A DNA stretch of 64,000 bases, from NCBI RefSeq assembly GCF_965641715.1, contig NZ_OZ282453.1; one strand, given 5' to 3'. The notes under the pieces are model-generated. The model was not told where the DNA came from. It did not search any database and was given only the letters and a program-made list of their open reading frames with translations. This document shows positions 1-64,000 of this stretch, piece by piece. How positions within the stretch are numbered: position 1 is the first letter of the stretch; each line of letters opens with the position of its first letter. This DNA is from Escherichia coli (GTDB lineage: Bacteria; Pseudomonadota; Gammaproteobacteria; Enterobacterales; Enterobacteriaceae). The position numbers were made by a program, and so were the translations under genes.

Positions 1-208
1 GCGTGCGCATGCCACCGGTGAAGTGGACGATAGCAAATTTAACGTGCTTGGTGGCTCGATTGCATACGGGCATCCCTTTGCGGCGACCGGCGCGCGAATG
101 ATAACCCAGACATTGCATGAACTTCGCCGCCGCGGCGGTGGATTTGGTTTAGTGACCGCCTGTGCTGCCGGTGGGCTTGGCGCGGCAATGGTTCTGGAGG
201 CGGAATAA
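1..208 (+). CDS. fadI: 3-ketoacyl-CoA thiolase FadI, C-terminal end (5' part lies outside the window)
   Basis: Open frame running off the left edge and ending ...[11 protein letters not shown], a thiolase C-terminus; stop overlaps the fadJ start (ATAATGG) as in the fadIJ operon. Confidence 0.85.
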
Positions 209-2352
209 TGGGAATGGCATCAGCGTTTACTCTTAATGTTCGTCTGGACAACATTGCTATCATCACCATCGACGTATCGGGTGAGAAAATGAATACCCTG
301 AAGGCGGAGTTTGCCTCGCAGGTGCGCGCCATTATTAAGCAACTCCGTGAAAACAAAGAGTTGCGAGGCGTGGTGTTTGTCTCCGCTAAACCGGACAACT
401 TCATTGCTGGCGCAGACATCAACATGATCGGCAACTGCAAAACGGCGCAAGAAGCGGAAGCTCTGGCGCGGCAGGGCCAACAGTTGATGGCGGAGATTCA
501 TGCTTTGCCCATTCCGGTTATTGCCGCTATTCATGGCGCTTGCCTGGGCGGTGGGCTGGAGCTGGCGCTCGCGTGCCACGGTCGCGTTTGTACTGACGAT
601 CCTAAAACGGTGCTCGGTTTGCCTGAAGTACAACTTGGATTGTTACCCGGTTCAGGCGGCACCCAGCGTTTACCGCGTCTGATAGGCGTCAGCACAGCAT
701 TAGAGATGATCCTCACCGGAAAACAACTTCGGGCGAAACAGGCATTAAAGCTGGGGCTGGTGGATGACGTCGTTCCGCACTCCATTCTGCTGGAAGCCGC
801 TGTTGAGCTGGCAAAGCAGGATCGTCCATCTTCCCGCCCTCTACCTGTACGCGAGCGTATTCTGGCGGGGCCGTTAGGTCGTGCGCTGCTGTTCAAAATG
901 GTCGGCAAGAAAACTGAGCACAAAACTCAGGGTAACTACCCGGCGACAGAACGTATTCTTGACGTTATTGAAACCGGATTAGCGCAGGGGACCAGCAGTG
1001 GCTATGACGCTGAAGCTCGCGCCTTTGGCGAACTGGCGATGACGCCACAATCGCAAGCTTTGCGTAGTATCTTTTTTGCCAGTACTGAAGTGAAGAAAGA
1101 TCCCGGTAGTGATGCGCCGCCTGCGTCATTAAACAGCGTGGGGATTTTAGGCGGTGGCTTGATGGGCGGTGGAATTGCCTACGTTACTGCCTGTAAAGCG
1201 GCTCTACCGGTAAGAATTAAAGATATCAACGCTCAGGGCATAAATCATGCGCTGAAGTACAGTTGGGATCAGCTTGATGGCAAAGTGCGCCGCCGCCATC
1301 TCAAAGCCAGCGAACGCGACAAGCAACTGGCTTTAATTTCGGGGACGACAGATTATCGCGGCTTTGCCCATCGCGATCTGATTATTGAAGCGGTGTTTGA
1401 AAATCTCGAGTTAAAACAACAGATGGTGGCGGAAGTGGAGCAAAACTGCGCCGCTCATACCATCTTTGCTTCGAATACTTCATCTTTACCGATTGGTGAT
1501 ATCGCCGCTCACGCCGCGCGACCTGAGCAGGTTATTGGCCTGCATTACTTCAGCCCGGTGGAAAAAATGCCGCTGGTGGAGATTATTCCTCATGCGGGTA
1601 CATCGGCGCAAACCATCGCCACTACGGTAAAACTGGCGAAAAAACAGGGCAAAACGCCAATCGTCGTGCGTGACAAAGCCGGGTTTTACGTCAATCGCAT
1701 CTTAGCGCCTTACATTAATGAAGCTATCCGCATGCTGACCGAAGGTGAACGGGTAGAGCACATTGATGCCGCGCTAGTGAAATTTGGTTTTCCGGTAGGT
1801 CCAATCCAACTTTTGGATGAGGTAGGAATCGACACCGGGACTAAAATTATTCCTGTACTGGAAGCCGCTTATGGAGAACGTTTTAGCGCGCCTGCAAATG
1901 TTGTTTCTTCAATTTTGAACGACGATCGCAAAGGCAGAAAAAATGGTCGGGGTTTCTATCTTTATGGTCAGAAAGGGCGTAAAAGCAAAAAACAGGTCGA
2001 TCCTGCCATTTACCCGCTCATTGGCGCACAAGGGCAGGGGCGACTCTCCGCACCGCAGGTTGCTGAACGGTGTGTGATGTTGATGCTGAATGAAGCAGTA
2101 CGTTGTGTTGATGAGCAGGTTATCCGTAGCGTGCGTGACGGGGATATTGGTGCGGTATTTGGCATTGGTTTTCCGCCATTTCTCGGTGGACCGTTTCGCT
2201 ATATCGATTCTCTCGGCGCGGGCGAAGTGGTTGCAATAATGCAACGACTGGCCACGCAGTATGGTTCACGTTTTACCCCTTGCGAGCGTTTAGTCGAGAT
2301 GGGTGCGCGTGGGGAAAGTTTTTGGAAAACAACTGCAACTGACCTGCAATAA
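208..2352 (+). CDS. fadJ: Anaerobic fatty-acid oxidation complex alpha subunit (enoyl-CoA hydratase / 3-hydroxyacyl-CoA dehydrogenase)
   Basis: 714-aa ORF with a crotonase-like N-terminal half and a Rossmann motif ([13 protein letters not shown]); sits directly downstream of fadI. Confidence 0.93.
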
Positions 2353-2554
2353 GAAGGTCAAAGCTATATGAATCCGCGCTGAATGGCGGATTGCTGGTCA
2401 AAATGTAAACGCATATTGACTATACTTACGCCATTGAGGTAAAAAACAGCGTTTCATTCGGTGAATGGATAAGGCACAATGCCGGCCACCGTTTTCTTTC
2501 TCTGGTTTCAGATGAAAGAAAACGGGCGAATCTGGTTAACAAAAGCGGTGCAAT

Positions 2555-3040
2555 ATGCAAGTTTTTATCATGCGTCACGGCGACGCAGCCCTCGATGCCG
2601 CCAGTGATTCGGTTCGTCCTCTGACTACTAATGGTTGTGACGAATCTCGCCTGATGGCGAACTGGCTGAAAGGTCAAAAAGTGGAAATCGAACGCGTTCT
2701 GGTGAGCCCGTTCCTGCGAGCCGAGCAAACACTGGAGGAAGTAGGGGATTGTCTGAACCTGCCTTCCAGTGCAGAAGTTCTGCCGGAGTTAACGCCCTGC
2801 GGCGATGTTGGTCTGGTCAGTGCCTATTTGCAGGCGTTGACCAATGAAGGTGTTGCTTCGGTGTTGGTTATCTCCCACTTACCGTTAGTCGGGTATCTGG
2901 TTGCCGAGTTATGTCCGGGCGAAACGCCGCCTATGTTTACCACCTCGGCCATTGCCAGCGTAACGCTTGATGAAAGCGGAAAAGGCGAGTTCAACTGGCA
3001 GATGAGCCCATGTAATTTGAAGATGGCGAAAGCTATCTGA
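2555..3040 (+). CDS. sixA: Phosphohistidine phosphatase SixA
   Basis: 161-aa ORF starting MQVFIMRHGDA, the RHG histidine-phosphatase motif; matches SixA in length and position next to fadJ. Confidence 0.9.
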   Translation: MQVFIMRHGDAALDAASDSVRPLTTNGCDESRLMANWLKGQKVEIERVLVSPFLRAEQTLEEVGDCLNLPSSAEVLPELTPCGDVGLVSAYLQALTNEGVASVLVISHLPLVGYLVAELCPGETPPMFTTSAIASVTLDESGKGEFNWQMSPCNLKMAKAI

Positions 3041-3049
3041 TTCGTTTGA

Positions 3050-3685
3050 AAAAATGCCCGATGTACAGCTTACATCGGGCATTTGTCTTTTTGCAATAGT
3101 AGATATTCACTCAAAACCTTTCACGGAGTTGATACGCTTCGATACAGAATTCATCGCACTTTTTCCTCTGCTTCCCTATTAATTTCTGACGAAATGAGAC
3201 TAAGTTGTAATGTATTTTTACAAAGCATCAAACTAATAGAACAGTTAATAATAAAAAAGAAATGATATTTTCGTGTCTTAATTTAATATTATTTGTGATG
3301 TGTTAATAGTATAACTTCAAAAAAGTACAATCTCAAACTTAATCTAAGATTGTCTTTTTTGCGCAGGTTATTCATAAATTGAAATTATGTGTAAGATATT
3401 TTTTTAAGCATTTCATTTCTTTTTTATAAGAAAATCCTCAAAATATTTCTATTCTGGCTATACATTAAGCGGTCCTTAATTCGCTGTTAAGTAAATATAA
3501 TTTGAAACAATAAAGACAAAATATCACCATCCGCCCACACCAAAGAATATCTTCTTATGCGACCTATTTTCTTGTTAGTTAGATCGGATAGCTTATTCAA
3601 TGGCTGGGTATAAATAATTGCTATTGACTGAATCAATGTATTGCAATGTTTATATTTTTAATTATTTATGGTTTAAGGACAAATA
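3050..3685. promoter_or_regulatory. AT-rich intergenic region upstream of the fimbrial operon (likely promoter/regulatory region)
   Basis: About 640 bp of strongly AT-rich non-coding DNA between sixA and the first fimbrial gene. No specific site is called. Confidence 0.4.
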
Positions 3686-4249
3686 ATGAGTAAGTTTGTA
3701 AAAACAGCTATTGCTGCAACAATGGTAATGGGTGCGTTCGCTTCTACTTCAACAATCGCCGCTGGCAACAATGGTACAGCACGTTTCTACGGCACCATTG
3801 AAGATTCCCCGTGCTCCATCGTTCCTGATGATCACAAACTGGAAGTTGATATGGGTGACATTGGTTCAGGGATCCTGAAAAACAACGGGACTTCTACACC
3901 GAAAGCTTTCCAGATCCATCTGCAAGACTGTGTGTTTGACACCCAGACAACGATGACCACTACCTTCACCGGTAACGCGTCTTCTACCAACAGCGGCAAT
4001 TACTACACCATTTACAATACCGATACTGGTGCGGCATTTAACAATGTCAGCCTGGCCATTGGTGACGCTCAGGGAACCTCTTATAAAAGCGGCGCGGGTA
4101 TCGAACAGAAAATCGTAAACGATACGGCGACCAACAAAGGCAAAGCGAAGCAGACGCTGGACTTTAAAGCCTGGCTGGTGGGCGCGGCTGATGCGCCAGA
4201 TTTAGGTAATTTTGAAGCCAACACGACCTTCCAGATTACTTATCTCTAA
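3686..4249 (+). CDS. yfcV: Fimbrial major subunit (chaperone-usher pilin)
   Basis: 187-aa ORF with a signal peptide (MSKFVKTAIAATMVMGAFASTSTIAA), one Cys pair and a C-terminal beta-strand ending ...TTFQITYL; first gene of the operon. Confidence 0.85.
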   Translation: MSKFVKTAIAATMVMGAFASTSTIAAGNNGTARFYGTIEDSPCSIVPDDHKLEVDMGDIGSGILKNNGTSTPKAFQIHLQDCVFDTQTTMTTTFTGNASSTNSGNYYTIYNTDTGAAFNNVSLAIGDAQGTSYKSGAGIEQKIVNDTATNKGKAKQTLDFKAWLVGAADAPDLGNFEANTTFQITYL

Positions 4250-4318
4250 GTGATACCCCCATAGCTTTCGGGCTATGGGGTTTTTAAATGGAATTCGCGC
4301 AAATTATAATAATTACGG

Positions 4319-6970
4319 ATGGATACGTGTATGCCTGACCATTCTCTTTTCCGACTGCGGGTACTTCCCTGCTGCGTTGCATTGGCAATGTCCGGGAGTT
4401 ATGTCAATGCCTGGGCTGAAGATGAAATTCAGTTTGATTCCCGTTTTCTGGAGTTAAAAGGCGACACAAAAATCGATCTGAAGCGATTTTCCAGCCAGGG
4501 TTATGTCGAGCCTGGGAAATACAATTTACAGGTTCAACTAAATAAACAGCCGCTGACGGAAGAATACGATATTTTCTGGTACGCCTCTGAGAACGATGCC
4601 AGTAAAACCTATGCCTGCCTGACGCCTGAACTGGTCGCGCAGTTTGGCTTAAAAGAGGATGTGGCAAAAAACCTGCAATGGATCCACGACGGCAAATGCC
4701 TGAAACCCGGTCAACTGGAAGGCATTGATATTAAAGCTGACCTGAGTCAGTCAGCGTTAGTCATTTCATTACCCCAGGCTTACCTTGAATATACCGACAT
4801 CAACTGGGATCCGCCTTCACGCTGGGATGACGGTATATCTGGTTTAATTGCTGACTACAGTATTACCGCCCAGACACGACATGAAGAAAATGGCGGGGAT
4901 GACAGCAATGAAATTAGCGGTAACGGGACGGTTGGGGTGAACCTCGGCGCATGGCGTCTTCGTGCCGACTGGCAGACTGATTATTTGCATAGTAAAAGCA
5001 ATGATGACGATGTTATCAACGGTGATGACACGCAAAAAAACTGGGAGTGGAGCCGCTACTACGCCTGGCGAGCCTTACCGTCGCTAAAAGCCAAACTTGG
5101 GCTTGGCGAAGACTACCTGAATTCTGATATTTTCGACGGCTTTAACTACGTGGGTGGCAGTATCAGCACCGACGATCAAATGTTGCCGCCGAATCTGCGC
5201 GGCTATGCGCCGGATATCTCCGGCGTGGCGCACACCACCGCGAAAGTGACCGTCAGCCAGATGGGCCGCGTGATTTACGAAACTCAGGTCCCGGCGGGGC
5301 CGTTCCGTATCCAGGATCTTGGCGATTCCGTCTCCGGTACGCTGCATATCCGCATTGAAGAGCAGAACGGTCAGGTGCAGGAATATGACATTAACACTGC
5401 GTCAATGCCGTTCCTGACCCGCCCCGGCCAGGTGCGCTATAAACTGATGATGGGCCGCCCGCAGGAGTGGGGGCACCACGTGGAAGGCGGTTTCTTCTCC
5501 GGCGGCGAAGCTTCCTGGGGGATTGCCAACGGCTGGTCGCTCTACGGCGGGGCGCTGGCAGATGAACACTATCAGTCGGCGGCGCTTGGCATCGGTCGCG
5601 ACCTGTCTGCCTTTGGCGCGGTCGCCTTTGATATCACCCACTCGCATACCCGCCTGGATAAAGAAACTGCCTACGGTAAAGGTTCACTGGACGGTAACTC
5701 GTTTCGCGTGAGCTATTCCAAAGACTTCGATGAACTGAACAGCCGCGTCACTTTTGCCGGATACCGCTTCTCGGAAGAGAACTTCATGACCATGAGCGAG
5801 TATCTCGATGCCAGCGACAGCGAAATGGTGCGCACCGGCAACGACAAAGAGATGTACACCGCCACCTATAACCAGAACTTCAGGGATGCCGGTGTGTCTG
5901 TTTATCTCAACTACACCCGCCATACCTACTGGGATCGCGACGAACAGACTAACTACAACATCATGCTCTCGCACTACTTCAACCTGGGCAGTATCCGCAA
6001 CATGAGCATTTCCATGACCGGATACCGCTACGAGTATGACAACCAGGCCGATAAAGGTGTGTACATATCGCTCAGTATGCCGTGGGGTGACAGCAGCACC
6101 ATCAGCTATAACGGCAACTACGGCAGCGGTTCGGACAGCAGCCAGGTGGGGTATTTCAGCCGTGTCGATGACGCAACCCATTACCAGTTGAACGTAGGCA
6201 CCAGCGACAATCACTCCAGCGTTGACGGTTATTACAGCCACGACGGATCGCTGGCGCAGGTCGATCTCAGCGCTAACTACCATGAAGGGCAGTACACCTC
6301 GGCGGGTATTTCCTTACAGGGCGGCGCGACGCTCACCGCACAAGGTGGCGCGCTCCACCGTACCCAGAATATGGGCGGCACGCGTCTGTTAATAGATGCC
6401 GATGGCGTGGTCGGTGTTCCGGTGGAAGGAAACGGTGCAGCGGTTTACACCAATATGTTCGGTAAGGCCGTGGTGGCAGACGTCAACAACTACTACCGCA
6501 ACCAGGCGTATATCGACCTAAACAACCTGCCGGAAAACGCCGAAGCCACCCAGTCCGTGGTGCAGGCCACCCTTACCGAAGGGGCCATTGGCTACCGTAA
6601 GTTCTCGGTTATCAGCGGGCAAAAAGCGATGGCGGTCCTGCGTCTGCAGGATGGTAGCTACCCGCCGTTTGGCGCGGAAGTGAAAAATGACAACGCGCAG
6701 AACGTTGGTCTGGTTGACGATGACGGCAACGTCTACCTCGCGGGCGTCAAACCTGGCGAGCATATGATCGTTTCATGGGGCGGTGTGGCCCACTGCGATA
6801 TTCATCTGCCTGACCCGCTGCCAGCCGATCTGTTCAATGGCCTGTTATTACCATGCCAGCAAACAGGGGCGATATCTCCTTCGATGCCTCATGAAATTAA
6901 GCCGATGATCCAGGAGCAGACCCAGCAGGTGATGCCAACGGAAGCACCGGTATCGGTATCCGCCAATTAA
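4319..6970 (+). CDS. yfcU: Fimbrial outer-membrane usher
   Basis: 883-aa ORF with signal peptide, usher size and position between pilin and chaperone. Exact start (4319 or 4331) is uncertain. Confidence 0.85.
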   Translation: MDTCMPDHSLFRLRVLPCCVALAMSGSYVNAWAEDEIQFDSRFLELKGDTKIDLKRFSSQGYVEPGKYNLQVQLNKQPLTEEYDIFWYASENDASKTYACLTPELVAQFGLKEDVAKNLQWIHDGKCLKPGQLEGIDIKADLSQSALVISLPQAYLEYTDINWDPPSRWDDGISGLIADYSITAQTRHEENGGDDSNEISGNGTVGVNLGAWRLRADWQTDYLHSKSNDDDVINGDDTQKNWEWSRYYAWRALPSLKAKLGLGEDYLNSDIFDGFNYVGGSISTDDQMLPPNLRGYAPDISGVAHTTAKVTVSQMGRVIYETQVPAGPFRIQDLGDSVSGTLHIRIEEQNGQVQEYDINTASMPFLTRPGQVRYKLMMGRPQEWGHHVEGGFFSGGEASWGIANGWSLYGGALADEHYQSAALGIGRDLSAFGAVAFDITHSHTRLDKETAYGKGSLDGNSFRVSYSKDFDELNSRVTFAGYRFSEENFMTMSEYLDASDSEMVRTGNDKEMYTATYNQNFRDAGVSVYLNYTRHTYWDRDEQTNYNIMLSHYFNLGSIRNMSISMTGYRYEYDNQADKGVYISLSMPWGDSSTISYNGNYGSGSDSSQVGYFSRVDDATHYQLNVGTSDNHSSVDGYYSHDGSLAQVDLSANYHEGQYTSAGISLQGGATLTAQGGALHRTQNMGGTRLLIDADGVVGVPVEGNGAAVYTNMFGKAVVADVNNYYRNQAYIDLNNLPENAEATQSVVQATLTEGAIGYRKFSVISGQKAMAVLRLQDGSYPPFGAEVKNDNAQNVGLVDDDGNVYLAGVKPGEHMIVSWGGVAHCDIHLPDPLPADLFNGLLLPCQQTGAISPSMPHEIKPMIQEQTQQVMPTEAPVSVSAN

Positions 6971-6992
6971 TAACGTGATTAAGGAATGATCC

Positions 6993-7745
6993 ATGACGAA
7001 TCTATTTTGCTCTGCCAAAAAATCCACAATGTTGCTGGCATTGCTACTAACCACTGCCAGCCTGTCAGCACAGGCCTCTGTCACGCCAGACCGTACACGC
7101 CTGATTTTTAATGAGAGTGATAAATCAATCAGCGTCACGCTGCGTAATAACGACCCGAAAATGCCGTATCTGGCACAAAGCTGGATGGAAGATGAACAGG
7201 GTAACAGGATTAGCTCGCCACTGACGGCCCTGCCGCCGGTGCAGCGCATCGATTCCATGATGAACGGCCAGGTGAAGGTGCAGGGGATGCCGGATATCAA
7301 CAAGCTGCCTGCCGACCGCGAGAGCGTGTTCTACTTCAACGTGCGTGAAATTCCGCCGAAATCGAATAAACCCAACACGTTACAGATAGTGCTGCAAACG
7401 CGCATCAAGCTGTTCTGGCGACCAAAGGCGCTGGAAAACGTCAGCATGAAAAACCCGTGGCAGCATAAGGTGACCTTAACCCGCAGCGGTCAGGAGTTTA
7501 CCGTCAATAATCCTACGCCGTACTACGTGGTTATCAGTAACGCCAGCACGCAGAAAAATGGCAATCCGGCAGCGGGATTTTCCCCCATGGTGATATCGCC
7601 AAAAACCTCTGTGCCGTTAAAAGTCAAAATGGATAGCGTCCCGGTGCTGTCTTACGTCAACGACTATGGCGCACGGATGCCGCTGTATTTTAAATGTGGC
7701 GGTGATACATGCCAGGTGGATGTAGAGCAGAGCCGCAAAGGCTGA
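6993..7745 (+). CDS. yfcS: Periplasmic fimbrial chaperone (PapD-like)
   Basis: 250-aa ORF with signal peptide and PapD-like features; follows the usher. Confidence 0.85.
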   Translation: MTNLFCSAKKSTMLLALLLTTASLSAQASVTPDRTRLIFNESDKSISVTLRNNDPKMPYLAQSWMEDEQGNRISSPLTALPPVQRIDSMMNGQVKVQGMPDINKLPADRESVFYFNVREIPPKSNKPNTLQIVLQTRIKLFWRPKALENVSMKNPWQHKVTLTRSGQEFTVNNPTPYYVVISNASTQKNGNPAAGFSPMVISPKTSVPLKVKMDSVPVLSYVNDYGARMPLYFKCGGDTCQVDVEQSRKG

Positions 7746-7760
7746 TGCCGGGAGAGCGAC

Positions 7761-8264
7761 ATGAGACAAATTTTTGTTGTGGGGGTGGGTATATTACTGC
7801 TGGGCGTTAGTGGGATATATAACATTATCCTTGCAAATTCAAAACCTGTTGATCTCATTTTACAGGTACATGTAGATCCTCCTCCGCCATGTAGCGTAAC
7901 GGGGAGTTCAGTAGATTTTCAGACTGTGAATATCAACGATATCAATGGTAGTAATTATCGTAAAGATGCAGGATATACGTTGTCATGCCCTGACCGAAAA
8001 GCTGATGATTTACGTATGCAGTTGAGAGGAAACACCACCACAATTAATGGAGAAAAAGTCGTTGATGTAGGGGTTCCAGGATTTGGTATTCGAATCGAGA
8101 ATGCAGATAACAACTCACTATTCTCCATTGGAGAAAACAACTGGACCCCTTTCAATATCACATCACAGCCGAAACTTAATGCAGTCCCGGTAAAACAAAG
8201 TGGTGCACAACTTTCAGGGGCCGATTTTAGTGGGAGTTTAACAATGGTGGTGGATTATCAATGA
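7761..8264 (+). CDS. yfcR: Fimbrial minor subunit
   Basis: 167-aa ORF with signal peptide and a C-terminal ...VVDYQ strand; 4-bp overlap with the next gene. Confidence 0.7.
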   Translation: MRQIFVVGVGILLLGVSGIYNIILANSKPVDLILQVHVDPPPPCSVTGSSVDFQTVNINDINGSNYRKDAGYTLSCPDRKADDLRMQLRGNTTTINGEKVVDVGVPGFGIRIENADNNSLFSIGENNWTPFNITSQPKLNAVPVKQSGAQLSGADFSGSLTMVVDYQ

Positions 8265-8737
8265 AAATACTCTTGTATTTATTGCTCTGTATGAGCAGCG
8301 GTATTGTGAATGCATCACCGGATATCACCTTCAAAGGAACTCTTGTATTGCCTCCGGCATGTACTATTAGTGATGGAAACACTATCGAGGTGGAGTTCAG
8401 GGATGTAATTATCGATAGCATTGATGGAAATAATGGGCGAGAGGTCGTGCCCTACGATATTAAATGTGATGCTGTTACACCCGGTAGTTCCTGGGATATG
8501 ACATTGACATGGATAGGCACACAAACAAGTTATGATGATGCTGCAATCGAAACTGATGTAACAGGATTAGGGATTAAACTTCGGCAAAATGGTCAGCCAT
8601 TTAGAGTAAATACACCGATACAAATTAACGCCGATACGAAACCACAATTAGAGGCTGTCCCCGTGAAGGCGGTAGATGCTGTATTAACAGACGGAACGTT
8701 TTCAGCTTCGGCCACATTACGGGTGGAATATCAATGA
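8261..8737 (+). CDS. yfcQ: Fimbrial minor subunit
   Basis: 158-aa ORF with signal peptide, ending ...RVEYQ; translationally coupled to its neighbours. Confidence 0.7.
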   Translation: MKILLYLLLCMSSGIVNASPDITFKGTLVLPPACTISDGNTIEVEFRDVIIDSIDGNNGREVVPYDIKCDAVTPGSSWDMTLTWIGTQTSYDDAAIETDVTGLGIKLRQNGQPFRVNTPIQINADTKPQLEAVPVKAVDAVLTDGTFSASATLRVEYQ

Positions 8738-9258
8738 AGATGAAAACCTGGTTCGCACTCATAGTAATGCTGTTACTGGCAGGAAATAGCACAGCGCGTG
8801 CAGACAATAATTTACACTTCTACGGAAATTTATTAAGTAAATCTTGTACCCTGGTAGTACAAGGACAAGTGCTGGCTGAAGTCCATTTCCCAAGTATCAG
8901 CAGCAGAGATTTAATGTCACGGGAACAATCTGATCGTGTGCCGGTCGTTTTTCAATTGAAAGATTGCAAAGGGCCTGTTGGTTACAAAGTTAGAGTTACG
9001 TTAACCGGTACCGAAGATAGCGATTTGCCAGGGTTTCTGGCTTTGGATGCATCATCGGGTGCGCAAGGTGTGAGCATTGGCATGGAAACAGTTGATGGGA
9101 TACAGGTCCCCATCAACAATTCGGCAGGGGCAATATTTAACCTGAGTAACGGTGCTAATAATCTTAACTTTAAGGCTTGGTTGCAGGCGAAATCTGGGCG
9201 TGAAGTCACTTCTGGTGAATTTACTGCCAGCCTGACGGCAATTTTTGAGTATATCTAA
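8734..9258 (+). CDS. yfcP: Fimbrial minor subunit
   Basis: 174-aa ORF with signal peptide, ending ...AIFEYI; overlapping start and stop with flanking genes. Confidence 0.7.
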   Translation: MKMKTWFALIVMLLLAGNSTARADNNLHFYGNLLSKSCTLVVQGQVLAEVHFPSISSRDLMSREQSDRVPVVFQLKDCKGPVGYKVRVTLTGTEDSDLPGFLALDASSGAQGVSIGMETVDGIQVPINNSAGAIFNLSNGANNLNFKAWLQAKSGREVTSGEFTASLTAIFEYI

Positions 9259-10098
9259 ATGAAAATAAAAGTGATTTTATTTGGTATGTTATTGTTCGGG
9301 CTTAATTCTTCTGTACAAGCAGACGTTACATTTAATAATGTTCAGACTTATGGCGCATCTTATGGCAGTGGGCTAACAACATCTATCGTTTATAAAATAG
9401 ATGTGTTAACCCCTGAAGGGGCATATTATGGGACATATTCACAAGGGGGGATTATGGTACAGGCAGGAGTTGTGCCTAACTTAACCTGGACTGGACCGGG
9501 TGTCCCCCCAGACATAACAATTCCGCCAGGGCGGGCACCGATAGTAGATGATTCTTATTGTCCCGGTATGACCTCTGGTTGGGTTTGTCATAGACTTCCT
9601 GTAAATGTACATGTTACGGGTACAACCCATGGTTGCCCTTGGGTGGTGACAACATCAATTTATAGCACAGCAAGGCCTCCGCAGGCGGGGCCATATTATT
9701 ATCAGGGGCCGAATGCGCACCAATCAAATTGTCCAACAGAGCCAGTAGCAAGCTATGATATTTCCTGGGATGAAAACACCGTTGTTCATAATAAATCATT
9801 AAGCCTGCAATCTACGGGGGGGGTTATTGAGAAATCGTTGCCGACATTCTTAATGAAAGATGGGCGATTATGTGATGGCAGTGACTTCAGTGATGACCGT
9901 GGAGCCTATTGTCGCCTGGTATCACAATTAATGACGTTTAGTGTCCAGGGTTGTGATAACAATAAAGTGAACGTAACGGCAAACCGACATCCTGTAACTG
10001 ATAAACAACTCCATGACATGCAGGTGCGTGTTGATACTAGTGAACGGCAAAGTTTTGATGCTACATGTCGCTTTCAATATATTCTTAATGAACTTTAA
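9259..10098 (+). CDS. yfcO: Fimbrial tip adhesin-like subunit
   Basis: 279-aa Cys-rich ORF with signal peptide; last gene of the fimbrial operon, next to smrB. Confidence 0.7.
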   Translation: MKIKVILFGMLLFGLNSSVQADVTFNNVQTYGASYGSGLTTSIVYKIDVLTPEGAYYGTYSQGGIMVQAGVVPNLTWTGPGVPPDITIPPGRAPIVDDSYCPGMTSGWVCHRLPVNVHVTGTTHGCPWVVTTSIYSTARPPQAGPYYYQGPNAHQSNCPTEPVASYDISWDENTVVHNKSLSLQSTGGVIEKSLPTFLMKDGRLCDGSDFSDDRGAYCRLVSQLMTFSVQGCDNNKVNVTANRHPVTDKQLHDMQVRVDTSERQSFDATCRFQYILNEL

Positions 10099-10117
10099 TT
10101 AATATTATTAGCCTCGA

Positions 10118-10160
10118 CAGTGTTCGTAGCCGGATAAGGCGTTTACCCCGCATCCGGCAT
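10118..10160. repeat. REP (repetitive extragenic palindromic) element
   Basis: gccggataaggcgtttaccccgcatccggca, a typical E. coli REP palindrome in the yfcO-smrB gap. Confidence 0.7.
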
Positions 10161-10211
10161 TTGGTCCCAGCATTCAGGGCGAAATGGCAAAACGCATCCG
10201 CCCCCTAATAT

Positions 10212-10763
10212 TCATGGCAACTCCGGCGGTAGCCACTCTTCCACTTCAATCAACACTAACAACGCTGCATCTCCGCCGTACTCTTTCGGCGCCTGGTGAA
10301 ATGCCATTACATGCGGATGTTGTGCCAGCCACAGCGGCGTTTGCTGTTTTAAAATATGCTTCCCGTGCCCGTGCATTACGCAAGCGCAAAACACATGTTC
10401 ACGGCGGCAGGCGGCAATCAACGCCCCCAGTTCCTGCTTGGCCTGTAGCTGCGTCAGACCGTGTAAATCCAAAAACAATTCCGGCGAATAATCACCGCGT
10501 CGCAACTTCTTCGCTTCAAAATGACTAACATCCGGGCGGACATATTTCACTGGGCCTTCGGTATTCAGTAACGGCTGAAACTCATCTGAGAAATAATGGC
10601 TGGCATCAGCCTGCTCCTGGATCAAGCGTTTCACCGGCACTTCGCTGACTTTTTTACGCTGTGGCCGATGGACAATGGTGTCCTGCTTAATCTTGCGAGT
10701 CCCCGCCATCAACTGGCGAAACAGAGCCTGGTCCTCCTCGCTAAGTGTTGTTTTCTTTTTCAT
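10212..10763 (-). CDS. smrB: Smr-domain ribosome-rescue endonuclease SmrB
   Basis: 183-aa ORF with a C-terminal Smr-like segment ([15 protein letters not shown]...HGHGKHIL); conserved position upstream of prmB. Confidence 0.85.
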
Positions 10764-10928
10764 TTATCTGTCTCTATTTCTAATTTTCCTACAGTTTACC
10801 CGACTCGTAGCGCAATCGATCGTTTTAAACGTATTTTTCCTCACTCACCGCGCGTGAATGCTGATTTATCGTCATCTTCATGGCAAACTAGCCGCCGAAA
10901 TTATTGCGATCATGCCCTGGAGGAATAC

Positions 10929-11861
10929 GTGGATAAAATTTTCGTTGATGAAGCAGTAAATGAGCTGCAAACCATTCAGGACATGTTGCGCTGGTCGGTG
11001 AGCCGCTTCAGCGCGGCAAATATCTGGTACGGTCACGGCACCGATAACCCGTGGGATGAAGCCGTACAGCTGGTATTGCCGTCGCTCTACCTGCCGCTGG
11101 ATATTCCGGAAGATATGCGCACCGCGCGTCTGACCTCCAGCGAAAAACATCGTATTGTTGAGCGCGTGATCCGCCGCGTCAACGAACGCATTCCGGTAGC
11201 TTACCTGACCAACAAAGCGTGGTTCTGCGGCCATGAATTTTACGTCGATGAACGCGTGCTGGTGCCGCGCTCGCCGATTGGTGAATTGATCAACAATAAA
11301 TTTGCCGGACTTATCAGCAAGCAACCGCAGCATATTTTAGATATGTGTACCGGTAGCGGCTGCATCGCCATTGCCTGTGCTTATGCCTTCCCGGAAGCGG
11401 AAGTCGATGCGGTAGATATCTCTCCCGACGCGCTGGCGGTTGCCGAACAGAACATCGAAGAACACGGTCTGATCCACAACGTCATACCGATTCGTTCCGA
11501 TCTGTTCCGTGATTTGCCGAAAGTGCAGTACGACCTGATTGTCACTAACCCGCCGTATGTCGATGCGGAAGATATGTCCGACCTGCCAAACGAATACCGT
11601 CACGAGCCGGAACTGGGCCTGGCATCTGGCACTGACGGCCTGAAACTGACGCGTCGCATTCTCGGTAACGCGGCAGATTACCTTGCTGATGATGGTGTGC
11701 TGATTTGTGAAGTCGGCAACAGCATGGTACATCTTATGGAACAATATCCGGATGTTCCGTTCACCTGGCTGGAGTTTGATAACGGCGGCGATGGTGTGTT
11801 TATGCTCACCAAAGAGCAGCTGCTGGCGGCCCGTGAACATTTCGCGATTTATAAAGATTAA
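10929..11861 (+). CDS. prmB: Ribosomal protein L3 glutamine methyltransferase PrmB
   Basis: SAM-methyltransferase motifs ([14 protein letters not shown]). The track ORF starts at 10596; the likely real start is the in-frame GTG at 10929 ([14 protein letters not shown]), giving ~310 aa. Confidence 0.88.
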
Positions 11862-11895
11862 GTAAACACGCAAACACAACAATAACGGAGCCGTG

Positions 11896-12981
11896 ATGGC
11901 TGGAAACACAATTGGACAACTCTTTCGCGTAACCACCTTCGGCGAATCGCACGGGCTGGCGCTCGGCTGCATCGTCGATGGTGTTCCGCCGGGCATTCCG
12001 CTGACGGAAGCGGACCTGCAACATGACCTTGATCGTCGTCGCCCTGGGACATCGCGCTATACCACACAGCGTCGTGAGCCAGATCAGGTCAAAATTCTCT
12101 CCGGTGTTTTTGAAGGTGTTACTACCGGCACCAGCATTGGTTTGTTGATCGAAAATACCGATCAGCGTTCTCAGGATTATAGTGCGATTAAGGACGTTTT
12201 CCGTCCTGGCCATGCCGATTACACCTACGAACAAAAATACGGTCTGCGCGATTATCGCGGCGGTGGACGTTCTTCCGCCCGCGAAACCGCCATGCGCGTG
12301 GCGGCAGGGGCGATTGCCAAAAAATATCTCGCCGAGAAATTTGGTATTGAAATCCGCGGCTGCCTGACCCAGATGGGCGACATTCCGCTGGAAATCAAAG
12401 ACTGGTCGCAGGTTGAACAAAATCCGTTCTTCTGCCCGGACCCGGACAAAATCGACGCGTTAGATGAACTGATGCGCGCGCTGAAAAAAGAGGGCGACTC
12501 CATCGGCGCGAAAGTCACCGTTGTAGCCAGTGGTGTCCCCGCCGGACTTGGCGAGCCGGTCTTTGACCGCCTGGATGCCGACATCGCCCATGCGCTGATG
12601 AGCATCAACGCGGTGAAAGGCGTGGAAATTGGCGACGGTTTTGACGTAGTGGCGCTGCGCGGCAGCCAGAATCGCGACGAAATCACCAAAGACGGTTTCC
12701 AGAGCAACCATGCGGGCGGCATTCTTGGCGGTATCAGCAGCGGGCAGCAAATCATTGCCCATATGGCGCTGAAACCGACCTCCAGCATTACCGTGCCGGG
12801 GCGCACCATTAACCGCTTTGGCGAAGAAGTTGAGATGATCACCAAAGGCCGTCACGATCCTTGTGTCGGGATCCGCGCGGTGCCGATCGCTGAAGCGATG
12901 CTGGCGATCGTATTAATGGATCACCTGTTACGGCAGCGGGCGCAAAATGCCGATGTGAAGACTGATATTCCACGCTGGTAA
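11896..12981 (+). CDS. aroC: Chorismate synthase
   Basis: Begins [33 protein letters not shown], the classic chorismate synthase N-terminus; 361 aa. Confidence 0.95.
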
Positions 12982-12984
12982 AAA

Positions 12985-13809
12985 ATGAACAAAACCGCGA
13001 TTGCGCTGCTGGCCCTGCTTGCCAGTAGCGTCAGCCTGGCAGCGACGCCGTGGCAAAAAATAACCCAACCTGTGCCGGGTAGCGCACAATCGATAGGCAG
13101 TTTTTCTAATGGCTGTATCGTCGGCGCTGACACGCTGCCGATACAGTCCGAACATTATCAGGTCATGCGTACCGATCAGCGTCGCTATTTCGGTCACCCG
13201 GACCTGGTGATGTTTATCCAGCGTCTGAGTAGCCAGGTGAGCAATCTGGGCATGGGTACGGTGCTGATTGGCGATATGGGGATGCCCGCTGGTGGGCGTT
13301 TCAACGGCGGTCATGCCAGCCACCAGACCGGACTGGATGTCGATATCTTTCTGCAACTGCCGAAAACTCGCTGGACCTCCGCGCAGCTCTTGCGCCCGCA
13401 AGCGTTAGATTTGGTTTCCCGGGACGGTAAACGCGTTGTCCCCACGCTGTGGAAGCCGGAAATTTTCAGCTTGATCAAACTCGCCGCCCAGGACAAAGAC
13501 GTCACGCGCATTTTTGTTAATCCGGCGATTAAACAACAACTTTGCCTTGATGCGGGCACCGATCGCGACTGGTTGCGCAAAGTGCGACCCTGGTTCCAGC
13601 ATCGTGCGCATATGCATGTACGATTACGTTGCCCTGCCGATAGTCTGGAGTGTGAAGATCAACCTTTACCGCCACCAGGCGATGGTTGCGGGGCAGAACT
13701 GCAAAGCTGGTTTGAACCTCCAAAACCGGGAACAACAAAGCCTGAGAAGAAGACACCGCCTCCGTTGCCGCCTTCCTGCCAGGCGCTACTGGATGAGCAC
13801 GTGATCTAA
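12985..13809 (+). CDS. mepA: Penicillin-insensitive murein endopeptidase MepA
   Basis: 274-aa ORF with signal peptide and His/Asp-rich zinc-peptidase segments; conserved aroC-mepA linkage. Confidence 0.9.
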
Positions 13810-14618
13810 TGGAAACGTTTAATAGCCTGTTTATGGTTTCCCCGCTGTTGCTGGGAGTTCTCTTTTTTGTCGCCATGCTGGCGGGATTTATCGACTCGAT
13901 TGCCGGTGGCGGTGGGTTACTCACCATTCCGGCATTGATGGCAGCGGGGATGTCTCCCGCTAATGCGCTGGCAACCAATAAACTGCAAGCCTGCGGCGGC
14001 TCTATTTCCGCCACTATCTACTTTATTCGCCGCAAAGTGGTTAGTTTAAGCGATCAGAAACTCAATATCGCCATGACCTTTATCGGCTCAATGAGCGGCG
14101 CACTGCTGGTGCAATACGTTCAGGCTGATGTCTTACGGCAGATTTTGCCCATTCTGGTGATTTGTATCGGCCTCTATTTCTTGCTGATGCCAAAGCTGGG
14201 TGAAGAAGATCGCCAGCGCCGGATGTACGGTTTACCCTTCGCGTTAATTGCCGGTGGCTGCGTCGGTTTTTATGACGGATTCTTTGGTCCGGCAGCCGGA
14301 TCGTTTTACGCGCTGGCCTTTGTTACGCTGTGCGGATTCAACCTCGCCAAAGCCACGGCTCACGCCAAATTACTCAACGCAACGTCAAACATCGGCGGTT
14401 TACTGCTGTTTATTCTCGGCGGCAAAGTGATTTGGGCGACGGGCTTTGTGATGCTAGTGGGGCAGTTCCTCGGCGCGCGCATGGGTTCAAGACTGGTGTT
14501 GAGCAAAGGACAAAAACTGATCCGCCCGATGATCGTTATCGTCTCGGCGGTGATGAGTGCCAAATTACTTTATGATAGCCACGGACAGGAGATCCTCCAC
14601 TGGTTGGGGATGAACTAA
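13809..14618 (+). CDS. yfcA: Inner-membrane TauE/SafE-family transporter
   Basis: 269-aa polytopic membrane protein with repeated Gly-rich helices; start overlaps the mepA stop. Confidence 0.8.
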   Translation: METFNSLFMVSPLLLGVLFFVAMLAGFIDSIAGGGGLLTIPALMAAGMSPANALATNKLQACGGSISATIYFIRRKVVSLSDQKLNIAMTFIGSMSGALLVQYVQADVLRQILPILVICIGLYFLLMPKLGEEDRQRRMYGLPFALIAGGCVGFYDGFFGPAAGSFYALAFVTLCGFNLAKATAHAKLLNATSNIGGLLLFILGGKVIWATGFVMLVGQFLGARMGSRLVLSKGQKLIRPMIVIVSAVMSAKLLYDSHGQEILHWLGMN

Positions 14619-15166
14619 TGAACAGTACACACCACTATGAGCAGTTGATTGAAATTTTTAATAGCTGCTTTGCCGATGATTTTAATACCCGTCTGATTAA
14701 AGGCGACGACGAACCGATCTATCTTCCTGCTGATGCGGAAGTACCGTATAACCGAATCGTCTTTGCCCACGGCTTTTATGCCAGCGCAATTCATGAGATT
14801 TCGCACTGGTGTATTGCCGGGAAAGCGCGCCGCGAGCAGGTTGATTTCGGCTACTGGTATTGCCCGGACGGTCGCGATGCCCAAACGCAAAGCCAGTTTG
14901 AAGATGTTGAAGTGAAGCCGCAGGCGCTTGACTGGTTGTTCTGCGTGGCGGCGGGATACCCGTTTAACGTCAGTTGCGACAATCTGGAAGGCGACTTCGA
15001 ACCGGACCGCGTGGTGTTTCAACGGCGAGTACATGCGCAGGTGATGGATTATCTAACAACTGGCATTCCGGAACGCCCGGCACGTTTCATTAAAGCACTA
15101 CAAAATTATTATCACACGCCGGAACTTACGGCGGAACAGTTCCCGTGGCCGGAAGCGCTCAACTGA
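14618..15166 (+). CDS. epmC: EF-P beta-lysyl-lysine hydroxylase
   Basis: 182-aa ORF at the conserved position after yfcA (ATGAACTAATG overlap). Confidence 0.75.
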   Translation: MNSTHHYEQLIEIFNSCFADDFNTRLIKGDDEPIYLPADAEVPYNRIVFAHGFYASAIHEISHWCIAGKARREQVDFGYWYCPDGRDAQTQSQFEDVEVKPQALDWLFCVAAGYPFNVSCDNLEGDFEPDRVVFQRRVHAQVMDYLTTGIPERPARFIKALQNYYHTPELTAEQFPWPEALN

Positions 15167-15199
15167 AGCCAGCGCCACGTTTTACAATGAGGAAAGAAG

Positions 15200-15478
15200 A
15201 TGATCGCGGAGTTTGAATCACGCATTCTGGCATTAATCGACGGTATGGTTGACCATGCCAGTGATGATGAGTTGTTTGCCAGTGGGTATTTGCGTGGCCA
15301 CCTGACATTAGCCATCGCAGAACTGGAAAGTGGTGATGACCACTCCGCTCAGGCGGTACATACGACCGTTAGCCAGAGTCTGGAAAAAGCCATTGGTGCT
15401 GGTGAATTGTCGCCGCGTGACCAGGCGCTGGTGACCGATATGTGGGAAAACCTGTTTCAGCAGGCGTCACAGCAGTAA
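15200..15478 (+). CDS. yfcL: Small conserved protein YfcL
   Basis: 92-aa ORF at the syntenic position. Confidence 0.7.
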
Positions 15479-15484
15479 GTTGCG

Positions 15485-15595
<111 letters not shown>

Positions 15596-15598
15596 TGG

Positions 15599-17671
<2,073 letters not shown>

Positions 17672-17763
17672 CTATTAATTGGCTGATCGGACTTGTTCGG
17701 CGTACAAGTGTACGCTATTGTGCATTCGAAACTTACTCTATGTGCGACTTACAGAGGTATTGA

Positions 17764-18984
17764 ATGAAACGTGCAGTGATTACTGGCCTGGGCATTGTTT
17801 CCAGCATCGGTAATAACCAGCAGGAAGTCCTGGCATCTCTGCGTGAAGGACGTTCAGGGATCACTTTCTCTCAGGAGCTGAAGGATTCCGGCATGCGTAG
17901 CCACGTCTGGGGCAACGTAAAACTGGATACCACTGGCCTCATTGACCGCAAAGTTGTGCGCTTTATGAGCGACGCATCCATTTATGCATTCCTTTCTATG
18001 GAGCAGGCAATCGCTGATGCGGGCCTCTCCCCGGAAGCTTACCAGAATAACCCGCGCGTTGGCCTGATTGCAGGTTCCGGCGGCGGCTCCCCGCGTTTCC
18101 AGGTGTTCGGCGCTGACGCAATGCGCGGCCCGCGCGGCCTGAAAGCGGTTGGCCCGTATGTGGTCACCAAAGCGATGGCATCCGGCGTTTCTGCCTGCCT
18201 CGCCACCCCGTTTAAAATTCATGGCGTTAACTACTCCATCAGCTCCGCGTGTGCGACTTCCGCACACTGTATCGGTAACGCAGTAGAGCAGATCCAACTG
18301 GGCAAACAGGACATCGTGTTTGCTGGCGGCGGCGAAGAGCTGTGCTGGGAAATGGCTTGCGAATTCGACGCAATGGGTGCGCTGTCTACTAAATACAACG
18401 ACACCCCGGAAAAAGCCTCCCGTACTTACGACGCTCACCGTGACGGTTTCGTTATCGCTGGCGGCGGCGGTATGGTGGTGGTTGAAGAGCTGGAACACGC
18501 GCTGGCGCGTGGTGCTCATATCTATGCTGAAATCGTTGGCTACGGCGCAACGTCTGATGGCGCAGATATGGTTGCTCCGTCTGGCGAAGGCGCAGTACGC
18601 TGCATGAAGATGGCGATGCATGGCGTTGATACCCCAATCGATTACCTGAACTCCCACGGTACTTCGACTCCGGTTGGCGACGTGAAAGAGCTGGCAGCTA
18701 TCCGTGAAGTGTTCGGCGATAAGAGCCCTGCGATTTCTGCAACCAAAGCCATGACCGGTCACTCTCTGGGCGCTGCTGGCGTACAGGAAGCTATCTACTC
18801 TCTGCTGATGCTGGAACACGGCTTTATCGCCCCGAGCATCAACATTGAAGAGCTGGACGAGCAGGCTGCGGGTCTGAACATCGTGACCGAAACGACCGAT
18901 CGCGAACTGACCACTGTTATGTCTAACAGCTTCGGCTTCGGCGGCACCAACGCCACGCTGGTAATGCGCAAGCTGAAAGATTAA
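17764..18984 (+). CDS. fabB: 3-oxoacyl-ACP synthase I
   Basis: 406-aa ORF starting [22 protein letters not shown], with the active-site region [14 protein letters not shown] and a C-terminal [10 protein letters not shown]. Confidence 0.95.
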
Positions 18985-18987
18985 TTC

Positions 18988-19065
18988 GCAGTAGGCCGGA
19001 GTAGGTCGGATAAGACGCGTCAGCGTCGCATCCGACGTTACGCGCCAATGCGGCATCCGGCACTA
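18988..19065. repeat. REP palindromes downstream of fabB
   Basis: ggtcggataagacgcgtcagcgtcgcatccgac plus an adjacent gcggcatccggca unit. Confidence 0.65.
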
Positions 19066-19255
19066 ACGCCAAAGGGAACCCGATGGTTCCCTTTTTCACA
19101 TCATTGACAATCGCCGCCTGTTCCAGGCAAACTTCCCGCTTTGTCGATTTCCTTCTGAAAAGACGTACGCGTTAATTCCTGCCAACGCACCGTAACCCTG
19201 AAACCAGAGAGATGAGACGGGGATACTCCTCGCCTTGCGCTGCATTCTGGAGTAA

Positions 19256-21429
<2,174 letters not shown>

Positions 21430-21527
21430 TACGTATCCTTATACCTGAAATCTTCGCAAGTATGCCTGGCCGCGAGATTATGGCACACTTGTCCGGTTAA
21501 CTCTCGTCTCATACAGGTAACACAAAC

Positions 21528-21572
21528 GTGAAAATCCTTGTTGATGAAAAAAATGATGACTTAATTTATTGA
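21528..21572 (+). pseudogene. pdxB: Orphaned original 5' end of pdxB (promoter-proximal start fused to phage DNA)
   Basis: gtg aaa atc ctt gtt gat gaa aa... encodes (M)KILVDE, the same N-terminal residues as the PdxB body at 57944, then diverges into phage-side sequence and stops after 14 codons. Confidence 0.65.
21531..21550. repeat. Left attachment-site core (20-bp direct repeat)
   Basis: aaaatccttgttgatgaaaa, identical to 57944..57963 at the other end of the prophage. Confidence 0.7.
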
Positions 21573-21696
21573 TGTAAAAGGATTTATGTCAGCGCGTGTC
21601 CACGCAGTGACCACATTTTCGAGTTACAGATAACACAAAGCCCGTTTTCACGGGCTTTGTGTTATCTGTAATTGTGGCTAAGCCACATGATTTATA

Positions 21697-22590
21697 CTAT
21701 TTCCAGTTACAAGCAGATTGAAGCGGTTTTAGCGCGTTTGACAGGCCGTTTAAATTGAAAGTTGCACTTACGGGGCTCTCATTATAAGGCGTTATTTTTG
21801 TATACATTTTGCTTGAGTTGGCTAGTTTTCGGATGAAATCAATGTCATTACCTTTATAAAAAACAGCCTTTGTATCTGTAGATACTAGCCAGTTTCGCTC
21901 AACTGCTTTCTGTTTATCAAGGCGATAAAGCATGCTGGTTTGTTCAAGGCCTAAATATACATCCCAACTAAGAAATACTTCGGTTTTCTTTTCTCGGCAA
22001 GCTATAAACAGAGTAGGAGTAACCGCTTCTCCAAATGGAGTTCTGATATAATCATCACTTTCTAACGATAAAATTACATTTTTCGAATCATCAATTGGCG
22101 ATGTAGTAATGGATGTGTGCCATTTTCCTACATCTGTGGCTTTCTCTAATTTTGATTCAGCTTGAACGGCTTTATCCTGTGGGAATAGTTTATCGTAGCA
22201 GTTTAGTCTGGCTTCTTTATCATTTTCTGCACGACATTTAGATATCTCAGAAAGATTTGGTTGCTGAGCCTCTGTTGTTACTGGCTTTTCCGTTTTAGAT
22301 TTTGAGTTTACAGATGGAATAAATGTTGGAGAAAAGAAACGATCATAACAAGATAAACGTCTATCATCATCTTTCTCATCAGGGCATTGATCTCTGCTTT
22401 CGAATTTTTCAGCAACTTTCGTTCGAGTCGGTTGTATTGACTTATCGTAACAAGAAAGTCTGTCTTTATTATTTTCTATTGCTCGGCACTGGAGTACTGC
22501 ATTGAAGTTCTTATGTTCAGTTGCTGCGTGAACAGGCAGTACACTAATTGATAAAAATGATGCGCCTATAGAAAAAATTATATTTTTCAT
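21697..22590 (-). CDS. Prophage cargo: secreted protein with three Cys-containing repeats, function unknown
   Basis: 297 aa, signal peptide (MKNIIFSIGASFLSISVLPVHAA), three repeats of C-x(8-10)-RL(S/N)CYD(K/R), then a ~150-aa C-terminal domain; AT-rich codon usage. Confidence 0.6.
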   Translation of the reverse strand: MKNIIFSIGASFLSISVLPVHAATEHKNFNAVLQCRAIENNKDRLSCYDKSIQPTRTKVAEKFESRDQCPDEKDDDRRLSCYDRFFSPTFIPSVNSKSKTEKPVTTEAQQPNLSEISKCRAENDKEARLNCYDKLFPQDKAVQAESKLEKATDVGKWHTSITTSPIDDSKNVILSLESDDYIRTPFGEAVTPTLFIACREKKTEVFLSWDVYLGLEQTSMLYRLDKQKAVERNWLVSTDTKAVFYKGNDIDFIRKLANSSKMYTKITPYNESPVSATFNLNGLSNALKPLQSACNWK

Positions 22591-22594
22591 TTTA

Positions 22595-22927
22595 TTATCC
22601 CTTTGGTTTAGTAAGAAATACTAAAATTCCGATAATGATATCGCCAATAACCCATAAGCTTCCAATGGTAATTAAACCTAAGCCTGTACCAATAACTGCA
22701 CCGGCTTTTTCAGCATCGGATGTGGCATTATTTATTATTTCACTAGTGCCACCTAGTCCAACTAAAAGCGTATAGATCATAAAAATATTAAATAATATAA
22801 AAACCCACTTAATGATCCGTCCAAAAAATGAACGCTTAAGTTTTTGTAGTTGTTTACCACAAGCAGGGCAATACAATGCTGAATCGCTCACCTCTTTCTG
22901 GCATTCAGGACATTTGATTAATGCCAT
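22595..22927 (-). CDS. Prophage cargo: zinc-ribbon membrane protein, function unknown
   Basis: 110 aa with an N-terminal CPEC-x(13)-CPAC zinc ribbon followed by two hydrophobic helices; 4 bp upstream of the repeat protein (probable operon). Confidence 0.6.
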   Translation of the reverse strand: MALIKCPECQKEVSDSALYCPACGKQLQKLKRSFFGRIIKWVFILFNIFMIYTLLVGLGGTSEIINNATSDAEKAGAVIGTGLGLITIGSLWVIGDIIIGILVFLTKPKG

Positions 22928-23139
22928 GTAATCCGCCTCCTTTGGATTAATACGAGTTGATGTTTGTTACAAAACATTTTGATTTTATCAGATTTTTTTT
23001 TATTGATAAGTGTCAATTGATTAGCTGGTATAGAGTGAGGCATATAGAAGGGCTGATCTGTATCAGTATGTGATGCAAAAATCCCACAGTTTCATGGAAT
23101 TTTTGCAGTTAGAGCTGTGAGATAGGGTGCCTTATCGAC

Positions 23140-23185
23140 CTTACCCTGGCAACCGATTGACGGGGGATTGCTCCCCCGTCGCGGT
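23140..23185 (-). terminator. 3' stem-loop of the hok-like transcript
   Basis: gacgggggagcaatcccccgtc hairpin just downstream of the toxin stop on the minus strand. Confidence 0.4.
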
Positions 23186-23189
23186 TTCC

Positions 23190-23330
23190 TTACTGCTTAC
23201 ACTGTAAGAACGCCGCAAACTCCGCTCCCCAGAAGCTCATCCGTATTTCGCACAGCGAACCGTGAAGCATCCAGATGATGAGGATTGCCGTCACGCAGAA
23301 CGTGATGGCCGTAAGCGATTTTTGCGACAT
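23190..23330 (-). CDS. Hok/Gef-like type I toxin (small membrane peptide)
   Basis: Hand-translated 46-aa ORF MSQKSLTAITFCVTAILIIWMLHGSLCEIRMSFWGAEFAAFLQCKQ: hydrophobic helix, then SLCEIR and EFAAF, resembling Hok-family motifs. Absent from the track because it is under 60 aa. Confidence 0.55.
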   Translation of the reverse strand: MSQKSLTAITFCVTAILIIWMLHGSLCEIRMSFWGAEFAAFLQCKQ

Positions 23331-23520
23331 AGCGCTTGCTCCTTTTTCGGGGAGGCGCTAACCTATCACTTGCTTAGGGTAGACGGTTAGGGCCTCGGTT
23401 AAACAAAAGTGTTTTCCGGGGCCTTTCCACATCTGGCCTTCGGGTATTCCCTCCGACCATCAGCCGAAAGGCACCCGCGCGTAATCTATCGCTTTTTTGT
23501 TACTCCGACAATTCTGCCTG

Positions 23521-23781
23521 TTAATTCTGAGGTAAAGGCAAACTCATCTGATTGTTTCCCCTGTGTGAAGCTGGCAGCTCATGCCACGGGATACCTTCTG
23601 ATGAGTGAACGCCGGAGGCGTGTTTCGATGTGAATTTATGGAAAGCTTCCAGTGTTGAGAAGCATACGCCGCATTCCAGATTGTTACACTGGTAATACTT
23701 TTGCCGCACGGTGTTTGAATCATTTTCCGGACGACTGGTGCGGATACGGGCAGATGCGCCACAAAGCGGACAACGGAACAT
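23521..23781 (-). CDS. ogr: Ogr/Delta-family zinc-finger late-gene activator
   Basis: Starts MFRCPLCGASARIRTSR...YYQCNNLECG, the Cys4 pattern of P2 Ogr; sits beside gene D. Confidence 0.85.
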   Translation of the reverse strand: MFRCPLCGASARIRTSRPENDSNTVRQKYYQCNNLECGVCFSTLEAFHKFTSKHASGVHSSEGIPWHELPASHRGNNQMSLPLPQN

Positions 23782-23823
23782 AGCGACCTCCCTTAACGTG
23801 GTGCTGCCGCTATTCTAAGTTGC

Positions 23824-24933
23824 TCACTCTGTTTCTGCTATCCATTCCGGGATTTTTGCTTCAAGCTCAAGCTGCGTGGTAAAGCCACTGTTATCAATGG
23901 TGTGCTCGGCTTTCGCAATAATCCAGTCCTGATTATCAATCTCGCTTTTAAATCCTGTTACCGTGCCATGCATTTCGGGGTAGAGTTCTGCTCGTCCACG
24001 TGTCAGCGTGATGGAGAATGATGCGGCTCCGCGTTGTAGTTGTTGCCACTTTGCCGCCGCTGCGCGTCTTGCTGCCTGCTCGTTCTGATAAGTCTTGCGT
24101 AACACAAACACATTGCCTTCCGCGCCTTCCATATAATCACCTTCACGGCTGCTGCTTTTCTCTTTTTTCGGTTTTGGCGGTTTGCGGCGTTTCACGCTGA
24201 CTTTTTTCTTTTTCCCGTAATTAAGATCAAGCCAGTAAGCGCGTACCCCCGTATACGCTTCGCGGTCAGCAATGCGGAACTGATGGCGATCGCCACTGCT
24301 GCGTGTGATGGCGAACGATGGCAACGGCTGGCCCTGTGCGTTCACGCCACCGCCGGGCATGATGAATAACAGATTACCGCTTTTTACCGTGGTGATTGCG
24401 CCCAGCATTTCCGCCATGCGCGTAAGGAAGGACATGTCACTTTCTTCGGTCTGGTCGGCGTGGTCGATTTCGATATCCATCAGCATTTCGCTGATTTGCG
24501 GTTTCAGACCGTACCGATGAGCGATGGCGGATACCACACGCTCAACGGTCACATCATGCCAGGACACCTCACGTTTAACGTTAAATTCATCCCGAAAATC
24601 TGCGCTTCTGGCTGAAACAGTCAGCCTGTCCGGCGGTCCTTCGTGTGCGATTTCATCAACAATGTAAGAGCCTTTTTCTGCCAGCGGTTCGCCTTTCCAG
24701 CCAATGAGAACCGTCAGGCGCGCGCCCCGTGGCGGTAGCTGCAACTGACCATCCGCATCATCCAGCGTGATGGTTAGCTGATCTGCCTCAAATCCCCGGT
24801 TGTCGGTCAGCGACAGGCTCATCAGGCGCTCTGCCACTCCGGACAGCGTTTTACCCTCCGCGAGAATATCAAAATCCGGCATTTTTACGGGGTCTGTGCT
24901 CTGACTGAGCAATTGCATGGTGGTATCGGTCAT
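23824..24933 (-). CDS. D: Tail protein gpD (late control gene D family)
   Basis: Conserved segments shared with P2 gpD (SLSLTDNRGFEADQL, RSADFRDEF, basic KKKVSVKRRKPPKPKK stretch, C-terminal GFTTQLELE). Start placed at MTDTTMQLL; the track ORF runs 44 codons further upstream. Confidence 0.8.
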   Translation of the reverse strand: MTDTTMQLLSQSTDPVKMPDFDILAEGKTLSGVAERLMSLSLTDNRGFEADQLTITLDDADGQLQLPPRGARLTVLIGWKGEPLAEKGSYIVDEIAHEGPPDRLTVSARSADFRDEFNVKREVSWHDVTVERVVSAIAHRYGLKPQISEMLMDIEIDHADQTEESDMSFLTRMAEMLGAITTVKSGNLLFIMPGGGVNAQGQPLPSFAITRSSGDRHQFRIADREAYTGVRAYWLDLNYGKKKKVSVKRRKPPKPKKEKSSSREGDYMEGAEGNVFVLRKTYQNEQAARRAAAAKWQQLQRGAASFSITLTRGRAELYPEMHGTVTGFKSEIDNQDWIIAKAEHTIDNSGFTTQLELEAKIPEWIAETE

Positions 24934-25090
24934 CTGCTTCCTCCCTGTGCGGCATGGTCGCATGTGCGTGTGGAGGGGGTTACTGCTTTTTGTTGTCGCC
25001 GTGGCGGGAGAACGGCGCAGGGGTGAGATTACGCGCGTGGTGGGTGATGATTGTTGCCGAATCATTTAACGGATACAAGGGGCTGAAGCT

Positions 25091-26275
25091 ATGAGTGAAA
25101 CTCGTTTTCATGGTGCCCGTGTTACGGAAAATACCGATCTGGTAACAGCGATTAACGATGTTGATTCCAGCGTTATCGGTATCGTGGCAACGGCGGATGA
25201 TGCGGACGCGAATCTGTTCCCGCTGAACAAGCCCACACTGCTGACCCGCGTCAATGACGTGCTGGGAAAATGCGGGACAACGGGGACGCTTTATCGTGCG
25301 CTTAAGGCCATCGCAGACCAGGTGAGCACAAAGGTGATCGTCGTTCGCGTGGCTGAACACAAAGAAGAAGACGGAAAGACGCAGGATCAACTGGTTATCG
25401 GTGGTTCTGAGGATGACGGCAGCTATACGGGGATGTATGCGCTGCTTGTTGCAGAGCAGGATGAAAGCATCGGATACCGTCCGCGTATTCTGGCCGCGCC
25501 GGAGCTGGACACGGAGGCGGTAACGAAATCCCTGTGCGTGATTGCAGGTAAACTGCGCGCGTTTGTGTATGCCTCATGTCACGGCTGTAACACGATGGCT
25601 GAGGCGATTACCTACCGCCAGAAATTCAACGAACGTGAGGTGATGCTCTTATGGCCGGACTTCATCGCCTACAACCCGAAAAGTGGCAAAAACGAAACGT
25701 TCCCCGCACCTGCCTATGCGTGCGGCCTTCGTGCGTACATTGACCATGAGCAGGGGTGGCACAAATCACTGTCCAACGTTCCGGTTAAAAATGTGCTGGG
25801 GATGTCGAAGCATGTGTTCTGGTCGTTGCAGGCCGAAGACAGCGATGCCAACAGCCTCAACAACAAAGAAATCACGACCATTATTCGTCGCAACGGGTTC
25901 CGCTTCTGGGGCAACCGCACACCGGAAACGAACGCCTACATCTTTGAGGTGTATACCCGAACCGCACAGGTGCTGGCTGATTCAATTGCGGAAGCGCAGT
26001 TTGAAACCATCGACAGTCCACTGACGCCTGCGAACGTGAAGGATGTTATCAGTGCCATCAGGGCAAAACTGGATTCACTGGTTACTGCCGGGAAACTGAT
26101 TGGCGCGGAGTGCTGGTATGACGTGGTGGATAACAGCACCACGGATTTACGTCAGGGGCGCGTGCGTATTCGCTACAAATATACGCCCGTTCCGCCACTG
26201 GAAGACATGGAGCTTTACCAGACGTTTACTGATGAATACTTTGAACCCGCATTTGCGGTGCTGGGAGGTGCCTGA
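25091..26275 (+). CDS. FI: Contractile tail sheath protein gpFI
   Basis: 394 aa; extended similarity to P2 FI (FPLNKP, KLRAF, WPDF, DHEQGWHKSLSNV, RRNGFRFWGNRT, YTRTAQV, YTPVPPLE). Confidence 0.9.
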   Translation: MSETRFHGARVTENTDLVTAINDVDSSVIGIVATADDADANLFPLNKPTLLTRVNDVLGKCGTTGTLYRALKAIADQVSTKVIVVRVAEHKEEDGKTQDQLVIGGSEDDGSYTGMYALLVAEQDESIGYRPRILAAPELDTEAVTKSLCVIAGKLRAFVYASCHGCNTMAEAITYRQKFNEREVMLLWPDFIAYNPKSGKNETFPAPAYACGLRAYIDHEQGWHKSLSNVPVKNVLGMSKHVFWSLQAEDSDANSLNNKEITTIIRRNGFRFWGNRTPETNAYIFEVYTRTAQVLADSIAEAQFETIDSPLTPANVKDVISAIRAKLDSLVTAGKLIGAECWYDVVDNSTTDLRQGRVRIRYKYTPVPPLEDMELYQTFTDEYFEPAFAVLGGA

Positions 26276-26787
26276 TGGCTGTGCCAAAACATCTTCGCTT
26301 TTTTACGCTGTTTGTGGATGGTGAAAACGAAGTGGGTAAGGTGACGTCCGTCACTCTGCCTAAGCTGACGCGCAAAACCGACAGCTACCGGGGTGGCGGC
26401 ATGATGGGTGCGGTAAGTATTGATCTCGGTCTGGACGACTCCGCGCTTGATGCGAGCTTTGTCATGGGGGGCGCAGTTCGTGAGCTGTTCCTTAAGTATG
26501 GCGGCACGATTGACGGCACGCTGCTGCGTTTTGCGGGTGAATACTACACCGATGCAGAAAGCGACCTGTATGAAGTCGAAATGCGCGGACGTGTGACGGA
26601 AATTGATATGGGGGAAGCCAAACAGGGCGAAGCCACATCACACACTTACGCCATTAAAAACACCTACTACAAGCTGAGTGTTAACGATCGCCCGTTGTGG
26701 GAGATTGACCTGCTGAACTTCATCTACCGGAAGGACGGCAAGGACATTGTGCCTGACCGTATCCGTTCCGCGCTTGGGCTTGGCTGA
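26275..26787 (+). CDS. FII: Tail tube protein gpFII
   Basis: 170 aa, immediately after the sheath gene (ATGATGGCT overlap); size and position as P2 FII. Confidence 0.85.
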   Translation: MAVPKHLRFFTLFVDGENEVGKVTSVTLPKLTRKTDSYRGGGMMGAVSIDLGLDDSALDASFVMGGAVRELFLKYGGTIDGTLLRFAGEYYTDAESDLYEVEMRGRVTEIDMGEAKQGEATSHTYAIKNTYYKLSVNDRPLWEIDLLNFIYRKDGKDIVPDRIRSALGLG

Positions 26788-26841
26788 TAAGTAATATGCA
26801 GGCGGCGCAGTGCGTCGCCTCTGACTGAAAGGAGTTTCCTG

Positions 26842-27207
26842 ATGAAAGAGACGAAAAACATCGATACCGAAAACACGGTAGTTACTGACACTGTGAAAGA
26901 AACCAGTGAGCGTGGCGTAAAACTTACCCAACCAATTGAGCGAGGCGGCGAAAAAATCACGTATGTGGAGATCACCGGGGCTATTGAGCAGGCTGGATCT
27001 CTGCGAGATTTGTCGCTGTCTGATGTGCTGAATCTGAAAGCGGAATCCATGTTTACGCTGCTGTCACGCGTGACATCACCGCGACTGGATGAAGTGACGA
27101 TCAAAAAAATGGCATCCCGTGACTTTATTCAGTTATGTGTGGTTGCCGTAAATTTTTTGAGCGGTGCGGACTCTGGCGGGAAGAACGAACAGGCGACGGA
27201 AGCCTGA
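26842..27207 (+). CDS. E: Tail assembly chaperone gpE
   Basis: 121-aa acidic ORF between tube and tape-measure genes; carries a slippery site near its 3' end. Confidence 0.75.
   Translation: MKETKNIDTENTVVTDTVKETSERGVKLTQPIERGGEKITYVEITGAIEQAGSLRDLSLSDVLNLKAESMFTLLSRVTSPRLDEVTIKKMASRDFIQLCVVAVNFLSGADSGGKNEQATEA
27153..27159 (+). other. Programmed -1 frameshift site for the E+E' fusion chaperone
   Basis: Heptamer T TTT TTG in the gpE frame; the -1 frame stays open to 27371 (E' extension), the same device P2 uses. Confidence 0.7.
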
Positions 27208-27321
27208 TCACGGTTGTGTGCTTTGAGCACATAGAAGACTTTGTGGCGGATATTGCCGCCATTTTTAACTGGTCGCCCGCCGAAATCTTCATGATGACTC
27301 CCGGCGAAGTGGTTAGCTGGC

Positions 27322-30165
27322 GTGAGCGGGCGGCACTTCGCAGCGGGAATACAGACAATGAAGACTCTTGATATCCGGGTCGCTTTCAGCGCCGTTGACA
27401 GGCTGACCCGGCCTGCCGAAAACGCCCGCCGCCTGATGGGGCAGTTTGGTGACTCCATCCAGCGAACGCAGGGGGCGATCAAAAATCTCGAGCGTCAGGC
27501 GCGTTCATTTGAGCGCGCCCGTGACGCTGTCAGTAAAGCGGATGCTGGCATATTGAAAGCACGACGCCAGCTTAACGCTCTTAATCAGTTACAACGCACG
27601 GGTACAGTGCTCAGCGAAAAACAACAAAAGCTGATGCAGCAGTTAAGCACCCGGCTTGAACGCCTGAATGAATCGCGCACACGGGAAATTCAGAAAATGC
27701 GGGAACTTGGCGGAGAGCTGAAACGCCACGGCATTTCCCTGACAGGCAGCGATAACACCATCCAGCAGGCCATCAGACGCACCGAACAGTACAACAACCA
27801 GCTTGAACGCGAACGGCAGGCGCTTGCGCGTGTAACGCGGGCGCGTGAGCGGTATTCGCGCGCGCAGGAAACCGCGGGAAAACTGAAAACAGGTGGTGCG
27901 CTGGCAATTGGTGCGGCAGCGGCGGGCGGCTATGCTGCCGGGCGTTTTTTGCAGCCCGCGATCGGGTTCGGCAAAGAGATGTCCCGCGTTCAGGCGCTGA
28001 CGCGAATCGACCAGAACAGCCCGCAGTTTAAGGCGCTGCGTGAGCAGGCGTTAAAACTTGGCTCTGAAACGCAGTTCACCGCAGGCGATGCCGCCAGTGG
28101 GCAGGCATTTCTTGCAATGGCTGGCTTCACACCGCAGGCCATTCAGGCTGCGCTCCCCGGAGTGCTGAGCATGGCAACGGCTGGCGGTATGGATCTCGGC
28201 GAGACGGCAGATATTGGCTCAAATATCCTGACGCAGTTCGGCCTTTCTGCTGACCAGATGGACCGGGTCGGTGACACGCTCACCGCAGCGTTTACCCGTA
28301 CCAACACTGACCTTCGCGCACTGGGCGAAACCATGAAATATGCAGGTCCGGTGGCGGGCAAGCTGGGAATATCGCTGGAGCAGGCCGCAGCGATGGCGGG
28401 CGTGCTGGCGAATATGGGTATCAGGGGAAGTGATGCCGGGACGGCAATGCGTGCCAGCCTGGCTCGTCTTGCATCACCGCCAAAGGCGGCAGCAGAGGCG
28501 CTGAAAGAGCTTGGTGTGGCAGTCTCTGACGCGAACGGCAAAATGCGCCCGATGGAGGATGTGCTGGCCGACCTTTATAAAGCCACCCGCAAATACGGGG
28601 AAGTTGACCGGGTATCGTTCTTTAAGGACATTGCCGGAGAAGAGGCTTTCACATCGTTTATGGCGCTCGTTGATGCAGCGGGTGACGGTTCCTTACCTAA
28701 ACTGAGAAAAGAACTTGAAGGCGCGCGCGGTGAGGCTGAACGCACAGCAAAGGTTATGGCCAACAACCTTGACGGCGATCTGAAATCACTCGGCAGTGCA
28801 TGGGAAGGGTTGCGCATCCGCATTGCAGATCTGATTGACGGCCCGCTGCGTTCTGTCACGCAGTGGCTCACGCGGGTGGTATCAAGGGTGACGGCGCTGG
28901 CGCAGGCCCATCCGGCACTGACGCGCCAGCTACTGATAGCAGGCGGTGCGTTGCTGGCAATGACTGCAACGATTGGCTCGTTGTCGCTGGTTATTGGCGT
29001 GCTTCACGGGAAACTGGCCACGTTACGTCTTGGTTTTTCTCTCCTGACCGGATCAATGAATGTCGTCAGGGTGCTGCCAGCACTATGGGGAATGGTAACA
29101 GGTTCCATCTCGTTGCTGGGTGGCGCTATCGGGGCGCTGTTCAGTCCGGTCGGATTGATTGTTGCCGCGTTTGTGGCTGCGGCGGTTCTCATCTGGAAAT
29201 ACTGGGAACCCATCAAGGCGTTTTATGCCGGGGTGTTCAGTGGAATTATGGAACGGCTGGCTCCGTTGCGCGAAACCTTTGAACGGTTTGGTCCTGTTTT
29301 TGATGTCGTGCGCGATGGGATTATTCAGCTCTTTAACTGGTTTAAATCGCTGCTGTCACCGATGGAGTCCAGCAAGGAAACGCTGGATAAATGTACCAGT
29401 GCTGGCGAGATATTCGGTAACGTTCTTGGTGGCGCGCTACAGCTTGTTCTGACGCCTGCAAAAATGCTGCTGGATACGCTGGCGTGGATACTTGAAAAAC
29501 TCGGTGTGCTTCCGGATGAAGCGGAAAGGGCGAGAAAGAAAATCGAAGACGCACAGCGTGCGGCCATTCTTCAGGACAAGGTTGCCTTGCTTCAGGGGGA
29601 CCTGGCGAAAATCAATCCGCCGAAGCCTGTGGAAAATGGCAATGGCACCGGAGGTGATAACCCCAAAGACAATAAACCGCTCACAGACAGCAATACCGGG
29701 ACGCTACGCAGACTCAGCAAAATTGCTGATAACACAGGTAAGCTGGTTGATGAGACGAAAAAACGCATTGGCCCCGGCGATATTGTCTTTAAGAACCTGC
29801 CCCGCGCACTTGCTGTTCGTGGGGAGTGGCAGGAGCGGAAGATTGCGCAGGTCAGTAAGCCTGCCCCCGCAATTAATATCACCCCCGTGGTCCCGGCTCC
29901 GCTGCCTCCGGCGCTGGTCCCTGTTGTTGCGGCCAGCTCCCGCCCGGTGGCGGAGGCCATACGATCTCCAGTGGCATCAGTTCCTGTAACTTCCCGTAAC
30001 CGGGAGCCTGTTGCCTCCGGATTTGGTGGTGAAATTCATGTTCATCTGCATAACGTTGTTACGCAGAATCCCCGCGAACTGGCGAAACTGGTCGGTGAAA
30101 TGGTCAGGGCAGAAATGGAACGGCGCGCCCGTGCCGGGCGTGGCAGTTTTTACGATAAAGATTGA
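27322..30165 (+). CDS. T: Tail tape-measure protein gpT
   Basis: 947 aa, Ala/Gly-rich with coiled-coil N-terminus and central hydrophobic segments; follows E/E'. Confidence 0.88.
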   Translation: MSGRHFAAGIQTMKTLDIRVAFSAVDRLTRPAENARRLMGQFGDSIQRTQGAIKNLERQARSFERARDAVSKADAGILKARRQLNALNQLQRTGTVLSEKQQKLMQQLSTRLERLNESRTREIQKMRELGGELKRHGISLTGSDNTIQQAIRRTEQYNNQLERERQALARVTRARERYSRAQETAGKLKTGGALAIGAAAAGGYAAGRFLQPAIGFGKEMSRVQALTRIDQNSPQFKALREQALKLGSETQFTAGDAASGQAFLAMAGFTPQAIQAALPGVLSMATAGGMDLGETADIGSNILTQFGLSADQMDRVGDTLTAAFTRTNTDLRALGETMKYAGPVAGKLGISLEQAAAMAGVLANMGIRGSDAGTAMRASLARLASPPKAAAEALKELGVAVSDANGKMRPMEDVLADLYKATRKYGEVDRVSFFKDIAGEEAFTSFMALVDAAGDGSLPKLRKELEGARGEAERTAKVMANNLDGDLKSLGSAWEGLRIRIADLIDGPLRSVTQWLTRVVSRVTALAQAHPALTRQLLIAGGALLAMTATIGSLSLVIGVLHGKLATLRLGFSLLTGSMNVVRVLPALWGMVTGSISLLGGAIGALFSPVGLIVAAFVAAAVLIWKYWEPIKAFYAGVFSGIMERLAPLRETFERFGPVFDVVRDGIIQLFNWFKSLLSPMESSKETLDKCTSAGEIFGNVLGGALQLVLTPAKMLLDTLAWILEKLGVLPDEAERARKKIEDAQRAAILQDKVALLQGDLAKINPPKPVENGNGTGGDNPKDNKPLTDSNTGTLRRLSKIADNTGKLVDETKKRIGPGDIVFKNLPRALAVRGEWQERKIAQVSKPAPAINITPVVPAPLPPALVPVVAASSRPVAEAIRSPVASVPVTSRNREPVASGFGGEIHVHLHNVVTQNPRELAKLVGEMVRAEMERRARAGRGSFYDKD

Positions 30166-30171
30166 GGAGTC

Positions 30172-30666
30172 ATGGCCATGATGATGATCTACGGCATGTT
30201 TGTTTTTGAGCTGCGCACGTTGCCGCATCAGCAGTTACAGCAAAACAAAAGCTGGCGGCATGTGAAAAATGAACGCGTTAACCGTTCAGCAAGCTGGCAG
30301 TATATCGGGGCAGGCGATGATCGCATCGTTCTTTCTGGTGTGCTTTATCCTGAAATTACAGGTGGCGAAGTGTCGCTTTCGTTGCTGACCACGCAGGCAT
30401 ATACAGGACGCCCCTGGCCTCTGATTGATGGTGTCGGGCAGATTTACGGCATGTATGTCCTGACCGGAACGAATACGACCCGTTCCGAGTTTGATCGCTA
30501 CGGTAAGGCGAAAAAGATAGAATTTTCACTGACCCTTGAACGCTGTGATGAGGATTTGCGGGAGCGCCTGCAATCCTCATCGTTCAGCGATATGCTGTCC
30601 GGCTTCAAAGATAAGGTGACATCATCTCTTAACAGCGCGGCCAGTTCAGTTAAAGGGCTGTTCTGA
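30172..30666 (+). CDS. U: Tail protein gpU
   Basis: 164-aa ORF directly after the tape-measure gene, the position and size of P2 gpU. Confidence 0.75.
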   Translation: MAMMMIYGMFVFELRTLPHQQLQQNKSWRHVKNERVNRSASWQYIGAGDDRIVLSGVLYPEITGGEVSLSLLTTQAYTGRPWPLIDGVGQIYGMYVLTGTNTTRSEFDRYGKAKKIEFSLTLERCDEDLRERLQSSSFSDMLSGFKDKVTSSLNSAASSVKGLF

Positions 30667-30675
30667 TTTAACACA

Positions 30676-30709
30676 AAAACCGCTAATGGTCAGATTAGCG
30701 GTTATTTTG
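30676..30709. terminator. Bidirectional intrinsic terminator between gpU and the invertase gene
   Basis: aaaaaccgctaatggtcagattagcggttattttgtttt: a 9-bp perfect stem (accgctaat/attagcggt) flanked by A-run and T-run, between convergent genes. Confidence 0.7.
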
Positions 30710-31307
30710 TTTTCTGACTCTTCTCTATTGCTCCGCTTGATTCTCCTGCGGGGTGGTAACGATAAATCGTCGATGTACCAATGCCGTAAATTATTGCCAG
30801 TTGTTTTCTGTCGTGACCGTTTTTAATCAGCCTTGCTATTTGCTCATGCTGTTCTTTTGTCAGCTTCGGGCGACGTCCGCCTGTGCGCCCCCGTGCGCGC
30901 GCTGCTGCCAGTCCGGCCAGTGTACGTTCAACAATTAATTCACGTTCCATTTCAGCCAGGGCACCCATCACGTGGAAGAAAAAACGCCCCATTGGAGAAG
31001 ATGTATCTATGCTGTCGGTCAGACTGCGAAAATTAATCCCTCGCTCCCGTAGTTCCCCGACGAGAGAAATCAGATGTTTCATGCTTCGCCCGAGGCGATC
31101 CAGTTTCCAGACAACCAGCGTGTCACCTTTTTGAAGACGCTTTAAAGCGCGTTTTAATCCCGGTCGGTCTGTCTTTGTCCCGCTTAATTTATCTTCAAAT
31201 ATTTGTTCACATCCTGCACAAACAAGAGCGTTTCGTTGCAGGTCTGTATTCTGGTCATTTGTTGATACCCTTACATAGCCAATCAGCACGCTGAATCTCC
31301 CGTCCAA
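30702..31307 (-). CDS. Serine DNA invertase (Hin/Gin/Cin/Pin family)
   Basis: IGYVRVSTNDQNTDLQRNAL...GDTLVVWKLDRLGRSMKHL...MGRFFFHVMGALAEMERELIVERT, near-identical in pattern to Hin/Gin including the catalytic Ser; C-terminal HTH. True start may lie a few codons inside the ORF. Confidence 0.9.
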   Translation of the reverse strand: MDGRFSVLIGYVRVSTNDQNTDLQRNALVCAGCEQIFEDKLSGTKTDRPGLKRALKRLQKGDTLVVWKLDRLGRSMKHLISLVGELRERGINFRSLTDSIDTSSPMGRFFFHVMGALAEMERELIVERTLAGLAAARARGRTGGRRPKLTKEQHEQIARLIKNGHDRKQLAIIYGIGTSTIYRYHPAGESSGAIEKSQKTK

Positions 31308-31342
31308 AAGCGTAAATCATGCCATGCAGGTCAGAAACGGCC

Positions 31343-31368
31343 ATTATCTAAAACCTCGGTTTACAGGA
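31343..31368. repeat. Invertase crossover site, left (gix/hix-like 26-mer)
   Basis: ttatctaaaacctcggtttacaggaa, an imperfect palindrome of the Hin/Gin site type; inverted copy at 34409..34434. Confidence 0.8.
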
Positions 31369-32374
31369 AACGGTAAACAGGGCTGGTAACGCCGTGCAAA
31401 AAAATGGCGATACTTTGTCCGGTGGGCTTACTTTTGAAAATGACTCAATCCTTGCCTGGATTCGAAATACTGACTGGGCGAAGATTGGATTTAAAAATGA
31501 TGCCGATGGTGACACTGATTCATACATGTGGTTTGAGACAGGCGACAACGGCAATGAATATTTCAAATGGAGAAGCAAACAAAGCACCACAACAAAAGAC
31601 CTGATGAATCTTAAATGGGATGCTTTGTATGTTCTTGTTAAAGCTCTTTTCAGCAGTGAAGTAAAAATATCGACAGTCAATGCACTGAGGATATTTAATT
31701 CATCTTTTGGTGCCATTTTTCGCCGTTCTGAAGAATGCCTGCATATCATCCCTACACGAGAGAATGAGGGGGAAAATGGTAATATAGGGCCACTACGTCC
31801 CTTTACGCTTAATCTCAGAACTGGCCGCATAACTATGGGGCATGGTCTGGATGTTACAGGAGATATAACAACTAACGCCTGGGTGTATGCAAACAGGTTT
31901 GCTATTAATAGTGGCTCAACCTCATGGATTGATATGCGAAACCAGAATGTCATTTTTGGTAGAAACGCAGTATCAACAAGTTCTGCGCAGGCTTTGTTAA
32001 GACAAGACCATGCAGAACGCAAATTTTTTGTCGGTGGACTTGGTAACTACCAGTTTGGTTTTTACATGATTAATAACTCAAGGACAGCCAATGGCACCGA
32101 TGGTCAGGCGTACATGGACAATAACGGTAACTGGCTTTGTGGCTCGCAAGTTATTCCTGGCAACTATGGCAATTTTGATTCCAGATATGTGAGAGATGTT
32201 CGCCTGGGTACGCGAGTTGTTCAATTGATGGCGCGTGGTGGTCGTTATGAAAAAGCCGGACACGCAATTACCGGATTAAGAATCATTGGTGAAGTAGATG
32301 GCGATGATGAAGCCATCTTCAGGCCAATACAAAAATACATCAATGGCACATGGTATAACGTCGCACAGGTGTAA
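31369..32374 (+). CDS. Alternative tail-fibre C-terminal cassette (silent in this orientation)
   Basis: Frame open from the crossover site; encodes ETVNRAGNAVQKNGD..., parallel to the H segment after its own site, and ends ...INGTWYNVAQV like the expressed fibre. No promoter or N-terminus of its own. Confidence 0.75.
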
Positions 32375-32905
32375 ATGATGCAGCATTTAAAAAATATTAA
32401 GTCTGGAAATCCTAAAACGAAAGAACAATATCAGCTAACAAAGAATTTTGATGTTATCTGGTTATGGTCCGAAGACGATAAAAACTGGTATGAGGAAGTG
32501 AAAAACTTTCAGCCAGACACAATAAAGATTGTTTACGATGCAAATAATATTATTGTCGCCATCACTAAAGATGCCTCCACGCTTAACCCTGAAGGTTTTA
32601 GCGTCGTTGAGGTTCCTGATATTACAGCCAACCGCCGCGCTGATGATTCAGGAAAGTGGATGTTTAAGGATGGAGCTGTAGTTAAACGGATTTATACGGC
32701 AGACGAACAGCAACAACAAGGCGAATCACAAAAGGCCGCATTGCTTTCCGAAGCTGAATCAGTCATCCAGCCGCTGGAACGCGCTGTCAGGCTGAATATG
32801 GCAACAGACGAGGAACGCACACGACTGGAAGCATGGGAACGCTACAGTGTTCTGGTCAGCCGTGTGGATACGGCAAATCCTGAATGGCCACAAAAGCCTG
32901 AATAA
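32375..32905 (+). CDS. Tail-fibre assembly chaperone (partner of the silent cassette)
   Basis: 176 aa, [26 protein letters not shown]...; clear paralog of the oppositely oriented 177-aa ORF. Confidence 0.8.
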
Positions 32906-32933
32906 AAATTAAGGCCCGCGATCGGGCCTTGTC

Positions 32934-33467
32934 TCATTCAGGTTGTTCGGGAAATGTTACTGGCAGGCTGGAGGTGTCTGTAGATTCGACTTTCTGCGCA
33001 TAGAGCATCCACTCGGTTAATTTTTGTTTATTCTCGTCGGAAATGATGCCCAGCCGTAGCTGTGAGTCCCATAGCTGGGTTTTATCCCTAACGAGCTGTA
33101 GCAGGCTTTGCTTTTCATTTTCCGCCTGCTGCCTCTGCTCTTCCTCGGTATAAGTTCGCTTTACCACTACGCCATCTTTGAACATCCATTTACCAGAAAT
33201 ATCAGCCCGGCGATTTGCTGTAATATCAGGAACCTCAACGACGCTTGCGCCTTCTGGATTAATTGCTGAAACATCCTTTTCAATACAAATAATAACGTTG
33301 TTGTGGTCATAGACCATTTTCAACGTATCAGGCTGAAAGTTCTTTTGTTCCTCATACCAGTTTTTCCCATCCTCTGTATAAAGCCATTTGATGTTAAATT
33401 GTTTCGTTAGCTGGTATTGCTCTTTTGTTTTAGGGTTGCCAGCAGTAATATTTTTTAAGTGCATCAT
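32934..33467 (-). CDS. Tail-fibre assembly chaperone (partner of the expressed fibre)
   Basis: 177 aa, [25 protein letters not shown]...; directly downstream of H on the same strand. Confidence 0.8.
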
Positions 33468-33469
33468 AA

Positions 33470-35698
33470 TTAAATACTCCCCGCGTTATACCACGTCCCA
33501 TTAATGCAATACTGAATTGGCCTTGCCTGAGTTGTATCAATTAATTCATCACGGTTTCCGTTAACTGAACCCGTAACGACATAACCTGACCTGTCAGACC
33601 AGCCGGGACCATTCCATGTCTGAACAGATGACAGACCGCCAAGGCGAATACCTGTAATAAACCTTGAGTTACATTCTGCCTGCGTGTATGCACCAACATC
33701 TCCCGCAGAGGGTTTGCGGGTCGTGGTGTAAAACTCTGACCAGTTAGCCTCAAATCCATAACCATCACGCGCTGAACGATAAAAAATACCGCCGTTCCTG
33801 TAATTCACGCGGAACTGTACAGCAGGGCAGCTCCCCGTATTCATATTGAAGTGGAGGATTAATGTCGATGCACCGCTGATATCTGCATCATAAACACCGC
33901 TATTCCAGTTCCAGCCAACAGCTTTATCATTTGCAACCCTGCTTCCTGTTTGCCCTAAAGCAAATGCAGGCTGCTGGTTTTTCGTGTTGTAGTCTCTTCG
34001 CCAGCCAGGAGCATAAGCATCACCATGATTAATATAAGTGAATTGAGCGTTAGAGGTGCCGCCTCCGGTGGAAGTGCTTGGTGTTGTTACACGGATGGTC
34101 ATGGCACCTTTATTACCCATAACCTCAATAACGCAACCTGCAAGATGAATAGTTCCACAGCCAGTATCGGTAATAATTTTATTATTGCCGTATGACCATG
34201 AACATTTGCACATCCAGTATGGGTGATTGAATGCCCCTTGAGAATCCAGCCATTCAATCAATTGTGCCGTTGTCCAGTTCCCTGCCCCTGTACTAATAGC
34301 ACTGTGAAAAGCGCGACATGCACCAATATTTTTTGTGAAGGTATCTTTTCCTGGAATATCTGCGCCGTTCTGGTTTTTCTGTAATGCGCCAGAAGCCTGA
34401 TTTACCGTTTCTTGTAAACCGAGGTATTCGATAACGGCAGCAACGGTCGATTTCGCAAGAATATCCCGCCCGACTTTTGTCAGGGTTGCCAGGCTGGCGA
34501 CATCATTCCCCGTAAAATACGGAAACCTGTCTGCCGCAGTAGCAAGCCCGGCCAGCGCCGTCAGGGTGGCATCTTTCGGTTGCTTACCCGCAAGCGCGTT
34601 AGTCATGGTGGTCGCAAAATTCGGGTCGTTTCCCAGCGCCGCCGCTAACTCGTTCAGCGTATTCAGTGCGTCAGGTGACGAATCTACAAGGGCGGCAATC
34701 GCAGCCATAACGAAAGCCGTGCTTGCGATTTGGGTATTATTCGTTCCCTGTCGCGCAGTTGGCGTTGTTGGCGTTCCGGTCAGCGCAGGACTGTTTAAGG
34801 GCGCTTTCTTGTTCGTTTCATCCATTACCGCCTTAACCGCTTTCGATGTCGCGGCCAGTGTTTCAGACGTGCTGTTGGTGGCACTACTGAGCTGGACTAT
34901 CCCTTTTTGTGCCGTCGTGGCGTCCTGAGCGGTATATTTTGCGTTAGCAAGGTCATACGCGGCCTTTACTGCTTTCGGCGTTGCAGCCTGCGTTTCAGAC
35001 GTGCTGTTGGTGGCGCTACTGAGCTGAACTATCCCTTTTCGCGCAGTGGTAGCGTCCTGTGCGGTGTATTTGCCATTAGCCAGGTCATATGCCGCCTTAA
35101 CAGCCTTTGGCGTTGCCGCAAGCGTTTCAGACGTGCTGTTAGTGGCGCTGCTAAGTTGAACAAAGCCTTTTGCGGTCAGCGAGGCGTCCGGGTGACGTCG
35201 TGAGTGTTCATGCTCTTTCAGTTTGTCATCCACGTAATCCACTGTGGCCATTACCATGGTGTTATCCACGGTAAGCGCCACGGTGGCAGTGCTGGATACG
35301 GTCAGAATGGTGCGAAATGTTTGTGCACGTCCTGACCCTTCGGCAACGGTTGGCTTGTAACTTTCGGCAGTATTGCCTACTGCGATTAAATCGCCGTGCT
35401 CATCAAACACACCAATTTCCCGGATCCAGAATCCGCCCGTTTCTGGAGGAATAACCAGCTCCGCAATAATGCGGTTCTGATGTGTTGCGTCCAGGATGAC
35501 GCGATTAACAGTGTGTCGCCACACCTCATGCACCAGACGGGTCTGCTTACTGTCTGGTGTGGGCAACGTGCCGCCACCGTCGCCCACGGCCATATGAGTC
35601 AGGCGGACAGGCTTACCATCTGGCGCGGCTGCCTGAGCTAATTTTTTTGCACCCGTATCGGTGATAACGGTTTTAAATTTTCGTGTTGTGGTACTCAT
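33470..35698 (-). CDS. H: Tail fibre protein gpH (constant N-terminus plus currently selected variable C-terminus)
   Basis: 742 aa; conserved phage-fibre N-terminus, three tandem 43-aa repeats, crossover site near codon 421, C-terminus ...[12 protein letters not shown]. Confidence 0.85.
34409..34434. repeat. Invertase crossover site, right (gix/hix-like 26-mer, inside gene H)
   Basis: ttcttgtaaaccgaggtattcgataa, the inverted partner of the left site. Confidence 0.8.
34906..35290. repeat. Three tandem ~129-bp repeats inside the tail-fibre gene
   Basis: The DNA repeats encode [43 protein letters not shown] three times with minor variation. Confidence 0.7.
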
Positions 35699-35700
35699 GC

Positions 35701-36231
35701 TTAATCGTCCGGATAAATGGTAATGACTTCACCGTCGTAAGTTGCTGCCGCCGCGAAAATATCTCCCGGGATCTCCTGAATGATATTCAGCCCTGTCATG
35801 TGGCGGCTGACCGGGCGGGCATCAGCAATCAACCGCTCCATTTCCAGATACATTTCCTCCGTCACGCCACTGTCCAGCGTGCCGACTTCAACGGTAAATG
35901 TTCCCGGTTCTCCGTCGAACTCCCACCACTCAGACACGCGAATGAGGTATCCCAGCGGCTCAATGGCCCGGCGCAGTGCGCTGATGGTCCCTTTGTGTCG
36001 GTGTATCAGCCATGCATCACGAATCACCTGTCGCTTTGTCTCTTCCGGCCAGTTGCGATCCCAGCGGTCAACGGAAAATGCCCAGGCGAGATAAGGCAGC
36101 AAATGCACCGGGCAGGTGTCCGGTGACCACAGCGTGTTGAGGTCTACCGGGATGTCTGTAATGCGCGCTCCGACAGCTTCGGCGCAACGCATGAAACGGC
36201 TGGCTGATGGCGGTAACAGTGAATTACTCAT
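35701..36231 (-). CDS. I: Baseplate protein gpI
   Basis: Syntenic between J and H. Start placed at MSNSLLPPSASRF, about 176 aa; the track ORF extends 11 codons further upstream. Confidence 0.75.
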   Translation of the reverse strand: MSNSLLPPSASRFMRCAEAVGARITDIPVDLNTLWSPDTCPVHLLPYLAWAFSVDRWDRNWPEETKRQVIRDAWLIHRHKGTISALRRAIEPLGYLIRVSEWWEFDGEPGTFTVEVGTLDSGVTEEMYLEMERLIADARPVSRHMTGLNIIQEIPGDIFAAAATYDGEVITIYPDD

Positions 36232-37120
36232 TGCGCCCACCTTCGCTGATGGTGAATGACTCACAGCGCGCCGCCTGTATGTCGCTGATGGCCAGATTCT
36301 GTGTGGGTTCGATTATCTCCACGCGTTGCACACCGTGCACATGCAGTGCGGCAGCAATGGCGGACAACGCCACGTCCTGACCGATAAGCCCCTGCTCAGC
36401 CAGCCACTTCCTGAACGACGATTCAGCCGCCGCCAGAATAGGTTCGGATTCCGGGCCGGGGTAAAAGTACAGTTTTGCATTCAGCCGCCATGTCACGATT
36501 CTGGCACTCTGTACGGTCAGGCGGTCGGCCACCGGGCGGGTATCCTCTGCATTCAGAACGGCGCGAACGGTATTAAGCAACGCCTCCGTTGCTGTGCCGT
36601 CGCCCTCAGTGGACAGGATGGAAACCGTCACGTTGGCCGGAGACGGGCTGATGGCCCGCGCATCGCGCACCAGACCGCTGGCGCTGCGTGCAAAATACTC
36701 GTATGCGCCTGACGGGCCAGCAACACTCAGACCATCATACGCCCGTTGCGCCCGCAGTCTCAGCGAGGTGTCGCTCTCCATCACCGCGTCGGTGGTATCC
36801 GTTGCCGGAGTGATAACCAGGCGCTTTGTGTTCATATTGCCCGCGAGGTTGTCCAGGTCTGTTCCGGTGCTGTGGCTCAACATGCAGGCGCGTGCGCCCT
36901 CGTTAACCCGCTGGCGTAACAGCATTTCACGAAACGACATGGTTTGAGCGATAACGTTCAGGGGTTCCGATTCCAGCTCCAGCGCGGCGGAGACGGCTTC
37001 ACGCTGTTCGGCGGGATAAGCCGCAATCATCATGGCCTTTGTGTCAGCCAGAATTGCTTCAAAGTCAGGCTCCGCGATGATGGCGGGTTCCGGTAACTGG
37101 GAAAGGTCAACGGCAGGCAT
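36224..37120 (-). CDS. J: Baseplate wedge protein gpJ
   Basis: 298 aa, size and position of P2 gpJ. Confidence 0.8.
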   Translation of the reverse strand: MPAVDLSQLPEPAIIAEPDFEAILADTKAMMIAAYPAEQREAVSAALELESEPLNVIAQTMSFREMLLRQRVNEGARACMLSHSTGTDLDNLAGNMNTKRLVITPATDTTDAVMESDTSLRLRAQRAYDGLSVAGPSGAYEYFARSASGLVRDARAISPSPANVTVSILSTEGDGTATEALLNTVRAVLNAEDTRPVADRLTVQSARIVTWRLNAKLYFYPGPESEPILAAAESSFRKWLAEQGLIGQDVALSAIAAALHVHGVQRVEIIEPTQNLAISDIQAARCESFTISEGGRNE

Positions 37121-37123
37121 GAT

Positions 37124-37474
37124 TTACTCCCTCAGCGTGATGGTTAATTCAACATTCTGCATGGTCTGCATGACAGTACCCGACAGCGTCACCCCGGCGC
37201 GGCCTCCTGCTTTCCAGACAACGTCGATGGCATCCAGGGCAATGCGGGGTTCCCATCGCGTCAGTGCAATCACGGCAGCACTCATGCATTGCAGACGCGT
37301 GGTGTTATTCATGGGTTCGTCAATTAAATCAGGCACAAGGCTGCCATATTCCCGTCGCATAACCCGGCTTGCCAGCGGGGTGATCAGGATGTCCCTGACT
37401 GACTGTTTCAGGTGCTCCATATCGTTCAGGTTTCCCGTCCCGTCCGGGTTCATTCCTGTGTAGCGGGTTGTCAC
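37124..37474 (-). CDS. W: Baseplate protein gpW
   Basis: 116 aa, between V and J as in P2. Confidence 0.8.
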   Translation of the reverse strand: MTTRYTGMNPDGTGNLNDMEHLKQSVRDILITPLASRVMRREYGSLVPDLIDEPMNNTTRLQCMSAAVIALTRWEPRIALDAIDVVWKAGGRAGVTLSGTVMQTMQNVELTITLRE

Positions 37475-38052
37475 TGCGGGCCTCCTGTCGAATCGCTGCC
37501 ACCTTTAACGCCACCGTGTTTATGCGTATGCACTGTGATGCCGTTTGAGGTGAAATCGCCGCCGCTGTGCGTGATATTGCCGCTCATCTTTCCCCCTTTT
37601 GTGACGTCAAGCGTCGCTGTTCTCAGAAGGTCTGTGCATTCCACGACAGGCGTGTCCAGTGTCACACTGACGGATGCCTGCAGGGTGGCCGTTTTCATGC
37701 CGCTGGCGCTCAGTGCGCCTGCGTCTGCGTCGTAGCGGAACACCGCGCCATCCGGCGCGCTGACCACGATTTCTTTCAGGCTTTTGCCTGGGGCCGGAAT
37801 GGCATCACTCCACAGGCTGCCAATTATCATGGCGGTTTCCGGGTTGCCGCCAATGCAGGCAATGACCACCTGTTCGCCTGGTGATGGCGGCAGCCACACA
37901 TTGAAGGCTCCCGCGCGCGTGGTGTTCCAGCGCAACCAGCCTGTTTCCAGTTCGCCGCTGCGAACGCGCACGCGCCAGGACTTCTCATCAACTTCAGAGA
38001 TGATCCCGGTGCGGATGATATTGCTCAGTAGCCGCATGAGTTCTGCGCTCAC
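37471..38052 (-). CDS. V: Baseplate spike/hub protein gpV
   Basis: 193 aa with a Gly-rich C-terminal tip (HTHKHGGVKGGSDSTGGP); syntenic. Confidence 0.8.
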   Translation of the reverse strand: MSAELMRLLSNIIRTGIISEVDEKSWRVRVRSGELETGWLRWNTTRAGAFNVWLPPSPGEQVVIACIGGNPETAMIIGSLWSDAIPAPGKSLKEIVVSAPDGAVFRYDADAGALSASGMKTATLQASVSVTLDTPVVECTDLLRTATLDVTKGGKMSGNITHSGGDFTSNGITVHTHKHGGVKGGSDSTGGPQ

Positions 38053-38693
38053 CGTACAGCCTCCGCAATCCGGCCCAGCACCGTGTTATAAATCAGGCGC
38101 TCATCTGCCTGGCTGATACCCAGCAGCTCACGTACCGGGTAATCGGTGAAAATGCCCGGCGCAACCTGATCGCGCTCACCGAACTGATGAACGCGTGCAA
38201 TACGTGCGGCCACGCCGCTGTAACCCACCGTCACACCGGAAGCATCTGCACGGGCTTTCAGGTAGCGGGCGGTGCGCAGTTTTACGAACATGGGGACGCG
38301 CCTGGTGCTGTCCTGGTTGATGCGCCGGGTGCGTATTTCCAGAAAGCGGTCGATGTCATCCCGGTAAAACGTGCGGATGCTGTTTTTATCCTCATCCCAC
38401 CCGGTGATGGTTCGCCCGTATTTCCCCGTGTCGTGATGCCAGTTTTTCAGCGTGCGTGCTTCGTTATTCCAGATAAAGCGAATGCGCTCCTGTATCCGGG
38501 TTACGCGGCGTCTGCGTGGTGTCCATGCGGTCCCGTCCGGCGCTTTCTGTGACCGGATGCGCGCCTGCTGGGCGCGGCGTAAATCCTGTGCCAGCTTTCT
38601 GGCGATGTTATTGATGGCCTGCTGATTCAGGCTGTCGCGGATGGCCTCAAAGGTTTCATCCACGCGGGTGAATGCCTTATCCATCGCTTTCAC
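38049..38693 (-). CDS. Tail completion / virion morphogenesis protein (gpS-like)
   Basis: 214 aa with an ARIARVHQFG segment typical of the gpS morphogenesis family; longer than P2 gpS. Confidence 0.7.
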   Translation of the reverse strand: MKAMDKAFTRVDETFEAIRDSLNQQAINNIARKLAQDLRRAQQARIRSQKAPDGTAWTPRRRRVTRIQERIRFIWNNEARTLKNWHHDTGKYGRTITGWDEDKNSIRTFYRDDIDRFLEIRTRRINQDSTRRVPMFVKLRTARYLKARADASGVTVGYSGVAARIARVHQFGERDQVAPGIFTDYPVRELLGISQADERLIYNTVLGRIAEAVR

Positions 38694-39144
38694 CCCACGT
38701 CACATCCTGGAATACATGCGACCAGTCGCCTTCGGAGGAGGGCAGGCGGGGTTTTGGCTCCGGCAGGTGTTCTGCCTGCGGTGTCCCCTGACTGTTGCGC
38801 GTGATGCGAACGCGTTCCCGCAGGGGGAGCGTAAACAGGAGATCGGCGCTGTCATCGTCATTGATAACGGCGGAAAATTTGATGTCCTGATTACACTCCG
38901 GATTAAGCAACAACTGTGGCTGATTTTCGGATAACCACGCCAGCAGCGGCAGCGTGAGGTCGTCCAGCTCTCCGGCGTAATCCATGACAAACATCACCAT
39001 CTGATAGCGGTAAACAAACGAGGGCGTTTCTCCGGTCGTTTCAATGTTGCCGCTCTCCACGAAAATGGTGAATTTTTCCGGGTTGGCCTGACACCATCGG
39101 CATGAACGGGTCATGGCTTCACGCAGGGAATCAGTTTTCAGCAT
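38677..39144 (-). CDS. Tail completion protein gpR-like
   Basis: 155 aa, syntenic between the lysis genes and gpS. Confidence 0.7.
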   Translation of the reverse strand: MLKTDSLREAMTRSCRWCQANPEKFTIFVESGNIETTGETPSFVYRYQMVMFVMDYAGELDDLTLPLLAWLSENQPQLLLNPECNQDIKFSAVINDDDSADLLFTLPLRERVRITRNSQGTPQAEHLPEPKPRLPSSEGDWSHVFQDVTWGESDG

Positions 39145-39184
39145 GGTTGTTGTCCTCGTTATTCACTTGTTGCAGTTCATGAGG

Positions 39185-39730
39185 TTACAGGGCTACACGT
39201 TCTTTCATCCAGCCATAGACAAACGACTCGTTAGCCTCGCGTTTCTCTGCCAGCTCCAGATAGCGTTCGCCCTGCGTACAGTTCATTGCAGACAACATCA
39301 CCATCTCGCCGTCCCGACCGCGTTTTTCCAGATATGCACGCAATGCGTTAATCGTGCGTGGGCCAGTGCGTCCGTCCGTGTCCATATCGGGATACAGTTT
39401 CCCGCCCTGATTGAATACGTTCAGCCAGCGCTGAAGCATTCTGGTTGCCACAGACGGCCCCATATTTACTCCGGTGTCACACAGTTCTGCGGCAATATCC
39501 GGGGACAGCTTCGCTATCTGATCAAAACGCGGTCCGTACCAGTAATCAGCTTCAAGGATTTCCAGTGCCTGTCCGCGAGTTAAATCACGCATATCGCCAC
39601 GGTATCCGTGCGCCCGTGCCACCTTTTCAGTGATGCCCCATTTTGTCGGACCGCCTCTGTCATCCGGGTGATTGACGTAGCCGCCTTCTTTGCCAAGAAC
39701 GACATCAAAAATTTCGTCTTTCGATTTCAT
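39185..39730 (-). CDS. Endolysin, GH108-type muramidase with C-terminal peptidoglycan-binding domain
   Basis: N-terminal EGGYVNHPDDRGGPTKWGIT as in the GH108 lysozyme family; sits in the P2 gene K position. Confidence 0.75.
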   Translation of the reverse strand: MKSKDEIFDVVLGKEGGYVNHPDDRGGPTKWGITEKVARAHGYRGDMRDLTRGQALEILEADYWYGPRFDQIAKLSPDIAAELCDTGVNMGPSVATRMLQRWLNVFNQGGKLYPDMDTDGRTGPRTINALRAYLEKRGRDGEMVMLSAMNCTQGERYLELAEKREANESFVYGWMKERVAL

Positions 39731-39784
39731 TTCGTCACCTCTGTGAATGATTTTTATGGTGATTACCGGCTTTAAGCCTGCGAC

Positions 39785-40111
39785 TTATTCATCTCCCTTT
39801 TGGGTTATGCGGTTAAAGGCGGCAATGATCTTGTCGCGTGCTTTTTCTGCGCCCATAAAACCGATAGATGCGCCGAAAAACGTCACGGCATCTTCAGGAA
39901 CTCCGAAGAAGCGCAACGACCCGGCCACGGCCATGGCAAGAACGCCGCACGCCAGCGATCCCGTTACGGTCTGAACCAGCGTTCGTCCGTCATAAAGACT
40001 CATCAGCGCGGAAATGCTGACTGCCGCGCCTGCTGCATACACCGTTGGCAGGTGGTCAAAGAGCCACGCAATAACCTGCTCTGTGATCCCTGTTTGAATA
40101 GTGCTCACTAC
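39785..40111 (-). CDS. Putative holin
   Basis: ~108-aa product with two or three TM helices between gpX and the endolysin. Proposed GTG start overlaps the gpX stop (TAGTG); the track's 180-aa ORF overextends upstream in another register. Confidence 0.6.
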   Translation of the reverse strand, partial: VVSTIQTGITEQVIAWLFDHLPTVYAAGAAVSISALMSLYDGRTLVQTVTGSLACGVLAMAVAGSLRFFGVPEDAVTFFGASIGFMGAEKARDKIIAAFNRITQKGDE

Positions 40112-40317
40112 TACTCCCCCCACAACTGAATCATTTCTCGTTTCTTCTTCTCCGGCTCCGGCATCTCCACGTCCTGCCCGGGGTCCAGAAATACCTGCTG
40201 ACAGAGTCCGGGGTTGGCATCCAGCACCTTTTCGGTGACGCCCTGCGTCGTGCCGTAGTACCGGAAACAGAGCGAATCCACGGTGTCGCCTTCCAGTGCC
40301 TTCACTTTCATCAGCAC
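40111..40317 (-). CDS. X: Tail protein gpX
   Basis: 68 aa, MLMKVKALEGDTVDSLCFRYYGTTQGVTEKVLDANPGL..., closely parallel to P2 gpX. Confidence 0.85.
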   Translation of the reverse strand: MLMKVKALEGDTVDSLCFRYYGTTQGVTEKVLDANPGLCQQVFLDPGQDVEMPEPEKKKREMIQLWGE

Positions 40318-40814
40318 AACTCCGCAAAGATTCGCGGTCGTCCCAGAATGTCAGAGATGGCCCAGCTCACATCGCGCCACAAATCCGATGTCTGTATATC
40401 CAGTGCGTCCGCCCGGCGGTCGCCCTTATCCGTTGTGTCCGCATCGCGGTAACGCTCCAGAATCAGGGCGCGTGTGGCGGTATAAACGGCATTGCGCCAG
40501 TGCCAGAGATTGACGCTTTCTCCGTTAATTACGGGTGCCGGAACATCGGCCAGCGTCTGGTGGCCAGCCGCCTGCTGTTCCTGCTGCCACGCTTCCAGCT
40601 CGCGGGTAACGTGTGCCACGGCCCCGGTGGCGGTATGCAGCAGGCGGGAGGTGGTCACACGGCCCGGCAGTCGTATCGCCAGACGCAGCTCACGCAGCAC
40701 AATATCCGGCCAGAATGCGCCCGCTGAAATACGGGTATCACCATCATCGGTATCGGTGATGTCGTCCTCTGCGGGGCCGGGGTTGGTTCTGGCAACCATA
40801 CTCATGGGGTTCAC
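40311..40814 (-). CDS. L: Head completion protein gpL
   Basis: 167 aa, syntenic between M and X. Confidence 0.8.
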   Translation of the reverse strand: MNPMSMVARTNPGPAEDDITDTDDGDTRISAGAFWPDIVLRELRLAIRLPGRVTTSRLLHTATGAVAHVTRELEAWQQEQQAAGHQTLADVPAPVINGESVNLWHWRNAVYTATRALILERYRDADTTDKGDRRADALDIQTSDLWRDVSWAISDILGRPRIFAELC

Positions 40815-40906
40815 TCCTGAAAAAATCGGGCGGTGGGTGCGCGGTGTAAACGGTCACGGAGTCAAACCGGAACACCGTGCACGCCGCCCGCTGACGGGGT
40901 CAGTCG

Positions 40907-41707
40907 TTAAACGCGCTTCGCCTTCTGCGTCGCGGTGGTTTTTCGTGTTGCAGGCTTCCGCGTTGTCTTTTTACTTTTGCTGCTTTCGTCCTGCGCCTGC
41001 TGTGCGCTGGCGTCATCTGGGGCGGCTGCGGAATCGGCTTTTTTCAGGGCGCGGGAAAGGGTTGCAATCTCGCGTTTCACACCTGCGTTCGGGTTCAGGT
41101 GCATCGCTTCGCGCAGCAGCTTCAGTGACAGGGCCATGCTGTCCGCATCGCTCAGGCCACGGCGGGCAAAGGCGCACGCCTTGCATAATTTGGCGCGTAC
41201 TTCGTCCGGCATATCCTGGTCGGTGACAATCTCCCGGAGGGTGTCCAGTGGTTCGATAAAGGCGGACAAATCCGCGTCGGCATCCGTCCCGGCCTGCGTC
41301 AGTACCGGGTTGCAGATTTCTTCGGTCAGCACTGTGGCAGCAGTACGGCCAAAGTTATCCGGCATGATGAGGTTGTGACGGACCACATACGCACCAATAC
41401 GCAATGCCAGCGGAAGATCGCCACAGTCAATCGCCCACACCATCAGCGTGGCAATCACCTCATCCTGCTGCCCGCCGTCAGCCTCCAGCGTTCCTTCAAT
41501 CCAGCCAGAAAAGTCCGGTAACAACTCTTTTTTGATGGCGGCTTTGGCGCTTCTGGCCTGTACGCCCTTAAGTCGGGCCTGTGCCAGACGCAGACGATAC
41601 AGCACCTCTTCATGCGCGGTACGTGCGGCGTGATCCACGCCTTCATTCGCCCGGCCTGCGCGCTGCGCCATCACGTTCTGCCAGTGTTGCTGTGCAGGGG
41701 TAATCAT
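40907..41707 (-). CDS. M: Terminase small/endonuclease subunit gpM
   Basis: 266 aa with a basic C-terminal tail; between capsid and head-completion genes. Confidence 0.8.
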   Translation of the reverse strand: MITPAQQHWQNVMAQRAGRANEGVDHAARTAHEEVLYRLRLAQARLKGVQARSAKAAIKKELLPDFSGWIEGTLEADGGQQDEVIATLMVWAIDCGDLPLALRIGAYVVRHNLIMPDNFGRTAATVLTEEICNPVLTQAGTDADADLSAFIEPLDTLREIVTDQDMPDEVRAKLCKACAFARRGLSDADSMALSLKLLREAMHLNPNAGVKREIATLSRALKKADSAAAPDDASAQQAQDESSKSKKTTRKPATRKTTATQKAKRV

Positions 41708-41752
41708 TCTTTCTCTCCGTTACAGGCGGGCATGATGCCCGCCGTGAGTTGA

Positions 41753-42805
41753 TTAGCTGTCGGCGAACTTCAGGCCAGTGACCATCGCGCACTTGCCATA
41801 GTCTTCAACGACATAAGCGTCATTGATGGACTGGTAAGTGGCGATGCGGTTGTATTCCGGCTCGTCTTTCATCAGGCGACGCATTGAGCCTCTCTGCCAG
41901 TAAATTGACAGGTTGTTGAATGAGGTAATCAGCATCGTTGCATCCGGGAAGAACGGCGCAAGGAATACATCCAGCCCGCCAATGGTGCGCGATGACAGGA
42001 TGAGCTGTCCGGCGAGTAATTCCGCATTGGGATTCTGGCCGCTGATGCTGTTCAGAACGGGCAGACGCAGCGAGTTAAACAGGTTGCGCCCCATAATCAC
42101 CACGAGGTCGTCTGCTTCCTTGTGCCATTCATCCAGCAGGGATGAGCGCGCGTCCTGTACGAGTGCATCAGCGTTCGCATACTTACCCGCGTGCGCCACG
42201 GTGTTGTCCATGTTGCGGGAAGTCAGCGTCACGTCATTCATTACGCGTTCACTGGCATCGGTTCTGATGTGCTCCAGCCAGCCCACGTTAACGTCCTGAA
42301 GCAGCTTGTTGGTGCTGAAATTGGATTTTTCCGCGTGTGATGTGCCGTTAAAGCCGATCATGATGCGGTCAAGCGCCACCTGCCGGGCAATCTGTGTGCT
42401 GATGCGCGACTGAAAATCGCTGTGAGCCGCCCAGGCATCAAGCTTCGGATACGAAATAAAGGTGTCGTAGTTCACCTGTTCACACTGGTACTGACGAGCC
42501 TTCATATCGACAGCGTTAATCGGATTACGGCGATCTGTGCCGTCATAACTGGTATTCGTGCGCGCAATCGGCCCGGTGGTGTCCAGGAGAACTTTTTCGC
42601 CTTTCTGGTCAGTTACACCGATTACGTTAATTCTTTTCGTAAATTCGGTACTTTCCTTTGAAGCGTTTTCAAAACGCTGTTGTACCGATGGATTGACGGT
42701 AAATCGCGATACCAGCGCAGAAACCGGGATATTGTTAAGCGACGCCTGCTGCGTCATGTAGCAGCCCAGCTTGTTACGGGCATTATCTGACATCACCAGA
42801 TTCAT
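41753..42805 (-). CDS. N: Major capsid protein gpN
   Basis: 350 aa, syntenic after the scaffold gene. Confidence 0.85.
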   Translation of the reverse strand: MNLVMSDNARNKLGCYMTQQASLNNIPVSALVSRFTVNPSVQQRFENASKESTEFTKRINVIGVTDQKGEKVLLDTTGPIARTNTSYDGTDRRNPINAVDMKARQYQCEQVNYDTFISYPKLDAWAAHSDFQSRISTQIARQVALDRIMIGFNGTSHAEKSNFSTNKLLQDVNVGWLEHIRTDASERVMNDVTLTSRNMDNTVAHAGKYANADALVQDARSSLLDEWHKEADDLVVIMGRNLFNSLRLPVLNSISGQNPNAELLAGQLILSSRTIGGLDVFLAPFFPDATMLITSFNNLSIYWQRGSMRRLMKDEPEYNRIATYQSINDAYVVEDYGKCAMVTGLKFADS

Positions 42806-42828
42806 AAAAATTTTGCTCCTTTGTCTTA

Positions 42829-43665
42829 TCAGAAGTCAGCCAGTTGGTCGGAGGCTGCGCCCGTTGCGGTGAACCGGTTCTGCGGATCGCCGTCCTGCGT
42901 GCGCAGTTTTTCCTTCAGTGCTGTCAGCTCTGTGGTCAGTGACGTGATTTTCTGACGGTCCTGCTTATGGCGGGCTTCCAGTGCATTAAAACGGTCGATA
43001 ATGTCGGCCTGTGACGTTGCGACGCCTTCCACCGCTTCCTGAATACGGGAAAAACTGGCGTCATCCGCTTTGCGGCCACGGCCAATAATTCCCATTACGC
43101 GGTTAAACCACTGGGTGCCTTCTTCCTGGCGTTGTTCTGCCATTTCGATGATTTCAGACTCGATGGCTTCGGAGATAAGCGGAGCCTCACCCTGGACACT
43201 GTTGAATTTCATCACTGCCTGACGTTGCTGTGCCGTGAATTTCAGACGTTCAGTGCCCAGGCTTGCCGGGGTGTCGGTCATCGCCAGCCCGACCAGATAG
43301 GCGCGCCCGTTAACGGAGAACTGCGGGTGCAGTTCGATACTGGAATAAATTTTCTTGCCGTCAGCGACAAGCTTCTTCATGCGCTCGGTCGGTTCGATTT
43401 CTGCATACAGCGCAGTACGCCCGGCCAGCGGACCTTCCGTAATGTCTTCCGTACTCAGTGCGGTGACATCGCCCATTGCGGAAAATTCGCTTGACGGGCA
43501 TGGCGAGAGATAGTGCTCAACGTTCACGCGGGCAGCGTAAACATCCGGGTCGAAGTTCTCAGCAGCTTCACGCAGATGCACCGGACTGATTTCGCGGCCA
43601 TCAACAGTTGATCCGGAGACAGCCACGCGAAACTTTTTGCGTGATGTCTTTTTTTCATTAGCCAT
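42829..43665 (-). CDS. O: Capsid scaffold protein gpO
   Basis: Start placed at MANEKKTSRKKFRVAVSG (about 278 aa); first gene of the leftward late operon, divergent from P. Confidence 0.8.
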   Translation of the reverse strand: MANEKKTSRKKFRVAVSGSTVDGREISPVHLREAAENFDPDVYAARVNVEHYLSPCPSSEFSAMGDVTALSTEDITEGPLAGRTALYAEIEPTERMKKLVADGKKIYSSIELHPQFSVNGRAYLVGLAMTDTPASLGTERLKFTAQQRQAVMKFNSVQGEAPLISEAIESEIIEMAEQRQEEGTQWFNRVMGIIGRGRKADDASFSRIQEAVEGVATSQADIIDRFNALEARHKQDRQKITSLTTELTALKEKLRTQDGDPQNRFTATGAASDQLADF

Positions 43666-43819
43666 AGTTTTTGCCCCTCTGACTGGTTCTTCAGTCATGA
43701 TGGCAAAGCGTAACAGGCTGATACAAAGGGCTTTTGTTGTAAGAAAATGGCCAGAACAGGGGGTTAAGGAGAACGGTTTCGCGCGCGGGTAATCTTCCTG
43801 TAATTACTCAGGGGGAGCA
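43666..43819. promoter_or_regulatory. Divergent late-promoter region between gpO and gpP
   Basis: 154-bp gap between the divergently transcribed head genes. No promoter motif was confirmed. Confidence 0.4.
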
Positions 43820-45571
43820 ATGATTCAGGACGCTTTTGTGCGCCAGCGTGCGCGACAACTTTACTGGCAGGGTTATCCGCCCGCTGAAATATCACGTCTG
43901 ATGGGAATAAACCCGAACACGATTTATGCGTGGAAAAAACGCGACCAGTGGGATGAAACGCCACCCGTGCAGCGTGTCACGCAGTCCATCGATGCGCGCC
44001 TCATCCAGCTTACTGAAAAACAGAATAAAACAGGCGGTGACTTTAAGGAAATAGACCTGCTGACCCGGCAGCTTAAAAAACTGCATGATGGCCAGCCGGA
44101 TGCGACGGCCACAGGAAAGAAAGGCCGGGCGAAAAAGCTTAAAAATCATTTCACGCCGGAACAGATTGCCGCACTGCGGGAAAAAATCATCAGCAGGCTG
44201 GAGTGGCATCAGCGGGGCTGGTTTGACTCCCTGACCCTTTGCAGGGAAGCCGGGATACGTAACAGGATGATCCTGAAATCCCGACAGATTGGGGCGACCT
44301 GGTATTTTGCACAGGAAGCACTGCTGATGGCGCTGCGTGACGATGTGGCGCAACCTTACCAGCGTAACCAGATTTTTTTGTCTGCGTCGCGTCGTCAGGC
44401 GTTCCAGTTTAAAAGCATTATTCAGAAGGCTGCATCTGAAGTTGATGTGGAGCTGAAAGGGGGCGATAAAATCATCCTCTCCAACGGCGCAGAGCTGCAT
44501 TTTCTCGGCACTTCTGCTGCGACGGCACAGTCCTACACAGGCAATTTTTATTTTGATGAATTTTTCTGGGTCAGTCGCTTTGCTGAACTGCGCAAGGTGG
44601 CTGGCGCTATGGCAACCCTCAGCGGGCTGCGACGCACCTACTTCTCCACGCCATCAACCGAAACGCACGAGGCATACGTCTACTGGAACGGCGACCGCTG
44701 GAACGAGAAAAAGGCCGCGCATAAACGCCAGCGTTTTTCTGTGGACTGGAAAACGCTGCATAACGGGCTTATCTGCCCCGACCGGACGTGGCGGCAAATT
44801 GTCACGCTGGAAGATGTGGTTAATCACGGCTGGAAACACACCGATATTGATGAAATTCGTGATGAAAACACCGAAGACGAGTTCCGCAATCTCTATATGT
44901 GTGAGTTTGTCCGCGAAGGGGAATCGGCATTTAACCTGAATATCCTGATTGGCTGCGGTGTTGACGGATACGACGACTGGAAAGACTGGAAACCTTTTGC
45001 TCCCCGCCCGATGGGGAATCGTCCGGTATGGATTGGGTATGACGCAAACGGCAGCAGTGGAAACGGCGACAGTGGCGCGGTGTCCGTGGTGGTTCCTCCG
45101 GCTGTTCCTGGTGGCCGTTTTCGAACGGTGGAGACGCGACGCGTTCAGGGGCTGGAGTTTGAAGAACAGGCCAGAGTCATTGAAGAGTTCACGTGTCGCT
45201 ACAACGTGGAACACATCGGCATTGATGTGACGGGCGGGAACGGGGAGGCTGTTTATCAGATAGTGAAACGGTTTTTCCCTGCCGCTATTCCGTACACCTT
45301 CACGCTGTCATCAAAACGGTCGCTGGTACTGAAAATGCTGCAAATAATGCGTGCCGGGCGGTGGGAATACGATCGCGCCGAACGCGAGCTGGTCGCGGCC
45401 TTTAACGCCGTGCGTAAGGTGAAAACACCGGGCGGCTTTATCACTTACGAAACGGACCGCGCGAGGGGGATCAGCCACGGCGACCTTGCGTGGGCAACCA
45501 TGCTTGCTGTCATTAACGAACCAATTGGCGGCGAAGGAGAAAACGAGCGTTTCACGGTTATGGAGTTCTGA
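43820..45571 (+). CDS. P: Terminase large (ATPase) subunit gpP
   Basis: 583 aa; terminase ATPase and nuclease architecture; adjacent to the portal gene. Confidence 0.88.
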   Translation: MIQDAFVRQRARQLYWQGYPPAEISRLMGINPNTIYAWKKRDQWDETPPVQRVTQSIDARLIQLTEKQNKTGGDFKEIDLLTRQLKKLHDGQPDATATGKKGRAKKLKNHFTPEQIAALREKIISRLEWHQRGWFDSLTLCREAGIRNRMILKSRQIGATWYFAQEALLMALRDDVAQPYQRNQIFLSASRRQAFQFKSIIQKAASEVDVELKGGDKIILSNGAELHFLGTSAATAQSYTGNFYFDEFFWVSRFAELRKVAGAMATLSGLRRTYFSTPSTETHEAYVYWNGDRWNEKKAAHKRQRFSVDWKTLHNGLICPDRTWRQIVTLEDVVNHGWKHTDIDEIRDENTEDEFRNLYMCEFVREGESAFNLNILIGCGVDGYDDWKDWKPFAPRPMGNRPVWIGYDANGSSGNGDSGAVSVVVPPAVPGGRFRTVETRRVQGLEFEEQARVIEEFTCRYNVEHIGIDVTGGNGEAVYQIVKRFFPAAIPYTFTLSSKRSLVLKMLQIMRAGRWEYDRAERELVAAFNAVRKVKTPGGFITYETDRARGISHGDLAWATMLAVINEPIGGEGENERFTVMEF

Positions 45572-46617
45572 TGAGCAGAAAAAATAAAAAAGTGCGCATG
45601 AGTTCACGCATTGATCTCGCTGATGCGCTCAGGAAAGAATCGTCGCTCAGTGCATTCACATTTGATGGTCCTTACCGCCTGACCGGGCATGACCTGCTGG
45701 ACAATATGTACTGTGCTGATAACGGGCGGTGGTATGAAACCCCGGTGGACTGGTACGGTCTGGCAAGAGCCGCCCGGCAAACGTCCTGGCATCAGTCTGC
45801 GCTTTACTTTAAGCGCAATGTATTGCTCGGTTGCTACATCCCGCACCCGCTGCTTTCCCGGCAGGATTTCTCGGCGCTGGCGCTGGACTGGTTTGTGTTC
45901 GGTAACGCATTCCTTGAGCTTCGGAGCAATATGCTCGGCGAACCACTTAAATTACGGCACGCACTGGCGAAATACATGCGACGCGGAAGCGATCTTGAAT
46001 CATGGTGGTATGTGCAGGATGGCAAGGACGCGTTTCAGTTTCGCCCTGGCAAAGTGTGCCACCTGATGAATCCGGACATTAACCAGGAAATTTACGGCAT
46101 GCCGGAATATCTTGGCGCATTACTCTCGGCCAGCCTGTCTCATTCGGCGGACATGTTCAGAAAACTGTACTACGACAATGGATCCCACGCCGGGTGCATC
46201 ATCTACATCGGTGCAGCGCAGGTAAACCGCGAAAGCATGGACTCCCTGAAGGAAACGCTACAGGGTGCGCGTGGTGGTGGTGCATTTAAAAACGTGCTCA
46301 TTCACGCGCCCAACGGGGGCAAAGAAGGTGTGCAAATTTTGCCGTTCCAGCAGATCACCGCAAAGGATGAGTTCATGAATGTTAAGGCGGCATCCCGTGA
46401 TGATGTGCTGGCTGCGCACCGCGTTCCGCCGCAACTGATGGGGGCGATGCCGGGCGAAAAAAGTGCGTTTGGTGATGTGGAGAAGGCAGCGCGGGTTTAC
46501 GCAATTAACGAGCTGATGCCCGTCATGGAGGCCATGAAGCATATCAATGACTGGCTTGGCGAAGAGGTGATCCGCTTTAACCCTTACGCACTGCTGGACA
46601 CCCAGCCCACATCCTGA
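45571..46617 (+). CDS. Q: Portal protein gpQ
   Basis: 348 aa, start overlaps the gpP stop; P2 Q size and position. Confidence 0.88.
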   Translation: MSRKNKKVRMSSRIDLADALRKESSLSAFTFDGPYRLTGHDLLDNMYCADNGRWYETPVDWYGLARAARQTSWHQSALYFKRNVLLGCYIPHPLLSRQDFSALALDWFVFGNAFLELRSNMLGEPLKLRHALAKYMRRGSDLESWWYVQDGKDAFQFRPGKVCHLMNPDINQEIYGMPEYLGALLSASLSHSADMFRKLYYDNGSHAGCIIYIGAAQVNRESMDSLKETLQGARGGGAFKNVLIHAPNGGKEGVQILPFQQITAKDEFMNVKAASRDDVLAAHRVPPQLMGAMPGEKSAFGDVEKAARVYAINELMPVMEAMKHINDWLGEEVIRFNPYALLDTQPTS

Positions 46618-47141
46618 CGCGCTTCGCTTGTCTGCTGCTTCGCCGGGGCATAAAAAATTTATGCCCCGACTCTCCAGCTCCTGTATCAATCAGATAATTT
46701 CACGACGTCTTCCAGCTTATCGCCATCATCGACGGTCAGGCTCTTACGCAATCCCACCGCGTTGACTGCATGTTCTTGCCGCCTCAGTGCGATTTTGACG
46801 GCCTTATCTGTCACCCCATCAAATCAAAAGCCCTCACGCCTTTTTCACGCTCAGTGTGAGAAATACAGCCATTCTGTTGTGTCGCTGCGACATCGTTCAG
46901 GGAATGCTATTTACCCCCTGAAACGCGGGCTGTTCCCCCGTCACCTGCGCGCAGAAAAAACGCGTTTTTTTGTGCACGCACGGATCCTTGACGGATCCAG
47001 TCGCCACGCGGGCCGGAAGGGTAAAAAGTTGTTCAAAAAAATTGTGCAAATTTGTGCACTATTGTGCGGTGTATAAAATGAAAATATGGCGGTGTTATTA
47101 CTGCCCAACAAGCCGTTATACTTACGTTATGGGCGTGCATA
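46618..47141. other. Non-coding region expected to contain the cos site, plus the promoter of the downstream toxin-antitoxin pair
   Basis: Placed by synteny (P2 cos lies next to Q). Contains a Q-distal hairpin ggggcataaaaaatttatgcccc and three TTGTGC direct repeats at about 47040..47068. Exact cos ends not identified. Confidence 0.4.
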
Positions 47142-47498
47142 ATGGAAATGAATATGAAAACTGTAACTGATGATGAATTTCGTGAGAACCTGAGTGAAAT
47201 TCTGGATTACCTTTCTTCCGGTGGCAGTGTCGTTATCACGGCGCAGGGAGGGAAGGATGTTGTTCTTGCTGGTTCTGATCTTAGTCCTGAAATACGGGCT
47301 GTCCTTGGCAAAACCAAAAAACTGCGGGATCAAATAAACAAAATGAAGCAACCACTCTTAATAAATGCAGTGAGAGATCTGGAAAAACGTCATCCAGCTC
47401 TTGTCGCACAGAGAAAAAAAGGATTGTCTTTTGAAGATGCAATGAAGCGTACAAGAGAAAAACATGCGGATATCATTAAAAAGCTTGAGGATAACTGA
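47142..47498 (+). CDS. Phd/YefM-family antitoxin
   Basis: N-terminal T..EFRENLSEILDYL...VVIT..GKDVVL resembles the Phd/YefM fold; stop overlaps the toxin start (ATAACTGATGG). Confidence 0.7.
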   Translation: MEMNMKTVTDDEFRENLSEILDYLSSGGSVVITAQGGKDVVLAGSDLSPEIRAVLGKTKKLRDQINKMKQPLLINAVRDLEKRHPALVAQRKKGLSFEDAMKRTREKHADIIKKLEDN

Positions 47499-47905
47499 TG
47501 GACATAGTGTTTTTGTCAAAAGAACAAGTAGAACGTATCCATGCTGAAACTTTACCCCAGAGCGGAAATGCCAATGACGGGCTACTTGAAGGTGCTTTAA
47601 ATCGCGTCAGGACACTACACTACTATGAAGGGGTTGATGATATTCATGCTCTGGCTGCTATGTATTTGATTGGTATAGCCAAGGCTCATGCCTTTCATGA
47701 TGGGAATAAACGCACAGCTTTTCAGGCTGCATCAATATTTTTAATGATGAACTCTTCCGAACTTTCAAACTCCCTGCTGCTGGTTAAATTAACGGTGTTT
47801 TCAGCAATGGGGATAGCTACCCTTGAGGAAGTTACCTTTGCTTTGAAATTGCTGTCTGATTATGGCAATGAATTAATCAGCGACTACGAAGAAGATTATA
47901 TTTAA
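47498..47905 (+). CDS. Doc-family toxin (Fic fold)
   Basis: HAFHDGNKRTAF matches the Doc/Fic core motif HxFx(D/N)GNKR; 135 aa. Confidence 0.8.
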   Translation: MDIVFLSKEQVERIHAETLPQSGNANDGLLEGALNRVRTLHYYEGVDDIHALAAMYLIGIAKAHAFHDGNKRTAFQAASIFLMMNSSELSNSLLLVKLTVFSAMGIATLEEVTFALKLLSDYGNELISDYEEDYI

Positions 47906-48071
47906 TGCTGGCATACTCTGTCGTGTTAAGACAACAGCCTTTGCGGAGACAGGGCAGGGTGCCAGACTTGCCCGCAGCGCGTCTGACATGAGCAGTTATT
48001 CATCTTTTTTATTGTTTTTCTCCATGCAGGGCGACAGTGCGCCCCGATAAAATTAAAAGCCGTCAAATTCG

Positions 48072-48407
48072 TCATTCATGCGTTTTTTCTTCATGGTCTG
48101 TCACTTCTCTCCTGATAACTTCATTGCACAAATCAACGCACTCATTGCAGATGTAAACAGACGGTCCGGCAATCACCTTTGTGACTTCGTACTGGGATTT
48201 ATTGCAGAAGCTGCAATAAATCGTCTCCTCACCTGAAGTCCATGTTTTGCTGGTTTCGCCAGACATCAGTTGTTTGAGGTCTTTTTCACGACGAAGAACT
48301 ATCTGGCCACATTCAGCTATTTTTTGGATGTTGACATTTTCTTCTTTCGCCAGCGCTTCCATCCGCTCAATCAGTCGCTGCGCTTTTTCTCTGTCAATGC
48401 GTTGCAT
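48072..48407 (-). CDS. Stand-alone protein carrying a ClpX-type N-terminal zinc-binding domain
   Basis: C-terminal half [38 protein letters not shown] is near-identical in pattern to the ClpX C4 zinc-binding domain; N-terminal 60 aa helical; no AAA+ module. Confidence 0.7.
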
Positions 48408-48470
48408 TGTGTCCCCCTTGTTTATGTTCCCGGGTTAAAGTCATCAGGGCGGATGCGCCCTGATGTTGTG

Positions 48471-48782
48471 TTATTCGGGAAATAACGCCCGGATATTTCC
48501 GGCCATCTGACTGGTTATCTGTGCGGTTGATACTGGCTGTGACGCGGGGCGTTCTGTCCTGGTTTGTGTCACTGATAACGCTTCATCATCAGCCCATGCA
48601 GCCAGTCGGTAAGCCTCTGCCGGATTCATTTTCAGAAGTGCCAGCCCGGCCAGAAAAGCCACGCGTTGGCCGCTTTTGCGCGCTTCTGGTGTAAGGCTGT
48701 CCAGCCAGGCGCATGCTTCACCTTCGTTCTTGACGGCGGCGGGCTTCAGATAGAAACTTATCCGTCTGGTTGGAGTCGTCAT
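48471..48782 (-). CDS. ParR/StbB-like partition adaptor
   Basis: ~103 aa from MTTPTRRISFYLKP...EACAWLDSL...RVAFLAGLALL, parallel to plasmid R1 ParR; directly downstream of the parM-like gene. Confidence 0.65.
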   Translation of the reverse strand: MTTPTRRISFYLKPAAVKNEGEACAWLDSLTPEARKSGQRVAFLAGLALLKMNPAEAYRLAAWADDEALSVTQTRTERPASQPVSTAQITSQMAGNIRALFPE

Positions 48783-48786
48783 TGGT

Positions 48787-49746
48787 TTACTCCTTGTCCA
48801 TTGCGTACAGCCCATTAACCAGAGCAAACTGTGGCACCCCGTCCGCGATGAAAGTCGCATTAACTCCGCAGGCTTCGCGGATAGCGGGTGCCACAATCTC
48901 CGCCCCGCCACCGACAACCATCACCCGCCCGTAACCCGAAAAAACCGCCAGCGCGCGGATCACGCGTTGTTTCAGTGTTTCTTCCTTTTCACGAATAACC
49001 GCCATCAGGCTGGCGTAATGCGCGTCATTGTGGATGTGCTGGCGCAACCAGGCTTCATCATGGCGATGTTCGATAATGGTATTGGCGATGTGGTGACTGA
49101 TACGCATACCGTTAGTGGCCATCACCGACAGTACGGCATCGGCCATCAGGGAAACGCCTACGTGTGGATCGCAAAACACCTGGCTGATACCTGCCAGTTG
49201 CCCCTGAACCTTTGCCACATCCAGTGTGGTTCCGCCCAAATCCACAATCAGCAGGGATTCAAGCGGACTCATGTCAGCCAGTGCTTTAAAGCCAGCCGGA
49301 ATGGATTCAGGCATAACCCGTACGTTACGGATAGTGAATGTTTCGCCGTTCTGGTACTCCACCGGGCGCATAACGTTCGCTTTTTTGCGGCTGATGTTGG
49401 CCATGTCCGGCTGTGCGTTTGTGTCGAAATACTCGCTCAATGGCAGGGTGACAACCACATCCACCTCCTGTGGCGTGATGCCTGATTTGACCAGCGCGTG
49501 ATGAATGGCAATGACATTCACATCGCTGTACTGGTATTGCGTGTCGGTCGTCTGGACAAAGCGATCGCTGACCGGATCAAAACCATAGCGCACGCCATCA
49601 AGCATGTAGTTCGCGGGCTGCGAGCCACCGAACGGCGCAGACCATTCCGACTTGAAGCTGTTCGGGCTGATGGCGTTGCGGCGTTCGCCGTTCTCAGTCC
49701 ATGCCAGCTTGATGTTGGTGGAGCCGTCGTCGATACAAATTTTCAT
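48787..49746 (-). CDS. ParM/StbA-like actin-family partition ATPase
   Basis: MKICIDDGSTNIKLAW...ISPNSFK...YSDVNVIAIHHAL...VMVVGGGAE...LVNGLYAM follows plasmid R1 ParM through all actin-fold motifs; 319 aa. Confidence 0.85.
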   Translation of the reverse strand: MKICIDDGSTNIKLAWTENGERRNAISPNSFKSEWSAPFGGSQPANYMLDGVRYGFDPVSDRFVQTTDTQYQYSDVNVIAIHHALVKSGITPQEVDVVVTLPLSEYFDTNAQPDMANISRKKANVMRPVEYQNGETFTIRNVRVMPESIPAGFKALADMSPLESLLIVDLGGTTLDVAKVQGQLAGISQVFCDPHVGVSLMADAVLSVMATNGMRISHHIANTIIEHRHDEAWLRQHIHNDAHYASLMAVIREKEETLKQRVIRALAVFSGYGRVMVVGGGAEIVAPAIREACGVNATFIADGVPQFALVNGLYAMDKE

Positions 49747-49769
49747 GTCGCTTTTCCTTATGTTGATTA

Positions 49770-49895
49770 ATTAATCGTTTACAGGATTTTTAAATCCCGC
49801 TTTTGCCTGTTTTGTGCGCGCTTCATATATCGCGGCACGTTTTTTGCTCATTTATGGGATTTGTGAATCCCGTTTCTGTCTGTTTTTTGTTTCCA
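49770..49895. repeat. Two palindrome-containing ~33-bp direct repeats upstream of the parM-like gene
   Basis: ggatttttaaatcccgcttttgcctgttttgtg and ggatttgtgaatcccgtttctgtctgttttttgt, about 73 bp apart; the second lies in the 3' end of gene A. Possible centromere or operator. Confidence 0.35.
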
Positions 49896-52645
49896 CTGGT
49901 CAGGCCACCCCGCAGCAGGTCTGCTTTGCGGCTGGCGCGTTCAGTGGTTTCACTGATTCTCTGTGCGTGCTCTGCGTCGCGGATGGCGCGCAGCATGTCA
50001 GAAAGCACGGTAACGGGTGTTTTCATGGTGTTCTGGTCCTGCTGAAGTGTGGATGCCAGGCGTGCGGCGGCTTCAGGGTCTGATGCCCCCAGCTGTGCCA
50101 GATAGCTGGCGACCGGGTTATGGCGGATCTCCGTGCTGCTTACGCCATGATTACGGCTCAGGCGCTGCCAGAGCTGCGTGATTCGGCTGTCCGGGCGGGT
50201 ATCCGGTTTGCGTACAATTTCAAATCCCTGCGGTGCAATGATGCTGCCGTCAACGTACAGACTGCCGCCCCGTAACAGGTGCTGCATCTGTTGTTCACCG
50301 ATATGCAGGCCGAGAGATTCAGCAGACTCCCGCCATTCTTTAGCGAGTAATTCGTGGTTATCAGGCAAAGGCCGTGGCTGTTTGCGGCTCTGTGTCCAGC
50401 TCTGCATTTCATCACTGCTGTTTTTTGCCTGTTTGTCACGAAGCGAACGCATCAGCGCCCGGCGTTCGTGCCGTTTCAGTGAGCGCATCCATTCGTTCAC
50501 GTCAACGCCGTCAGGAAGCTGCGGCCACGGTGCTGGCCGTTCTTTCGACTGTTCTGTCCCGCTGTTGCCTGTTTCCTGTACACGGGGACAGTTATTGCCA
50601 CGAGTCCAAGGGGCGGCAGGGCCGCCCTGAAGGTCAAAACCATTTTCGCGGGCGCTGTCTTCCGTTTCCGGTTTACGTCTTACCAGTTTCCAGTTATCCG
50701 GATGCGTGCACACACGGGAGGATTCCCCGATGAGTGGTGACCAGATCCCGTAAATCTGTACGCTCTGTTCGCCGTAATCATTCAGCTCATCTGCGAGGTC
50801 GTAGGCGGTGCGAATCAGGTAGTCTTTGCGTGGAACAAGTACGCCGCCCTGTTTTTCAATGTAGGTGGCAAAACACCCGGCATCGGCGGCAGCGAGTACC
50901 GCATCCATTGCGTCATCTTTCAGTCGTTGCGGGCCTTCCGGGTTGCGTGCCATCTGGCTGGCAAGGCGGCGCAGTTCACGCCACACCTGACGGGAGGGGA
51001 TGCCAAAGAACTGGAACTGGCGGACCCGATGAAGGCGCGCCCAGCCGATGGCGCGCTCCACACTCTCGGCCATTGATTTTCCGGTTTCGTGGTCAACGCG
51101 TGGCTTGCCCGTTTTCGGGTCGATGCCATCCACGGCGCGGCTGTCCAGGTTCTTTCCGATGTAGGTCGCGATATAGCTGGTTGGTGTGCCTTTTGAGCCG
51201 TCGACATACTCCGCCTTAAAGCGCGGAGTAATATCATTGCCCAGCTCGTGGCGGTCTTCCTGAATGGCAATATCGCGGGTGATGGCCACGATGCTGTCGA
51301 TTTCTTCCGGATGAGCAAAGACCATCATATGCCAGTGCACGGTGCCGTCATGGTGAGGCTCCACCGTGCGGATGCCATACCAGCGAAGACCGTCGCGGTT
51401 CAGTTTTTTGCGGACCGCCGCAAAAAACGTGTTAACCAGGTAATCGCTGGAGTCGCGCATGGTGGCCCCGTTCCATTTGGGATTCGGATGACCGTTCTCT
51501 GTTGTGGCGTGGTATTTTGACGGGCAGGTGACAGTCAGAAACACCGCTTTGTCGCCACGGGCTTCGGCCAGAAGTTCCAGCCCCTTCATGGTGGCCATCA
51601 TTTCTGCCTTACGGTGAACCGGGTTACTTACTCCCGCGTAATACACCGTCTCGAGATCAATCGTGAACCCGTCTTCATTTTCCAGCATGAAACTTTTCAG
51701 GAAATCGCGTGTTTTCTCGCGCTGTGCGCGAAACTCGCTTAACGCGTCCTGGCTCAGATAGGGCGATGTTTTTCTGGAAACCAGACAGGCGGCGCGGAGT
51801 TGTTCTTCTCTCCACTCGCAACGTAACAGCCACAGTTTGCGTTTCCACCATTCTGCACAGGTCAGGCGAAGGATTGCGCCCGGCAGCAGCTCCGTGTCCG
51901 GTTCGTTCCTCTGGTCTTTGTCTGTTGTCAGTGCGTCATAATGTGGAGGCATGGCGTGCAGGTGTAACGCCATGCGGGCCAGCATCTGATACGCCTTCAG
52001 CGTTACATCCATGGTCAGTTCGCCATCGGTCGCGCCAAAGCCATCGCAGAGTTTTTCGAAGGTGCTGCTGAACATCGCCGCCGTCATGGTGGCCAGTGTC
52101 TGTATCTGGTGTTTGTTGAGCTGCGGCAGGTAAAGCAAATCGTCCAGGCGTTCGCGTCCGGCAAGGGAGCGATAACCCTGTGTCAGCCAGCGGTGATCGG
52201 TGCGCTCCAGACGTTCGAATATTTTGCGCAGGTTTCCGCGCGCGTAGCGTTCAGCCTGCCAGCTCTTTTTGCCTTTCTGACGATCGGCTTCCTGTTTTTT
52301 GCGCAGGAAGGAGAGGTGGCGAATAAGCGGATCGCGCAGATAGGACGGCAGCAGGCGCAGCGAGGCCATGGCTTCATCCACCGCGCCGCGTGCCTGTTTT
52401 CTGGCATCTCCTGCCAGTGTGATGGTTTTGTCCTGTTTTTCCTGTGCGTCCAGGCTTTTATTAATCAGGTTGCCCAGCGGCGTTGCGGAGAACGCCGCAT
52501 CAGCCATTTCCTGGCGGTGCTCGTTCTCTACCCGGTAGGCATCCAGCCAGGAGGAAAGCGCGGATTCAGGAGCGGGGATCCCCGTTCCTTCACGCCCCAC
52601 TGCGTGGCGCGGTTGTTGCCAGTCCCTGATGTACTCTGCCGTCAT
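49823..52645 (-). CDS. A: Replication initiation endonuclease (P2 gpA family)
   Basis: 940 aa; large early protein with a tyrosine-containing segment (TSYIATYIGKN) of the rolling-circle initiator type; last gene of the early operon. Confidence 0.75.
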   Translation of the reverse strand: MTAEYIRDWQQPRHAVGREGTGIPAPESALSSWLDAYRVENEHRQEMADAAFSATPLGNLINKSLDAQEKQDKTITLAGDARKQARGAVDEAMASLRLLPSYLRDPLIRHLSFLRKKQEADRQKGKKSWQAERYARGNLRKIFERLERTDHRWLTQGYRSLAGRERLDDLLYLPQLNKHQIQTLATMTAAMFSSTFEKLCDGFGATDGELTMDVTLKAYQMLARMALHLHAMPPHYDALTTDKDQRNEPDTELLPGAILRLTCAEWWKRKLWLLRCEWREEQLRAACLVSRKTSPYLSQDALSEFRAQREKTRDFLKSFMLENEDGFTIDLETVYYAGVSNPVHRKAEMMATMKGLELLAEARGDKAVFLTVTCPSKYHATTENGHPNPKWNGATMRDSSDYLVNTFFAAVRKKLNRDGLRWYGIRTVEPHHDGTVHWHMMVFAHPEEIDSIVAITRDIAIQEDRHELGNDITPRFKAEYVDGSKGTPTSYIATYIGKNLDSRAVDGIDPKTGKPRVDHETGKSMAESVERAIGWARLHRVRQFQFFGIPSRQVWRELRRLASQMARNPEGPQRLKDDAMDAVLAAADAGCFATYIEKQGGVLVPRKDYLIRTAYDLADELNDYGEQSVQIYGIWSPLIGESSRVCTHPDNWKLVRRKPETEDSARENGFDLQGGPAAPWTRGNNCPRVQETGNSGTEQSKERPAPWPQLPDGVDVNEWMRSLKRHERRALMRSLRDKQAKNSSDEMQSWTQSRKQPRPLPDNHELLAKEWRESAESLGLHIGEQQMQHLLRGGSLYVDGSIIAPQGFEIVRKPDTRPDSRITQLWQRLSRNHGVSSTEIRHNPVASYLAQLGASDPEAAARLASTLQQDQNTMKTPVTVLSDMLRAIRDAEHAQRISETTERASRKADLLRGGLTSGNKKQTETGFTNPINEQKTCRDI

Positions 52646-52651
52646 AGTGAT

Positions 52652-53017
52652 TTACTTCGTCATGCCATTCAGGGTGTCGCGGCAGACTGTAGCCAGCCGC
52701 TGAATTTCCAGCACGGTGTCTTCTGTGTCGGCATGGCGATGTGTGATGCGGATGCTGTCGGCAATCACATCGACGATTGCAGAGGATGGGCGCTGGTAAA
52801 TGCCAATAACGGACGGGGTGCCACCTTCAATGCGGTAAAGCCTGTAATTTCCCTCGTGGCTGTCAATCATGTAGCGACCATCAATAACAATCTTTCCGTC
52901 AGCGAGCTGCGGTACAGGCAGGGATTTCAGGTACATGTCATAACGATCACGCACGCGAGCGGCAAGATCACGTTCTGTGTTGAGCAGGTATTCAAGAAAG
53001 TCGTTGGCGAGAATCAT
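52652..53017 (-). CDS. Hypothetical early protein
   Basis: 121-aa ORF immediately upstream of gene A on the same strand. Confidence 0.5.
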   Translation of the reverse strand: MILANDFLEYLLNTERDLAARVRDRYDMYLKSLPVPQLADGKIVIDGRYMIDSHEGNYRLYRIEGGTPSVIGIYQRPSSAIVDVIADSIRITHRHADTEDTVLEIQRLATVCRDTLNGMTK

Positions 53018-53089
53018 TGCGGCAATCCTCTTGTTACAGATGTGCGAAGGCCTCCCGCCGCAAGGTGCAGGAAAGGCCCGGAACAGGAG

Positions 53090-53320
53090 TTAATGGAGTT
53101 TGTTTTGCTGCTGGATGAGCTGTTGAAGCTCGTGCAGATCATCCGCCAGATAGCTGAAAACAGAGGCGGAATAAATGTTTGATAGTGCGTGGCTGCGCTC
53201 ATGCAGCATATTGATGTGCATGATTTGCGCGACGCGTGATGCGCGGGAAAGTCTGCGGTTGATTTCAGTCTGGATGTGACGACGCTCCGCGATAGCGCGG
53301 TGTGGTTTGCGGTTTGCCAT
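53090..53320 (-). CDS. Hypothetical early protein (small, basic)
   Basis: 76-aa ORF in the early operon. Confidence 0.4.
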   Translation of the reverse strand: MANRKPHRAIAERRHIQTEINRRLSRASRVAQIMHINMLHERSHALSNIYSASVFSYLADDLHELQQLIQQQNKLH

Positions 53321-53642
53321 GGTGTGGCCCCTTGTGTAGTAAGTTGTGAAAACTCACCATCCAGAGCTGCGAAACTGTGGGTGGCGAGACGTACGAGGTT
53401 CGCAGTACCGGCTACACAAGAACCCGGCCCGACCGAAGTCGGCCCCGTACGCCCCGCCATAATTCTGACGCGAAAAAAACGTGGCAATACAGTACGCACA
53501 AAAAAACCGCTGGCGCGGTTGTGCGCTTGTGTAGTCAGCAGGCTGCGAAACCCGGCACCCGTTTTGTGAGGTGCAGCGGAAATGTAACCTGACTGATTGC
53601 GGCATGGCAAGCGGTTTTTTTGTGTGTGCATGTTCTGGTTTC

Positions 53643-53942
53643 TTAGTGGTTCAGAAAAAAATCAAAAACCTTGTCAATGCGTTGCAGCAGCTCTTGCTGT
53701 ATTGCTTCCGGCGTTTCCGGTTCGCCTGGCGCCTCCAACGTCGCGCAGAAATCCTCGATTTCATGACGGAGCGTCAGGCGAATGGCGAGAGGTGTGGTTC
53801 TGGCGTGCTCCAGCTCATCCAGCAGCGCCAGCACAGCAGACGGCGAGAGCATTGCGCGAAACGCCAGTAATTTTTGAGGCGTTGCCATTCGTTGCAGGTC
53901 AGTCGCCAGTTCGCGTAATTCCTGGTGGTTGATGGCGCTCAT
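53643..53942 (-). CDS. Hypothetical early protein
   Basis: 99-aa ORF, start overlapping the upstream gene's stop. Confidence 0.5.
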   Translation of the reverse strand: MSAINHQELRELATDLQRMATPQKLLAFRAMLSPSAVLALLDELEHARTTPLAIRLTLRHEIEDFCATLEAPGEPETPEAIQQELLQRIDKVFDFFLNH

Positions 53943-54184
53943 GCTCTGGCTTCCTTCAGTAGCTGGTTAAACATGTTGGTAAGTGGATTGCCGCACCCGA
54001 ACGGCATCGGGTTTATCTGGTAAGAAAAGCGACCGCCTGTTTTGCGCTCTTTTCTTATGACTGAACCGCTGCGCCAGAGTCGGCGTAACTCCGCATTAAT
54101 GGCTGTGGTTGGGGTATTCAGTGCTGCGGCGATTTCTCCACCGCTACACCCCGGATTGGCGGCGATATAGTCCAGAATGGTCAT
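53939..54184 (-). CDS. Hypothetical early protein, possible winged-helix DNA binder
   Basis: 81 aa, MTILDYIAANPGCSGGEIAAALNTPTTAINAELRRL, an HTH-like pattern. Confidence 0.5.
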   Translation of the reverse strand: MTILDYIAANPGCSGGEIAAALNTPTTAINAELRRLWRSGSVIRKERKTGGRFSYQINPMPFGCGNPLTNMFNQLLKEARA

Positions 54185-54384
54185 CTGCGTGACTCTTGTA
54201 CCTGTCGGATAAGGTTCACCCGCACCACATTCGTGGCGCAGAAGTAAGTGCCGTCAGTGAGATAGATGTGATGTGCATCCTTTTCTGAACGGTGTTTGTC
54301 GATTGTGGTAATCAGGCGTTCGTCGACTTCGTATTCACGCCCTCTGGAGGTAAAACGAACGACAGGAAAATGCTTAATTGCCAT
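54181..54384 (-). CDS. Hypothetical early protein
   Basis: 67-aa ORF, translationally coupled in the operon. Confidence 0.45.
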   Translation of the reverse strand: MAIKHFPVVRFTSRGREYEVDERLITTIDKHRSEKDAHHIYLTDGTYFCATNVVRVNLIRQVQESRR

Positions 54385-54579
54385 TACGCCTCCTTGGCGT
54401 GTGCGAATACCTCCGCGAATGCGGATTGTTTTACATTTTCTTATTTAATCTGTGGTTTTATTTGCTCTGTTATTCGCCAGTGAAAAAGCGTTCAATCTTT
54501 TTTATTGAATGAATAATTCGCATAATCCCAATAGCGCAGGCCACCGAAATAATCAGAACAAGCCATGAGATAAATATAC

Positions 54580-54825
54580 TCATGCGATATTCCCCAGCTT
54601 ATACGGTTCAATATGTTCCCCGCACTCTGCGGCACAGATCAGCTCGGAAAGTTCGTTAAGTGCATCCAGATCATCAGCGTAAAAAGCCACGTCATACAGA
54701 CTTCGGATTGCTCTGGTCAATGAGTCACGGGCCGCACGTTCAGCATGAGCGCCTGATGCACTTAAGCGAAAATAAAAACGCTCAAGTGCTTTGTTAATGA
54801 GAGTTTTATATTCTTTGCCCATCAC
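54580..54825 (-). CDS. Hypothetical early protein
   Basis: 81-aa ORF in the early operon. Confidence 0.45.
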   Translation of the reverse strand: MMGKEYKTLINKALERFYFRLSASGAHAERAARDSLTRAIRSLYDVAFYADDLDALNELSELICAAECGEHIEPYKLGNIA

Positions 54826-54833
54826 AACGCCCT

Positions 54834-55121
54834 TTAATCTGCTTTCTGTATTTCAGCTTCTGAATCCATACAAATAATTTCGATATAGGGTTCATCGCCA
54901 TTAACCTGGCGTGCCTTTTCAGCTTCGCTAATGATTTCTCGTACGGTCTGGTACGGAAGTTCCACAAGCAGTCGCGTGCCGTTCAGATAAACGTAAGTGG
55001 CTTCGTCGGCTCCGTTTTTACCCGCCGGAGTTACTCCGTCAATAGCGGATGCACGTAATAACAGTTCACCGCGAAAATCAATAAAACGGATAAATACACC
55101 TTGTGCATGGTCTTTGGTCAT
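54834..55121 (-). CDS. Hypothetical early protein
   Basis: ~95 aa from MTKDHAQGVFIRF; the track ORF overextends upstream. Confidence 0.45.
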   Translation of the reverse strand: MTKDHAQGVFIRFIDFRGELLLRASAIDGVTPAGKNGADEATYVYLNGTRLLVELPYQTVREIISEAEKARQVNGDEPYIEIICMDSEAEIQKAD

Positions 55122-55131
55122 AAAGCACCTG

Positions 55132-55473
55132 TTATAAATCAGCCTGTTTAATAAAACTTTGCCCGCGAAGCAGACGATCAACCGTGCGAAGTGCTTCGTA
55201 TAATGTGAAATCCTGCCCGAACTGATTGTCGCCACTGCTTAGAGCAAAAATGCGGTTTCCGGTAAACGGATTGCGTGGGCATTTGTGGATCACGATTCCA
55301 GCTTTCTCAATCAGCCAGGCATGCTCGCCGATTTGTTTTACTGGGTAGCCATCCGGCGTTGCATGTGTATCACTCAGGCTGTAGCGGATGTTGCTGCGTG
55401 ATGCACTGGTAGCAAAACGGTTAGCGTGGCGTTCTGCACCATTGCGAAAGCGTGAATTACGTTGCTGTTTCAT
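55132..55473 (-). CDS. Hypothetical early protein (in the position of P2 gene B)
   Basis: 113-aa ORF. Assignment is positional only. Confidence 0.4.
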   Translation of the reverse strand: MKQQRNSRFRNGAERHANRFATSASRSNIRYSLSDTHATPDGYPVKQIGEHAWLIEKAGIVIHKCPRNPFTGNRIFALSSGDNQFGQDFTLYEALRTVDRLLRGQSFIKQADL

Positions 55474-55725
55474 GTTAAAGACTCTGTACAGATTTAATTA
55501 TTCCGGCATAGAGGCCGAACTCAAAATATTTGCGATTAAATCGCATCGCATTGTTTTCACGTTTTGCGGACTGCTGGTTCATTTTCGTTTGCCTCCGCAC
55601 ATGAGAATTGCGCCGCTTAAGAGGTAACCGAAGTTAATTGATAGTATTACAATTAACATAAGGTCCAATTTGTCCATGCCACACATAATTACCCTCATTG
55701 CAGTAGTTGCGGGTTGTCAGGTTTC

Positions 55726-55932
55726 TCACCCGATAAACCAGATAACAAACGCTATAAACATCGCCCCAATAGCTGCCGGGAAAAGTCCTTTGGTATAAGC
55801 GGCGATATATTCAATGCTGAGTTCAATAAAGCGTTCTTCATGTCCCGTTAACTTGCGAAACAAATAGATCTCTATTACGCCTATCTCAATAAAAACAAGG
55901 GTCAGAATGGCGCTGATGATATGGCTGGTCAT
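55726..55932 (-). CDS. Small membrane protein
   Basis: 68 aa with two hydrophobic helices; directly downstream of cox. Confidence 0.45.
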   Translation of the reverse strand: MTSHIISAILTLVFIEIGVIEIYLFRKLTGHEERFIELSIEYIAAYTKGLFPAAIGAMFIAFVIWFIG

Positions 55933-55938
55933 TTATGA

Positions 55939-56226
55939 CTAAAGTCCCAGCCACAACAACCATGCGTCGCGGCGTTCTTTCGGTTGCTCAAAAAACGCTT
56001 TGCGCATGCCTTCGTTAAATGCTGGCAGATATACCCAGTTTTCTGATGCACGCGTCTTTACTGAACCTGGTTTCACAAAGTCAATTGTCGGTAGCTTTGC
56101 TGCGTCAATCATGGTTCTGACTGTGGATTCCTTGCGGCCGATCATCTTGGCGAATAGTTGATATGGCACCGCTTCAAGTGGATATGGTGCTACCTGAATG
56201 AACCCCCCAAGCTCTGATTCGCTCAT
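55939..56226 (-). CDS. cox: Cox-like excisionase / early transcriptional regulator
   Basis: ...VPYQLFAKMIGRKESTVRTMIDAAKLPTIDF...NWVYLPAFNEGMRKAF...RRDAWLLWLGL parallels P2 Cox throughout. Confidence 0.85.
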   Translation of the reverse strand: MSESELGGFIQVAPYPLEAVPYQLFAKMIGRKESTVRTMIDAAKLPTIDFVKPGSVKTRASENWVYLPAFNEGMRKAFFEQPKERRDAWLLWLGL

Positions 56227-56300
56227 TGTGGTAATCTCCCTAATTCGTTCGAATGGCTCAAAATGGCTTATATCGGCTTATTTGAGTGTTTTTATGTTTG

Positions 56301-56346
56301 TGCCCGATGTGGCATGTTGCGATGGAGGATATGCCCGATATGGCAT
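56301..56346. promoter_or_regulatory. Immunity-switch operator: two 15-bp direct repeats between cox and C
   Basis: tgcccgatgtggcat (56301..56315) and tgcccgatatggcat (56332..56346), directly repeated as expected for a P2-type C repressor operator. Confidence 0.55.
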
Positions 56347-56357
56347 CTTTGTCAAGC

Positions 56358-56660
56358 ATGGGTGAAAAATTTCGCCTGATTCGTGAAGCAGAAGGTATGA
56401 CCCGCCAGGAGTTTGCGGATTGTGTTGGGCTGCCTTATGGGACGGTAACTAACTATGAGGTGAGGGGGAAGCAAGTAACAGAGGGTGCCTTACTTAAGGT
56501 TACGAAACACCCTAAATTTAAGAAGTATGCTTATTGGTTATCAACAGATGAAACGATGCCGGAGGTCGGGCAAATTTCTCCGGCTCTCTCTCTTGATGGT
56601 TCCTGCAATTCGGAGGGAGATCGCGTTTCAACCGAAAAAATCCAAAAATTATCCCGCTGA
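56358..56660 (+). CDS. C: Immunity repressor C (HTH)
   Basis: 100 aa from MGEKFRLIREAEGMTRQEFADCVGLPYGTVTNYE...KYAYWLSTDE...GQISPALS, parallel to P2 C. The track ORF (from 56286) would run through the operator repeats. Confidence 0.75.
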   Translation: MGEKFRLIREAEGMTRQEFADCVGLPYGTVTNYEVRGKQVTEGALLKVTKHPKFKKYAYWLSTDETMPEVGQISPALSLDGSCNSEGDRVSTEKIQKLSR

Positions 56661-56756
56661 GGCCAGAAAACTGGTTAGACCTGCTTTTTGTCTGGTCTGA
56701 TTATTGCTGGAAAGAGGCTGGAGAAATTGTAGAGCGGTTCATTGGAGGGCTTCGTA

Positions 56757-57761
56757 ATGTCGATTAAGAAGCTCGAAGATGGTCGTTATTTGCTGGACAT
56801 CAGGCCGAACGGACGCAAGGGAAAGCGCGTGCGTAAGGTATTTGACAAAAAATCGGTAGCGGTGGCCACTGAACGCTACATCATGGCGAACGCTGAAAAG
56901 CGGGAATATATACAGGGCTACCGTGATCGTCGAACGCTAAATGATTTGCTTGAGTTGTGGTGGATGTATCACGGCCAGCACAGGCGTAAGGCGGAAGAAG
57001 ACCGAAAACAACTGCGCAACATAATCAATGAGCTTGGCGCTGATATGCAGGCTGTGGATCTTGATAAGCTGAAAATTATCGCGTGGCGTTCTCAAAAGAT
57101 AGCTGAAGGATTGAAACCGTCATCTGCTAACAGGTACATGAATCGGTTATCCGGAATGTTTACCGTGCTGAAAAAAATAGGTCTTTGGGATGCAGAACAT
57201 CCAGTAAGGGGAATTTCTATTCTTTATGTATCTCCACGAGAAATGGCGTTCCTGTCACAGAAGGAAGTGGCGCTATTGCTCGATACACTGGAGGGCGACT
57301 ACTGGCGTGTTGCGCTTTTGTGTTTAAGCACAGGGGCGCGCTGGAGTGAAGCTTGTAAGCTTCGTGGTGAACAGATAGTTCATAACCGTGTAACGTTTCT
57401 TGAAACCAAAAATGGCCGGAAGAGAACAGTGCCAATTTCGCAGGCAGTTTGTGAGGCGATCAAAACCAGAGAAACAGGCGGCTTGTTTGAGGTGAAGTAC
57501 CGGGAATTCTGCCTGGCGCTGAAAAGAGTTAAGCCCGACTTACCAAAAGGCCAGGCTGCACATGTGCTGCGGCATACGTTCGCCAGCCATTTTGTGATGA
57601 ACGGAGGAAACATTATTGCGCTTCAGAAGATTCTTGGTCACGCAACCATTCAGCAAACAATGGCATATGCGCATTTTGCACCGGATTACCTGCAGGATGC
57701 GGTGGCCCTTAATCCGCTGAAAGGTGGCGTAAGTGTCCACGCAGTGTCCACGGGGGATTAA
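56757..57761 (+). CDS. int: Tyrosine integrase (P2 Int family)
   Basis: MSIKKLEDGRYLLDIRPNGRKGKR...LSTGARWSEA...HVLRHTFASHFVMNGGNI...MAYAHFAPDYLQDA; catalytic R, H-x-x-R and Y present; 3' end faces the attachment site. Confidence 0.9.
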   Translation: MSIKKLEDGRYLLDIRPNGRKGKRVRKVFDKKSVAVATERYIMANAEKREYIQGYRDRRTLNDLLELWWMYHGQHRRKAEEDRKQLRNIINELGADMQAVDLDKLKIIAWRSQKIAEGLKPSSANRYMNRLSGMFTVLKKIGLWDAEHPVRGISILYVSPREMAFLSQKEVALLLDTLEGDYWRVALLCLSTGARWSEACKLRGEQIVHNRVTFLETKNGRKRTVPISQAVCEAIKTRETGGLFEVKYREFCLALKRVKPDLPKGQAAHVLRHTFASHFVMNGGNIIALQKILGHATIQQTMAYAHFAPDYLQDAVALNPLKGGVSVHAVSTGD

Positions 57762-57919
57762 TTTTATATAGCCTGAAACGGCTTAAAGGGCGATACTGAA
57801 TAACAATTTTTCAGTATTGCCCGTCTAAATGGTTATGTTGTTATCTGTATGATTATTAATGTTTTTTCAGATTAAACAGCAGTTTGCAAATGGGCGTTTG
57901 TTGATAAAGGAGCCTTAGA

Positions 57920-59077
57920 TTGTCAGAGACTGAAAAAGGGTTAAAAATCCTTGTTGATGAAAATATGCCTTATGCCCGCGACTTATTTAGCCGTTTGGGT
58001 GAGGTGACCGCGGTTCCCGGGCGTCCAATCCCCGTCGCTCAACTGGCAGACGCGGATGCGCTGATGGTGCGTTCGGTCACGAAAGTGAATGAATCTTTGC
58101 TGGCAGGAAAACCCATTAAATTTGTTGGCACTGCCACTGCGGGGACCGACCATGTCGATGAAGCATGGTTGAAGCAGGCGGGAATTGGTTTTTCCGCTGC
58201 ACCTGGCTGTAATGCGATTGCGGTGGTGGAATATGTTTTCTCCTCCCTGCTGATGCTTGCCGAACGCGATGGATTTTCACTGCACGAGCGTACCGTGGGG
58301 ATCGTGGGCGTTGGTAATGTTGGTCGGCGTTTACAGGCACGACTGGAAGCGTTAGGGATTAAAACCTTGCTTTGCGATCCGCCTCGCGCTGACCGTGGGG
58401 ATGAGGGTGATTTCCGCTCGCTGGATGAATTAGTTCAGCATGCGGATATTCTGACTTTCCATACGCCACTTTTCAAAGACGGGCCGTACAAAACGCTGCA
58501 TCTGGCGGATGAAAAACTGATCCGTAACCTGAAGCCAGGAGCGATTCTGATTAACGCCTGCCGTGGCGCAGTCGTCGATAATACCGCGCTGCTGACCTGC
58601 CTGAATGAAGGCCAGAAGTTAAGCGTAGTGCTGGATGTCTGGGAAGGCGAACCGGAACTTAACGTGGAGTTGCTGACAAAAGTGGATATCGGCACGCCGC
58701 ATATTGCAGGCTATACCCTGGAAGGTAAAGCACGCGGTACTACGCAAGTGTTTGAAGCCTATAGCAAGTTTATTGGGCATGAACAGCACGTTGCGCTGGA
58801 TACATTACTACCCGCGCCAGAGTTTGGTCGCATTACACTGCATGGCCCGCTCGATCAACCGACGCTGAAAAGGCTGGTGCATTTGGTGTATGATGTGCGC
58901 CGCGATGACGCACCGCTGCGTAAAGTCGCCGGGATACCGGGTGAGTTCGATAAACTGCGCAAAAACTATCTTGAGCGCCGTGAATGGTCATCTCTGTATG
59001 TAATTTGTGATGACGCCAGTGCGGCATCATTGCTGTGTAAACTGGGTTTTAACGCCGTTCATCATCCGGCACGTTAA
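57920..59077 (+). CDS. pdxB: Erythronate-4-phosphate dehydrogenase; 5' end supplied by the prophage
   Basis: D-2-hydroxyacid dehydrogenase with [11 protein letters not shown] motif. The frame opens at a TTG (57920) preceded by AAGGAG (57908..57913), giving an SETEKGL N-terminal extension ahead of the native KILVDEN. Confidence 0.85.
57944..57963. repeat. Right attachment-site core (20-bp direct repeat) inside the pdxB 5' end
   Basis: aaaatccttgttgatgaaaa, identical to 21531..21550. Confidence 0.7.
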
Positions 59078-59142
59078 TCTCTTCTTCATGCTCTCTGCTG
59101 TAACATTGGCAGGGAGCTTTGCTATTTCTGGAGTAAACCACC

Positions 59143-60156
59143 ATGTCTGAAGGCTGGAACATTGCCGTCCTGGGCGCAACTGGCGCTGTGGGCGAAGCCC
59201 TGCTTGAAACGCTGGCTGAACGTCAGTTCCCGGTTGGGGAAATTTATGCACTGGCACGTAACGAAAGCGCAGGCGAACAACTGCGCTTTGGTGGTAAGAC
59301 AATCACCGTGCAGGATGCTGCTGAATTCGACTGGACGCAGGCGCAGCTGGCATTTTTTGTCGCAGGCAAAGAAGCTACCGCTGCCTGGGTTGAAGAAGCG
59401 ACCAACTCAGGTTGCCTGGTGATCGACAGCAGCGGACTGTTTGCTCTCGAACCCGACGTACCGCTGGTGGTGCCGGAAGTAAACCCGTTTGTACTGACCG
59501 ATTACCGCAACCGGAATGTCATCGCCGTACCGGACAGTCTGACCAGTCAGTTGCTGGCGGCACTGAAACCGTTAATCGATCAGGGCGGTTTATCACGTAT
59601 CAGCGTTACCAGCCTGATTTCAGCCTCCGCCCAGGGCAAAAAAGCGGTCGATGCGTTAGCGGGGCAGAGTGCGAAATTGCTCAACGGCATTCCGATTGAC
59701 GAAGAAGATTTCTTCGGGCGTCAGCTGGCGTTCAACATGCTGCCGTTACTGCCGGATAGCGAAGGTAGCGTGCGTGAAGAACGTCGTATCGTTGACGAAG
59801 TACGCAAAATCCTGCAGGACGAAGGGCTGATGATTTCGGCAAGCGTCGTCCAGGCACCGGTATTCTACGGTCATGCCCAGATGGTCAACTTTGAAGCACT
59901 GCGTCCGCTGGCGGCAGAAGAAGCGCGTGATGCGTTTTCTCAGGGCGAAGATATTGTGCTCTCTGAAGAGAACGAATTCCCGACTCAGGTAGGGGATGCT
60001 TCGGGTACGCCGCATCTTTCTGTTGGCTGTGTGCGTAATGACTACGGTATGCCGGAGCAAGTCCAGTTCTGGTCGGTGGCCGATAACGTTCGCTTTGGCG
60101 GCGCGCTGATGGCAGTAAAAATCGCCGAGAAACTGGTGCAGGAGTATCTGTACTAA
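59143..60156 (+). CDS. usg: Aspartate-semialdehyde dehydrogenase paralog
   Basis: 337 aa with N-terminal [10 protein letters not shown]; conserved pdxB-usg-truA order. Confidence 0.85.
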
Positions 60157-60968
60157 TGTCCGACCAGCAACAACCGCCAGTTTATAAAATTGCGCTGGGC
60201 ATTGAGTACGACGGCAGTAGGTATTACGGCTGGCAACGGCAGAATGAAGTCCGCAGTGTGCAGGAGAAGCTGGAAAAGGCGCTCTCCCAGGTGGCGAACG
60301 AACCGATCACCGTCTTCTGCGCCGGGCGTACTGACGCAGGGGTACACGGTACCGGGCAGGTGGTGCATTTCGAAACAACCGCGCAGCGCAAAGACGCTGC
60401 GTGGACGTTGGGCGTAAATGCGAATTTACCTGGTGACATCGCCGTGCGTTGGGTTAAAGCTGTACCTGATGATTTTCATGCCCGATTTAGCGCCACGGCT
60501 CGCCGTTATCGCTACATCATCTACAATCATCGGCTGCGCCCGGCGGTACTGAGTAAAGGGGTAACCCATTTTTACGAACCGCTGGACGCTGAACGGATGC
60601 ATCGGGCTGCGCAATGCTTGCTGGGCGAGAATGATTTCACCTCGTTCCGTGCGGTGCAGTGCCAGTCCCGAACCCCGTGGCGCAACGTTATGCATATTAA
60701 TGTCACGCGTCACGGTCCTTATGTGGTGGTTGATATCAAAGCGAATGCCTTTGTACATCATATGGTCAGGAATATTGTCGGCAGCCTGATGGAAGTCGGT
60801 GCCCACAACCAGCCGGAGAGCTGGATAGCAGAGTTGCTGGCGGCAAAGGACAGAACGCTGGCGGCAGCAACGGCAAAAGCGGAAGGGCTGTATCTGGTCG
60901 CGGTGGATTACCCTGACCGGTATGATCTTCCAAAACCGCCAATGGGCCCGCTATTTCTGGCGGACTAA
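60156..60968 (+). CDS. truA: tRNA pseudouridine(38-40) synthase
   Basis: 270 aa with the catalytic-region motif [17 protein letters not shown]. Confidence 0.9.
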
Positions 60969-61050
60969 CGAGAATAATGCTCGGAACATTTCAGGCTGTA
61001 GCCAACGTAGTTACAGCCTGAAAGATGACGAGTACAAGGCATAGGCAAAT

Positions 61051-61710
61051 ATGGACCTGATTTATTTCCTCATCGATTTTATCCTGCACATTGACGTGCA
61101 TCTGGCAGAGCTGGTCGCGGAGTACGGCGTCTGGGTTTATGCCATTTTGTTCTTAATTTTGTTCTGTGAAACCGGTCTGGTGGTAACGCCGTTTTTACCG
61201 GGTGATTCATTGCTGTTTGTTGCCGGAGCGTTGGCATCACTGGAAACCAACGATCTCAACGTCCATATGATGGTGGTGCTGATGCTGATCGCCGCGATTG
61301 TGGGTGACGCGGTCAATTACACTATCGGGCGGTTGTTCGGTGAAAAGTTATTCAGTAATCCCAATTCGAAAATTTTCCGTCGCAGTTATCTCGACAAAAC
61401 CCATCAGTTTTATGAGAAACATGGCGGCAAAACGATTATTCTCGCCCGTTTTGTGCCGATCGTCAGAACGTTCGCCCCGTTTGTTGCGGGAATGGGCCAC
61501 ATGTCGTACCGTCATTTCGCTGCTTATAACGTGATCGGCGCACTGTTGTGGGTACTGCTTTTTACCTACGCAGGCTATTTCTTCGGTACAATCCCGATGG
61601 TTCAGGATAACCTTAAGCTGCTGATCGTCGGGATTATTGTGGTTTCTATTTTGCCGGGCGTCATCGAAATAATCCGTCACAAACGCGCTGCGGCACGCGC
61701 CGCAAAATAA
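61051..61710 (+). CDS. dedA: DedA/SNARE-associated family inner-membrane protein
   Basis: 219-aa polytopic membrane protein at the syntenic position. Confidence 0.85.
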
Positions 61711-61865
61711 AAAGTAACTCCGCGGTTCGACCACTTTTTTATCCAAAGTTTCGGGCTGTTATGTTTTAATGTGCAACATTCATGGTCTGTTGGGGGCAAA
61801 AATGGCATTATGCGTCCCCAAAGATAAAACTGGCATCGAACCAGGTTCAGACAGAAAGGTCCCTA

Positions 61866-62780
61866 ATGAGCTGGATTGAACGAATTAAAAGCAACATTAC
61901 TCCCACCCGCAAGGCGAGCATTCCTGAAGGGGTGTGGACTAAGTGTGATAGCTGCGGTCAGGTTTTATACCGCGCTGAGCTGGAACGTAATCTTGAGGTC
62001 TGTCCGAAGTGTGACCATCACATGCGTATGACAGCGCGTAATCGCCTGCATAGCCTGTTAGATGAAGGAAGCCTTGTGGAGCTGGGTAGCGAGCTTGAGC
62101 CGAAAGATGTGCTGAAGTTTCGTGACTCCAAGAAGTATAAAGACCGTCTGGCATCTGCGCAGAAAGAAACCGGCGAAAAAGATGCGCTGGTGGTGATGAA
62201 AGGCACTCTGTATGGAATGCCGGTTGTCGCTGCGGCATTCGAGTTCGCCTTTATGGGCGGTTCAATGGGGTCTGTTGTGGGTGCACGTTTCGTGCGTGCC
62301 GTTGAGCAGGCGCTGGAAGATAACTGCCCGCTGATCTGCTTCTCCGCCTCTGGTGGCGCACGTATGCAGGAAGCACTGATGTCGCTGATGCAGATGGCGA
62401 AAACCTCTGCGGCACTGGCAAAAATGCAGGAGCGCGGCTTGCCGTACATCTCCGTGCTGACCGACCCGACGATGGGCGGTGTTTCTGCAAGTTTCGCCAT
62501 GCTGGGCGATCTCAACATCGCTGAACCTAAAGCGTTAATCGGCTTTGCCGGTCCGCGTGTTATCGAACAGACCGTTCGCGAAAAACTGCCGCCAGGATTC
62601 CAGCGCAGTGAATTCCTGATCGAGAAAGGCGCGATCGACATGATCGTCCGTCGTCCGGAAATGCGCCTGAAACTGGCGAGCATTCTGGCGAAGTTGATGA
62701 ATCTGCCAGCGCCGAATCCTGAAGCGCCGCGTGAAGGCGTAGTGGTACCCCCGGTACCGGATCAGGAACCTGAGGCCTGA
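61866..62780 (+). CDS. accD: Acetyl-CoA carboxylase carboxyltransferase beta subunit
   Basis: Begins MSWIERIK with the CDSCGQV...CPKCDHH zinc ribbon; 304 aa. The track ORF starts 28 codons upstream. Confidence 0.92.
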
Positions 62781-62849
62781 TAACTGATAAGGGCAGGGCC
62801 ACTGGCTCTGCCCTTTTGCTATTCTCACCGTAACGAATCAGCGGATACC

Positions 62850-64000
62850 ATGATTATCAAACGCACTCCTCAAGCCGCGTCGCCTCTGGCTTCGTGGCTT
62901 TCTTATCTGGAAAACCTGCACAGTAAAACTATCGATCTCGGCCTTGAGCGCGTGAGCCAGGTCGCGGCGCGTCTTGGCGTTCTGAAACCAGCGCCATTTG
63001 TGTTTACCGTTGCGGGTACGAATGGCAAAGGCACCACCTGCCGTACGCTGGAGTCGATTCTGATGGCGGCAGGGTACAAAGTGGGCGTCTACAGTTCGCC
63101 TCATCTGGTGCGTTATACCGAGCGCGTACGTGTGCAGGGTCAGGAATTGCCGGAATCGGCCCACACCGCCTCTTTTGCGGAGATTGAATCGGCACGCGGT
63201 GATATTTCCCTGACCTATTTCGAGTACGGTACGCTGTCGGCGTTGTGGCTGTTCAAACAGGCACAACTTGACGTGGTGATTCTGGAAGTAGGGCTGGGCG
63301 GTCGTCTGGACGCAACCAATATTGTCGACGCCGATGTCGCGGTAGTAACCAGTATTGCGCTGGATCATACCGACTGGCTGGGGCCAGATCGCGAAAGTAT
63401 TGGTCGCGAGAAAGCAGGCATCTTTCGCAGCGAAAAACCGGCAATTGTCGGTGAGCCGGAAATGCCTTCTACCATTGCTGATGTGGCGCAGGAAAAAGGT
63501 GCACTGTTACAACGTCGGGGCGTTGAGTGGAACTATTCCGTCACCGATCATGACTGGGCGTTTAGCGATGCTCACGGCACGCTGGAAAATCTGCCGTTGC
63601 CGCTTGTCCCGCAACCGAATGCCGCAACAGCGCTGGCGGCACTGCGTGCCAGCGGGCTGGAGGTCAGTGAAAATGCCATTCGTGACGGGATTGCCAGCGC
63701 AATTTTGCCGGGACGTTTCCAGATTGTGAGCGAGTCGCCACGCGTTATTTTTGATGTCGCGCATAATCCACATGCGGCGGAATATCTCACCGGGCGTATG
63801 AAAGCGCTACCGAAAAACGGGCGCGTGCTGGCGGTTATCGGTATGCTACATGATAAAGATATTGCCGGAACTCTGGCCTGGTTGAAAAGCGTGGTTGATG
63901 ACTGGTATTGTGCGCCACTGGAAGGGCCGCGCGGTGCCACGGCAGAACAACTGCTTGAGCATTTGGGTAACGGCAAATCATTTGATAGCGTTGCGCAGGC
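62850..64000 (+). CDS. folC: Dihydrofolate synthase / folylpolyglutamate synthase, 5' portion (3' end lies outside the window)
   Basis: Open frame from ATG 62850 running off the right edge; VAGTNGKGTT P-loop; follows accD. Not in the track because no stop lies in the window. Confidence 0.88.
   Translation, partial: MIIKRTPQAASPLASWLSYLENLHSKTIDLGLERVSQVAARLGVLKPAPFVFTVAGTNGKGTTCRTLESILMAAGYKVGVYSSPHLVRYTERVRVQGQELPESAHTASFAEIESARGDISLTYFEYGTLSALWLFKQAQLDVVILEVGLGGRLDATNIVDADVAVVTSIALDHTDWLGPDRESIGREKAGIFRSEKPAIVGEPEMPSTIADVAQEKGALLQRRGVEWNYSVTDHDWAFSDAHGTLENLPLPLVPQPNAATALAALRASGLEVSENAIRDGIASAILPGRFQIVSESPRVIFDVAHNPHAAEYLTGRMKALPKNGRVLAVIGMLHDKDIAGTLAWLKSVVDDWYCAPLEGPRGATAEQLLEHLGNGKSFDSVAQ

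Follow-up and report, generated by a model that had tools for sequence, protein, structure and literature searches.

A P88-like prophage of Escherichia coli carries, as accessory cargo of its cos-proximal hotspot, two adjacent genes that very probably form a functional type II toxin-antitoxin operon of the Phd/Doc family. This reading rests on sequence comparisons and a structural model. The analysed stretch comprises 64,000 nucleotides of contig NZ_OZ282453.1 (assembly GCF_965641715.1) and is called the window throughout; the features discussed are collected in Table 1. The original prediction had proposed a Phd/Doc-family pair at this place, and the assignment was borne out by the family scores, by the alignment of the toxin to P1 Doc and by the match of the antitoxin to the Phd fold. 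For comparison, we used 11 divergent loci that carry the pair, the window included. This set was obtained by contig look-ups with exact proteins; scans with an antitoxin profile, genome-wide and viral, gave 2 and 6 loci, respectively.

Table 1. Positions in the window of the toxin-antitoxin pair, its upstream region and the neighbouring prophage genes.
Feature	Position	Strand	Remarks
Terminase gpP	43820-45571	+	
Portal gpQ	45571-46617	+	followed by a conserved non-coding stretch with cos, then by variable cargo
cos junction of the P88-like prophage	47000-47025	.	approximate; deduced from the start and end of a single linear phage record
Three TTGTGC repeats	47042-47067	+	starts at 47042, 47052 and 47062; exact 10-bp spacing
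Conserved upstream block of the pair	47094-47130	+	candidate promoter/operator, from conservation and a relaxed hexamer search
GGAA, Shine-Dalgarno-like element	47144-47147	+	6 nt before ATG 47154
Antitoxin gene	47154-47498	+	114 aa plus stop; RefSeq WP_001561011
Doc toxin gene	47498-47905	+	135 aa plus stop; RefSeq WP_001561009
ClpX-type zinc-finger protein	48072-48407	-	
ParR-like protein	48471-48785	-	RefSeq CDS shorter than the 148-aa open reading frame
ParM	48787-49746	-	
Replication endonuclease gpA	49823-52645	-	

The Doc/Fic motif that had been noted in the second open reading frame is present there, in the segment KAHAFHDGNKRTAF, as H-A-F-H-D-G-N-K-R, which is of the HxFxDGNKR type. 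The protein scored above the cut-off of the Pfam Fic/Doc model PF02661 (E-value 3.5e-11, 44.2 bits, cut-off 24) and of the subfamily model TIGR01550 DOC_P1 (53.6 bits, cut-off 38.65), and it matched the Doc-like toxins of PHROG 577 with an E-value of 2.9e-26. In the alignment to the structure of P1 Doc (3k33, E-value 6e-13), the H, F, D, N, K and R of the motif were all aligned. HAFHDGNKR pairs residue for residue with HIFNDANKR of P1 and did not vary in the 11 loci. Motif, family models and the alignment to P1 Doc identify the predicted toxin as a Doc-type protein of the Fic fold.

The longest open reading frame for the antitoxin (positions 47142-47498, plus strand) has 118 codons before the stop. 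The true length of the protein is most likely 114 rather than 118 residues, because the N-terminus MKTVTD showed no variation among any of the homologues, because the ATG further upstream, at 47142, lacks conservation (L016 and L022 have CTG or ACG there), because a Shine-Dalgarno-like element lies at the appropriate place (kept as GGAA or GGAT in 10 of the 11 loci), and because RefSeq also annotates the start at 47154.

A Phd/YefM-like N-terminus had been predicted for this protein, and the claim held at the level of the fold, with sequence scores just below the cut-offs. The Pfam model PhdYeFM_antitox (PF02604) matched residues 5-42 only and reached 29.2 bits (gathering score 29.8), and TIGR01552 gave 16.6 bits (cut-off 20.8). 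Several relatives from the antitoxin subfamily scored above the PF02604 threshold (31-37 bits), and the antitoxin itself matched PHROG 375, annotated as Phd-like antitoxin. We built an AF2 model from 16 homologues. It is of moderate confidence (pLDDT about 80 for the N-domain and 72 overall) and has a strand-helix-strand-strand order across residues 1-39, with helices thereafter. When the model was submitted to Foldseek, the top 40 matches were all Phd, YefM and related antitoxins, and the N-domain of P1 Phd (4zlx_A) fitted it with an rmsd of 1.4 A over 42 columns (target-normalised TM-score 0.81). As modelled, the N-domain is the Phd/YefM DNA-binding and dimerisation fold.

The overlap of stop and start codons that had been reported for the two genes was confirmed. 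The open reading frames share a single base, 47498, within ACTGATGG, where TGATG at 47496-47500 provides both the stop codon TGA and the start codon ATG. An overlap of the form T[GA]ATG, together with a toxin of 135 residues, was found in all 11 divergent loci. Both genes are under purifying selection, with dN/dS values (rough, since dS is saturated) of 0.035 for Doc and 0.14 for the whole antitoxin; by segment, the antitoxin values were 0.15 for the N-domain, 0.24 for the linker and 0.04 for the C-terminus. The conserved overlap, the constant toxin length and the purifying selection therefore place the pair well beyond chance. As judged from these comparisons, it is an intact Phd/Doc-family type II toxin-antitoxin operon with the antitoxin first and with co-oriented, translationally coupled genes. 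Downstream of Doc, a clear intrinsic terminator was found in L012 and L015 and none in the window. Folding of the 176-nt region between Doc and the ClpX zinc-finger gene gave a stability no better than that of shuffled sequences (z 0.11), and an Rfam scan of positions 46600-48100 returned no RNA family match.

The antitoxin can be divided into the Phd/YefM-fold N-domain (residues 1-44), a variable helical linker (residues 45-90) and a conserved C-terminal motif, LSFEDAMKRTREKHADIIKKLEDN (residues 91-114). Across the 11 loci, identity to the window sequence was 55-95% for the N-domain, 28-74% for the linker and 83-96% for the last 24 residues, compared with 74-98% for Doc; the last 24 residues are thus almost as conserved as the toxin. 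An exhaustive profile search with the antitoxin found a small family, with 61 clusters at an E-value of 1e-3 or better among 1.84 billion representatives. Members of this subfamily range from 90 to 214 residues and have in common the Phd N-domain, a linker of variable length and the C-terminal motif, which also occurs behind a non-Phd, Ead/Ea22-like N-terminus (P0159). Relatives of Doc with 54-66% identity are found in P22-like and lambdoid enterobacterial prophages, and the antitoxins paired with related Docs end in SFEDAxKRTKxKHAxIIKxLED[KN], with unrelated middles. In these alignments, the C-terminal motif tracks the Doc clade whatever the length of the linker. The variable middle and the recurring C-terminal motif therefore suggest a tail made of a variable linker and a conserved module, and this module is probably the toxin-binding part. 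The tail had originally been called unusually long. It is long relative to the 73 residues of P1 Phd, but with 114 residues the antitoxin is ordinary for its subfamily. AlphaFold was also run on an antitoxin-(G4S)6-Doc fusion with a paired alignment of 11 rows; the C-terminal helix and Doc were poorly modelled and the mean pLDDT was 52, so this model says nothing about the interface between antitoxin and Doc.

The predicted location in a phage hotspot was upheld and could be specified. Positions 43.8-56.8 kb of the window belong to a P88-type (Xuanwuvirus) prophage of the P2 family, and the pair is found in its cos-proximal region, between the portal gene gpQ and gpA, where antitoxin and Doc are the first cargo genes after cos. 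The flanks of the prophage are 92-97% identical to phage P88 and its relatives; the intervening cargo is unmatched. The locus between gpQ and gpA of P2-like phages, directly beside cos, is a known hotspot of anti-phage systems (Rousset et al. 2022, PMC9122126), and it has also been described by Vassallo et al. (PMC9519451). Both the pair and the type of locus are already known. RefSeq names the proteins 'type II toxin-antitoxin system Phd/YefM family antitoxin' (WP_001561011) and 'death-on-curing family toxin' (WP_001561009), and the arrangement PhdYeFM + StbA + Plasmid_stab_B + zf-C4_ClpX + Fic, with WP_001561011, is listed in Table S5 of PMC9122126. The terms 'Fic' and 'PhdYeFM' are both absent from the table of assayed systems in Rousset et al. 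2022 (PMC9122126).

Each of the 11 divergent homologues is located in a P2-like prophage, in the interval from gpQ/cos to gpA, and a decayed twelfth copy occupies the same slot in a Symbiopectobacterium genome. The hosts are E. coli, Citrobacter, Serratia and Edwardsiella, the other loci being metagenome contigs. In 10 of the 11 loci the pair is the first gene after cos and has the same orientation; at L018/L019 it is inverted and faces the other way. The other cargo (DNA methyltransferases, HicAB and others) varies by locus. A ClpX zinc-finger gene is adjacent to the pair in three of the 11 loci, and P88 and PhiR44_2 have this gene but lack the pair; we rejected it as an obligate third component.

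With regard to the biological role, the reading that we prefer, and the least certain one that we offer, is that the pair may protect the lysogen through abortive infection or superinfection exclusion, by analogy with much other cargo of the hotspot. We lean towards lysogen protection because the pair and its relatives were located exclusively in the hotspot and in moron positions. Our literature searches on Phd/Doc in phage defence found reviews only, and among them no Phd/Doc pair shown to defend. In PADLOC, the Fic domain of Doc gave weak local partial matches to the candidate systems PDC-S23 and PDC-M59B (E-values 7e-6 to 6e-4), the antitoxin had no match, and the pair corresponded to no catalogued defence-system model. 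The defence reading has two close competitors, prophage addiction and purely selfish persistence.

The archetypal case of prophage addiction is P1 phd/doc (PMC7180214). By this precedent, the window pair might act in post-segregational killing: cells that lose the prophage, or an extrachromosomal form of it kept by ParM/ParR, would die, and the element would thereby be stabilised. We regard such a role as possible though doubtful. In the window, a ParR/ParM partition cassette is located 0.6 kb from the pair. Rousset et al. (PMC9122126) note a partition system at the cos-proximal hotspot in about one in four P2-like phages and suggest that such cassettes may enable these prophages to be maintained as plasmids. 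However, the 21 near-identical copies of the pair in complete E. coli genomes were all chromosomal and none was plasmid-borne, the prophage has an integrase and adjoins btuC, and ParMR is found near the pair in only two of the 11 loci (the window and L018). Addiction is weakened because the prophage is integrated in the chromosome and ParMR is usually absent.

Alternatively, the pair could persist in the recombination-prone cos-proximal hotspot because its loss is difficult, without benefiting phage or host. Its rarity would fit selfish cargo of this kind (among 5426 complete E. coli genomes, 19 have the 866-bp region of the pair, at 99.8-100% identity), as would the small size of the antitoxin family and the change of neighbours from locus to locus. 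It is nevertheless rather unlikely, given the strong purifying selection on the toxin in hosts from Escherichia to Serratia and Edwardsiella, and given the fixed position directly after cos, which suggests that expression or function there is selected for.

A more specific version of the defence reading would make the Doc clade of the P2 hotspot a dedicated abortive-infection module. Here the fast-evolving linker of the antitoxin would be a sensing or target surface, which senses proteins of invading phages or host proteases or is itself targeted by them. In the E. coli lineage, the adjacent phage-encoded ClpX zinc-binding domain could interfere with the recognition of the antitoxin by ClpXP and thereby possibly tune the threshold. 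We mention this elaboration, suggested by position and conservation patterns, as a speculation to which we give little credence.

The mechanism of the pair can be sketched by analogy with P1. Free Doc would phosphorylate EF-Tu and thereby arrest translation. The C-terminal helix of the antitoxin would fold onto Doc and block its active site, while the dimeric N-domain would repress the operon's own promoter, with the conserved upstream block and its GTTAT and TATACT elements (see below) as candidate sites. The antitoxin would be the labile partner, so that a halt in its synthesis would set Doc free. The enzymatic part of this scheme could be wrong: the toxin might be an AMP-transferase of the Fic type, or a kinase of a phage protein, a topoisomerase or some other target. 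The identity to P1 Doc is only about 30%, and the targets of Fic/Doc-fold toxins are diverse (PMC7180214). Such a departure from P1 is improbable, however. P1 Doc is an EF-Tu kinase, and it is the lysine of GN-K-R that makes it a kinase rather than an AMP-transferase; this residue, K73, a glycine in Fic, inverts the orientation of ATP (PMC7180214). The window protein has the Doc-specific lysine, and of the canonical Fic motif HxFx(D/E)GNGRxxR it lacks both the second glycine and the distal arginine; it also scored above the cut-off of the DOC_P1 subfamily model.

The original prediction had also drawn attention to three TTGTGC direct repeats in the promoter region as candidate autoregulatory operators. 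The repeats are present as described, and a fourth copy starts at 46970, but the operator role was not supported. The three repeats lie 87-112 bp upstream of the start codon of the antitoxin, within conserved phage backbone by cos. An alignment of positions 46900-47160 with four P88-like phages that carry different cargo and no pair (P88, PhiR44_2, vB_EcoM-569R5 and Shae_phiSM) was near-invariant through the third repeat, with the repeats themselves invariant, and could not be continued from about 47068. The linear record of P88_4B11 (LR595891.1) starts at the equivalent of about 47023 in the window and ends with the repeats, which appear there as GCACAA from the opposite strand; they thus occupy the final 20-50 bp at the right end of that genome, beside cos. 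On these comparisons, they are cos-flanking phage backbone and not specific to the pair. It is therefore highly improbable that the antitoxin autoregulates the operon through them, even though they are spaced one helical turn apart upstream of the operon and accompany the pair in 10 of the 11 loci, since they are just as constant in phages with other cargo, form the extreme right end of a linear genome record, do not precede the inverted copy in L018, where the proximal conserved block is retained, and lie at least 50 bp upstream of the best -10 candidate. We also rejected the repeats as a ParR centromere (parC), because they are present in pair loci without ParMR. The cos flanks of P2 differ in sequence from those of this prophage, so the P2 literature on cos is not directly transferable.

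The region closer to the antitoxin gene behaves differently from the repeats in that a proximal block of about 60 bp is kept in all 11 loci, including the inverted L018. It contains GTGTTATTAyTGC, followed about 21 bp further on by CGTTATACTTAC, which includes TATACT, then by GGAA and the start codon. In the window, GTTAT boxes start at 47094, 47115 and 47126, the -10-like hexamer TATACT (47117-47122) is separated by a 16-nt spacer from a weak -35-like TTATTA (47095-47100), and an imperfect palindrome, CGTTATACTTACG, covers 47114-47126. A strict consensus promoter scan called no plus-strand promoter upstream of the pair. From its conservation and hexamers, we regard the block as the candidate for the pair's own promoter and operator.

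The identification of the pair is correct but ordinary, as this is a known kind of system, and it carries little weight as a discovery. The value of the analysis lies elsewhere. It removes a false lead, as the TTGTGC repeats are cos-flanking backbone, and it delineates a small Phd/Doc subfamily of prophages in which the antitoxin is modular and of which one clade is confined to the P2 hotspot. The pair is also a candidate for asking whether Doc-type toxins contribute to phage defence.

Among known systems, the closest comparison is P1 Phd/Doc (PDB 3k33, 3kh2 and 4zlx). Both are bicistronic operons of temperate phages with the antitoxin gene first. Both toxins have the Doc-type Fic fold with an HxFx(D/N)(A/G)NKR motif, although identity between them is only about 30% across 97 aligned residues. 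Both antitoxins have, in the case of the window protein according to the model, the DNA-binding fold of Phd in the N-domain, and in both a C-terminal segment is the presumed neutralising part. They differ in length (114 versus 73 residues), the window protein having a variable helical linker of about 45 residues, and the C-terminal motif in the window, SFEDAMKRTREKHAxIIKxLEDN, is unrelated to that of P1 Phd. The carriers also differ, as the window pair resides in an integrated prophage of the P2 family and the P1 pair in a plasmid prophage.

Closer in sequence are the pairs of a P22-like prophage of Klebsiella (L025) and a lambdoid prophage of Serratia (L028). They share with the window a Doc of 135-136 residues (57-63% identical), overlapping stop and start codons, and a Phd-fold antitoxin that ends in KHAxIIKxLED[KN]. 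Their antitoxins differ from that of the window in the length of the linker, with totals of 109 and 90 residues, and their moron sites are different ones, near the tape-measure gene or, in L028, between the Q antiterminator and the holin.

By position, finally, the pair resembles the other cargo of the P2 hotspot. The old and tin genes, retrons and PARIS-like systems occupy the same slot between gpQ/cos and gpA, and like old-tin of P2 the pair is transcribed away from cos. For these hotspot systems, anti-phage activity has been demonstrated (Rousset et al. 2022, PMC9122126).

The conserved C-terminal motif of the antitoxin, FEEAMKRTKEKHAxIIxKLGxN, is not confined to proteins of the Phd type. 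It also ends P0159 and P0157, two proteins from the profile search with the antitoxin family that have no Phd domain, and one of them carries an Ead/Ea22-like N-terminus instead. Because the motif terminates proteins without a Phd domain, its distribution suggests a putative Doc-neutralising module that is shuffled among different N-terminal domains.

Copies of the Phd/Doc pair in other prophages differ in their state and company. In the Serratia P2-like prophage L021 (5875-6515), HicA/HicB directly follows the pair, as a second toxin-antitoxin pair in the hotspot. In Candidatus Symbiopectobacterium endolongispinus (L013), frameshifts break both the Phd/Doc copy and the flanking portal gene, leaving a fragmented portal, a truncated antitoxin and a Doc without its N-terminus, a pattern that fits decay of the prophage in the reduced genome of this symbiont.

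Features of the window near the Phd/Doc pair
Feature	Position	Strand	Remark
ACGGATCC repeats (n=2)	46980 and 46991		cos-flanking region
ClpX-ZBD-like phage protein, 111 aa	48072-48407	-	C-terminal ~45 residues match E. coli ClpX zinc-binding domain
ParM (StbA) + ParR-like (Plasmid_stab_B) partition cassette	48471-49746	-	inside integrated P2-family prophage

The ClpX-ZBD-like gene is convergent with Doc in the window and in two other loci with a homologous pair (L014 and L020), and it is also present in P88 and PhiR44_2, without the pair. Its product matches PHROG 6797 and consists of a helical N-terminus of ~55 aa ahead of the zinc-binding domain, which is ~78% identical to that of E. coli ClpX (1ovx; E 2e-19). 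The protein has the appearance of a ClpX zinc-binding domain captured by the phage, and it could interfere as a decoy with, or modulate, the way ClpX recognises its substrates and adaptors. According to Rousset Table S5 (PMC9122126), the ClpX zinc-finger gene often occurs together with ParMR. In the window, only 76 bp separate the gpA stop from the parM start.

The cos-flanking architecture (46965-47067 in the window) is also conserved, with TTTTTTTGTGCAC on the left and CAAAAAAATTGTGCAAATTTGTGCACTATTGTGC on the right side of the presumed cos junction. The repeats in this region, like the (T/G)TGCAT repeats of P2, may be binding sites for terminase or a host factor. In P2, the (T/G)TGCAT repeats number three, are spaced 10-11 bp apart and closely precede the old promoter, at a distance of 120-155 bp from the right end of the genome.

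Follow-up and report, generated by a model that had tools for sequence, protein, structure and literature searches.

A phage-encoded stand-alone ClpX zinc-binding domain in P2-like prophages of Escherichia coli: a possible decoy for partners of the ClpX N-domain

The 64,000-nucleotide stretch of Escherichia coli DNA analyzed here (the window; contig NZ_OZ282453.1 of assembly GCF_965641715.1) contains, on its minus strand at 48072..48407, a complete gene for a phage protein of 111 amino acids that ends in a zinc-binding domain (ZBD) of the ClpX type. As a tentative reading, drawn from comparisons of sequences, we propose that this protein may act in trans as a decoy that titrates the partners docking on the N-domain of host ClpX. 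The open reading frame runs from an ATG at 48407 to 48072, and 4 nt before the start codon lies the sequence AAGGGGGA (48412-48419, minus strand), read as a Shine-Dalgarno element and rated strong. The product is WP_001561007 in RefSeq, and the name that PGAP assigns to it in bacterial genomes is 'ClpX C4-type zinc finger protein'. It is the orthologue of gp19 of phage P88 and matches PHROG 6797 (phrog_6797), a family of unknown function, over its full length (residues 1-105 against profile positions 5-106 of 107, E=1.6e-57). Note that the RefSeq/GenBank phage records of P88 gp19 (L001 6002-6334) and of D6 gp034 (L108 3980-4300) bear the name 'carboxylate--amine ligase', which has no domain support of any kind and is thus a propagated misannotation.

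The assignment of the domain itself is unambiguous. Residues 63-100 (48108..48221, minus strand) form a ClpX-type C4 zinc-binding domain; residues 64-99 match Pfam zf-C4_ClpX (PF06689) with E=3.1e-17 over model positions 2-38 of 39, and in a phmmer search against all PDB sequences the significant matches were ClpX N-domains only, with the E. coli ClpX ZBD structures 1OVX (E=2e-19) and 2DS5 (E=9e-19) among them. In the core segment YCSFC...IR, 29 of 36 residues (81%) are shared with E. coli ClpX, and the identity varies between 72 and 81% with the span taken. The preliminary description of this gene had spoken of an almost residue-for-residue match to ClpX; as evidenced by PF06689 and 1OVX the domain is a true ZBD, but literal identity does not hold. 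The four ligands of the CxxC...CxxC treble-clef zinc site, C65, C68, C87 and C90, correspond to C14, C17, C36 and C39 of ClpX in the numbering of the literature and are invariant in the family alignment, so that the cysteines for which an alignment had been suggested are all conserved. The docking pocket of ClpX, for which we took residues F16 and I46 as defined in PMC7804408, is retained as well: F16 corresponds to F67, invariant in the family, and I46 to V97, which is an isoleucine in most relatives.

The protein is nevertheless not a ClpX. At 111 amino acids it has no AAA+ module and no ClpP-docking IGF loop, the former as the preliminary description had correctly stated, and it reaches only 49.3 bits against the cutoff of 370.75 for the ClpX equivalog TIGR00382, with residues 60-107 aligned to profile positions 6-53. 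The same holds for the NCBIfam ClpX equivalogs in general, where the cutoffs are near 370 and the match is confined to the first 50 or so profile positions. In an AF2 model with a pLDDT of 79, a helical hairpin is followed by a disordered linker, the ZBD and then a long C-terminal helix. The hairpin occupies residues 1-48 (48264..48407, minus strand), with helices at 6-22 and 27-48 that bear out the helical N-terminus described before, and a profile search sets it apart as a family-specific element. The linker, residues 49-62 (48222..48263, minus strand), varies in length and sequence in the family alignment, and its pLDDT falls below 50 at residues 53-59. Comparison of alleles defines a variable, acidic C-terminal tail in residues 101-111, which together with the stop codon occupies 48072..48107 (minus strand). 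The modeled ZBD superposes on chain A of 2DS5 with an rmsd of 0.7 Å and a target-normalized TM score of 0.88, and on 2DS5, 2DS6 and 2DS8 alike with 0.6-0.8 Å and TM scores of about 0.9. Foldseek searches of the PDB and BFVD returned no structural match for the N-terminal hairpin, all matches being confined to the ZBD part. To probe homodimerization, a tandem fusion of two copies of the protein through a (GGGGS)6 linker was modeled with AF2 from a paired 11-row alignment; at a pLDDT of 55 and a pTM of 0.34, below the monomer, the model lent no support to a compact homodimer.

The preliminary description had also assigned the gene to a phage, and this is borne out by its surroundings. The window contains an E. 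coli prophage of the P88-like type (Xuanwuvirus, Peduoviridae, P2-like) integrated beside pdxB, and the ZBD gene is the last in the minus-strand string gpA-parM-parR-ZBD, which makes up the early replication operon. The replication endonuclease gpA is encoded at 49823..52645, and the ZBD gene is found downstream of gpA in all P2-like relatives. In the window, gpA is followed by the plasmid segregation ATPase ParM (48787..49746) and a ParR-like 'plasmid partitioning/stability family protein' (48471..48782), all on the minus strand, the latter directly upstream of the ZBD gene in the same operon and separated from it by a spacer of 63 bp. Note that these plasmid partition genes (48471-49746, minus strand) belong to a chromosomally integrated prophage. 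A Phd/YefM antitoxin (47154-47498) and a Doc toxin (47498-47905) are encoded on the plus strand, in convergent orientation to the ZBD gene. Further into the early region, near a gene for a 'derepression protein', lie a C4 antisense RNA (Rfam RF01695, 83 bits, 53377-53464, minus strand) and, beside it, isrK (RF01394, 64 bits, 53500-53574, minus strand), a pair resembling a C4/antirepressor immunity element of the P1/P7 type, in what is a P88-like phage.

The spacer that separates parR from the ZBD gene contains a GC-rich perfect 10-bp hairpin at 48442..48465, and the 106-nt region around it folds with z=-4.1. As a T-run is absent on the coding (minus) strand, transcription of the early operon is probably not stopped there; the element is terminator-like for the plus (antisense) strand only, and it could serve in RNA stability or processing or as a terminator for transcripts from hotspot cargo. 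Consensus scans revealed no convincing promoter or terminator of its own adjoining the ZBD gene. The sole sigma-70-like match in the 3.5-kb region, ACGACA-18-TATAAT at 47895-47924 (minus strand), is located just downstream of the gene and antisense into Doc. The simplest reading is that the ZBD gene would be expressed by read-through from the early lytic operon, and since no promoter was detected adjoining it, we deduce the time of its expression from operon position alone.

Of 5426 complete E. coli genomes, 111 (about 2%), that of the model uropathogen UTI89 among them, have an allele of the ZBD gene with at least 90% nucleotide identity. Few full-length relatives exist among 5.8 billion proteins, and the source names are E. 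coli, E. albertii and Salmonella. A profile of residues 1-58 yielded 21 matches among 1.84 billion (1.84e9) representative proteins, and the credible ones are all 110-130 residues long and end in a ZBD, the others being low-complexity coiled-coil noise. As the hairpin thus always occurs together with a ZBD, it is specific to this family and fused to the ZBD every time. Even at 30% identity, relatives keep the architecture of hairpin and ZBD. In the family alignment, identity in the N-terminal half is as low as 24-40%; the four zinc cysteines, S66, F67, I86, V91 and C94 are invariant. In P2-like phages, some of which have ParM/ParR and others not, relatives of 30-73% identity stand after gpA and ahead of the portal gene, and a clade at about 50% identity belongs to early accessory operons of D6/P1-like phage-plasmids.

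At several loci (L073-75, L078) alleles of 95%, 50% and 35% identity stand behind a near-identical gpA-parM segment, which shows that recombination exchanges them, and in several alleles the 3' end of parR has been inherited together with the gene. At L073 (~5700-5990), which carries an allele of about 50% identity, parR and the ZBD gene are separated by an additional small ORF, the product of which has a lipoprotein-like signal sequence (MKRLTLLFSLFFIPLAHS...). Downstream, about 100 of the 111 alleles have an Ea22-like ORF that overlaps them. This ORF is 104 aa long and of the Ea22-like type (phrog_26213/660), and its start and the ZBD stop codon overlap in most E. coli alleles; in the UTI89 prophage (L112 2697-3505) an XF1762/Mom-like DNA-modification gene comes next, and in the window the whole downstream block (Ea22-like/Mom-like) has been swapped for the Phd/Doc pair.

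The high similarity of the domain to that of the host raises the question of its origin. In a codon-by-codon comparison with clpX of E. coli K-12, the phage ZBD showed 64% nucleotide identity and 43% identity at third positions, and 17 of the 30 codons that specify the same amino acid in both genes differ. A recent capture from host clpX is ruled out by the 64% nucleotide identity and the near-saturated synonymous sites. With synonymous sites close to saturation and a protein that is still host-like, these data point to long-term purifying selection that maintains the host-like surface. Among close alleles, pN/pS is 0.33 in the hairpin and 0.52 in the rest, and the changes are found mostly in the linker and the C-terminal tail. 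We give almost no credence to the notion that the gene is a nonfunctional, decaying fragment of a captured clpX. It does draw on the few database copies (P0010, P0018, P0127) with a frameshift or truncation beyond the hairpin, but the open reading frame is full-length and intact in all 33 loci examined, it occurs in more than a hundred complete E. coli genomes, and the pN/pS values, the conserved protein at near-saturated synonymous sites, the dedicated N-domain fusion kept across relatives of 30-95% identity and the strong Shine-Dalgarno sequence all speak against decay. Conservation thus effectively refutes this reading. There is occasional decay or variation at the 3' end of the gene, including a C-terminal extension of 12 residues in two loci (L019/L020).

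What such a domain might do when detached from ClpX is suggested by work on the host protein. The ClpX ZBD dimer is the docking platform for adaptors and some substrates. SspB, RssB, trigger factor and lambda O all use one hydrophobic pocket, of which F16 and I46 are part (PMC7804408). When the ZBD is deleted, lambda O and RssB-delivered sigma-S are no longer degraded, whereas ssrA-tagged proteins still are (PMC7804408; PMC7226468), and the E. coli ZBD by itself, supplied in trans at 5-20 uM, inhibits the RssB-mediated breakdown of sigma-S by ClpXP (PMC7226468, Fig. 1d). Given this precedent and the retention of the pocket (F67, V/I97), competitive titration is the best-supported mechanism for the phage protein. 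According to this proposal, the decoy would be made from the early replication operon, and its ZBD would fold and dimerize as in the host and show the same hydrophobic pocket. With no unfoldase ring attached to it, it would compete with the N-domains of ClpX for docking adaptors and substrates, such as SspB, RssB/sigma-S and clients of the lambda O and MuA type. The branch of ClpXP proteolysis that depends on the N-domain would then be selectively switched off, and degrons recognized by the pore, such as ssrA, would be left untouched. The N-terminal hairpin would probably provide additional self-association or a client-specific contact.

The genomic position of the family counts in favor of the decoy. 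In P2-like phages the place after gpA is stable although gpA there is only 31-60% identical to that of the window, and independent free ZBDs occur in or beside the replication modules of lambdoid phages of Pseudomonas and Klebsiella. Among ClpXP substrates that depend on the N-domain, the replication protein lambda O is the classic one. Synteny makes gpA the leading candidate client, and it points, weakly, to replication proteins as the beneficiaries; to our knowledge P2 gpA is not a known ClpXP substrate. The inhibition by free ZBD in vitro needed a micromolar excess, so that a decoy would require high expression. A simple decoy also leaves unexplained what the conserved N-terminal hairpin is for, and small zinc domains evolve slowly anyway, so that conservation alone is no proof that the partners have been retained.

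A different mode of action is conceivable as well. The phage ZBD could pair with the N-domain of ClpX rather than with itself, as a heterodimerizing subunit or adaptor, and it could then either poison the trimer-of-dimers arrangement of the ClpX N-domains or dock on ClpX and let the hairpin deliver a phage or host protein, such that proteolysis would be redirected and not blocked. The C-terminal helix, which from 1OVX we take to be the dimer interface of the ZBD, is near-invariant and host-like (V91, L93, C94, I98), and the hairpin alleles of graded identity behind near-identical gpA-parM genes would fit a variable target-recognition part on a constant docking module. Homodimers, however, need the same interface residues, and the conservation of the interface therefore does not discriminate between the two types of dimer. 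Mature ClpX ZBD dimers would moreover have to swap subunits, and we consider heterodimerization unlikely.

Titration of ClpX partners presupposes that the domain still operates in the ClpXP pathway, and the company that the gene keeps might be taken to suggest otherwise. Zinc ribbons can be generic protein- or nucleic-acid-binding modules, and the protein could be, for example, a partition or replication factor: replication or partition genes are always alongside, the 3' end of parR travels with several alleles, and the mycobacterial protein ClpC2, discussed below, is also a transcription factor (PMC10030653). By the account of Pfam, this zinc finger occurs in other architectures, e.g. in cyanobacterial sigma factors. 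The degree of identity to the host ZBD, together with the adaptor pocket, nevertheless goes far beyond what a generic zinc ribbon would need, and neither Pfam nor Foldseek searches detected a DNA-binding motif. ParM/ParR and the ZBD are each found without the other, and a ZBD tied to the partition system was rejected on these grounds. We regard a function unrelated to ClpXP as decidedly unlikely.

The decoy proposal leaves room for a more special target next door. ClpXP reportedly degrades the Phd antitoxin of phage P1, and a ZBD dedicated to the neighboring toxin-antitoxin pair would block the turnover of Phd and keep Doc silent during the lytic program. A homologous pair (Doc 58%, Phd 29%) is found beside a relative of the ZBD of 35% identity in a second lineage (L007/L077), in a different arrangement. 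Both genes accompany the ZBD in only about 17 E. coli genomes, however, versus the 111 that have the ZBD, with most alleles followed by the Ea22-like ORF instead, and the same Doc subfamily occurs without a ZBD in P2 hotspots and elsewhere (9 loci: L093, L097, L098, L100-105). A conserved three-gene module of Phd, Doc and ZBD was rejected for the same reasons, as most ZBD loci lack the toxin-antitoxin pair and Doc relatives stand in these nine ZBD-less loci. As both the pair and the ZBD are frequent cargo of one hotspot, their adjacency can be coincidental; Phd/Doc is neighboring hotspot cargo and not an obligate partner of the ZBD. The dedicated role is thus quite improbable, and a link to Phd/Doc is possible as a special case, not as the general function.

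The hotspot in question is the segment from gpA to the portal gene, described as the cos-proximal variable hotspot of P2-like phages by Rousset et al. 2022 (PMC9122126). These authors place a ParM/ParR-type system in about a quarter of P2-like phages and list, in Table S5A, arrangements such as 'StbA + Plasmid_stab_B + zf-C4_ClpX + hypothetical'; within the text searched, no comment on the zinc-finger gene was found (Rousset et al. 2022, PMC9122126). By the same account the segment is rich in defense systems (PMC9122126), and this is one ground for thinking of anti-phage defense or superinfection exclusion, in which the protein would starve Mu-like or lambda-like phages of ClpX functions. Several points argue against such a role. 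The defense models of PADLOC-DB v2 returned no family for the ZBD protein, ParR or ParM. The orientation of the gene is that of the lytic early operon, and its transcription is apparently by read-through, unlike that of typical cargo expressed in the lysogen, and its usual neighbors are early accessory genes (Ea22-like, Mom-like/XF1762). The protein is moreover encoded in early operons of D6-like phage-plasmids. Mu does need ClpX to remodel MuA, but we rate a defensive role as improbable. A toxin-antitoxin defense triggered by ClpXP is known in CmdTAC, which has a C-terminal Ala-Ala degron (bioRxiv 10.1101/2024.02.24.581848); this is an ssrA-type degron, and the turnover of these is independent of the ZBD (PMC7226468), and a free ZBD would therefore not obviously block it.

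Among known systems, the host ClpX ZBD is the closest in fold (0.6-0.8 Å), C4 zinc site, core identity (81%) and F16/I46 pocket, but the phage domain is off the AAA+ ring, sits C-terminally behind a novel helical hairpin, is phage-encoded and has diverged deeply from clpX at the DNA level. Small early phage proteins that neutralize a host protease are known in T4 PinA and T7 Gp4.5, both of which target Lon. Unlike the phage ZBD, these two proteins are directed at Lon and are not domain mimics. The isolated recombinant ClpX ZBD, as a free dimer that inhibits in trans (PMC7226468), has precisely the activity proposed for the phage protein; the former is a laboratory fragment, however, and the latter a natural, selected gene with an extra domain and a putative activity. 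The anti-adaptors IraD, IraM and IraP are small, often horizontally acquired proteins that block the RssB/sigma-S pathway of ClpXP and leave the protease itself uninhibited (PMC7226468). They can be likened to the phage ZBD by the proposed mechanism, but they bind RssB, have unrelated folds and do not mimic ClpX.

A close analogy in architecture is mycobacterial ClpC2, likewise a stand-alone protein with a C-terminal copy of the N-domain of an unfoldase, here ClpC1, which has an N-terminal dimerization domain and acts as a molecular sponge (PMC10030653). ClpC2 differs in the unfoldase concerned, in its fold and in its chromosomal location, and has no sequence relationship to the phage ZBD; binding of a natural-product antibiotic and of its own promoter is particular to ClpC2 (PMC10030653).

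Free ZBDs of the phrog_12435 type, such as gp081 of Pseudomonas phage PP9W2 (65 aa), are also of the ClpX type and located in the early/replication region of temperate phages. Those of PP9W2 and of Klebsiella phage ST846-OXA48phi9.2 have no hairpin and are less host-like, at about 50% identity to the host ClpX ZBD by an estimate made by eye. In the Pseudomonas lambdoid phages PP9W2 and BUCT566 the free ZBD is encoded four genes after O and DnaB-type replication genes, and in ST846-OXA48phi9.2 an unannotated 73-aa ZBD ORF lies between cII and an O-like gene, immediately upstream of the latter. For this ORF (L110 3001-3222, plus strand; 13044-13265 in MK416022.1) the record has, in its place, a 51-aa ORF annotated on the other strand.

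In full-text searches of the literature, no characterized phage stand-alone ClpX ZBD and no ClpX-directed phage factor were found, and the mentions of the phage ZBD came down to one contig-filtering remark and the unlabeled entries in Table S5A of Rousset et al. 2022. Already known are the domain, its structure, the behavior of a free ZBD in vitro, the PGAP name, the PHROGs bin and the cataloged arrangement of the genes. For a natural, phage-encoded stand-alone ZBD, no functional study was found in the literature searched. It would be a larger claim that this is the first natural virus-encoded mimic of the substrate-receptor domain of an unfoldase, and that early phage proteins reprogram the choice of substrates by ClpXP; at present we hold this claim to be doubtful. 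If it were true, the phage protein would sponge adaptors and substrates or heterodimerize with ClpX, with an allele-diversified hairpin setting client specificity, and the free ZBDs of the lambdoid phages of Pseudomonas and Klebsiella would have arrived at this strategy independently.

ClpXP controls the stability of sigma-S, LexA fragments, UmuD', FtsZ, antitoxins, lambda O, MuA and P1 Phd. Should the larger claim hold, a phage replication protein would be protected, or the sigma-S, SOS or toxin-antitoxin responses of the host altered. With alleles in about 2% of the complete genomes of E. coli, UTI89 among them, and with cultivable P88 and D6, the hypothesis is directly testable in existing ClpXP assays, and a free ZBD would provide a selective genetic tool to separate N-domain-dependent from pore-dependent degradation by ClpXP in vivo. 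From a free N-domain that occurs in nature it would follow that phages can edit the substrate list of ClpXP rather than shut this protease down.

What the first reader, a model, noticed from the sequence alone, without database searches (positions are those of the whole stretch)
48471..49895. Plasmid-type ParM/ParR partition cassette inside an integrated P2-like prophage
The 319-aa protein follows plasmid R1 ParM motif by motif (DDGSTNIKL, ISPNSFK, YSDVNV, GGGAE, LVNGLY) and the next gene resembles ParR. Type II partition systems are a plasmid hallmark; an integrating phage has no obvious need for one. Two palindrome-containing repeats upstream (ggatttttaaatcc / ggatttgtgaatcc) could be a centromere or operator. 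Possible roles: maintenance of an episomal form, segregation or positioning of replicating phage DNA, or a repurposed function.
Basis: partly seen in the sequence, partly recalled or inferred. Interest (0 to 1): 0.7.

Follow-up and report, generated by a model that had tools for sequence, protein, structure and literature searches.

The report
Plasmid-type ParM/ParR operon in P2-like prophage
An integrated P2-like (P88-type) E. coli prophage carries an intact plasmid-style ParM/ParR DNA-segregation operon right after its replication gene; this is real and under selection, but it is already annotated, sits in about a quarter of E. coli genomes and has been remarked on in print, and its role in the phage is untested.

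Summary
Window 48787-49746(-) encodes a 319-aa ParM (E=7.5e-94 and 47% identity to R1 ParM, all nucleotide-binding motifs intact). Window 48471-48782(-) encodes a 103-aa ParR with a ribbon-helix-helix N-terminus and the family-wide C-terminal ParM-binding motif. Upstream lie two 42-nt repeats 73 bp apart, each holding a 20-bp palindrome. The host element is an integrated P2-like prophage between pdxB and flk.

It is not new. RefSeq and PHROGs annotate it. It is in phage P88 and in 1278 of 5426 complete E. coli genomes. Rousset et al. 2022 already wrote that about a quarter of P2-like phages carry a putative partition system, perhaps for plasmid-like maintenance.

What I add:
- The cassette always sits directly after the replication gene gpA in P2-like prophages of six genera.
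- These ParMs form a clade nested within plasmid ParMs.
- parM is under strong purifying selection (pN/pS 0.075).
- ParR alleles are mosaic but keep both functional ends.

The most likely role is a working type II partition module, co-transcribed with gpA, that moves extrachromosomal phage circles, as AlpAC does in CGP3 and SrpMRC in SXT/R391. Function is untested.

The parts
48787..49746 (-). parM: 319-aa actin-like segregation ATPase of the ParM/StbA family
   Evidence: phmmer against R1 ParM structures gives E=7.5e-94 over the full length. Pfam StbA_N plus the ParM C-terminal domain. phrog_691 'partition protein', E=1.6e-89. Invariant D6 D7 G8 S9 T10, E147, D169-T174 and G279-A282. pN/pS 0.075 across 84 copies, 83/83 intact.
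48471..48782 (-). parR: 103-aa adaptor with an N-terminal ribbon-helix-helix DNA-binding part, a variable linker and the C-terminal motif NIRALFPE
   Evidence: Pfam PF10784, E=2e-24. phrog_2515. 33% identical to R1 ParR over residues 1-61. A profile including it hits pB171 ParR 2JD3, E=3e-15. The C-terminal motif aligns with R1 KKNAMKLIN and is conserved in most of the 33 ParR sequences. The ATG lies 4 nt after the parM stop, with the SD AAGGAG inside the last parM codons.
49775..49816 (-). Proximal 42-nt repeat holding the palindrome (A)CGGGATTT-AAAA-ATCC(T/C)G. Candidate ParR binding site (operator/centromere). It lies in the 76-bp gpA-parM intergenic region.
   Evidence: Direct repeat family D1. 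Palindrome match with 1 mismatch. Across 67 aligned copies (54 unique haplotypes) the outer GGG/CCC of the arms stay nearly constant while the 4-nt spacer varies. By eye, a weak promoter overlaps it: -35 TTTAAA at 49789-49794 and -10 ATTAAT at 49766-49771 (8 of 12 matches). The consensus scan found none at 9 of 12 or better.
49848..49889 (-). Distal 42-nt repeat holding the palindrome ACGGGATT-CACA-AATCCC(A/G)T, 73 bp upstream of the proximal copy and inside the last codons of gpA
   Evidence: Equivalent pairs of (C)GGGA-boxes lie upstream of parM in the Hafnia and Plesiomonas prophages (72 bp apart in both) and as an inverted pair in Serratia and Enterobacter.
49823..52645 (-). gpA: 940-aa P2-type replication endonuclease, immediately upstream and on the same strand. 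The cassette appears to be the tail of its operon.
   Evidence: phrog_91 'nicking at origin of replication', E=1e-275. PGAP names it 'replication endonuclease'. No terminator-like site on the minus strand between gpA and parM. This gpA type is present at >=80% coverage in 1318 E. coli genomes, against 1278 for parM.
48442..48465 (.). GC-rich 10-bp-stem hairpin just downstream of the parR stop. Possible operon end or barrier to antisense transcription.
   Evidence: The terminator-like scan scores it on the + strand only; there is no T-run on the minus strand. It is absent from loci with the alternative parR allele.

Best explanation
This is a functional type II (ParMRC-type) DNA partition module that an ancestor of one lineage of P2-like phages captured from an enterobacterial plasmid. 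It has since been kept as the distal end of the phage's early/replication operon (cox ... gpA-parM-parR). Shown: intact ParM and ParR genes of the R1/pB171 family, tightly coupled, under purifying selection, at a fixed position after gpA in six genera, with a pair of conserved palindromic boxes upstream. Inferred: ParR dimers bind the two 20-bp palindromes. These would serve both as a small centromere and, because the proximal one overlaps a weak promoter-like site, as an autoregulatory operator. The ParR C-terminal tail then captures ATP-ParM filaments, which push ParR-bound phage circles apart. The cassette has no strong promoter of its own and no terminator separates it from gpA. It should therefore be made mainly when the early promoter fires, after infection or on derepression, when the phage genome is an extrachromosomal, replicating circle. 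The likely benefit is to distribute or position those circles. This could mean that both daughter cells inherit a copy before integration or during a transient excised state. It could also support efficient replication, as AlpAC does in CGP3 and SrpMRC does for excised SXT/R391 ICEs.
For: Protein identity and intactness. The ParR C-terminal motif aligns with the R1 ParM-binding peptide and is conserved in most of the 33 ParM/ParR pairs. Operon layout and absence of a terminator. Paired palindromes unique in the window, with nearly constant outer arms and variable spacers. Analogous paired boxes in other genera. Purifying selection: parM pN/pS 0.075, parR 0.27, 83/83 parM and 80/82 parR full length. 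Mosaic ParR alleles (54% identical) keep the N-terminal DNA-reading strand MTTPTRRISFYLKP and the C-terminal NI(R/Q)x(L/F)FP while the linker is hypervariable. Same position after Phage_GPA in Escherichia, Citrobacter, Hafnia, Plesiomonas, Serratia and Enterobacter prophages. Between these phages ParM (59-62%) is more conserved than gpA (32-55%), portal (30-46%) or terminase (35-43%). Phage-context ParMs are monophyletic in an NJ tree, 141/200 bootstraps. Experimental precedents in integrated elements: PMC4446434, PMC5539076, PMC4489591.
Against: No experiment addresses this system. Only two ParR-type boxes are present, against 10 iterons in R1 parC, so a full segrosome may not form and the sites could be operators only. 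ParR binding to them is inferred. P2-type phages replicate from gpA-nicked circles and kill the cell in the lytic cycle, so a need for segregation is not obvious. Timing of expression is inferred from gene order and a negative promoter scan, not from data. ParM being more conserved than the structural genes could also reflect recent horizontal exchange of the module between phages. The 83 copies used for the intactness count were the best-scoring hits. Truncated ParM protein clusters exist in the large protein database: 188-261 aa, several hundred members each.
Confidence: 0.6

Rival explanations
1. Plasmid-like lysogeny or carrier state. The cassette exists so that the prophage can persist for many generations as a low-copy extrachromosomal replicon instead of, or as well as, integrating. 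This is the suggestion made by Rousset et al. 2022.
For: Statement in PMC9122126. One PLSDB record (NZ_CP148288.1, 34,461 bp, circular) is a complete P88-like phage genome deposited as a plasmid. The same prophage carries two other plasmid-stability-type modules: a hok/gef-like gene (23190-23330) and phd/doc (47142-47905).
Against: 1439 of 1441 parM places in complete E. coli genomes are chromosomal, and only 7 plasmid records carry the cassette. Integrase, repressor and flanking host genes are present. The single circular record could be excised, replicating DNA from an induced subpopulation. I could not establish whether that strain's chromosome also carries the phage. P2-type replication from a gpA nick is tied to lytic development (own knowledge), and no plasmid-type replication gene is annotated in the related prophage. 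hok is enriched in prophages in general.
Confidence: 0.15
2. Accessory cargo of the gpA-gpQ hotspot that benefits the host or excludes competitors. Examples would be interference with plasmids or phages that use related centromeres, or a defence function, rather than segregation of the phage's own DNA.
For: The cassette lies in the gpA-to-portal region, which is a known hotspot for anti-phage and other accessory systems (PMC9122126). Its neighbours are accessory genes: a ClpX zinc-finger-like protein and phd/doc here, and HicAB or a KAP NTPase elsewhere.
Against: No PADLOC model matches ParM or ParR. Unlike true hotspot cargo, the cassette is constant and always abuts gpA while the genes beyond it vary. 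The variable region begins only inside parR. Cis-acting boxes are conserved next to the genes, as expected if the phage's own DNA is the cargo. ParR is only 33% identical to R1 ParR in the DNA-binding part, so cross-talk with common plasmids is unlikely.
Confidence: 0.1
3. A decaying or functionally reduced remnant. ParR survives as a small transcriptional repressor acting at two operators, and ParM is a passenger without segregation activity.
For: Only two binding boxes instead of an iteron array. The E. coli ParR lacks the middle helical segment present in R1, pB171-type and the other phage ParRs. Truncated ParM clusters exist.
Against: parM pN/pS is 0.075 with all ATPase motifs invariant. 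The ParR tail motif that serves only to bind ParM is conserved across mosaic alleles. The module has been retained across six genera.
Confidence: 0.08

Closest known systems
ParMRC (parA/stb locus) of plasmid R1/R100
   Same: Same protein families and order (cis site, parM, parR). ParM is 47% identical with identical nucleotide-binding motifs. The ParR N-terminal RHH is 33% identical, and the C-terminal N-x-x-x-L-hydrophobic tail aligns. parM and parR are tightly coupled.
   Different: It sits in an integrated tailed prophage directly after a rolling-circle replication gene, not on a plasmid. The cis region has two 20-bp palindromes 73 bp apart instead of two blocks of five 11-bp direct iterons. 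ParR is shorter and lacks the middle helical segment. The ParM belongs to a separate, phage-only clade that is under 60% identical to every plasmid ParM found.
The same cassette in Escherichia phage P88 and other Xuanwuvirus (Peduoviridae); CP-933T-type prophages of E. coli O157:H7 and E2348/69
   Same: 94-98% identical ParM at the same position, annotated 'plasmid segregation protein ParM' and 'partition protein'. Noted as present in about a quarter of P2-like phages by Rousset et al. 2022.
   Different: Nothing material. The window copy is one more member. It carries the commoner parR allele, followed by a ClpX zinc-finger-like gene and phd/doc.
AlpAC/alpS of Corynebacterium glutamicum prophage CGP3
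   Same: An integrated prophage encodes an actin-like ATPase plus an adaptor that binds sites upstream of its own operon. The genes are induced early and are needed for efficient replication of the excised circular phage DNA (PMC4446434).
   Different: Different actin-like family (the Pfam ALP_N match here is only E=8.8e-6, against E=5.6e-82 for StbA_N). Opposite gene order (adaptor first). Gram-positive host and a large cryptic prophage. The adaptor is unrelated.
SrpMRC of SXT/R391 integrative conjugative elements
   Same: A type II partition system in an element that normally lives integrated. It is expressed only with the excision/transfer programme, and it stabilises the excised replicating circle (PMC4489591).
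   Different: A distant ParM branch. SrpR has no recognisable ParR homology, whereas here ParR is a clear PF10784 member. The host element is conjugative, not a phage.
StbA-type partition gene of plasmid-prophage D6 (P1-like)
   Same: A ParM homologue carried by a phage (47.5% identical).
   Different: According to its record annotation (StbA-type plasmid stability protein) and my own knowledge of P1-like phages, D6 lysogenises as a plasmid, so its need for partition is self-evident. Its ParM groups with plasmid ParMs by identity.

Membership tests
Type II (ParMRC) partition systems, R1/pB171 group | Actin-fold ATPase ParM with phosphate-1, connect, phosphate-2 and adenosine motifs | tested here: met
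   E=7.5e-94 to R1 ParM structures. Pfam StbA_N and ParM C-terminal domain. D6 D7 G8 S9 T10, E147, D169-T174 and G279-A282 are invariant in the alignment with R1.
Type II (ParMRC) partition systems, R1/pB171 group | ParR adaptor with an N-terminal ribbon-helix-helix DNA-binding domain, encoded directly downstream of parM | tested here: met
   PF10784, E=2e-24. 33% identity to R1 ParR over residues 1-61. A profile including it matches pB171 ParR 2JD3, E=3e-15. The start codon is 4 nt after the parM stop.
Type II (ParMRC) partition systems, R1/pB171 group | ParR C-terminal peptide that binds ParM | tested here: met
   Sequence level only. The motif (K/R)xN(A/I/S)xx(L/M)F, at or within a few residues of the C-terminus, is conserved in most of the 33 phage and plasmid ParRs. 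It aligns with the R1 tail KKNAMKLIN, the peptide co-crystallised with ParM in 4A62 (own knowledge). Physical binding was not testable.
Type II (ParMRC) partition systems, R1/pB171 group | Centromere parC: an array of repeated ParR sites upstream of parM that includes the operon promoter | tested here: inconclusive
   Two 42-nt repeats with 20-bp palindromes, 73 bp apart, against 10 iterons in R1. Paired boxes recur in other genera. The promoter is only a weak by-eye candidate (8 of 12), and the scan found none. ParR binding was not testable.
Type II (ParMRC) partition systems, R1/pB171 group | ATP-dependent ParM filament formation and stabilisation of an unstable replicon | not testable with these tools
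   Needs biochemistry and a plasmid-stability assay.
Type II (ParMRC) partition systems, R1/pB171 group | Usual context: carried by a low-copy plasmid (typical, not strictly defining) | tested here: not met
   Integrated prophage between pdxB and flk. 1439 of 1441 places in E. coli genomes are chromosomal.
AlpAC-type phage actin systems (CGP3) | AlpC-family actin-like protein with an AlpA adaptor encoded upstream | tested here: not met
   The protein is a ParM/StbA member (StbA_N E=5.6e-82; ALP_N only E=8.8e-6). The adaptor is a PF10784 ParR located downstream. The resemblance is functional, not by family.
Known anti-phage defence systems (PADLOC-DB 2.0) | Match of a component to a defence-system model | tested here: not met
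   No hit for ParM, ParR or the ClpX zinc-finger-like protein. Only the neighbouring Doc toxin gives weak hits to candidate systems.

The most novel reading that the evidence does not exclude
The ParMR module may not be optional cargo. It may be an ancient, integral part of the replication module of a whole lineage of integrating P2-like phages, found in Escherichia, Citrobacter, Hafnia, Plesiomonas, Serratia and Enterobacter. In that reading a minimal two-box centromere and a plasmid-derived actin spindle actively position or segregate gpA-generated phage circles, either during lysogeny establishment or during lytic replication. This would be the first such cytoskeletal genome-handling system shown for a Gram-negative tailed temperate phage, and it could allow a facultative phage-plasmid lifestyle.
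Probability: 0.4. Interest if true: 0.55.

Novelty: already known. Interest (0 to 1): 0.33.

Why it matters
If the module works on phage DNA, some very common E. coli prophages actively segregate or position their extrachromosomal genomes with a plasmid-derived actin motor. These prophages are present in about 24% of complete genomes, including O157:H7, EPEC E2348/69 and ST131 strains. That would bear on how efficiently they lysogenise, on whether they can persist in a transient episomal state, and on where the boundary lies between integrating phages, phage-plasmids and ICEs. The system is easy to test because phage P88 is inducible and R1 ParMRC assays are standard. As it stands, the finding adds no new kind of system. 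It is a correctly identified, already annotated feature whose biology has not been examined.

Tried and rejected
- Consensus sigma-70 promoter scan of 47900-50300 found nothing. Only a by-eye 8-of-12 candidate remains.
- I looked for R1-like 11-bp iteron arrays upstream of parM. The region is A-rich like R1 parC, but I could define no iteron series beyond the two 42-nt repeats.
- A search for further copies of the palindrome elsewhere in the prophage found none better than chance.
- PADLOC gave no hits for ParM, ParR or the zinc-finger protein.
- A direct PDB sequence search with ParR alone found nothing. A profile was needed.
- I tried to learn whether the strain carrying the 34.5-kb circular phage 'plasmid' also has an integrated copy. 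The strain did not appear in the E. coli genome listing, so this is unresolved.
- I looked for expression data for the CP-933T copy in EHEC transcriptome and proteome papers and one supplement. ParM and ParR are not reported.
- The first literature search, using word-start matching, returned only 'Parma' and 'parmentieri' false hits.
- A first bootstrap tree script timed out. I redid it with a faster distance routine.
- I considered an AlphaFold run on a ParM-linker-ParR-tail fusion and dropped it, because the tool returns no coordinates or contact information, so docking could not be judged.
- I considered the RNA-hairpin reading of the palindromes less likely. The common T-to-C change in the left arm is not compensated in the right arm.
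Full report
**1. What is there**

On the minus strand of the window, three genes follow one another:
- gpA at 49823-52645, a 940-aa P2-type replication endonuclease (phrog_91 'nicking at origin of replication', E=1e-275).
- A 319-aa ORF at 48787-49746, after a 76-bp gap.
- A 103-aa ORF at 48471-48782, starting 4 nt after the previous stop.

It matches the solved R1 ParM structures over its full length (E=7.5e-94; 47% identity). It also matches Pfam StbA_N (E=5.6e-82) and the ParM C-terminal domain (E=5.4e-68). The phosphate-binding, catalytic and adenosine-binding residues are invariant in an alignment with R1 ParM and five other homologues: D6 D7 G8 S9 T10, E147, D169-T174 and G279-A282.

The 103-aa protein is a PF10784 (Plasmid_stab_B, i.e. 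ParR/StbB) member (E=2e-24). It is 33% identical to R1 ParR over the first 61 residues. I recalled the R1 ParR sequence from memory and verified it as 100% identical to the gene next to parM in over a thousand plasmids. A profile built from phage and plasmid ParRs, including this one, matches the solved pB171 ParR (2JD3) with E=3e-15.

**2. The host element**

The surrounding 34 kb is a P2-like prophage. It has integrase, a C-type repressor, cox, early genes, gpA, portal, terminase, capsid, lysis and tail genes, and ogr. It is inserted between pdxB and the TagO/flk side of the chromosome. The early genes from cox to gpA, then parM, parR and a following small gene, all point the same way.

**3. 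The cis elements**

The copies are 79% identical and 73 bp apart.

Across 67 aligned copies of this region from related prophages (54 unique haplotypes), both repeats have the consensus ACGGGATT-N4-AATCCCGT, that is, 8-bp arms. The outer GGG/CCC of the arms are nearly constant, and most variation falls in the 4-nt spacer. One common arm change (T to C) is not compensated on the other arm. This fits a protein-binding site better than an RNA stem.

No other good copy exists in the 64-kb window. The distal repeat lies inside the last ~22 codons of gpA, and the proximal one lies in the intergenic gap.

R1 parC looks different, with two blocks of five 11-bp A/C-rich iterons. The centromere assignment is therefore plausible but unproven.

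No consensus promoter or minus-strand terminator separates gpA from parM. By eye, TTTAAA (49789-49794), 17 nt, then ATTAAT (49766-49771) is a weak promoter candidate. Its -35 element sits in the spacer of the proximal palindrome. That is the arrangement expected for ParR autoregulation, but this is inference.

**4. How common and how old**

The cassette is in phage P88 and other Xuanwuvirus genomes, where it is annotated as ParM and partition protein. Full-length parM is in 1278 of 5426 complete E. coli genomes, including E2348/69 and O157:H7 strains. Of 1441 places, 1439 are chromosomal. The matching gpA type is in 1318 genomes, so the two genes travel together.

Plasmid ParMs are all under 60% identical to the window ParM, apart from six records. 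By DNA search, seven plasmid records carry the cassette at 96-98% identity, and these include prophage-carrying or misassigned replicons.

More distant relatives (55-62% identity) occur in Hafnia, Plesiomonas, two Serratia species and Enterobacter. In every case parM-parR lies downstream of a Phage_GPA gene, either directly or after one or two small ORFs, and upstream of variable genes and the portal gene. Homologues at 53% identity or less lack phage neighbours. The two I inspected sit in an ICE and in an integrated plasmid.

In a neighbour-joining tree the six phage-context ParMs form one clade nested among plasmid ParMs, with 141/200 bootstraps. Between these phages ParM (59-62% identical) is more conserved than gpA (32-55%), portal (30-46%) or large terminase (35-43%). 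This indicates strong constraint, module exchange between phages, or both.

**5. Evidence of function**

- Among 84 E. coli-clade copies, parM has pN/pS = 0.075 and all 83 retrieved copies are intact. The commoner parR allele has pN/pS = 0.27. The caveat is that these were the best-scoring loci, and truncated ParM clusters do exist in the large protein database.
- ParR is mosaic. In E. albertii and many E. coli, sequence identity stays near 98% through gpA, the repeats, parM and the first ~18 codons of parR, then collapses, giving 54% protein identity overall.
- Across 82 loci I found several ParR alleles. 80 of the 82 are full length, and these keep the N-terminal strand MTTPTRRISFYLKP and the C-terminal NI(R/Q)x(L/F)FP. 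The linker between them is hypervariable.
- The C-terminal motif aligns with the R1 ParR tail KKNAMKLIN and recurs in most of 33 ParRs from phages and plasmids. From my own knowledge, that tail is the peptide seen bound to ParM in PDB 4A62.
- Conservation of exactly the DNA-reading end and the ParM-binding end, joined by a free-evolving tether, is what a working adaptor predicts.
- The other genera also have a pair of (C)GGGA-boxes within ~130 bp upstream of parM. They are direct repeats 72 bp apart in both Hafnia and Plesiomonas, and an inverted pair in Serratia and Enterobacter.

**6. Most likely mechanism**

I conclude that this is a working ParMRC-type module belonging to the phage's replication operon. 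Because it appears to be read through from gpA, it should be expressed when the early promoter is active. At that stage the genome is an extrachromosomal circle being copied by gpA.

In this model ParR bound at the two boxes would couple phage circles to ParM filaments, which push them apart. This could serve in any of these ways:
- Delivering a copy to both daughter cells before integration.
- Retaining excised circles.
- Organising replication in space.

Experimental precedents exist for the last two roles in other integrated elements. AlpAC of prophage CGP3 is early-induced, its adaptor binds upstream of the operon, and it is required for efficient replication (PMC4446434; PMC5539076). SrpMRC of SXT/R391 ICEs stabilises the excised form and a test plasmid (PMC4489591).

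Every step beyond gene identity, conservation and layout is inferred.

**7. Rivals**

- *Stable plasmid-like lysogeny* was suggested by Rousset et al. It has anecdotal support. One 34,461-bp circular 'plasmid' record is a whole P88-like genome, and the prophage also carries hok-like and phd/doc modules. But integration is overwhelmingly the observed state.
- *A defence or exclusion role* is suggested only by the hotspot location. It is disfavoured by the fixed position next to gpA, the conserved cis boxes and the lack of PADLOC matches.
- *A decaying remnant* is disfavoured by the selection data.

**8. Novelty**

The cassette is annotated in RefSeq, PHROGs and phage records. Rousset et al. [quoted passage not shown] I found no functional study.

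The finding is therefore correct but already known as an observation. The parts that appear not to be in print are the anatomy of the cis sites, the phage-specific ParM clade, its fixed place after gpA across genera, and the mosaic ParR. The open question is what the module does for the phage.

Noticed in passing
window 48072-48407 (-): A 111-aa protein directly downstream of parR. Its C-terminal ~45 residues match the N-terminal C4 zinc-finger domain of ClpX (TIGR00382, E=3.7e-13; PGAP 'ClpX C4-type zinc finger protein'; phrog_6797). It has no AAA+ domain. It might mimic or titrate ClpX substrate and adaptor recognition. It accompanies the commoner parR allele and is replaced by unrelated genes in loci with the other allele.
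   Followed up: partly
window 47142-47905 (+): A Phd/YefM-like antitoxin (118 aa) and a Doc/Fic-family toxin (135 aa; TIGR01550, 53.6 bits, above cutoff) lie in the variable part of the gpA-portal hotspot, convergent with the parMR operon. Doc gives weak PADLOC hits to candidate systems PDC-S23 and PDC-M59B.
   Followed up: partly
window 23190-23330 (-): A 46-aa Hok/Gef-family toxin ORF (…SLCEIR…EFAAF…) next to ogr at the prophage end. With parMR and phd/doc, the prophage carries counterparts of both R1 stability loci (parA and parB/hok-sok) and of the P1 addiction module. No Sok RNA was found at the Rfam gathering threshold.
   Followed up: partly
window 53377-53464 (-) and 53500-53574 (-): Rfam matches to C4 antisense RNA (83 bits) and the IsrK Hfq-binding sRNA (64 bits), side by side in the prophage early region on the same strand as the early genes.
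   Followed up: no
window 48728-48782 (first ~18 codons of parR) versus L090 5965-6279: A sharp recombination breakpoint inside parR. E. albertii and many E. coli prophages are ~98% identical through gpA, the repeats, parM and the parR 5' end, then diverge to 54% ParR identity with different downstream genes. So the hotspot's variable region effectively starts within parR. Several ParR alleles coexist (62, 9 and 11 of 82 loci).
   Followed up: yes
L133 (NZ_CP148288.1, 1-34461): A complete P88-like phage genome with integrase, deposited as a circular 34.5-kb 'plasmid' of E. coli strain Z1323PEC0009. It could be an episomal prophage or excised replicating DNA. I could not determine whether the chromosome also carries it.
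   Followed up: partly
window 48442-48465: A perfect 10-bp GC-rich hairpin (CATCAGGGCG…CGCCCTGATG) between parR and the zinc-finger gene. It scores as a terminator only on the + strand, which has no annotated gene reading into it. It may block antisense transcription coming from the phd/doc side.
   Followed up: no
L004 29630-32245 (E. coli RM10740 chromosome): In the strain whose parMR region is 100% identical to the window, the prophage tail-fibre gene is interrupted by an IS66-family element (ISCro1). The window itself has an uninterrupted 742-aa tail-fibre ORF at 33470-35698, so the window comes from a different, apparently intact copy.
   Followed up: no

Follow-up and report, generated by a model that had tools for sequence, protein, structure and literature searches.

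A candidate C4-type antisense-RNA cassette precedes an epsilon-like, putative anti-repressor gene in a P2-like prophage of Escherichia coli

In phages P1 and P4, the C4-type RNA is cut out of a precursor, and the type specificity of the C4 RNA lock is known for P1 versus P7. Features of the P1 immI C4 RNA were reportedly described by Citron and Schuster in 1990 and by Biere et al. in 1992. In the immI regions of P1 and P7 (c4 RNA, icd, ant), two recognition segments of C4 pair with a and b sites that are present in duplicate, b2 being located on the ribosome-binding site of the first downstream gene; immI gates an anti-repressor, and type differences give heteroimmunity (PMC12197685). The immunity region of P4 has the order PLE promoter, SeqA, CI RNA, SeqC, then epsilon and alpha. 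IsrK is equivalent to SeqA and C4 to CI RNA (PMC3632133, PMC4825925), and P4 epsilon inactivates the C repressor of P2 (PMC8628076, PMC2995052). In Gifsy-1 of Salmonella (isrK/STnc1160/orf45/anrP), the anti-repressor AnrP is encoded downstream of a processed C4-like RNA; the read-through RNA is kept from being translated by pairing with the IsrK part of the same molecule, and short IsrK supplied in trans relieves this block (PMC4825925). The RNA families and the mechanism are already known from P4, P1/P7, N15 and Gifsy-1. In the literature searched, we found no description of such a cassette in P2-like helper-type phages, placed before an epsilon homologue and upstream of the replication gene A. 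We consider it very likely that a gene-free interval in one such prophage is a self-contained C4-type antisense-RNA control cassette that gates an epsilon-type anti-repressor, following the design of P4 and P1 immI. The sequence evidence is solid and the function is inferred from it; the anti-repressor gene is most likely kept off by two RNAs through base pairing.

The right part of the window, i.e., of the whole 64-kb stretch of DNA that was analysed, is a P2-like prophage of the P88-like kind (Xuanwuvirus), and positions 53000..53950 show 100% identity over 951 bp with Xuanwuvirus P88_4B11, a member of Peduoviridae with a 37.1-kb genome. The prophage repressor, encoded on the plus strand, is of the P2-C type (39% identity to P2 C). 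The early operon runs on the minus strand and contains, in this order, cox, several small ORFs, a MarR-type winged-helix gene, an Ead/Ea22-like ORF, the 322-bp interval, a 76-aa ORF, a 121-aa ORF and gene A. The genes and frames that matter for the argument are:

56742..57761, plus strand, integrase
56226..55939, minus strand, cox, first gene of the early operon
53942..53643, minus strand, Ead/Ea22-like ORF of 99 aa, which ends at 53643 directly before the interval
53631..53014, minus strand, a 205-aa open frame across the interval
53090..53320, minus strand, 76-aa homologue of epsilon (derepression/anti-repressor); Pfam PF25738 Derepression, 32.5 bits (cut-off 27)
52652..53017, minus strand, orf121, 121 aa, phrog_3237, next in the operon after the epsilon-like gene
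49823..52645, minus strand, replication gene A, 940 aa, last of the genes that follow the cassette; Pfam Phage_GPA, 436.7 bits

The first-pass annotation had noted about 320 bp of GC-rich non-coding DNA in a tightly packed operon. The gap is there and measures exactly 322 bp (53321..53642), the next credible ORF starting from the ATG at 53320. Other gaps in the early operon range from -4 to 85 bp, with a single larger one of 465 bp after cox, where small ORFs are annotated in the phage record. The label "GC-rich" holds as a mild excess (55.3% for the interval, compared to 52.6% for the operon), and the C4 part alone reaches 64.8%. No tRNA or tmRNA was found in a search of the window, and other Rfam families in the region of the interval gave sub-threshold noise only (anti-hemB, IRES_Bip).

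With int, C, cox, A, portal and terminase present, the prophage is a complete P2-like helper-type phage. A P4-like satellite was considered as the host element and was ruled out by the P2-type neighbours (cox, C, int, A, then ParM, portal, terminase). The hallmark of such satellites is a co-located set of alpha primase, sid, psu, delta, alpA and integrase in about 11 kb (PMC8628076), and no alpha primase gene occupies the replication-gene position of this prophage. The segment 3' of gene A (47142..49746) encodes ParM with a StbB-like partner, a ClpX-type zinc-finger protein and a Phd/Doc toxin-antitoxin pair, and these plasmid-type maintenance genes precede portal and terminase. A plasmid state of this P2-like phage may merit testing, because the C4-RNA phages P1, P7, N15 and P4 are all capable of plasmid life.

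Using Rfam covariance models, we scanned positions 52500..54500 permissively and the whole window at gathering thresholds. Both scans give the same two minus-strand matches, with E-values of 2.3e-16 (C4) and 6e-13 (isrK), i.e., far beyond chance. On the same models, the immunity region of P4 scores 60.8 bits for isrK (the SeqA region) and 74.9 bits for C4 (the CI RNA). A small RNA had been among the possibilities raised by the first-pass annotation, together with a proposal to run a covariance search and to compare related prophages. The search recovered isrK and C4 at full length, so that the interval holds two RNAs of known Rfam families, IsrK/SeqA-like and C4/CI-like, and the comparison showed an interval in which variation is concentrated in six covarying patches, described below; both checks proved decisive. 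From upstream to downstream, the elements are:

53581..53621, minus strand, cassette promoter, sigma-70-like, predicted by consensus scan
53500..53574, minus strand, IsrK/SeqA-like leader RNA; Rfam RF01394 isrK, 64.1 bits (gathering 50), model positions 1-77 of 77
53549..53543, minus strand, site a1 (UUCGCAG) in hairpin 2 of the isrK-like RNA, complementary to a'
53534..53526, minus strand, site b1 (CUACACAAG), single-stranded in the isrK-like RNA, complementary to b'
53520..53505 (stem-loop) and 53506..53500 (U-run), minus strand, intrinsic terminator AACCGC-GCCA-GCGGTT, predicted by scan
53377..53464, minus strand, C4/CI-type antisense RNA; Rfam RF01695, 83.2 bits (gathering 45), model positions 1-87 of 87
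53420..53412, minus strand, segment b' (CUUGUGUAG) in the loop of C4 hairpin 2
53405..53399, minus strand, segment a' (CUGCGAA) in the 3' multiloop linker of C4
53373..53367, minus strand, site a2 (UUCGCAG) downstream of C4, complementary to a'
53339..53331, minus strand, site b2 (CUACACAAG) downstream of C4, complementary to b'

The leader is laid out as hairpin 1, hairpin 2 with site a1, the single-stranded site b1 and the intrinsic terminator, and its minimum free energy (MFE) structure has three hairpins, the last of which is the terminator. This terminator is the minus-strand hairpin with a T-run that the first-pass annotation had seen; the hairpin is real, although its coordinates had been placed about 10 nt off (53509..53531 instead of 53520..53500). 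Taken alone, the isrK-like RNA folds no better than shuffled sequence (z -0.41). The C4 RNA consists of two hairpins enclosed by a long closing stem; its MFE structure (-47.7 kcal/mol, z -4.46) is the Rfam consensus structure. The three helices of C4 are 100% paired in 37 distinct relatives, and four of the pairs are changed on both sides, i.e., by compensatory substitutions. A further Rfam model, RF03163 c4-a1b1, scores 20.9 bits here, below its gathering threshold of 46.7, and P4 itself scores 44.1 bits; the element that it scores is also covered by the isrK model. The isrK (RF01394, no clan) and c4-a1b1 (RF03163, clan CL00128) matches overlap both in the window (53500..53587, minus strand) and in P4 (L003 8615..8705, minus strand), and the two look like redundant families that lack a clan link.

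The predicted promoter of the cassette has an A-tract (53621..53615), a -35 element TTGCCA (53610..53605), an 18-nt spacer and a -10 element TACATT (53586..53581). The match to the isrK model begins, with model position 1, 6 nt past the -10 element, and the predicted transcription start is G 53574. Relatives with five different upstream contexts become alignable from about 10 nt upstream of the -35 element. Both hexamers are conserved across two prophage lineages and the sequence of the 18-nt spacer is variable; the P4 counterpart at the same place reads TTGCCT-17-TATAGT. Another promoter-like site is found just upstream of C4 (53487..53459, minus strand; TTGCCA, 17 nt, AATTAT). Its -35 reads TCGCCA in about half of the relatives and its AATTAT is invariant. 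As a second promoter this site is doubtful: the start would fall inside the C4 closing stem, and the -35 is not conserved. The invariant AATTAT is perhaps a part of the C4 5' flank. No LexA box was seen by eye near either promoter-like site.

The exact complements of b' (9 nt) and of a' (7 nt) each occur twice on the same strand and in the same order. The 9-mer target is found twice on the minus strand, each time following the 7-mer target at a distance of 15 to 34 nt, whereas about 0.5 occurrences of a 9-mer are expected by chance in the whole window, both strands included. No other copy of the 9-mer is present in the 64-kb window except for the complement of the C4 loop itself, and the window contains no other pair of a and b sites. 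The downstream b2 overlaps the Shine-Dalgarno sequence AAGGGG (53333..53328), 7 nt before the ATG at 53320, and in every recognition type the b2 match ends in an AAG(G/A)GG Shine-Dalgarno. In the MFE structure of the read-through RNA, a1 and b1 pair in cis with a' and b'.

The 76-aa gene that begins at this ATG bears the RefSeq name "derepression protein". BLASTP gave 29% identity to P4 epsilon (E 4e-9), which itself scores 170 bits on PF25738. In a comparison of two phages, the 76-aa proteins share 96% identity and the C repressors only 33%; the 76-aa protein therefore does not track the repressor of its own phage. It may recognise something conserved among P2-type repressors, or act on other prophages, or have some other target. 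The product of orf121 shows no similarity to P4 orf151, and no NCBIfam names were found for the small proteins. One relative, Escherichia phage 520873 (NC_049344), also a Xuanwuvirus, is free of the cassette and keeps orf121 and A; therefore replication control cannot depend on the cassette, which is thus an accessory regulator. In this phage (L084 3229..3981), a stretch of 141 nt separates the MarR-type gene from orf121 and A, and homology to the window restarts within the 3'-terminal part of the epsilon-like ORF (~53132 in window coordinates); the junction looks like a deletion scar.

Combining these elements, we propose the following sequence of events. Transcription would start at ~53574 from the sigma-70 promoter (53610..53581), and some transcripts would end at the terminator (53520..53500), producing a ~75-nt IsrK/SeqA-like RNA with a1 and b1. 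Read-through transcripts, as well as those from the early promoter, would carry the C4-like RNA, whose exposed b' and a' would pair with a2 and b2 upstream of the epsilon-like gene. Ribosomes would be kept off this gene because b2 overlaps its Shine-Dalgarno, and the cassette would thereby keep an anti-repressor silent, because the gene is a homologue of P4 epsilon, the inactivator of P2-type C repressors. By analogy with P1 and P4, the untranslated RNA may terminate early, resulting in less orf121 and A; orf121 expression may be affected by this polarity. The lock would be type-specific because the recognition segments differ between phages. The upstream a1 and b1 may compete for the C4 segments, and the ribosome-binding site would become accessible once the short RNA is in excess, as in Gifsy-1. 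It should be noted that the direction of the a1/b1 effect, i.e., decoy or co-target, is uncertain, because the cis pairing resembles the inactive "structure A" of Gifsy-1, yet SeqA of P4 is required for immunity (PMC3632133).

Of the 5426 complete E. coli genomes, 1152 contain the cassette, which the RefSeq E. coli annotation leaves blank; about a fifth of complete genomes thus carry it with nothing annotated, and phage records show spurious proteins over it. In IMG/VR, 80 loci have a gene for the 76-aa protein, and the interval is present in every one of them, with 86-100% identity. In a second E. coli P2-like prophage lineage (A protein of 837 to 927 aa, epsilon-like protein of 73-75 aa), both RNAs are found with the same spacing before the epsilon-like gene in six of six loci.

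Variation and covariation were analyzed in 43 aligned sequences, among which 37 are distinct. The variable positions cluster in six patches (a1, b1, b', a', a2 and b2) that change together. For b'-b1, 100% of cells are paired, with six of nine pairs changed on both sides and up to four pair types; the corresponding fractions of pairs changed on both sides are 4/8 for a'-a1, 5/10 for b'-b2 and 4/8 for a'-a2. In the control, in which the partner was slid by 1-3 columns, only 37-50% of cells are paired, and the covariation score drops from 0.31 (upstream) and 0.54 (downstream) to 0.03-0.19. Among 86 loci, we found five a-types and 11 b-types in 15 combinations, which shows that the segments reassort. 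The mean energy of the a'+b' duplexes is -23.0 kcal/mol for cognate compared to -10.8 kcal/mol for non-cognate combinations, and the cognate one is the best in every row. This combination of covariation and duplex specificity is the pattern expected of a type-specific RNA lock. Two of three same-genome cassette pairs are of the same type (n=3, fragmentary contigs), which therefore does not support exclusion by type. No a'/b' type is identical between 57 P4-like loci and the P2-like prophages.

Several loci have unusual arrangements. In E. coli GCA_900448625.1 (L144 4747..6120), two complete cassettes (isrK-like RNA, C4 and epsilon-like gene) lie in tandem upstream of A. Their types differ, the first having a' GTGGAAA and b' CTTCGTTTG, the second a' CTGCGAA and b' CTTTGCTAG, and the second epsilon-like gene was missed by the gene finder of the source. 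A C4 variant with a 17-nt insertion in hairpin 2 occurs in a single contig, IMGVR_UViG_2582580934_000004 (L073 ~270..300); its loop therefore carries two b' segments, CTTTGCTCT (the type of locus L055) and the CTTGTGTAG of the window, and its own targets are of the window type. This C4 could be a recombination intermediate or an RNA of dual specificity. Segments with isrK and C4 that are ~70% identical to those of the window are found in Stx-converting phages, mEp460 and ST64B (for example, AP012536 7890..8080, NC_019716 33457..33642 and NC_004313 30004..30189). Some of the CDS starts in these lambdoid phages probably run over the RNAs, because the RNAs lie under or beside antirepressor or Rha CDSs.

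Alternative readings of the interval differ in how much of this pattern they can accommodate. The first-pass annotation had suggested an attenuator ahead of A; a terminator does lie in the path of the early operon, whereas the main control appears to be antisense and the next gene is the epsilon homologue. If the interval were a bare cis-acting attenuator, the terminator would lower read-through into A with neither a trans-acting RNA nor antisense pairing. The hairpin and U7 in the transcription path agree with this, as do the terminators annotated inside early operons of phage 186, but the full-length C4 downstream of the terminator, the duplicated targets and the three-way covariation between loop and targets are left unexplained, and we regard a bare attenuator as quite unlikely. 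The RNAs could also act mainly on other elements, either in defence against P4-like satellites (on SeqA/SeqC) or as an Hfq-binding sRNA on host mRNAs. It has been speculated that prophage IsrK-C4 systems guard against satellites (PMC3632133), the module is homologous to that of the satellite itself, and the Rfam entry describes isrK as Hfq-binding. Conversely, the P4-like loci and the P2-like prophages have no types in common, each cassette holds its own perfectly matched targets, and the window offers no further a+b site pair; an action mainly elsewhere is unlikely. A replication-related site, i.e., an origin or initiator-binding region ahead of A, had been a further suggestion of the first-pass annotation, and it finds no support. 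Position beside A is the one point that speaks for it, whereas the nick site and origin of P2 are annotated inside gene A, the relative without the interval keeps orf121 and A, and the pattern of conservation is that of a paired RNA, so that we give this reading next to no weight.

The remaining alternative is a protein-coding interval, in which the 205-aa frame would be a "transcriptional regulator" and a member of the Pfam Ash family. This frame is open in 31 of the 34 relatives that share its start, matches PF10554 Phage_ASH with 26.5 bits (cut-off 26) and is annotated as a CDS, gp51 of NC_049391 (L001 5320..5937), in one GenBank/RefSeq phage record. However, the PF10554 match covers exactly isrK, C4 and the targets, and PF10554 also matches the old "cI" ORF of P4 (59.7 bits; L003 8168..8584, minus strand), a locus whose product has been described as the CI RNA (PMC3632133, PMC4825925). 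Variation shows no excess in the third codon position (33/41/37); among 43 distinct sequences (the window and 42 relatives), the start context is missing from 9, and in 3 of the other 34 the frame is interrupted by a stop within the interval. The frame also overlaps the epsilon-like gene in another frame and is not called in RefSeq E. coli genomes. The absence of a codon-position signal, together with a lost start or a stop in 12 of 43 sequences, is consistent with the view of the first-pass annotation, which had discounted the frame and seen no credible ORF; the frame is most unlikely to code for protein. Three other ORFs in the gap, of 83, 97 and 71 aa, have no meaningful Pfam matches. The P88 record shows gp13, a 62-aa hypothetical protein, over the RNA locus on the opposite strand (L002 4056..4244, minus strand), and nothing beyond an open frame supports the gp51 and gp13 CDSs. 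PF10554 itself seems to derive from translated sequences of the SeqA/CI/SeqC RNA locus. This family served as the "epsilon" marker for P4-like satellites (PMC8628076); the true family of P4 epsilon is PF25738. Scoring at threshold on P2-like prophages, PF10554 could blur calls of satellite versus helper.

The antisense cassette would add RNA gating of an anti-repressor to a phage family in which accounts of the lysis-lysogeny switch usually involve proteins only (C/Cox; Tum in 186). A broader proposal is tentative, and we would rather bet against it than for it: P2-like helper-type phages of E. coli may have, in addition to the C repressor, a second, RNA-based layer of immunity, a P4-type IsrK/C4 lock on an epsilon-type anti-repressor with polarity on A, whose two recognition segments have diversified and reassorted into at least 15 largely orthogonal types. 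If true, this would point to recurrent RNA-level conflict or exclusion among these phages and would suggest a common origin of the P4 immunity-plus-epsilon module and the module of the helper family, so that the satellite would have borrowed a phage anti-repressor cassette as its weapon against the repressor of the helper, or vice versa. For tests of specificity rules, the 15 largely orthogonal two-site types found in nature provide a set of matched kissing pairs.

The described systems resemble this locus to different degrees. Tum of phage 186, like the product proposed here, is an anti-repressor of a Peduoviridae member that is silent in the lysogen; however, it is a DinI-family protein controlled by LexA at promoter p95. 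Neither C4 nor isrK is present in the scanned regions of P2 and 186, and no member of the Tum/DinI family was found among the window ORFs scanned. P1 and P7, as judged from the literature, share the C4 family, two-segment pairing and a gated anti-repressor (a putative one here), but the downstream genes are Icd/Ant there and epsilon-type here. In addition, P1 is a plasmid prophage in which the C1 repressor controls one operon promoter, and no such operator was identified here.

Gifsy-1 is similar in that an IsrK RNA is made from a promoter of its own and ends at a leaky terminator, a read-through transcript contains a processed C4-like RNA, and an anti-repressor (putative here) follows downstream, with promoter, terminator and processing being predictions here; a1/b1 are predicted to pair in cis with a'/b' here, too. 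Conversely, Gifsy-1 is a lambdoid phage, AnrP belongs to another protein family, and the 45-codon ORF over its C4-like RNA is translated and coupled to anrP, whereas the first credible ORF here comes after C4.

In P4, the isrK and C4 matches have the same order and orientation as here, a promoter with a TTGCC -35 is at the same place, a1/b1 lie upstream and a2/b2 downstream, with b2 of P4 also abutting a Shine-Dalgarno, a homologous epsilon-type gene and then a replication gene follow downstream, and recognition types are combinatorial in both. The differences are as follows: (i) the cassette resides here in a complete P2-like helper-type phage and not in a satellite; (ii) the epsilon homologue here follows C4 as the first gene, at a distance of 57 nt, whereas epsilon of P4 starts ~245 nt after CI, behind another translated start; (iii) the replication gene here is the rolling-circle initiator A, and in P4 it is the primase alpha; (iv) the spacer from terminator to C4 is shorter here; and (v) the recognition types are not shared with the P4-like loci sampled. 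The cassette ties the immunity-epsilon module of the satellite P4 to the family of its helper.
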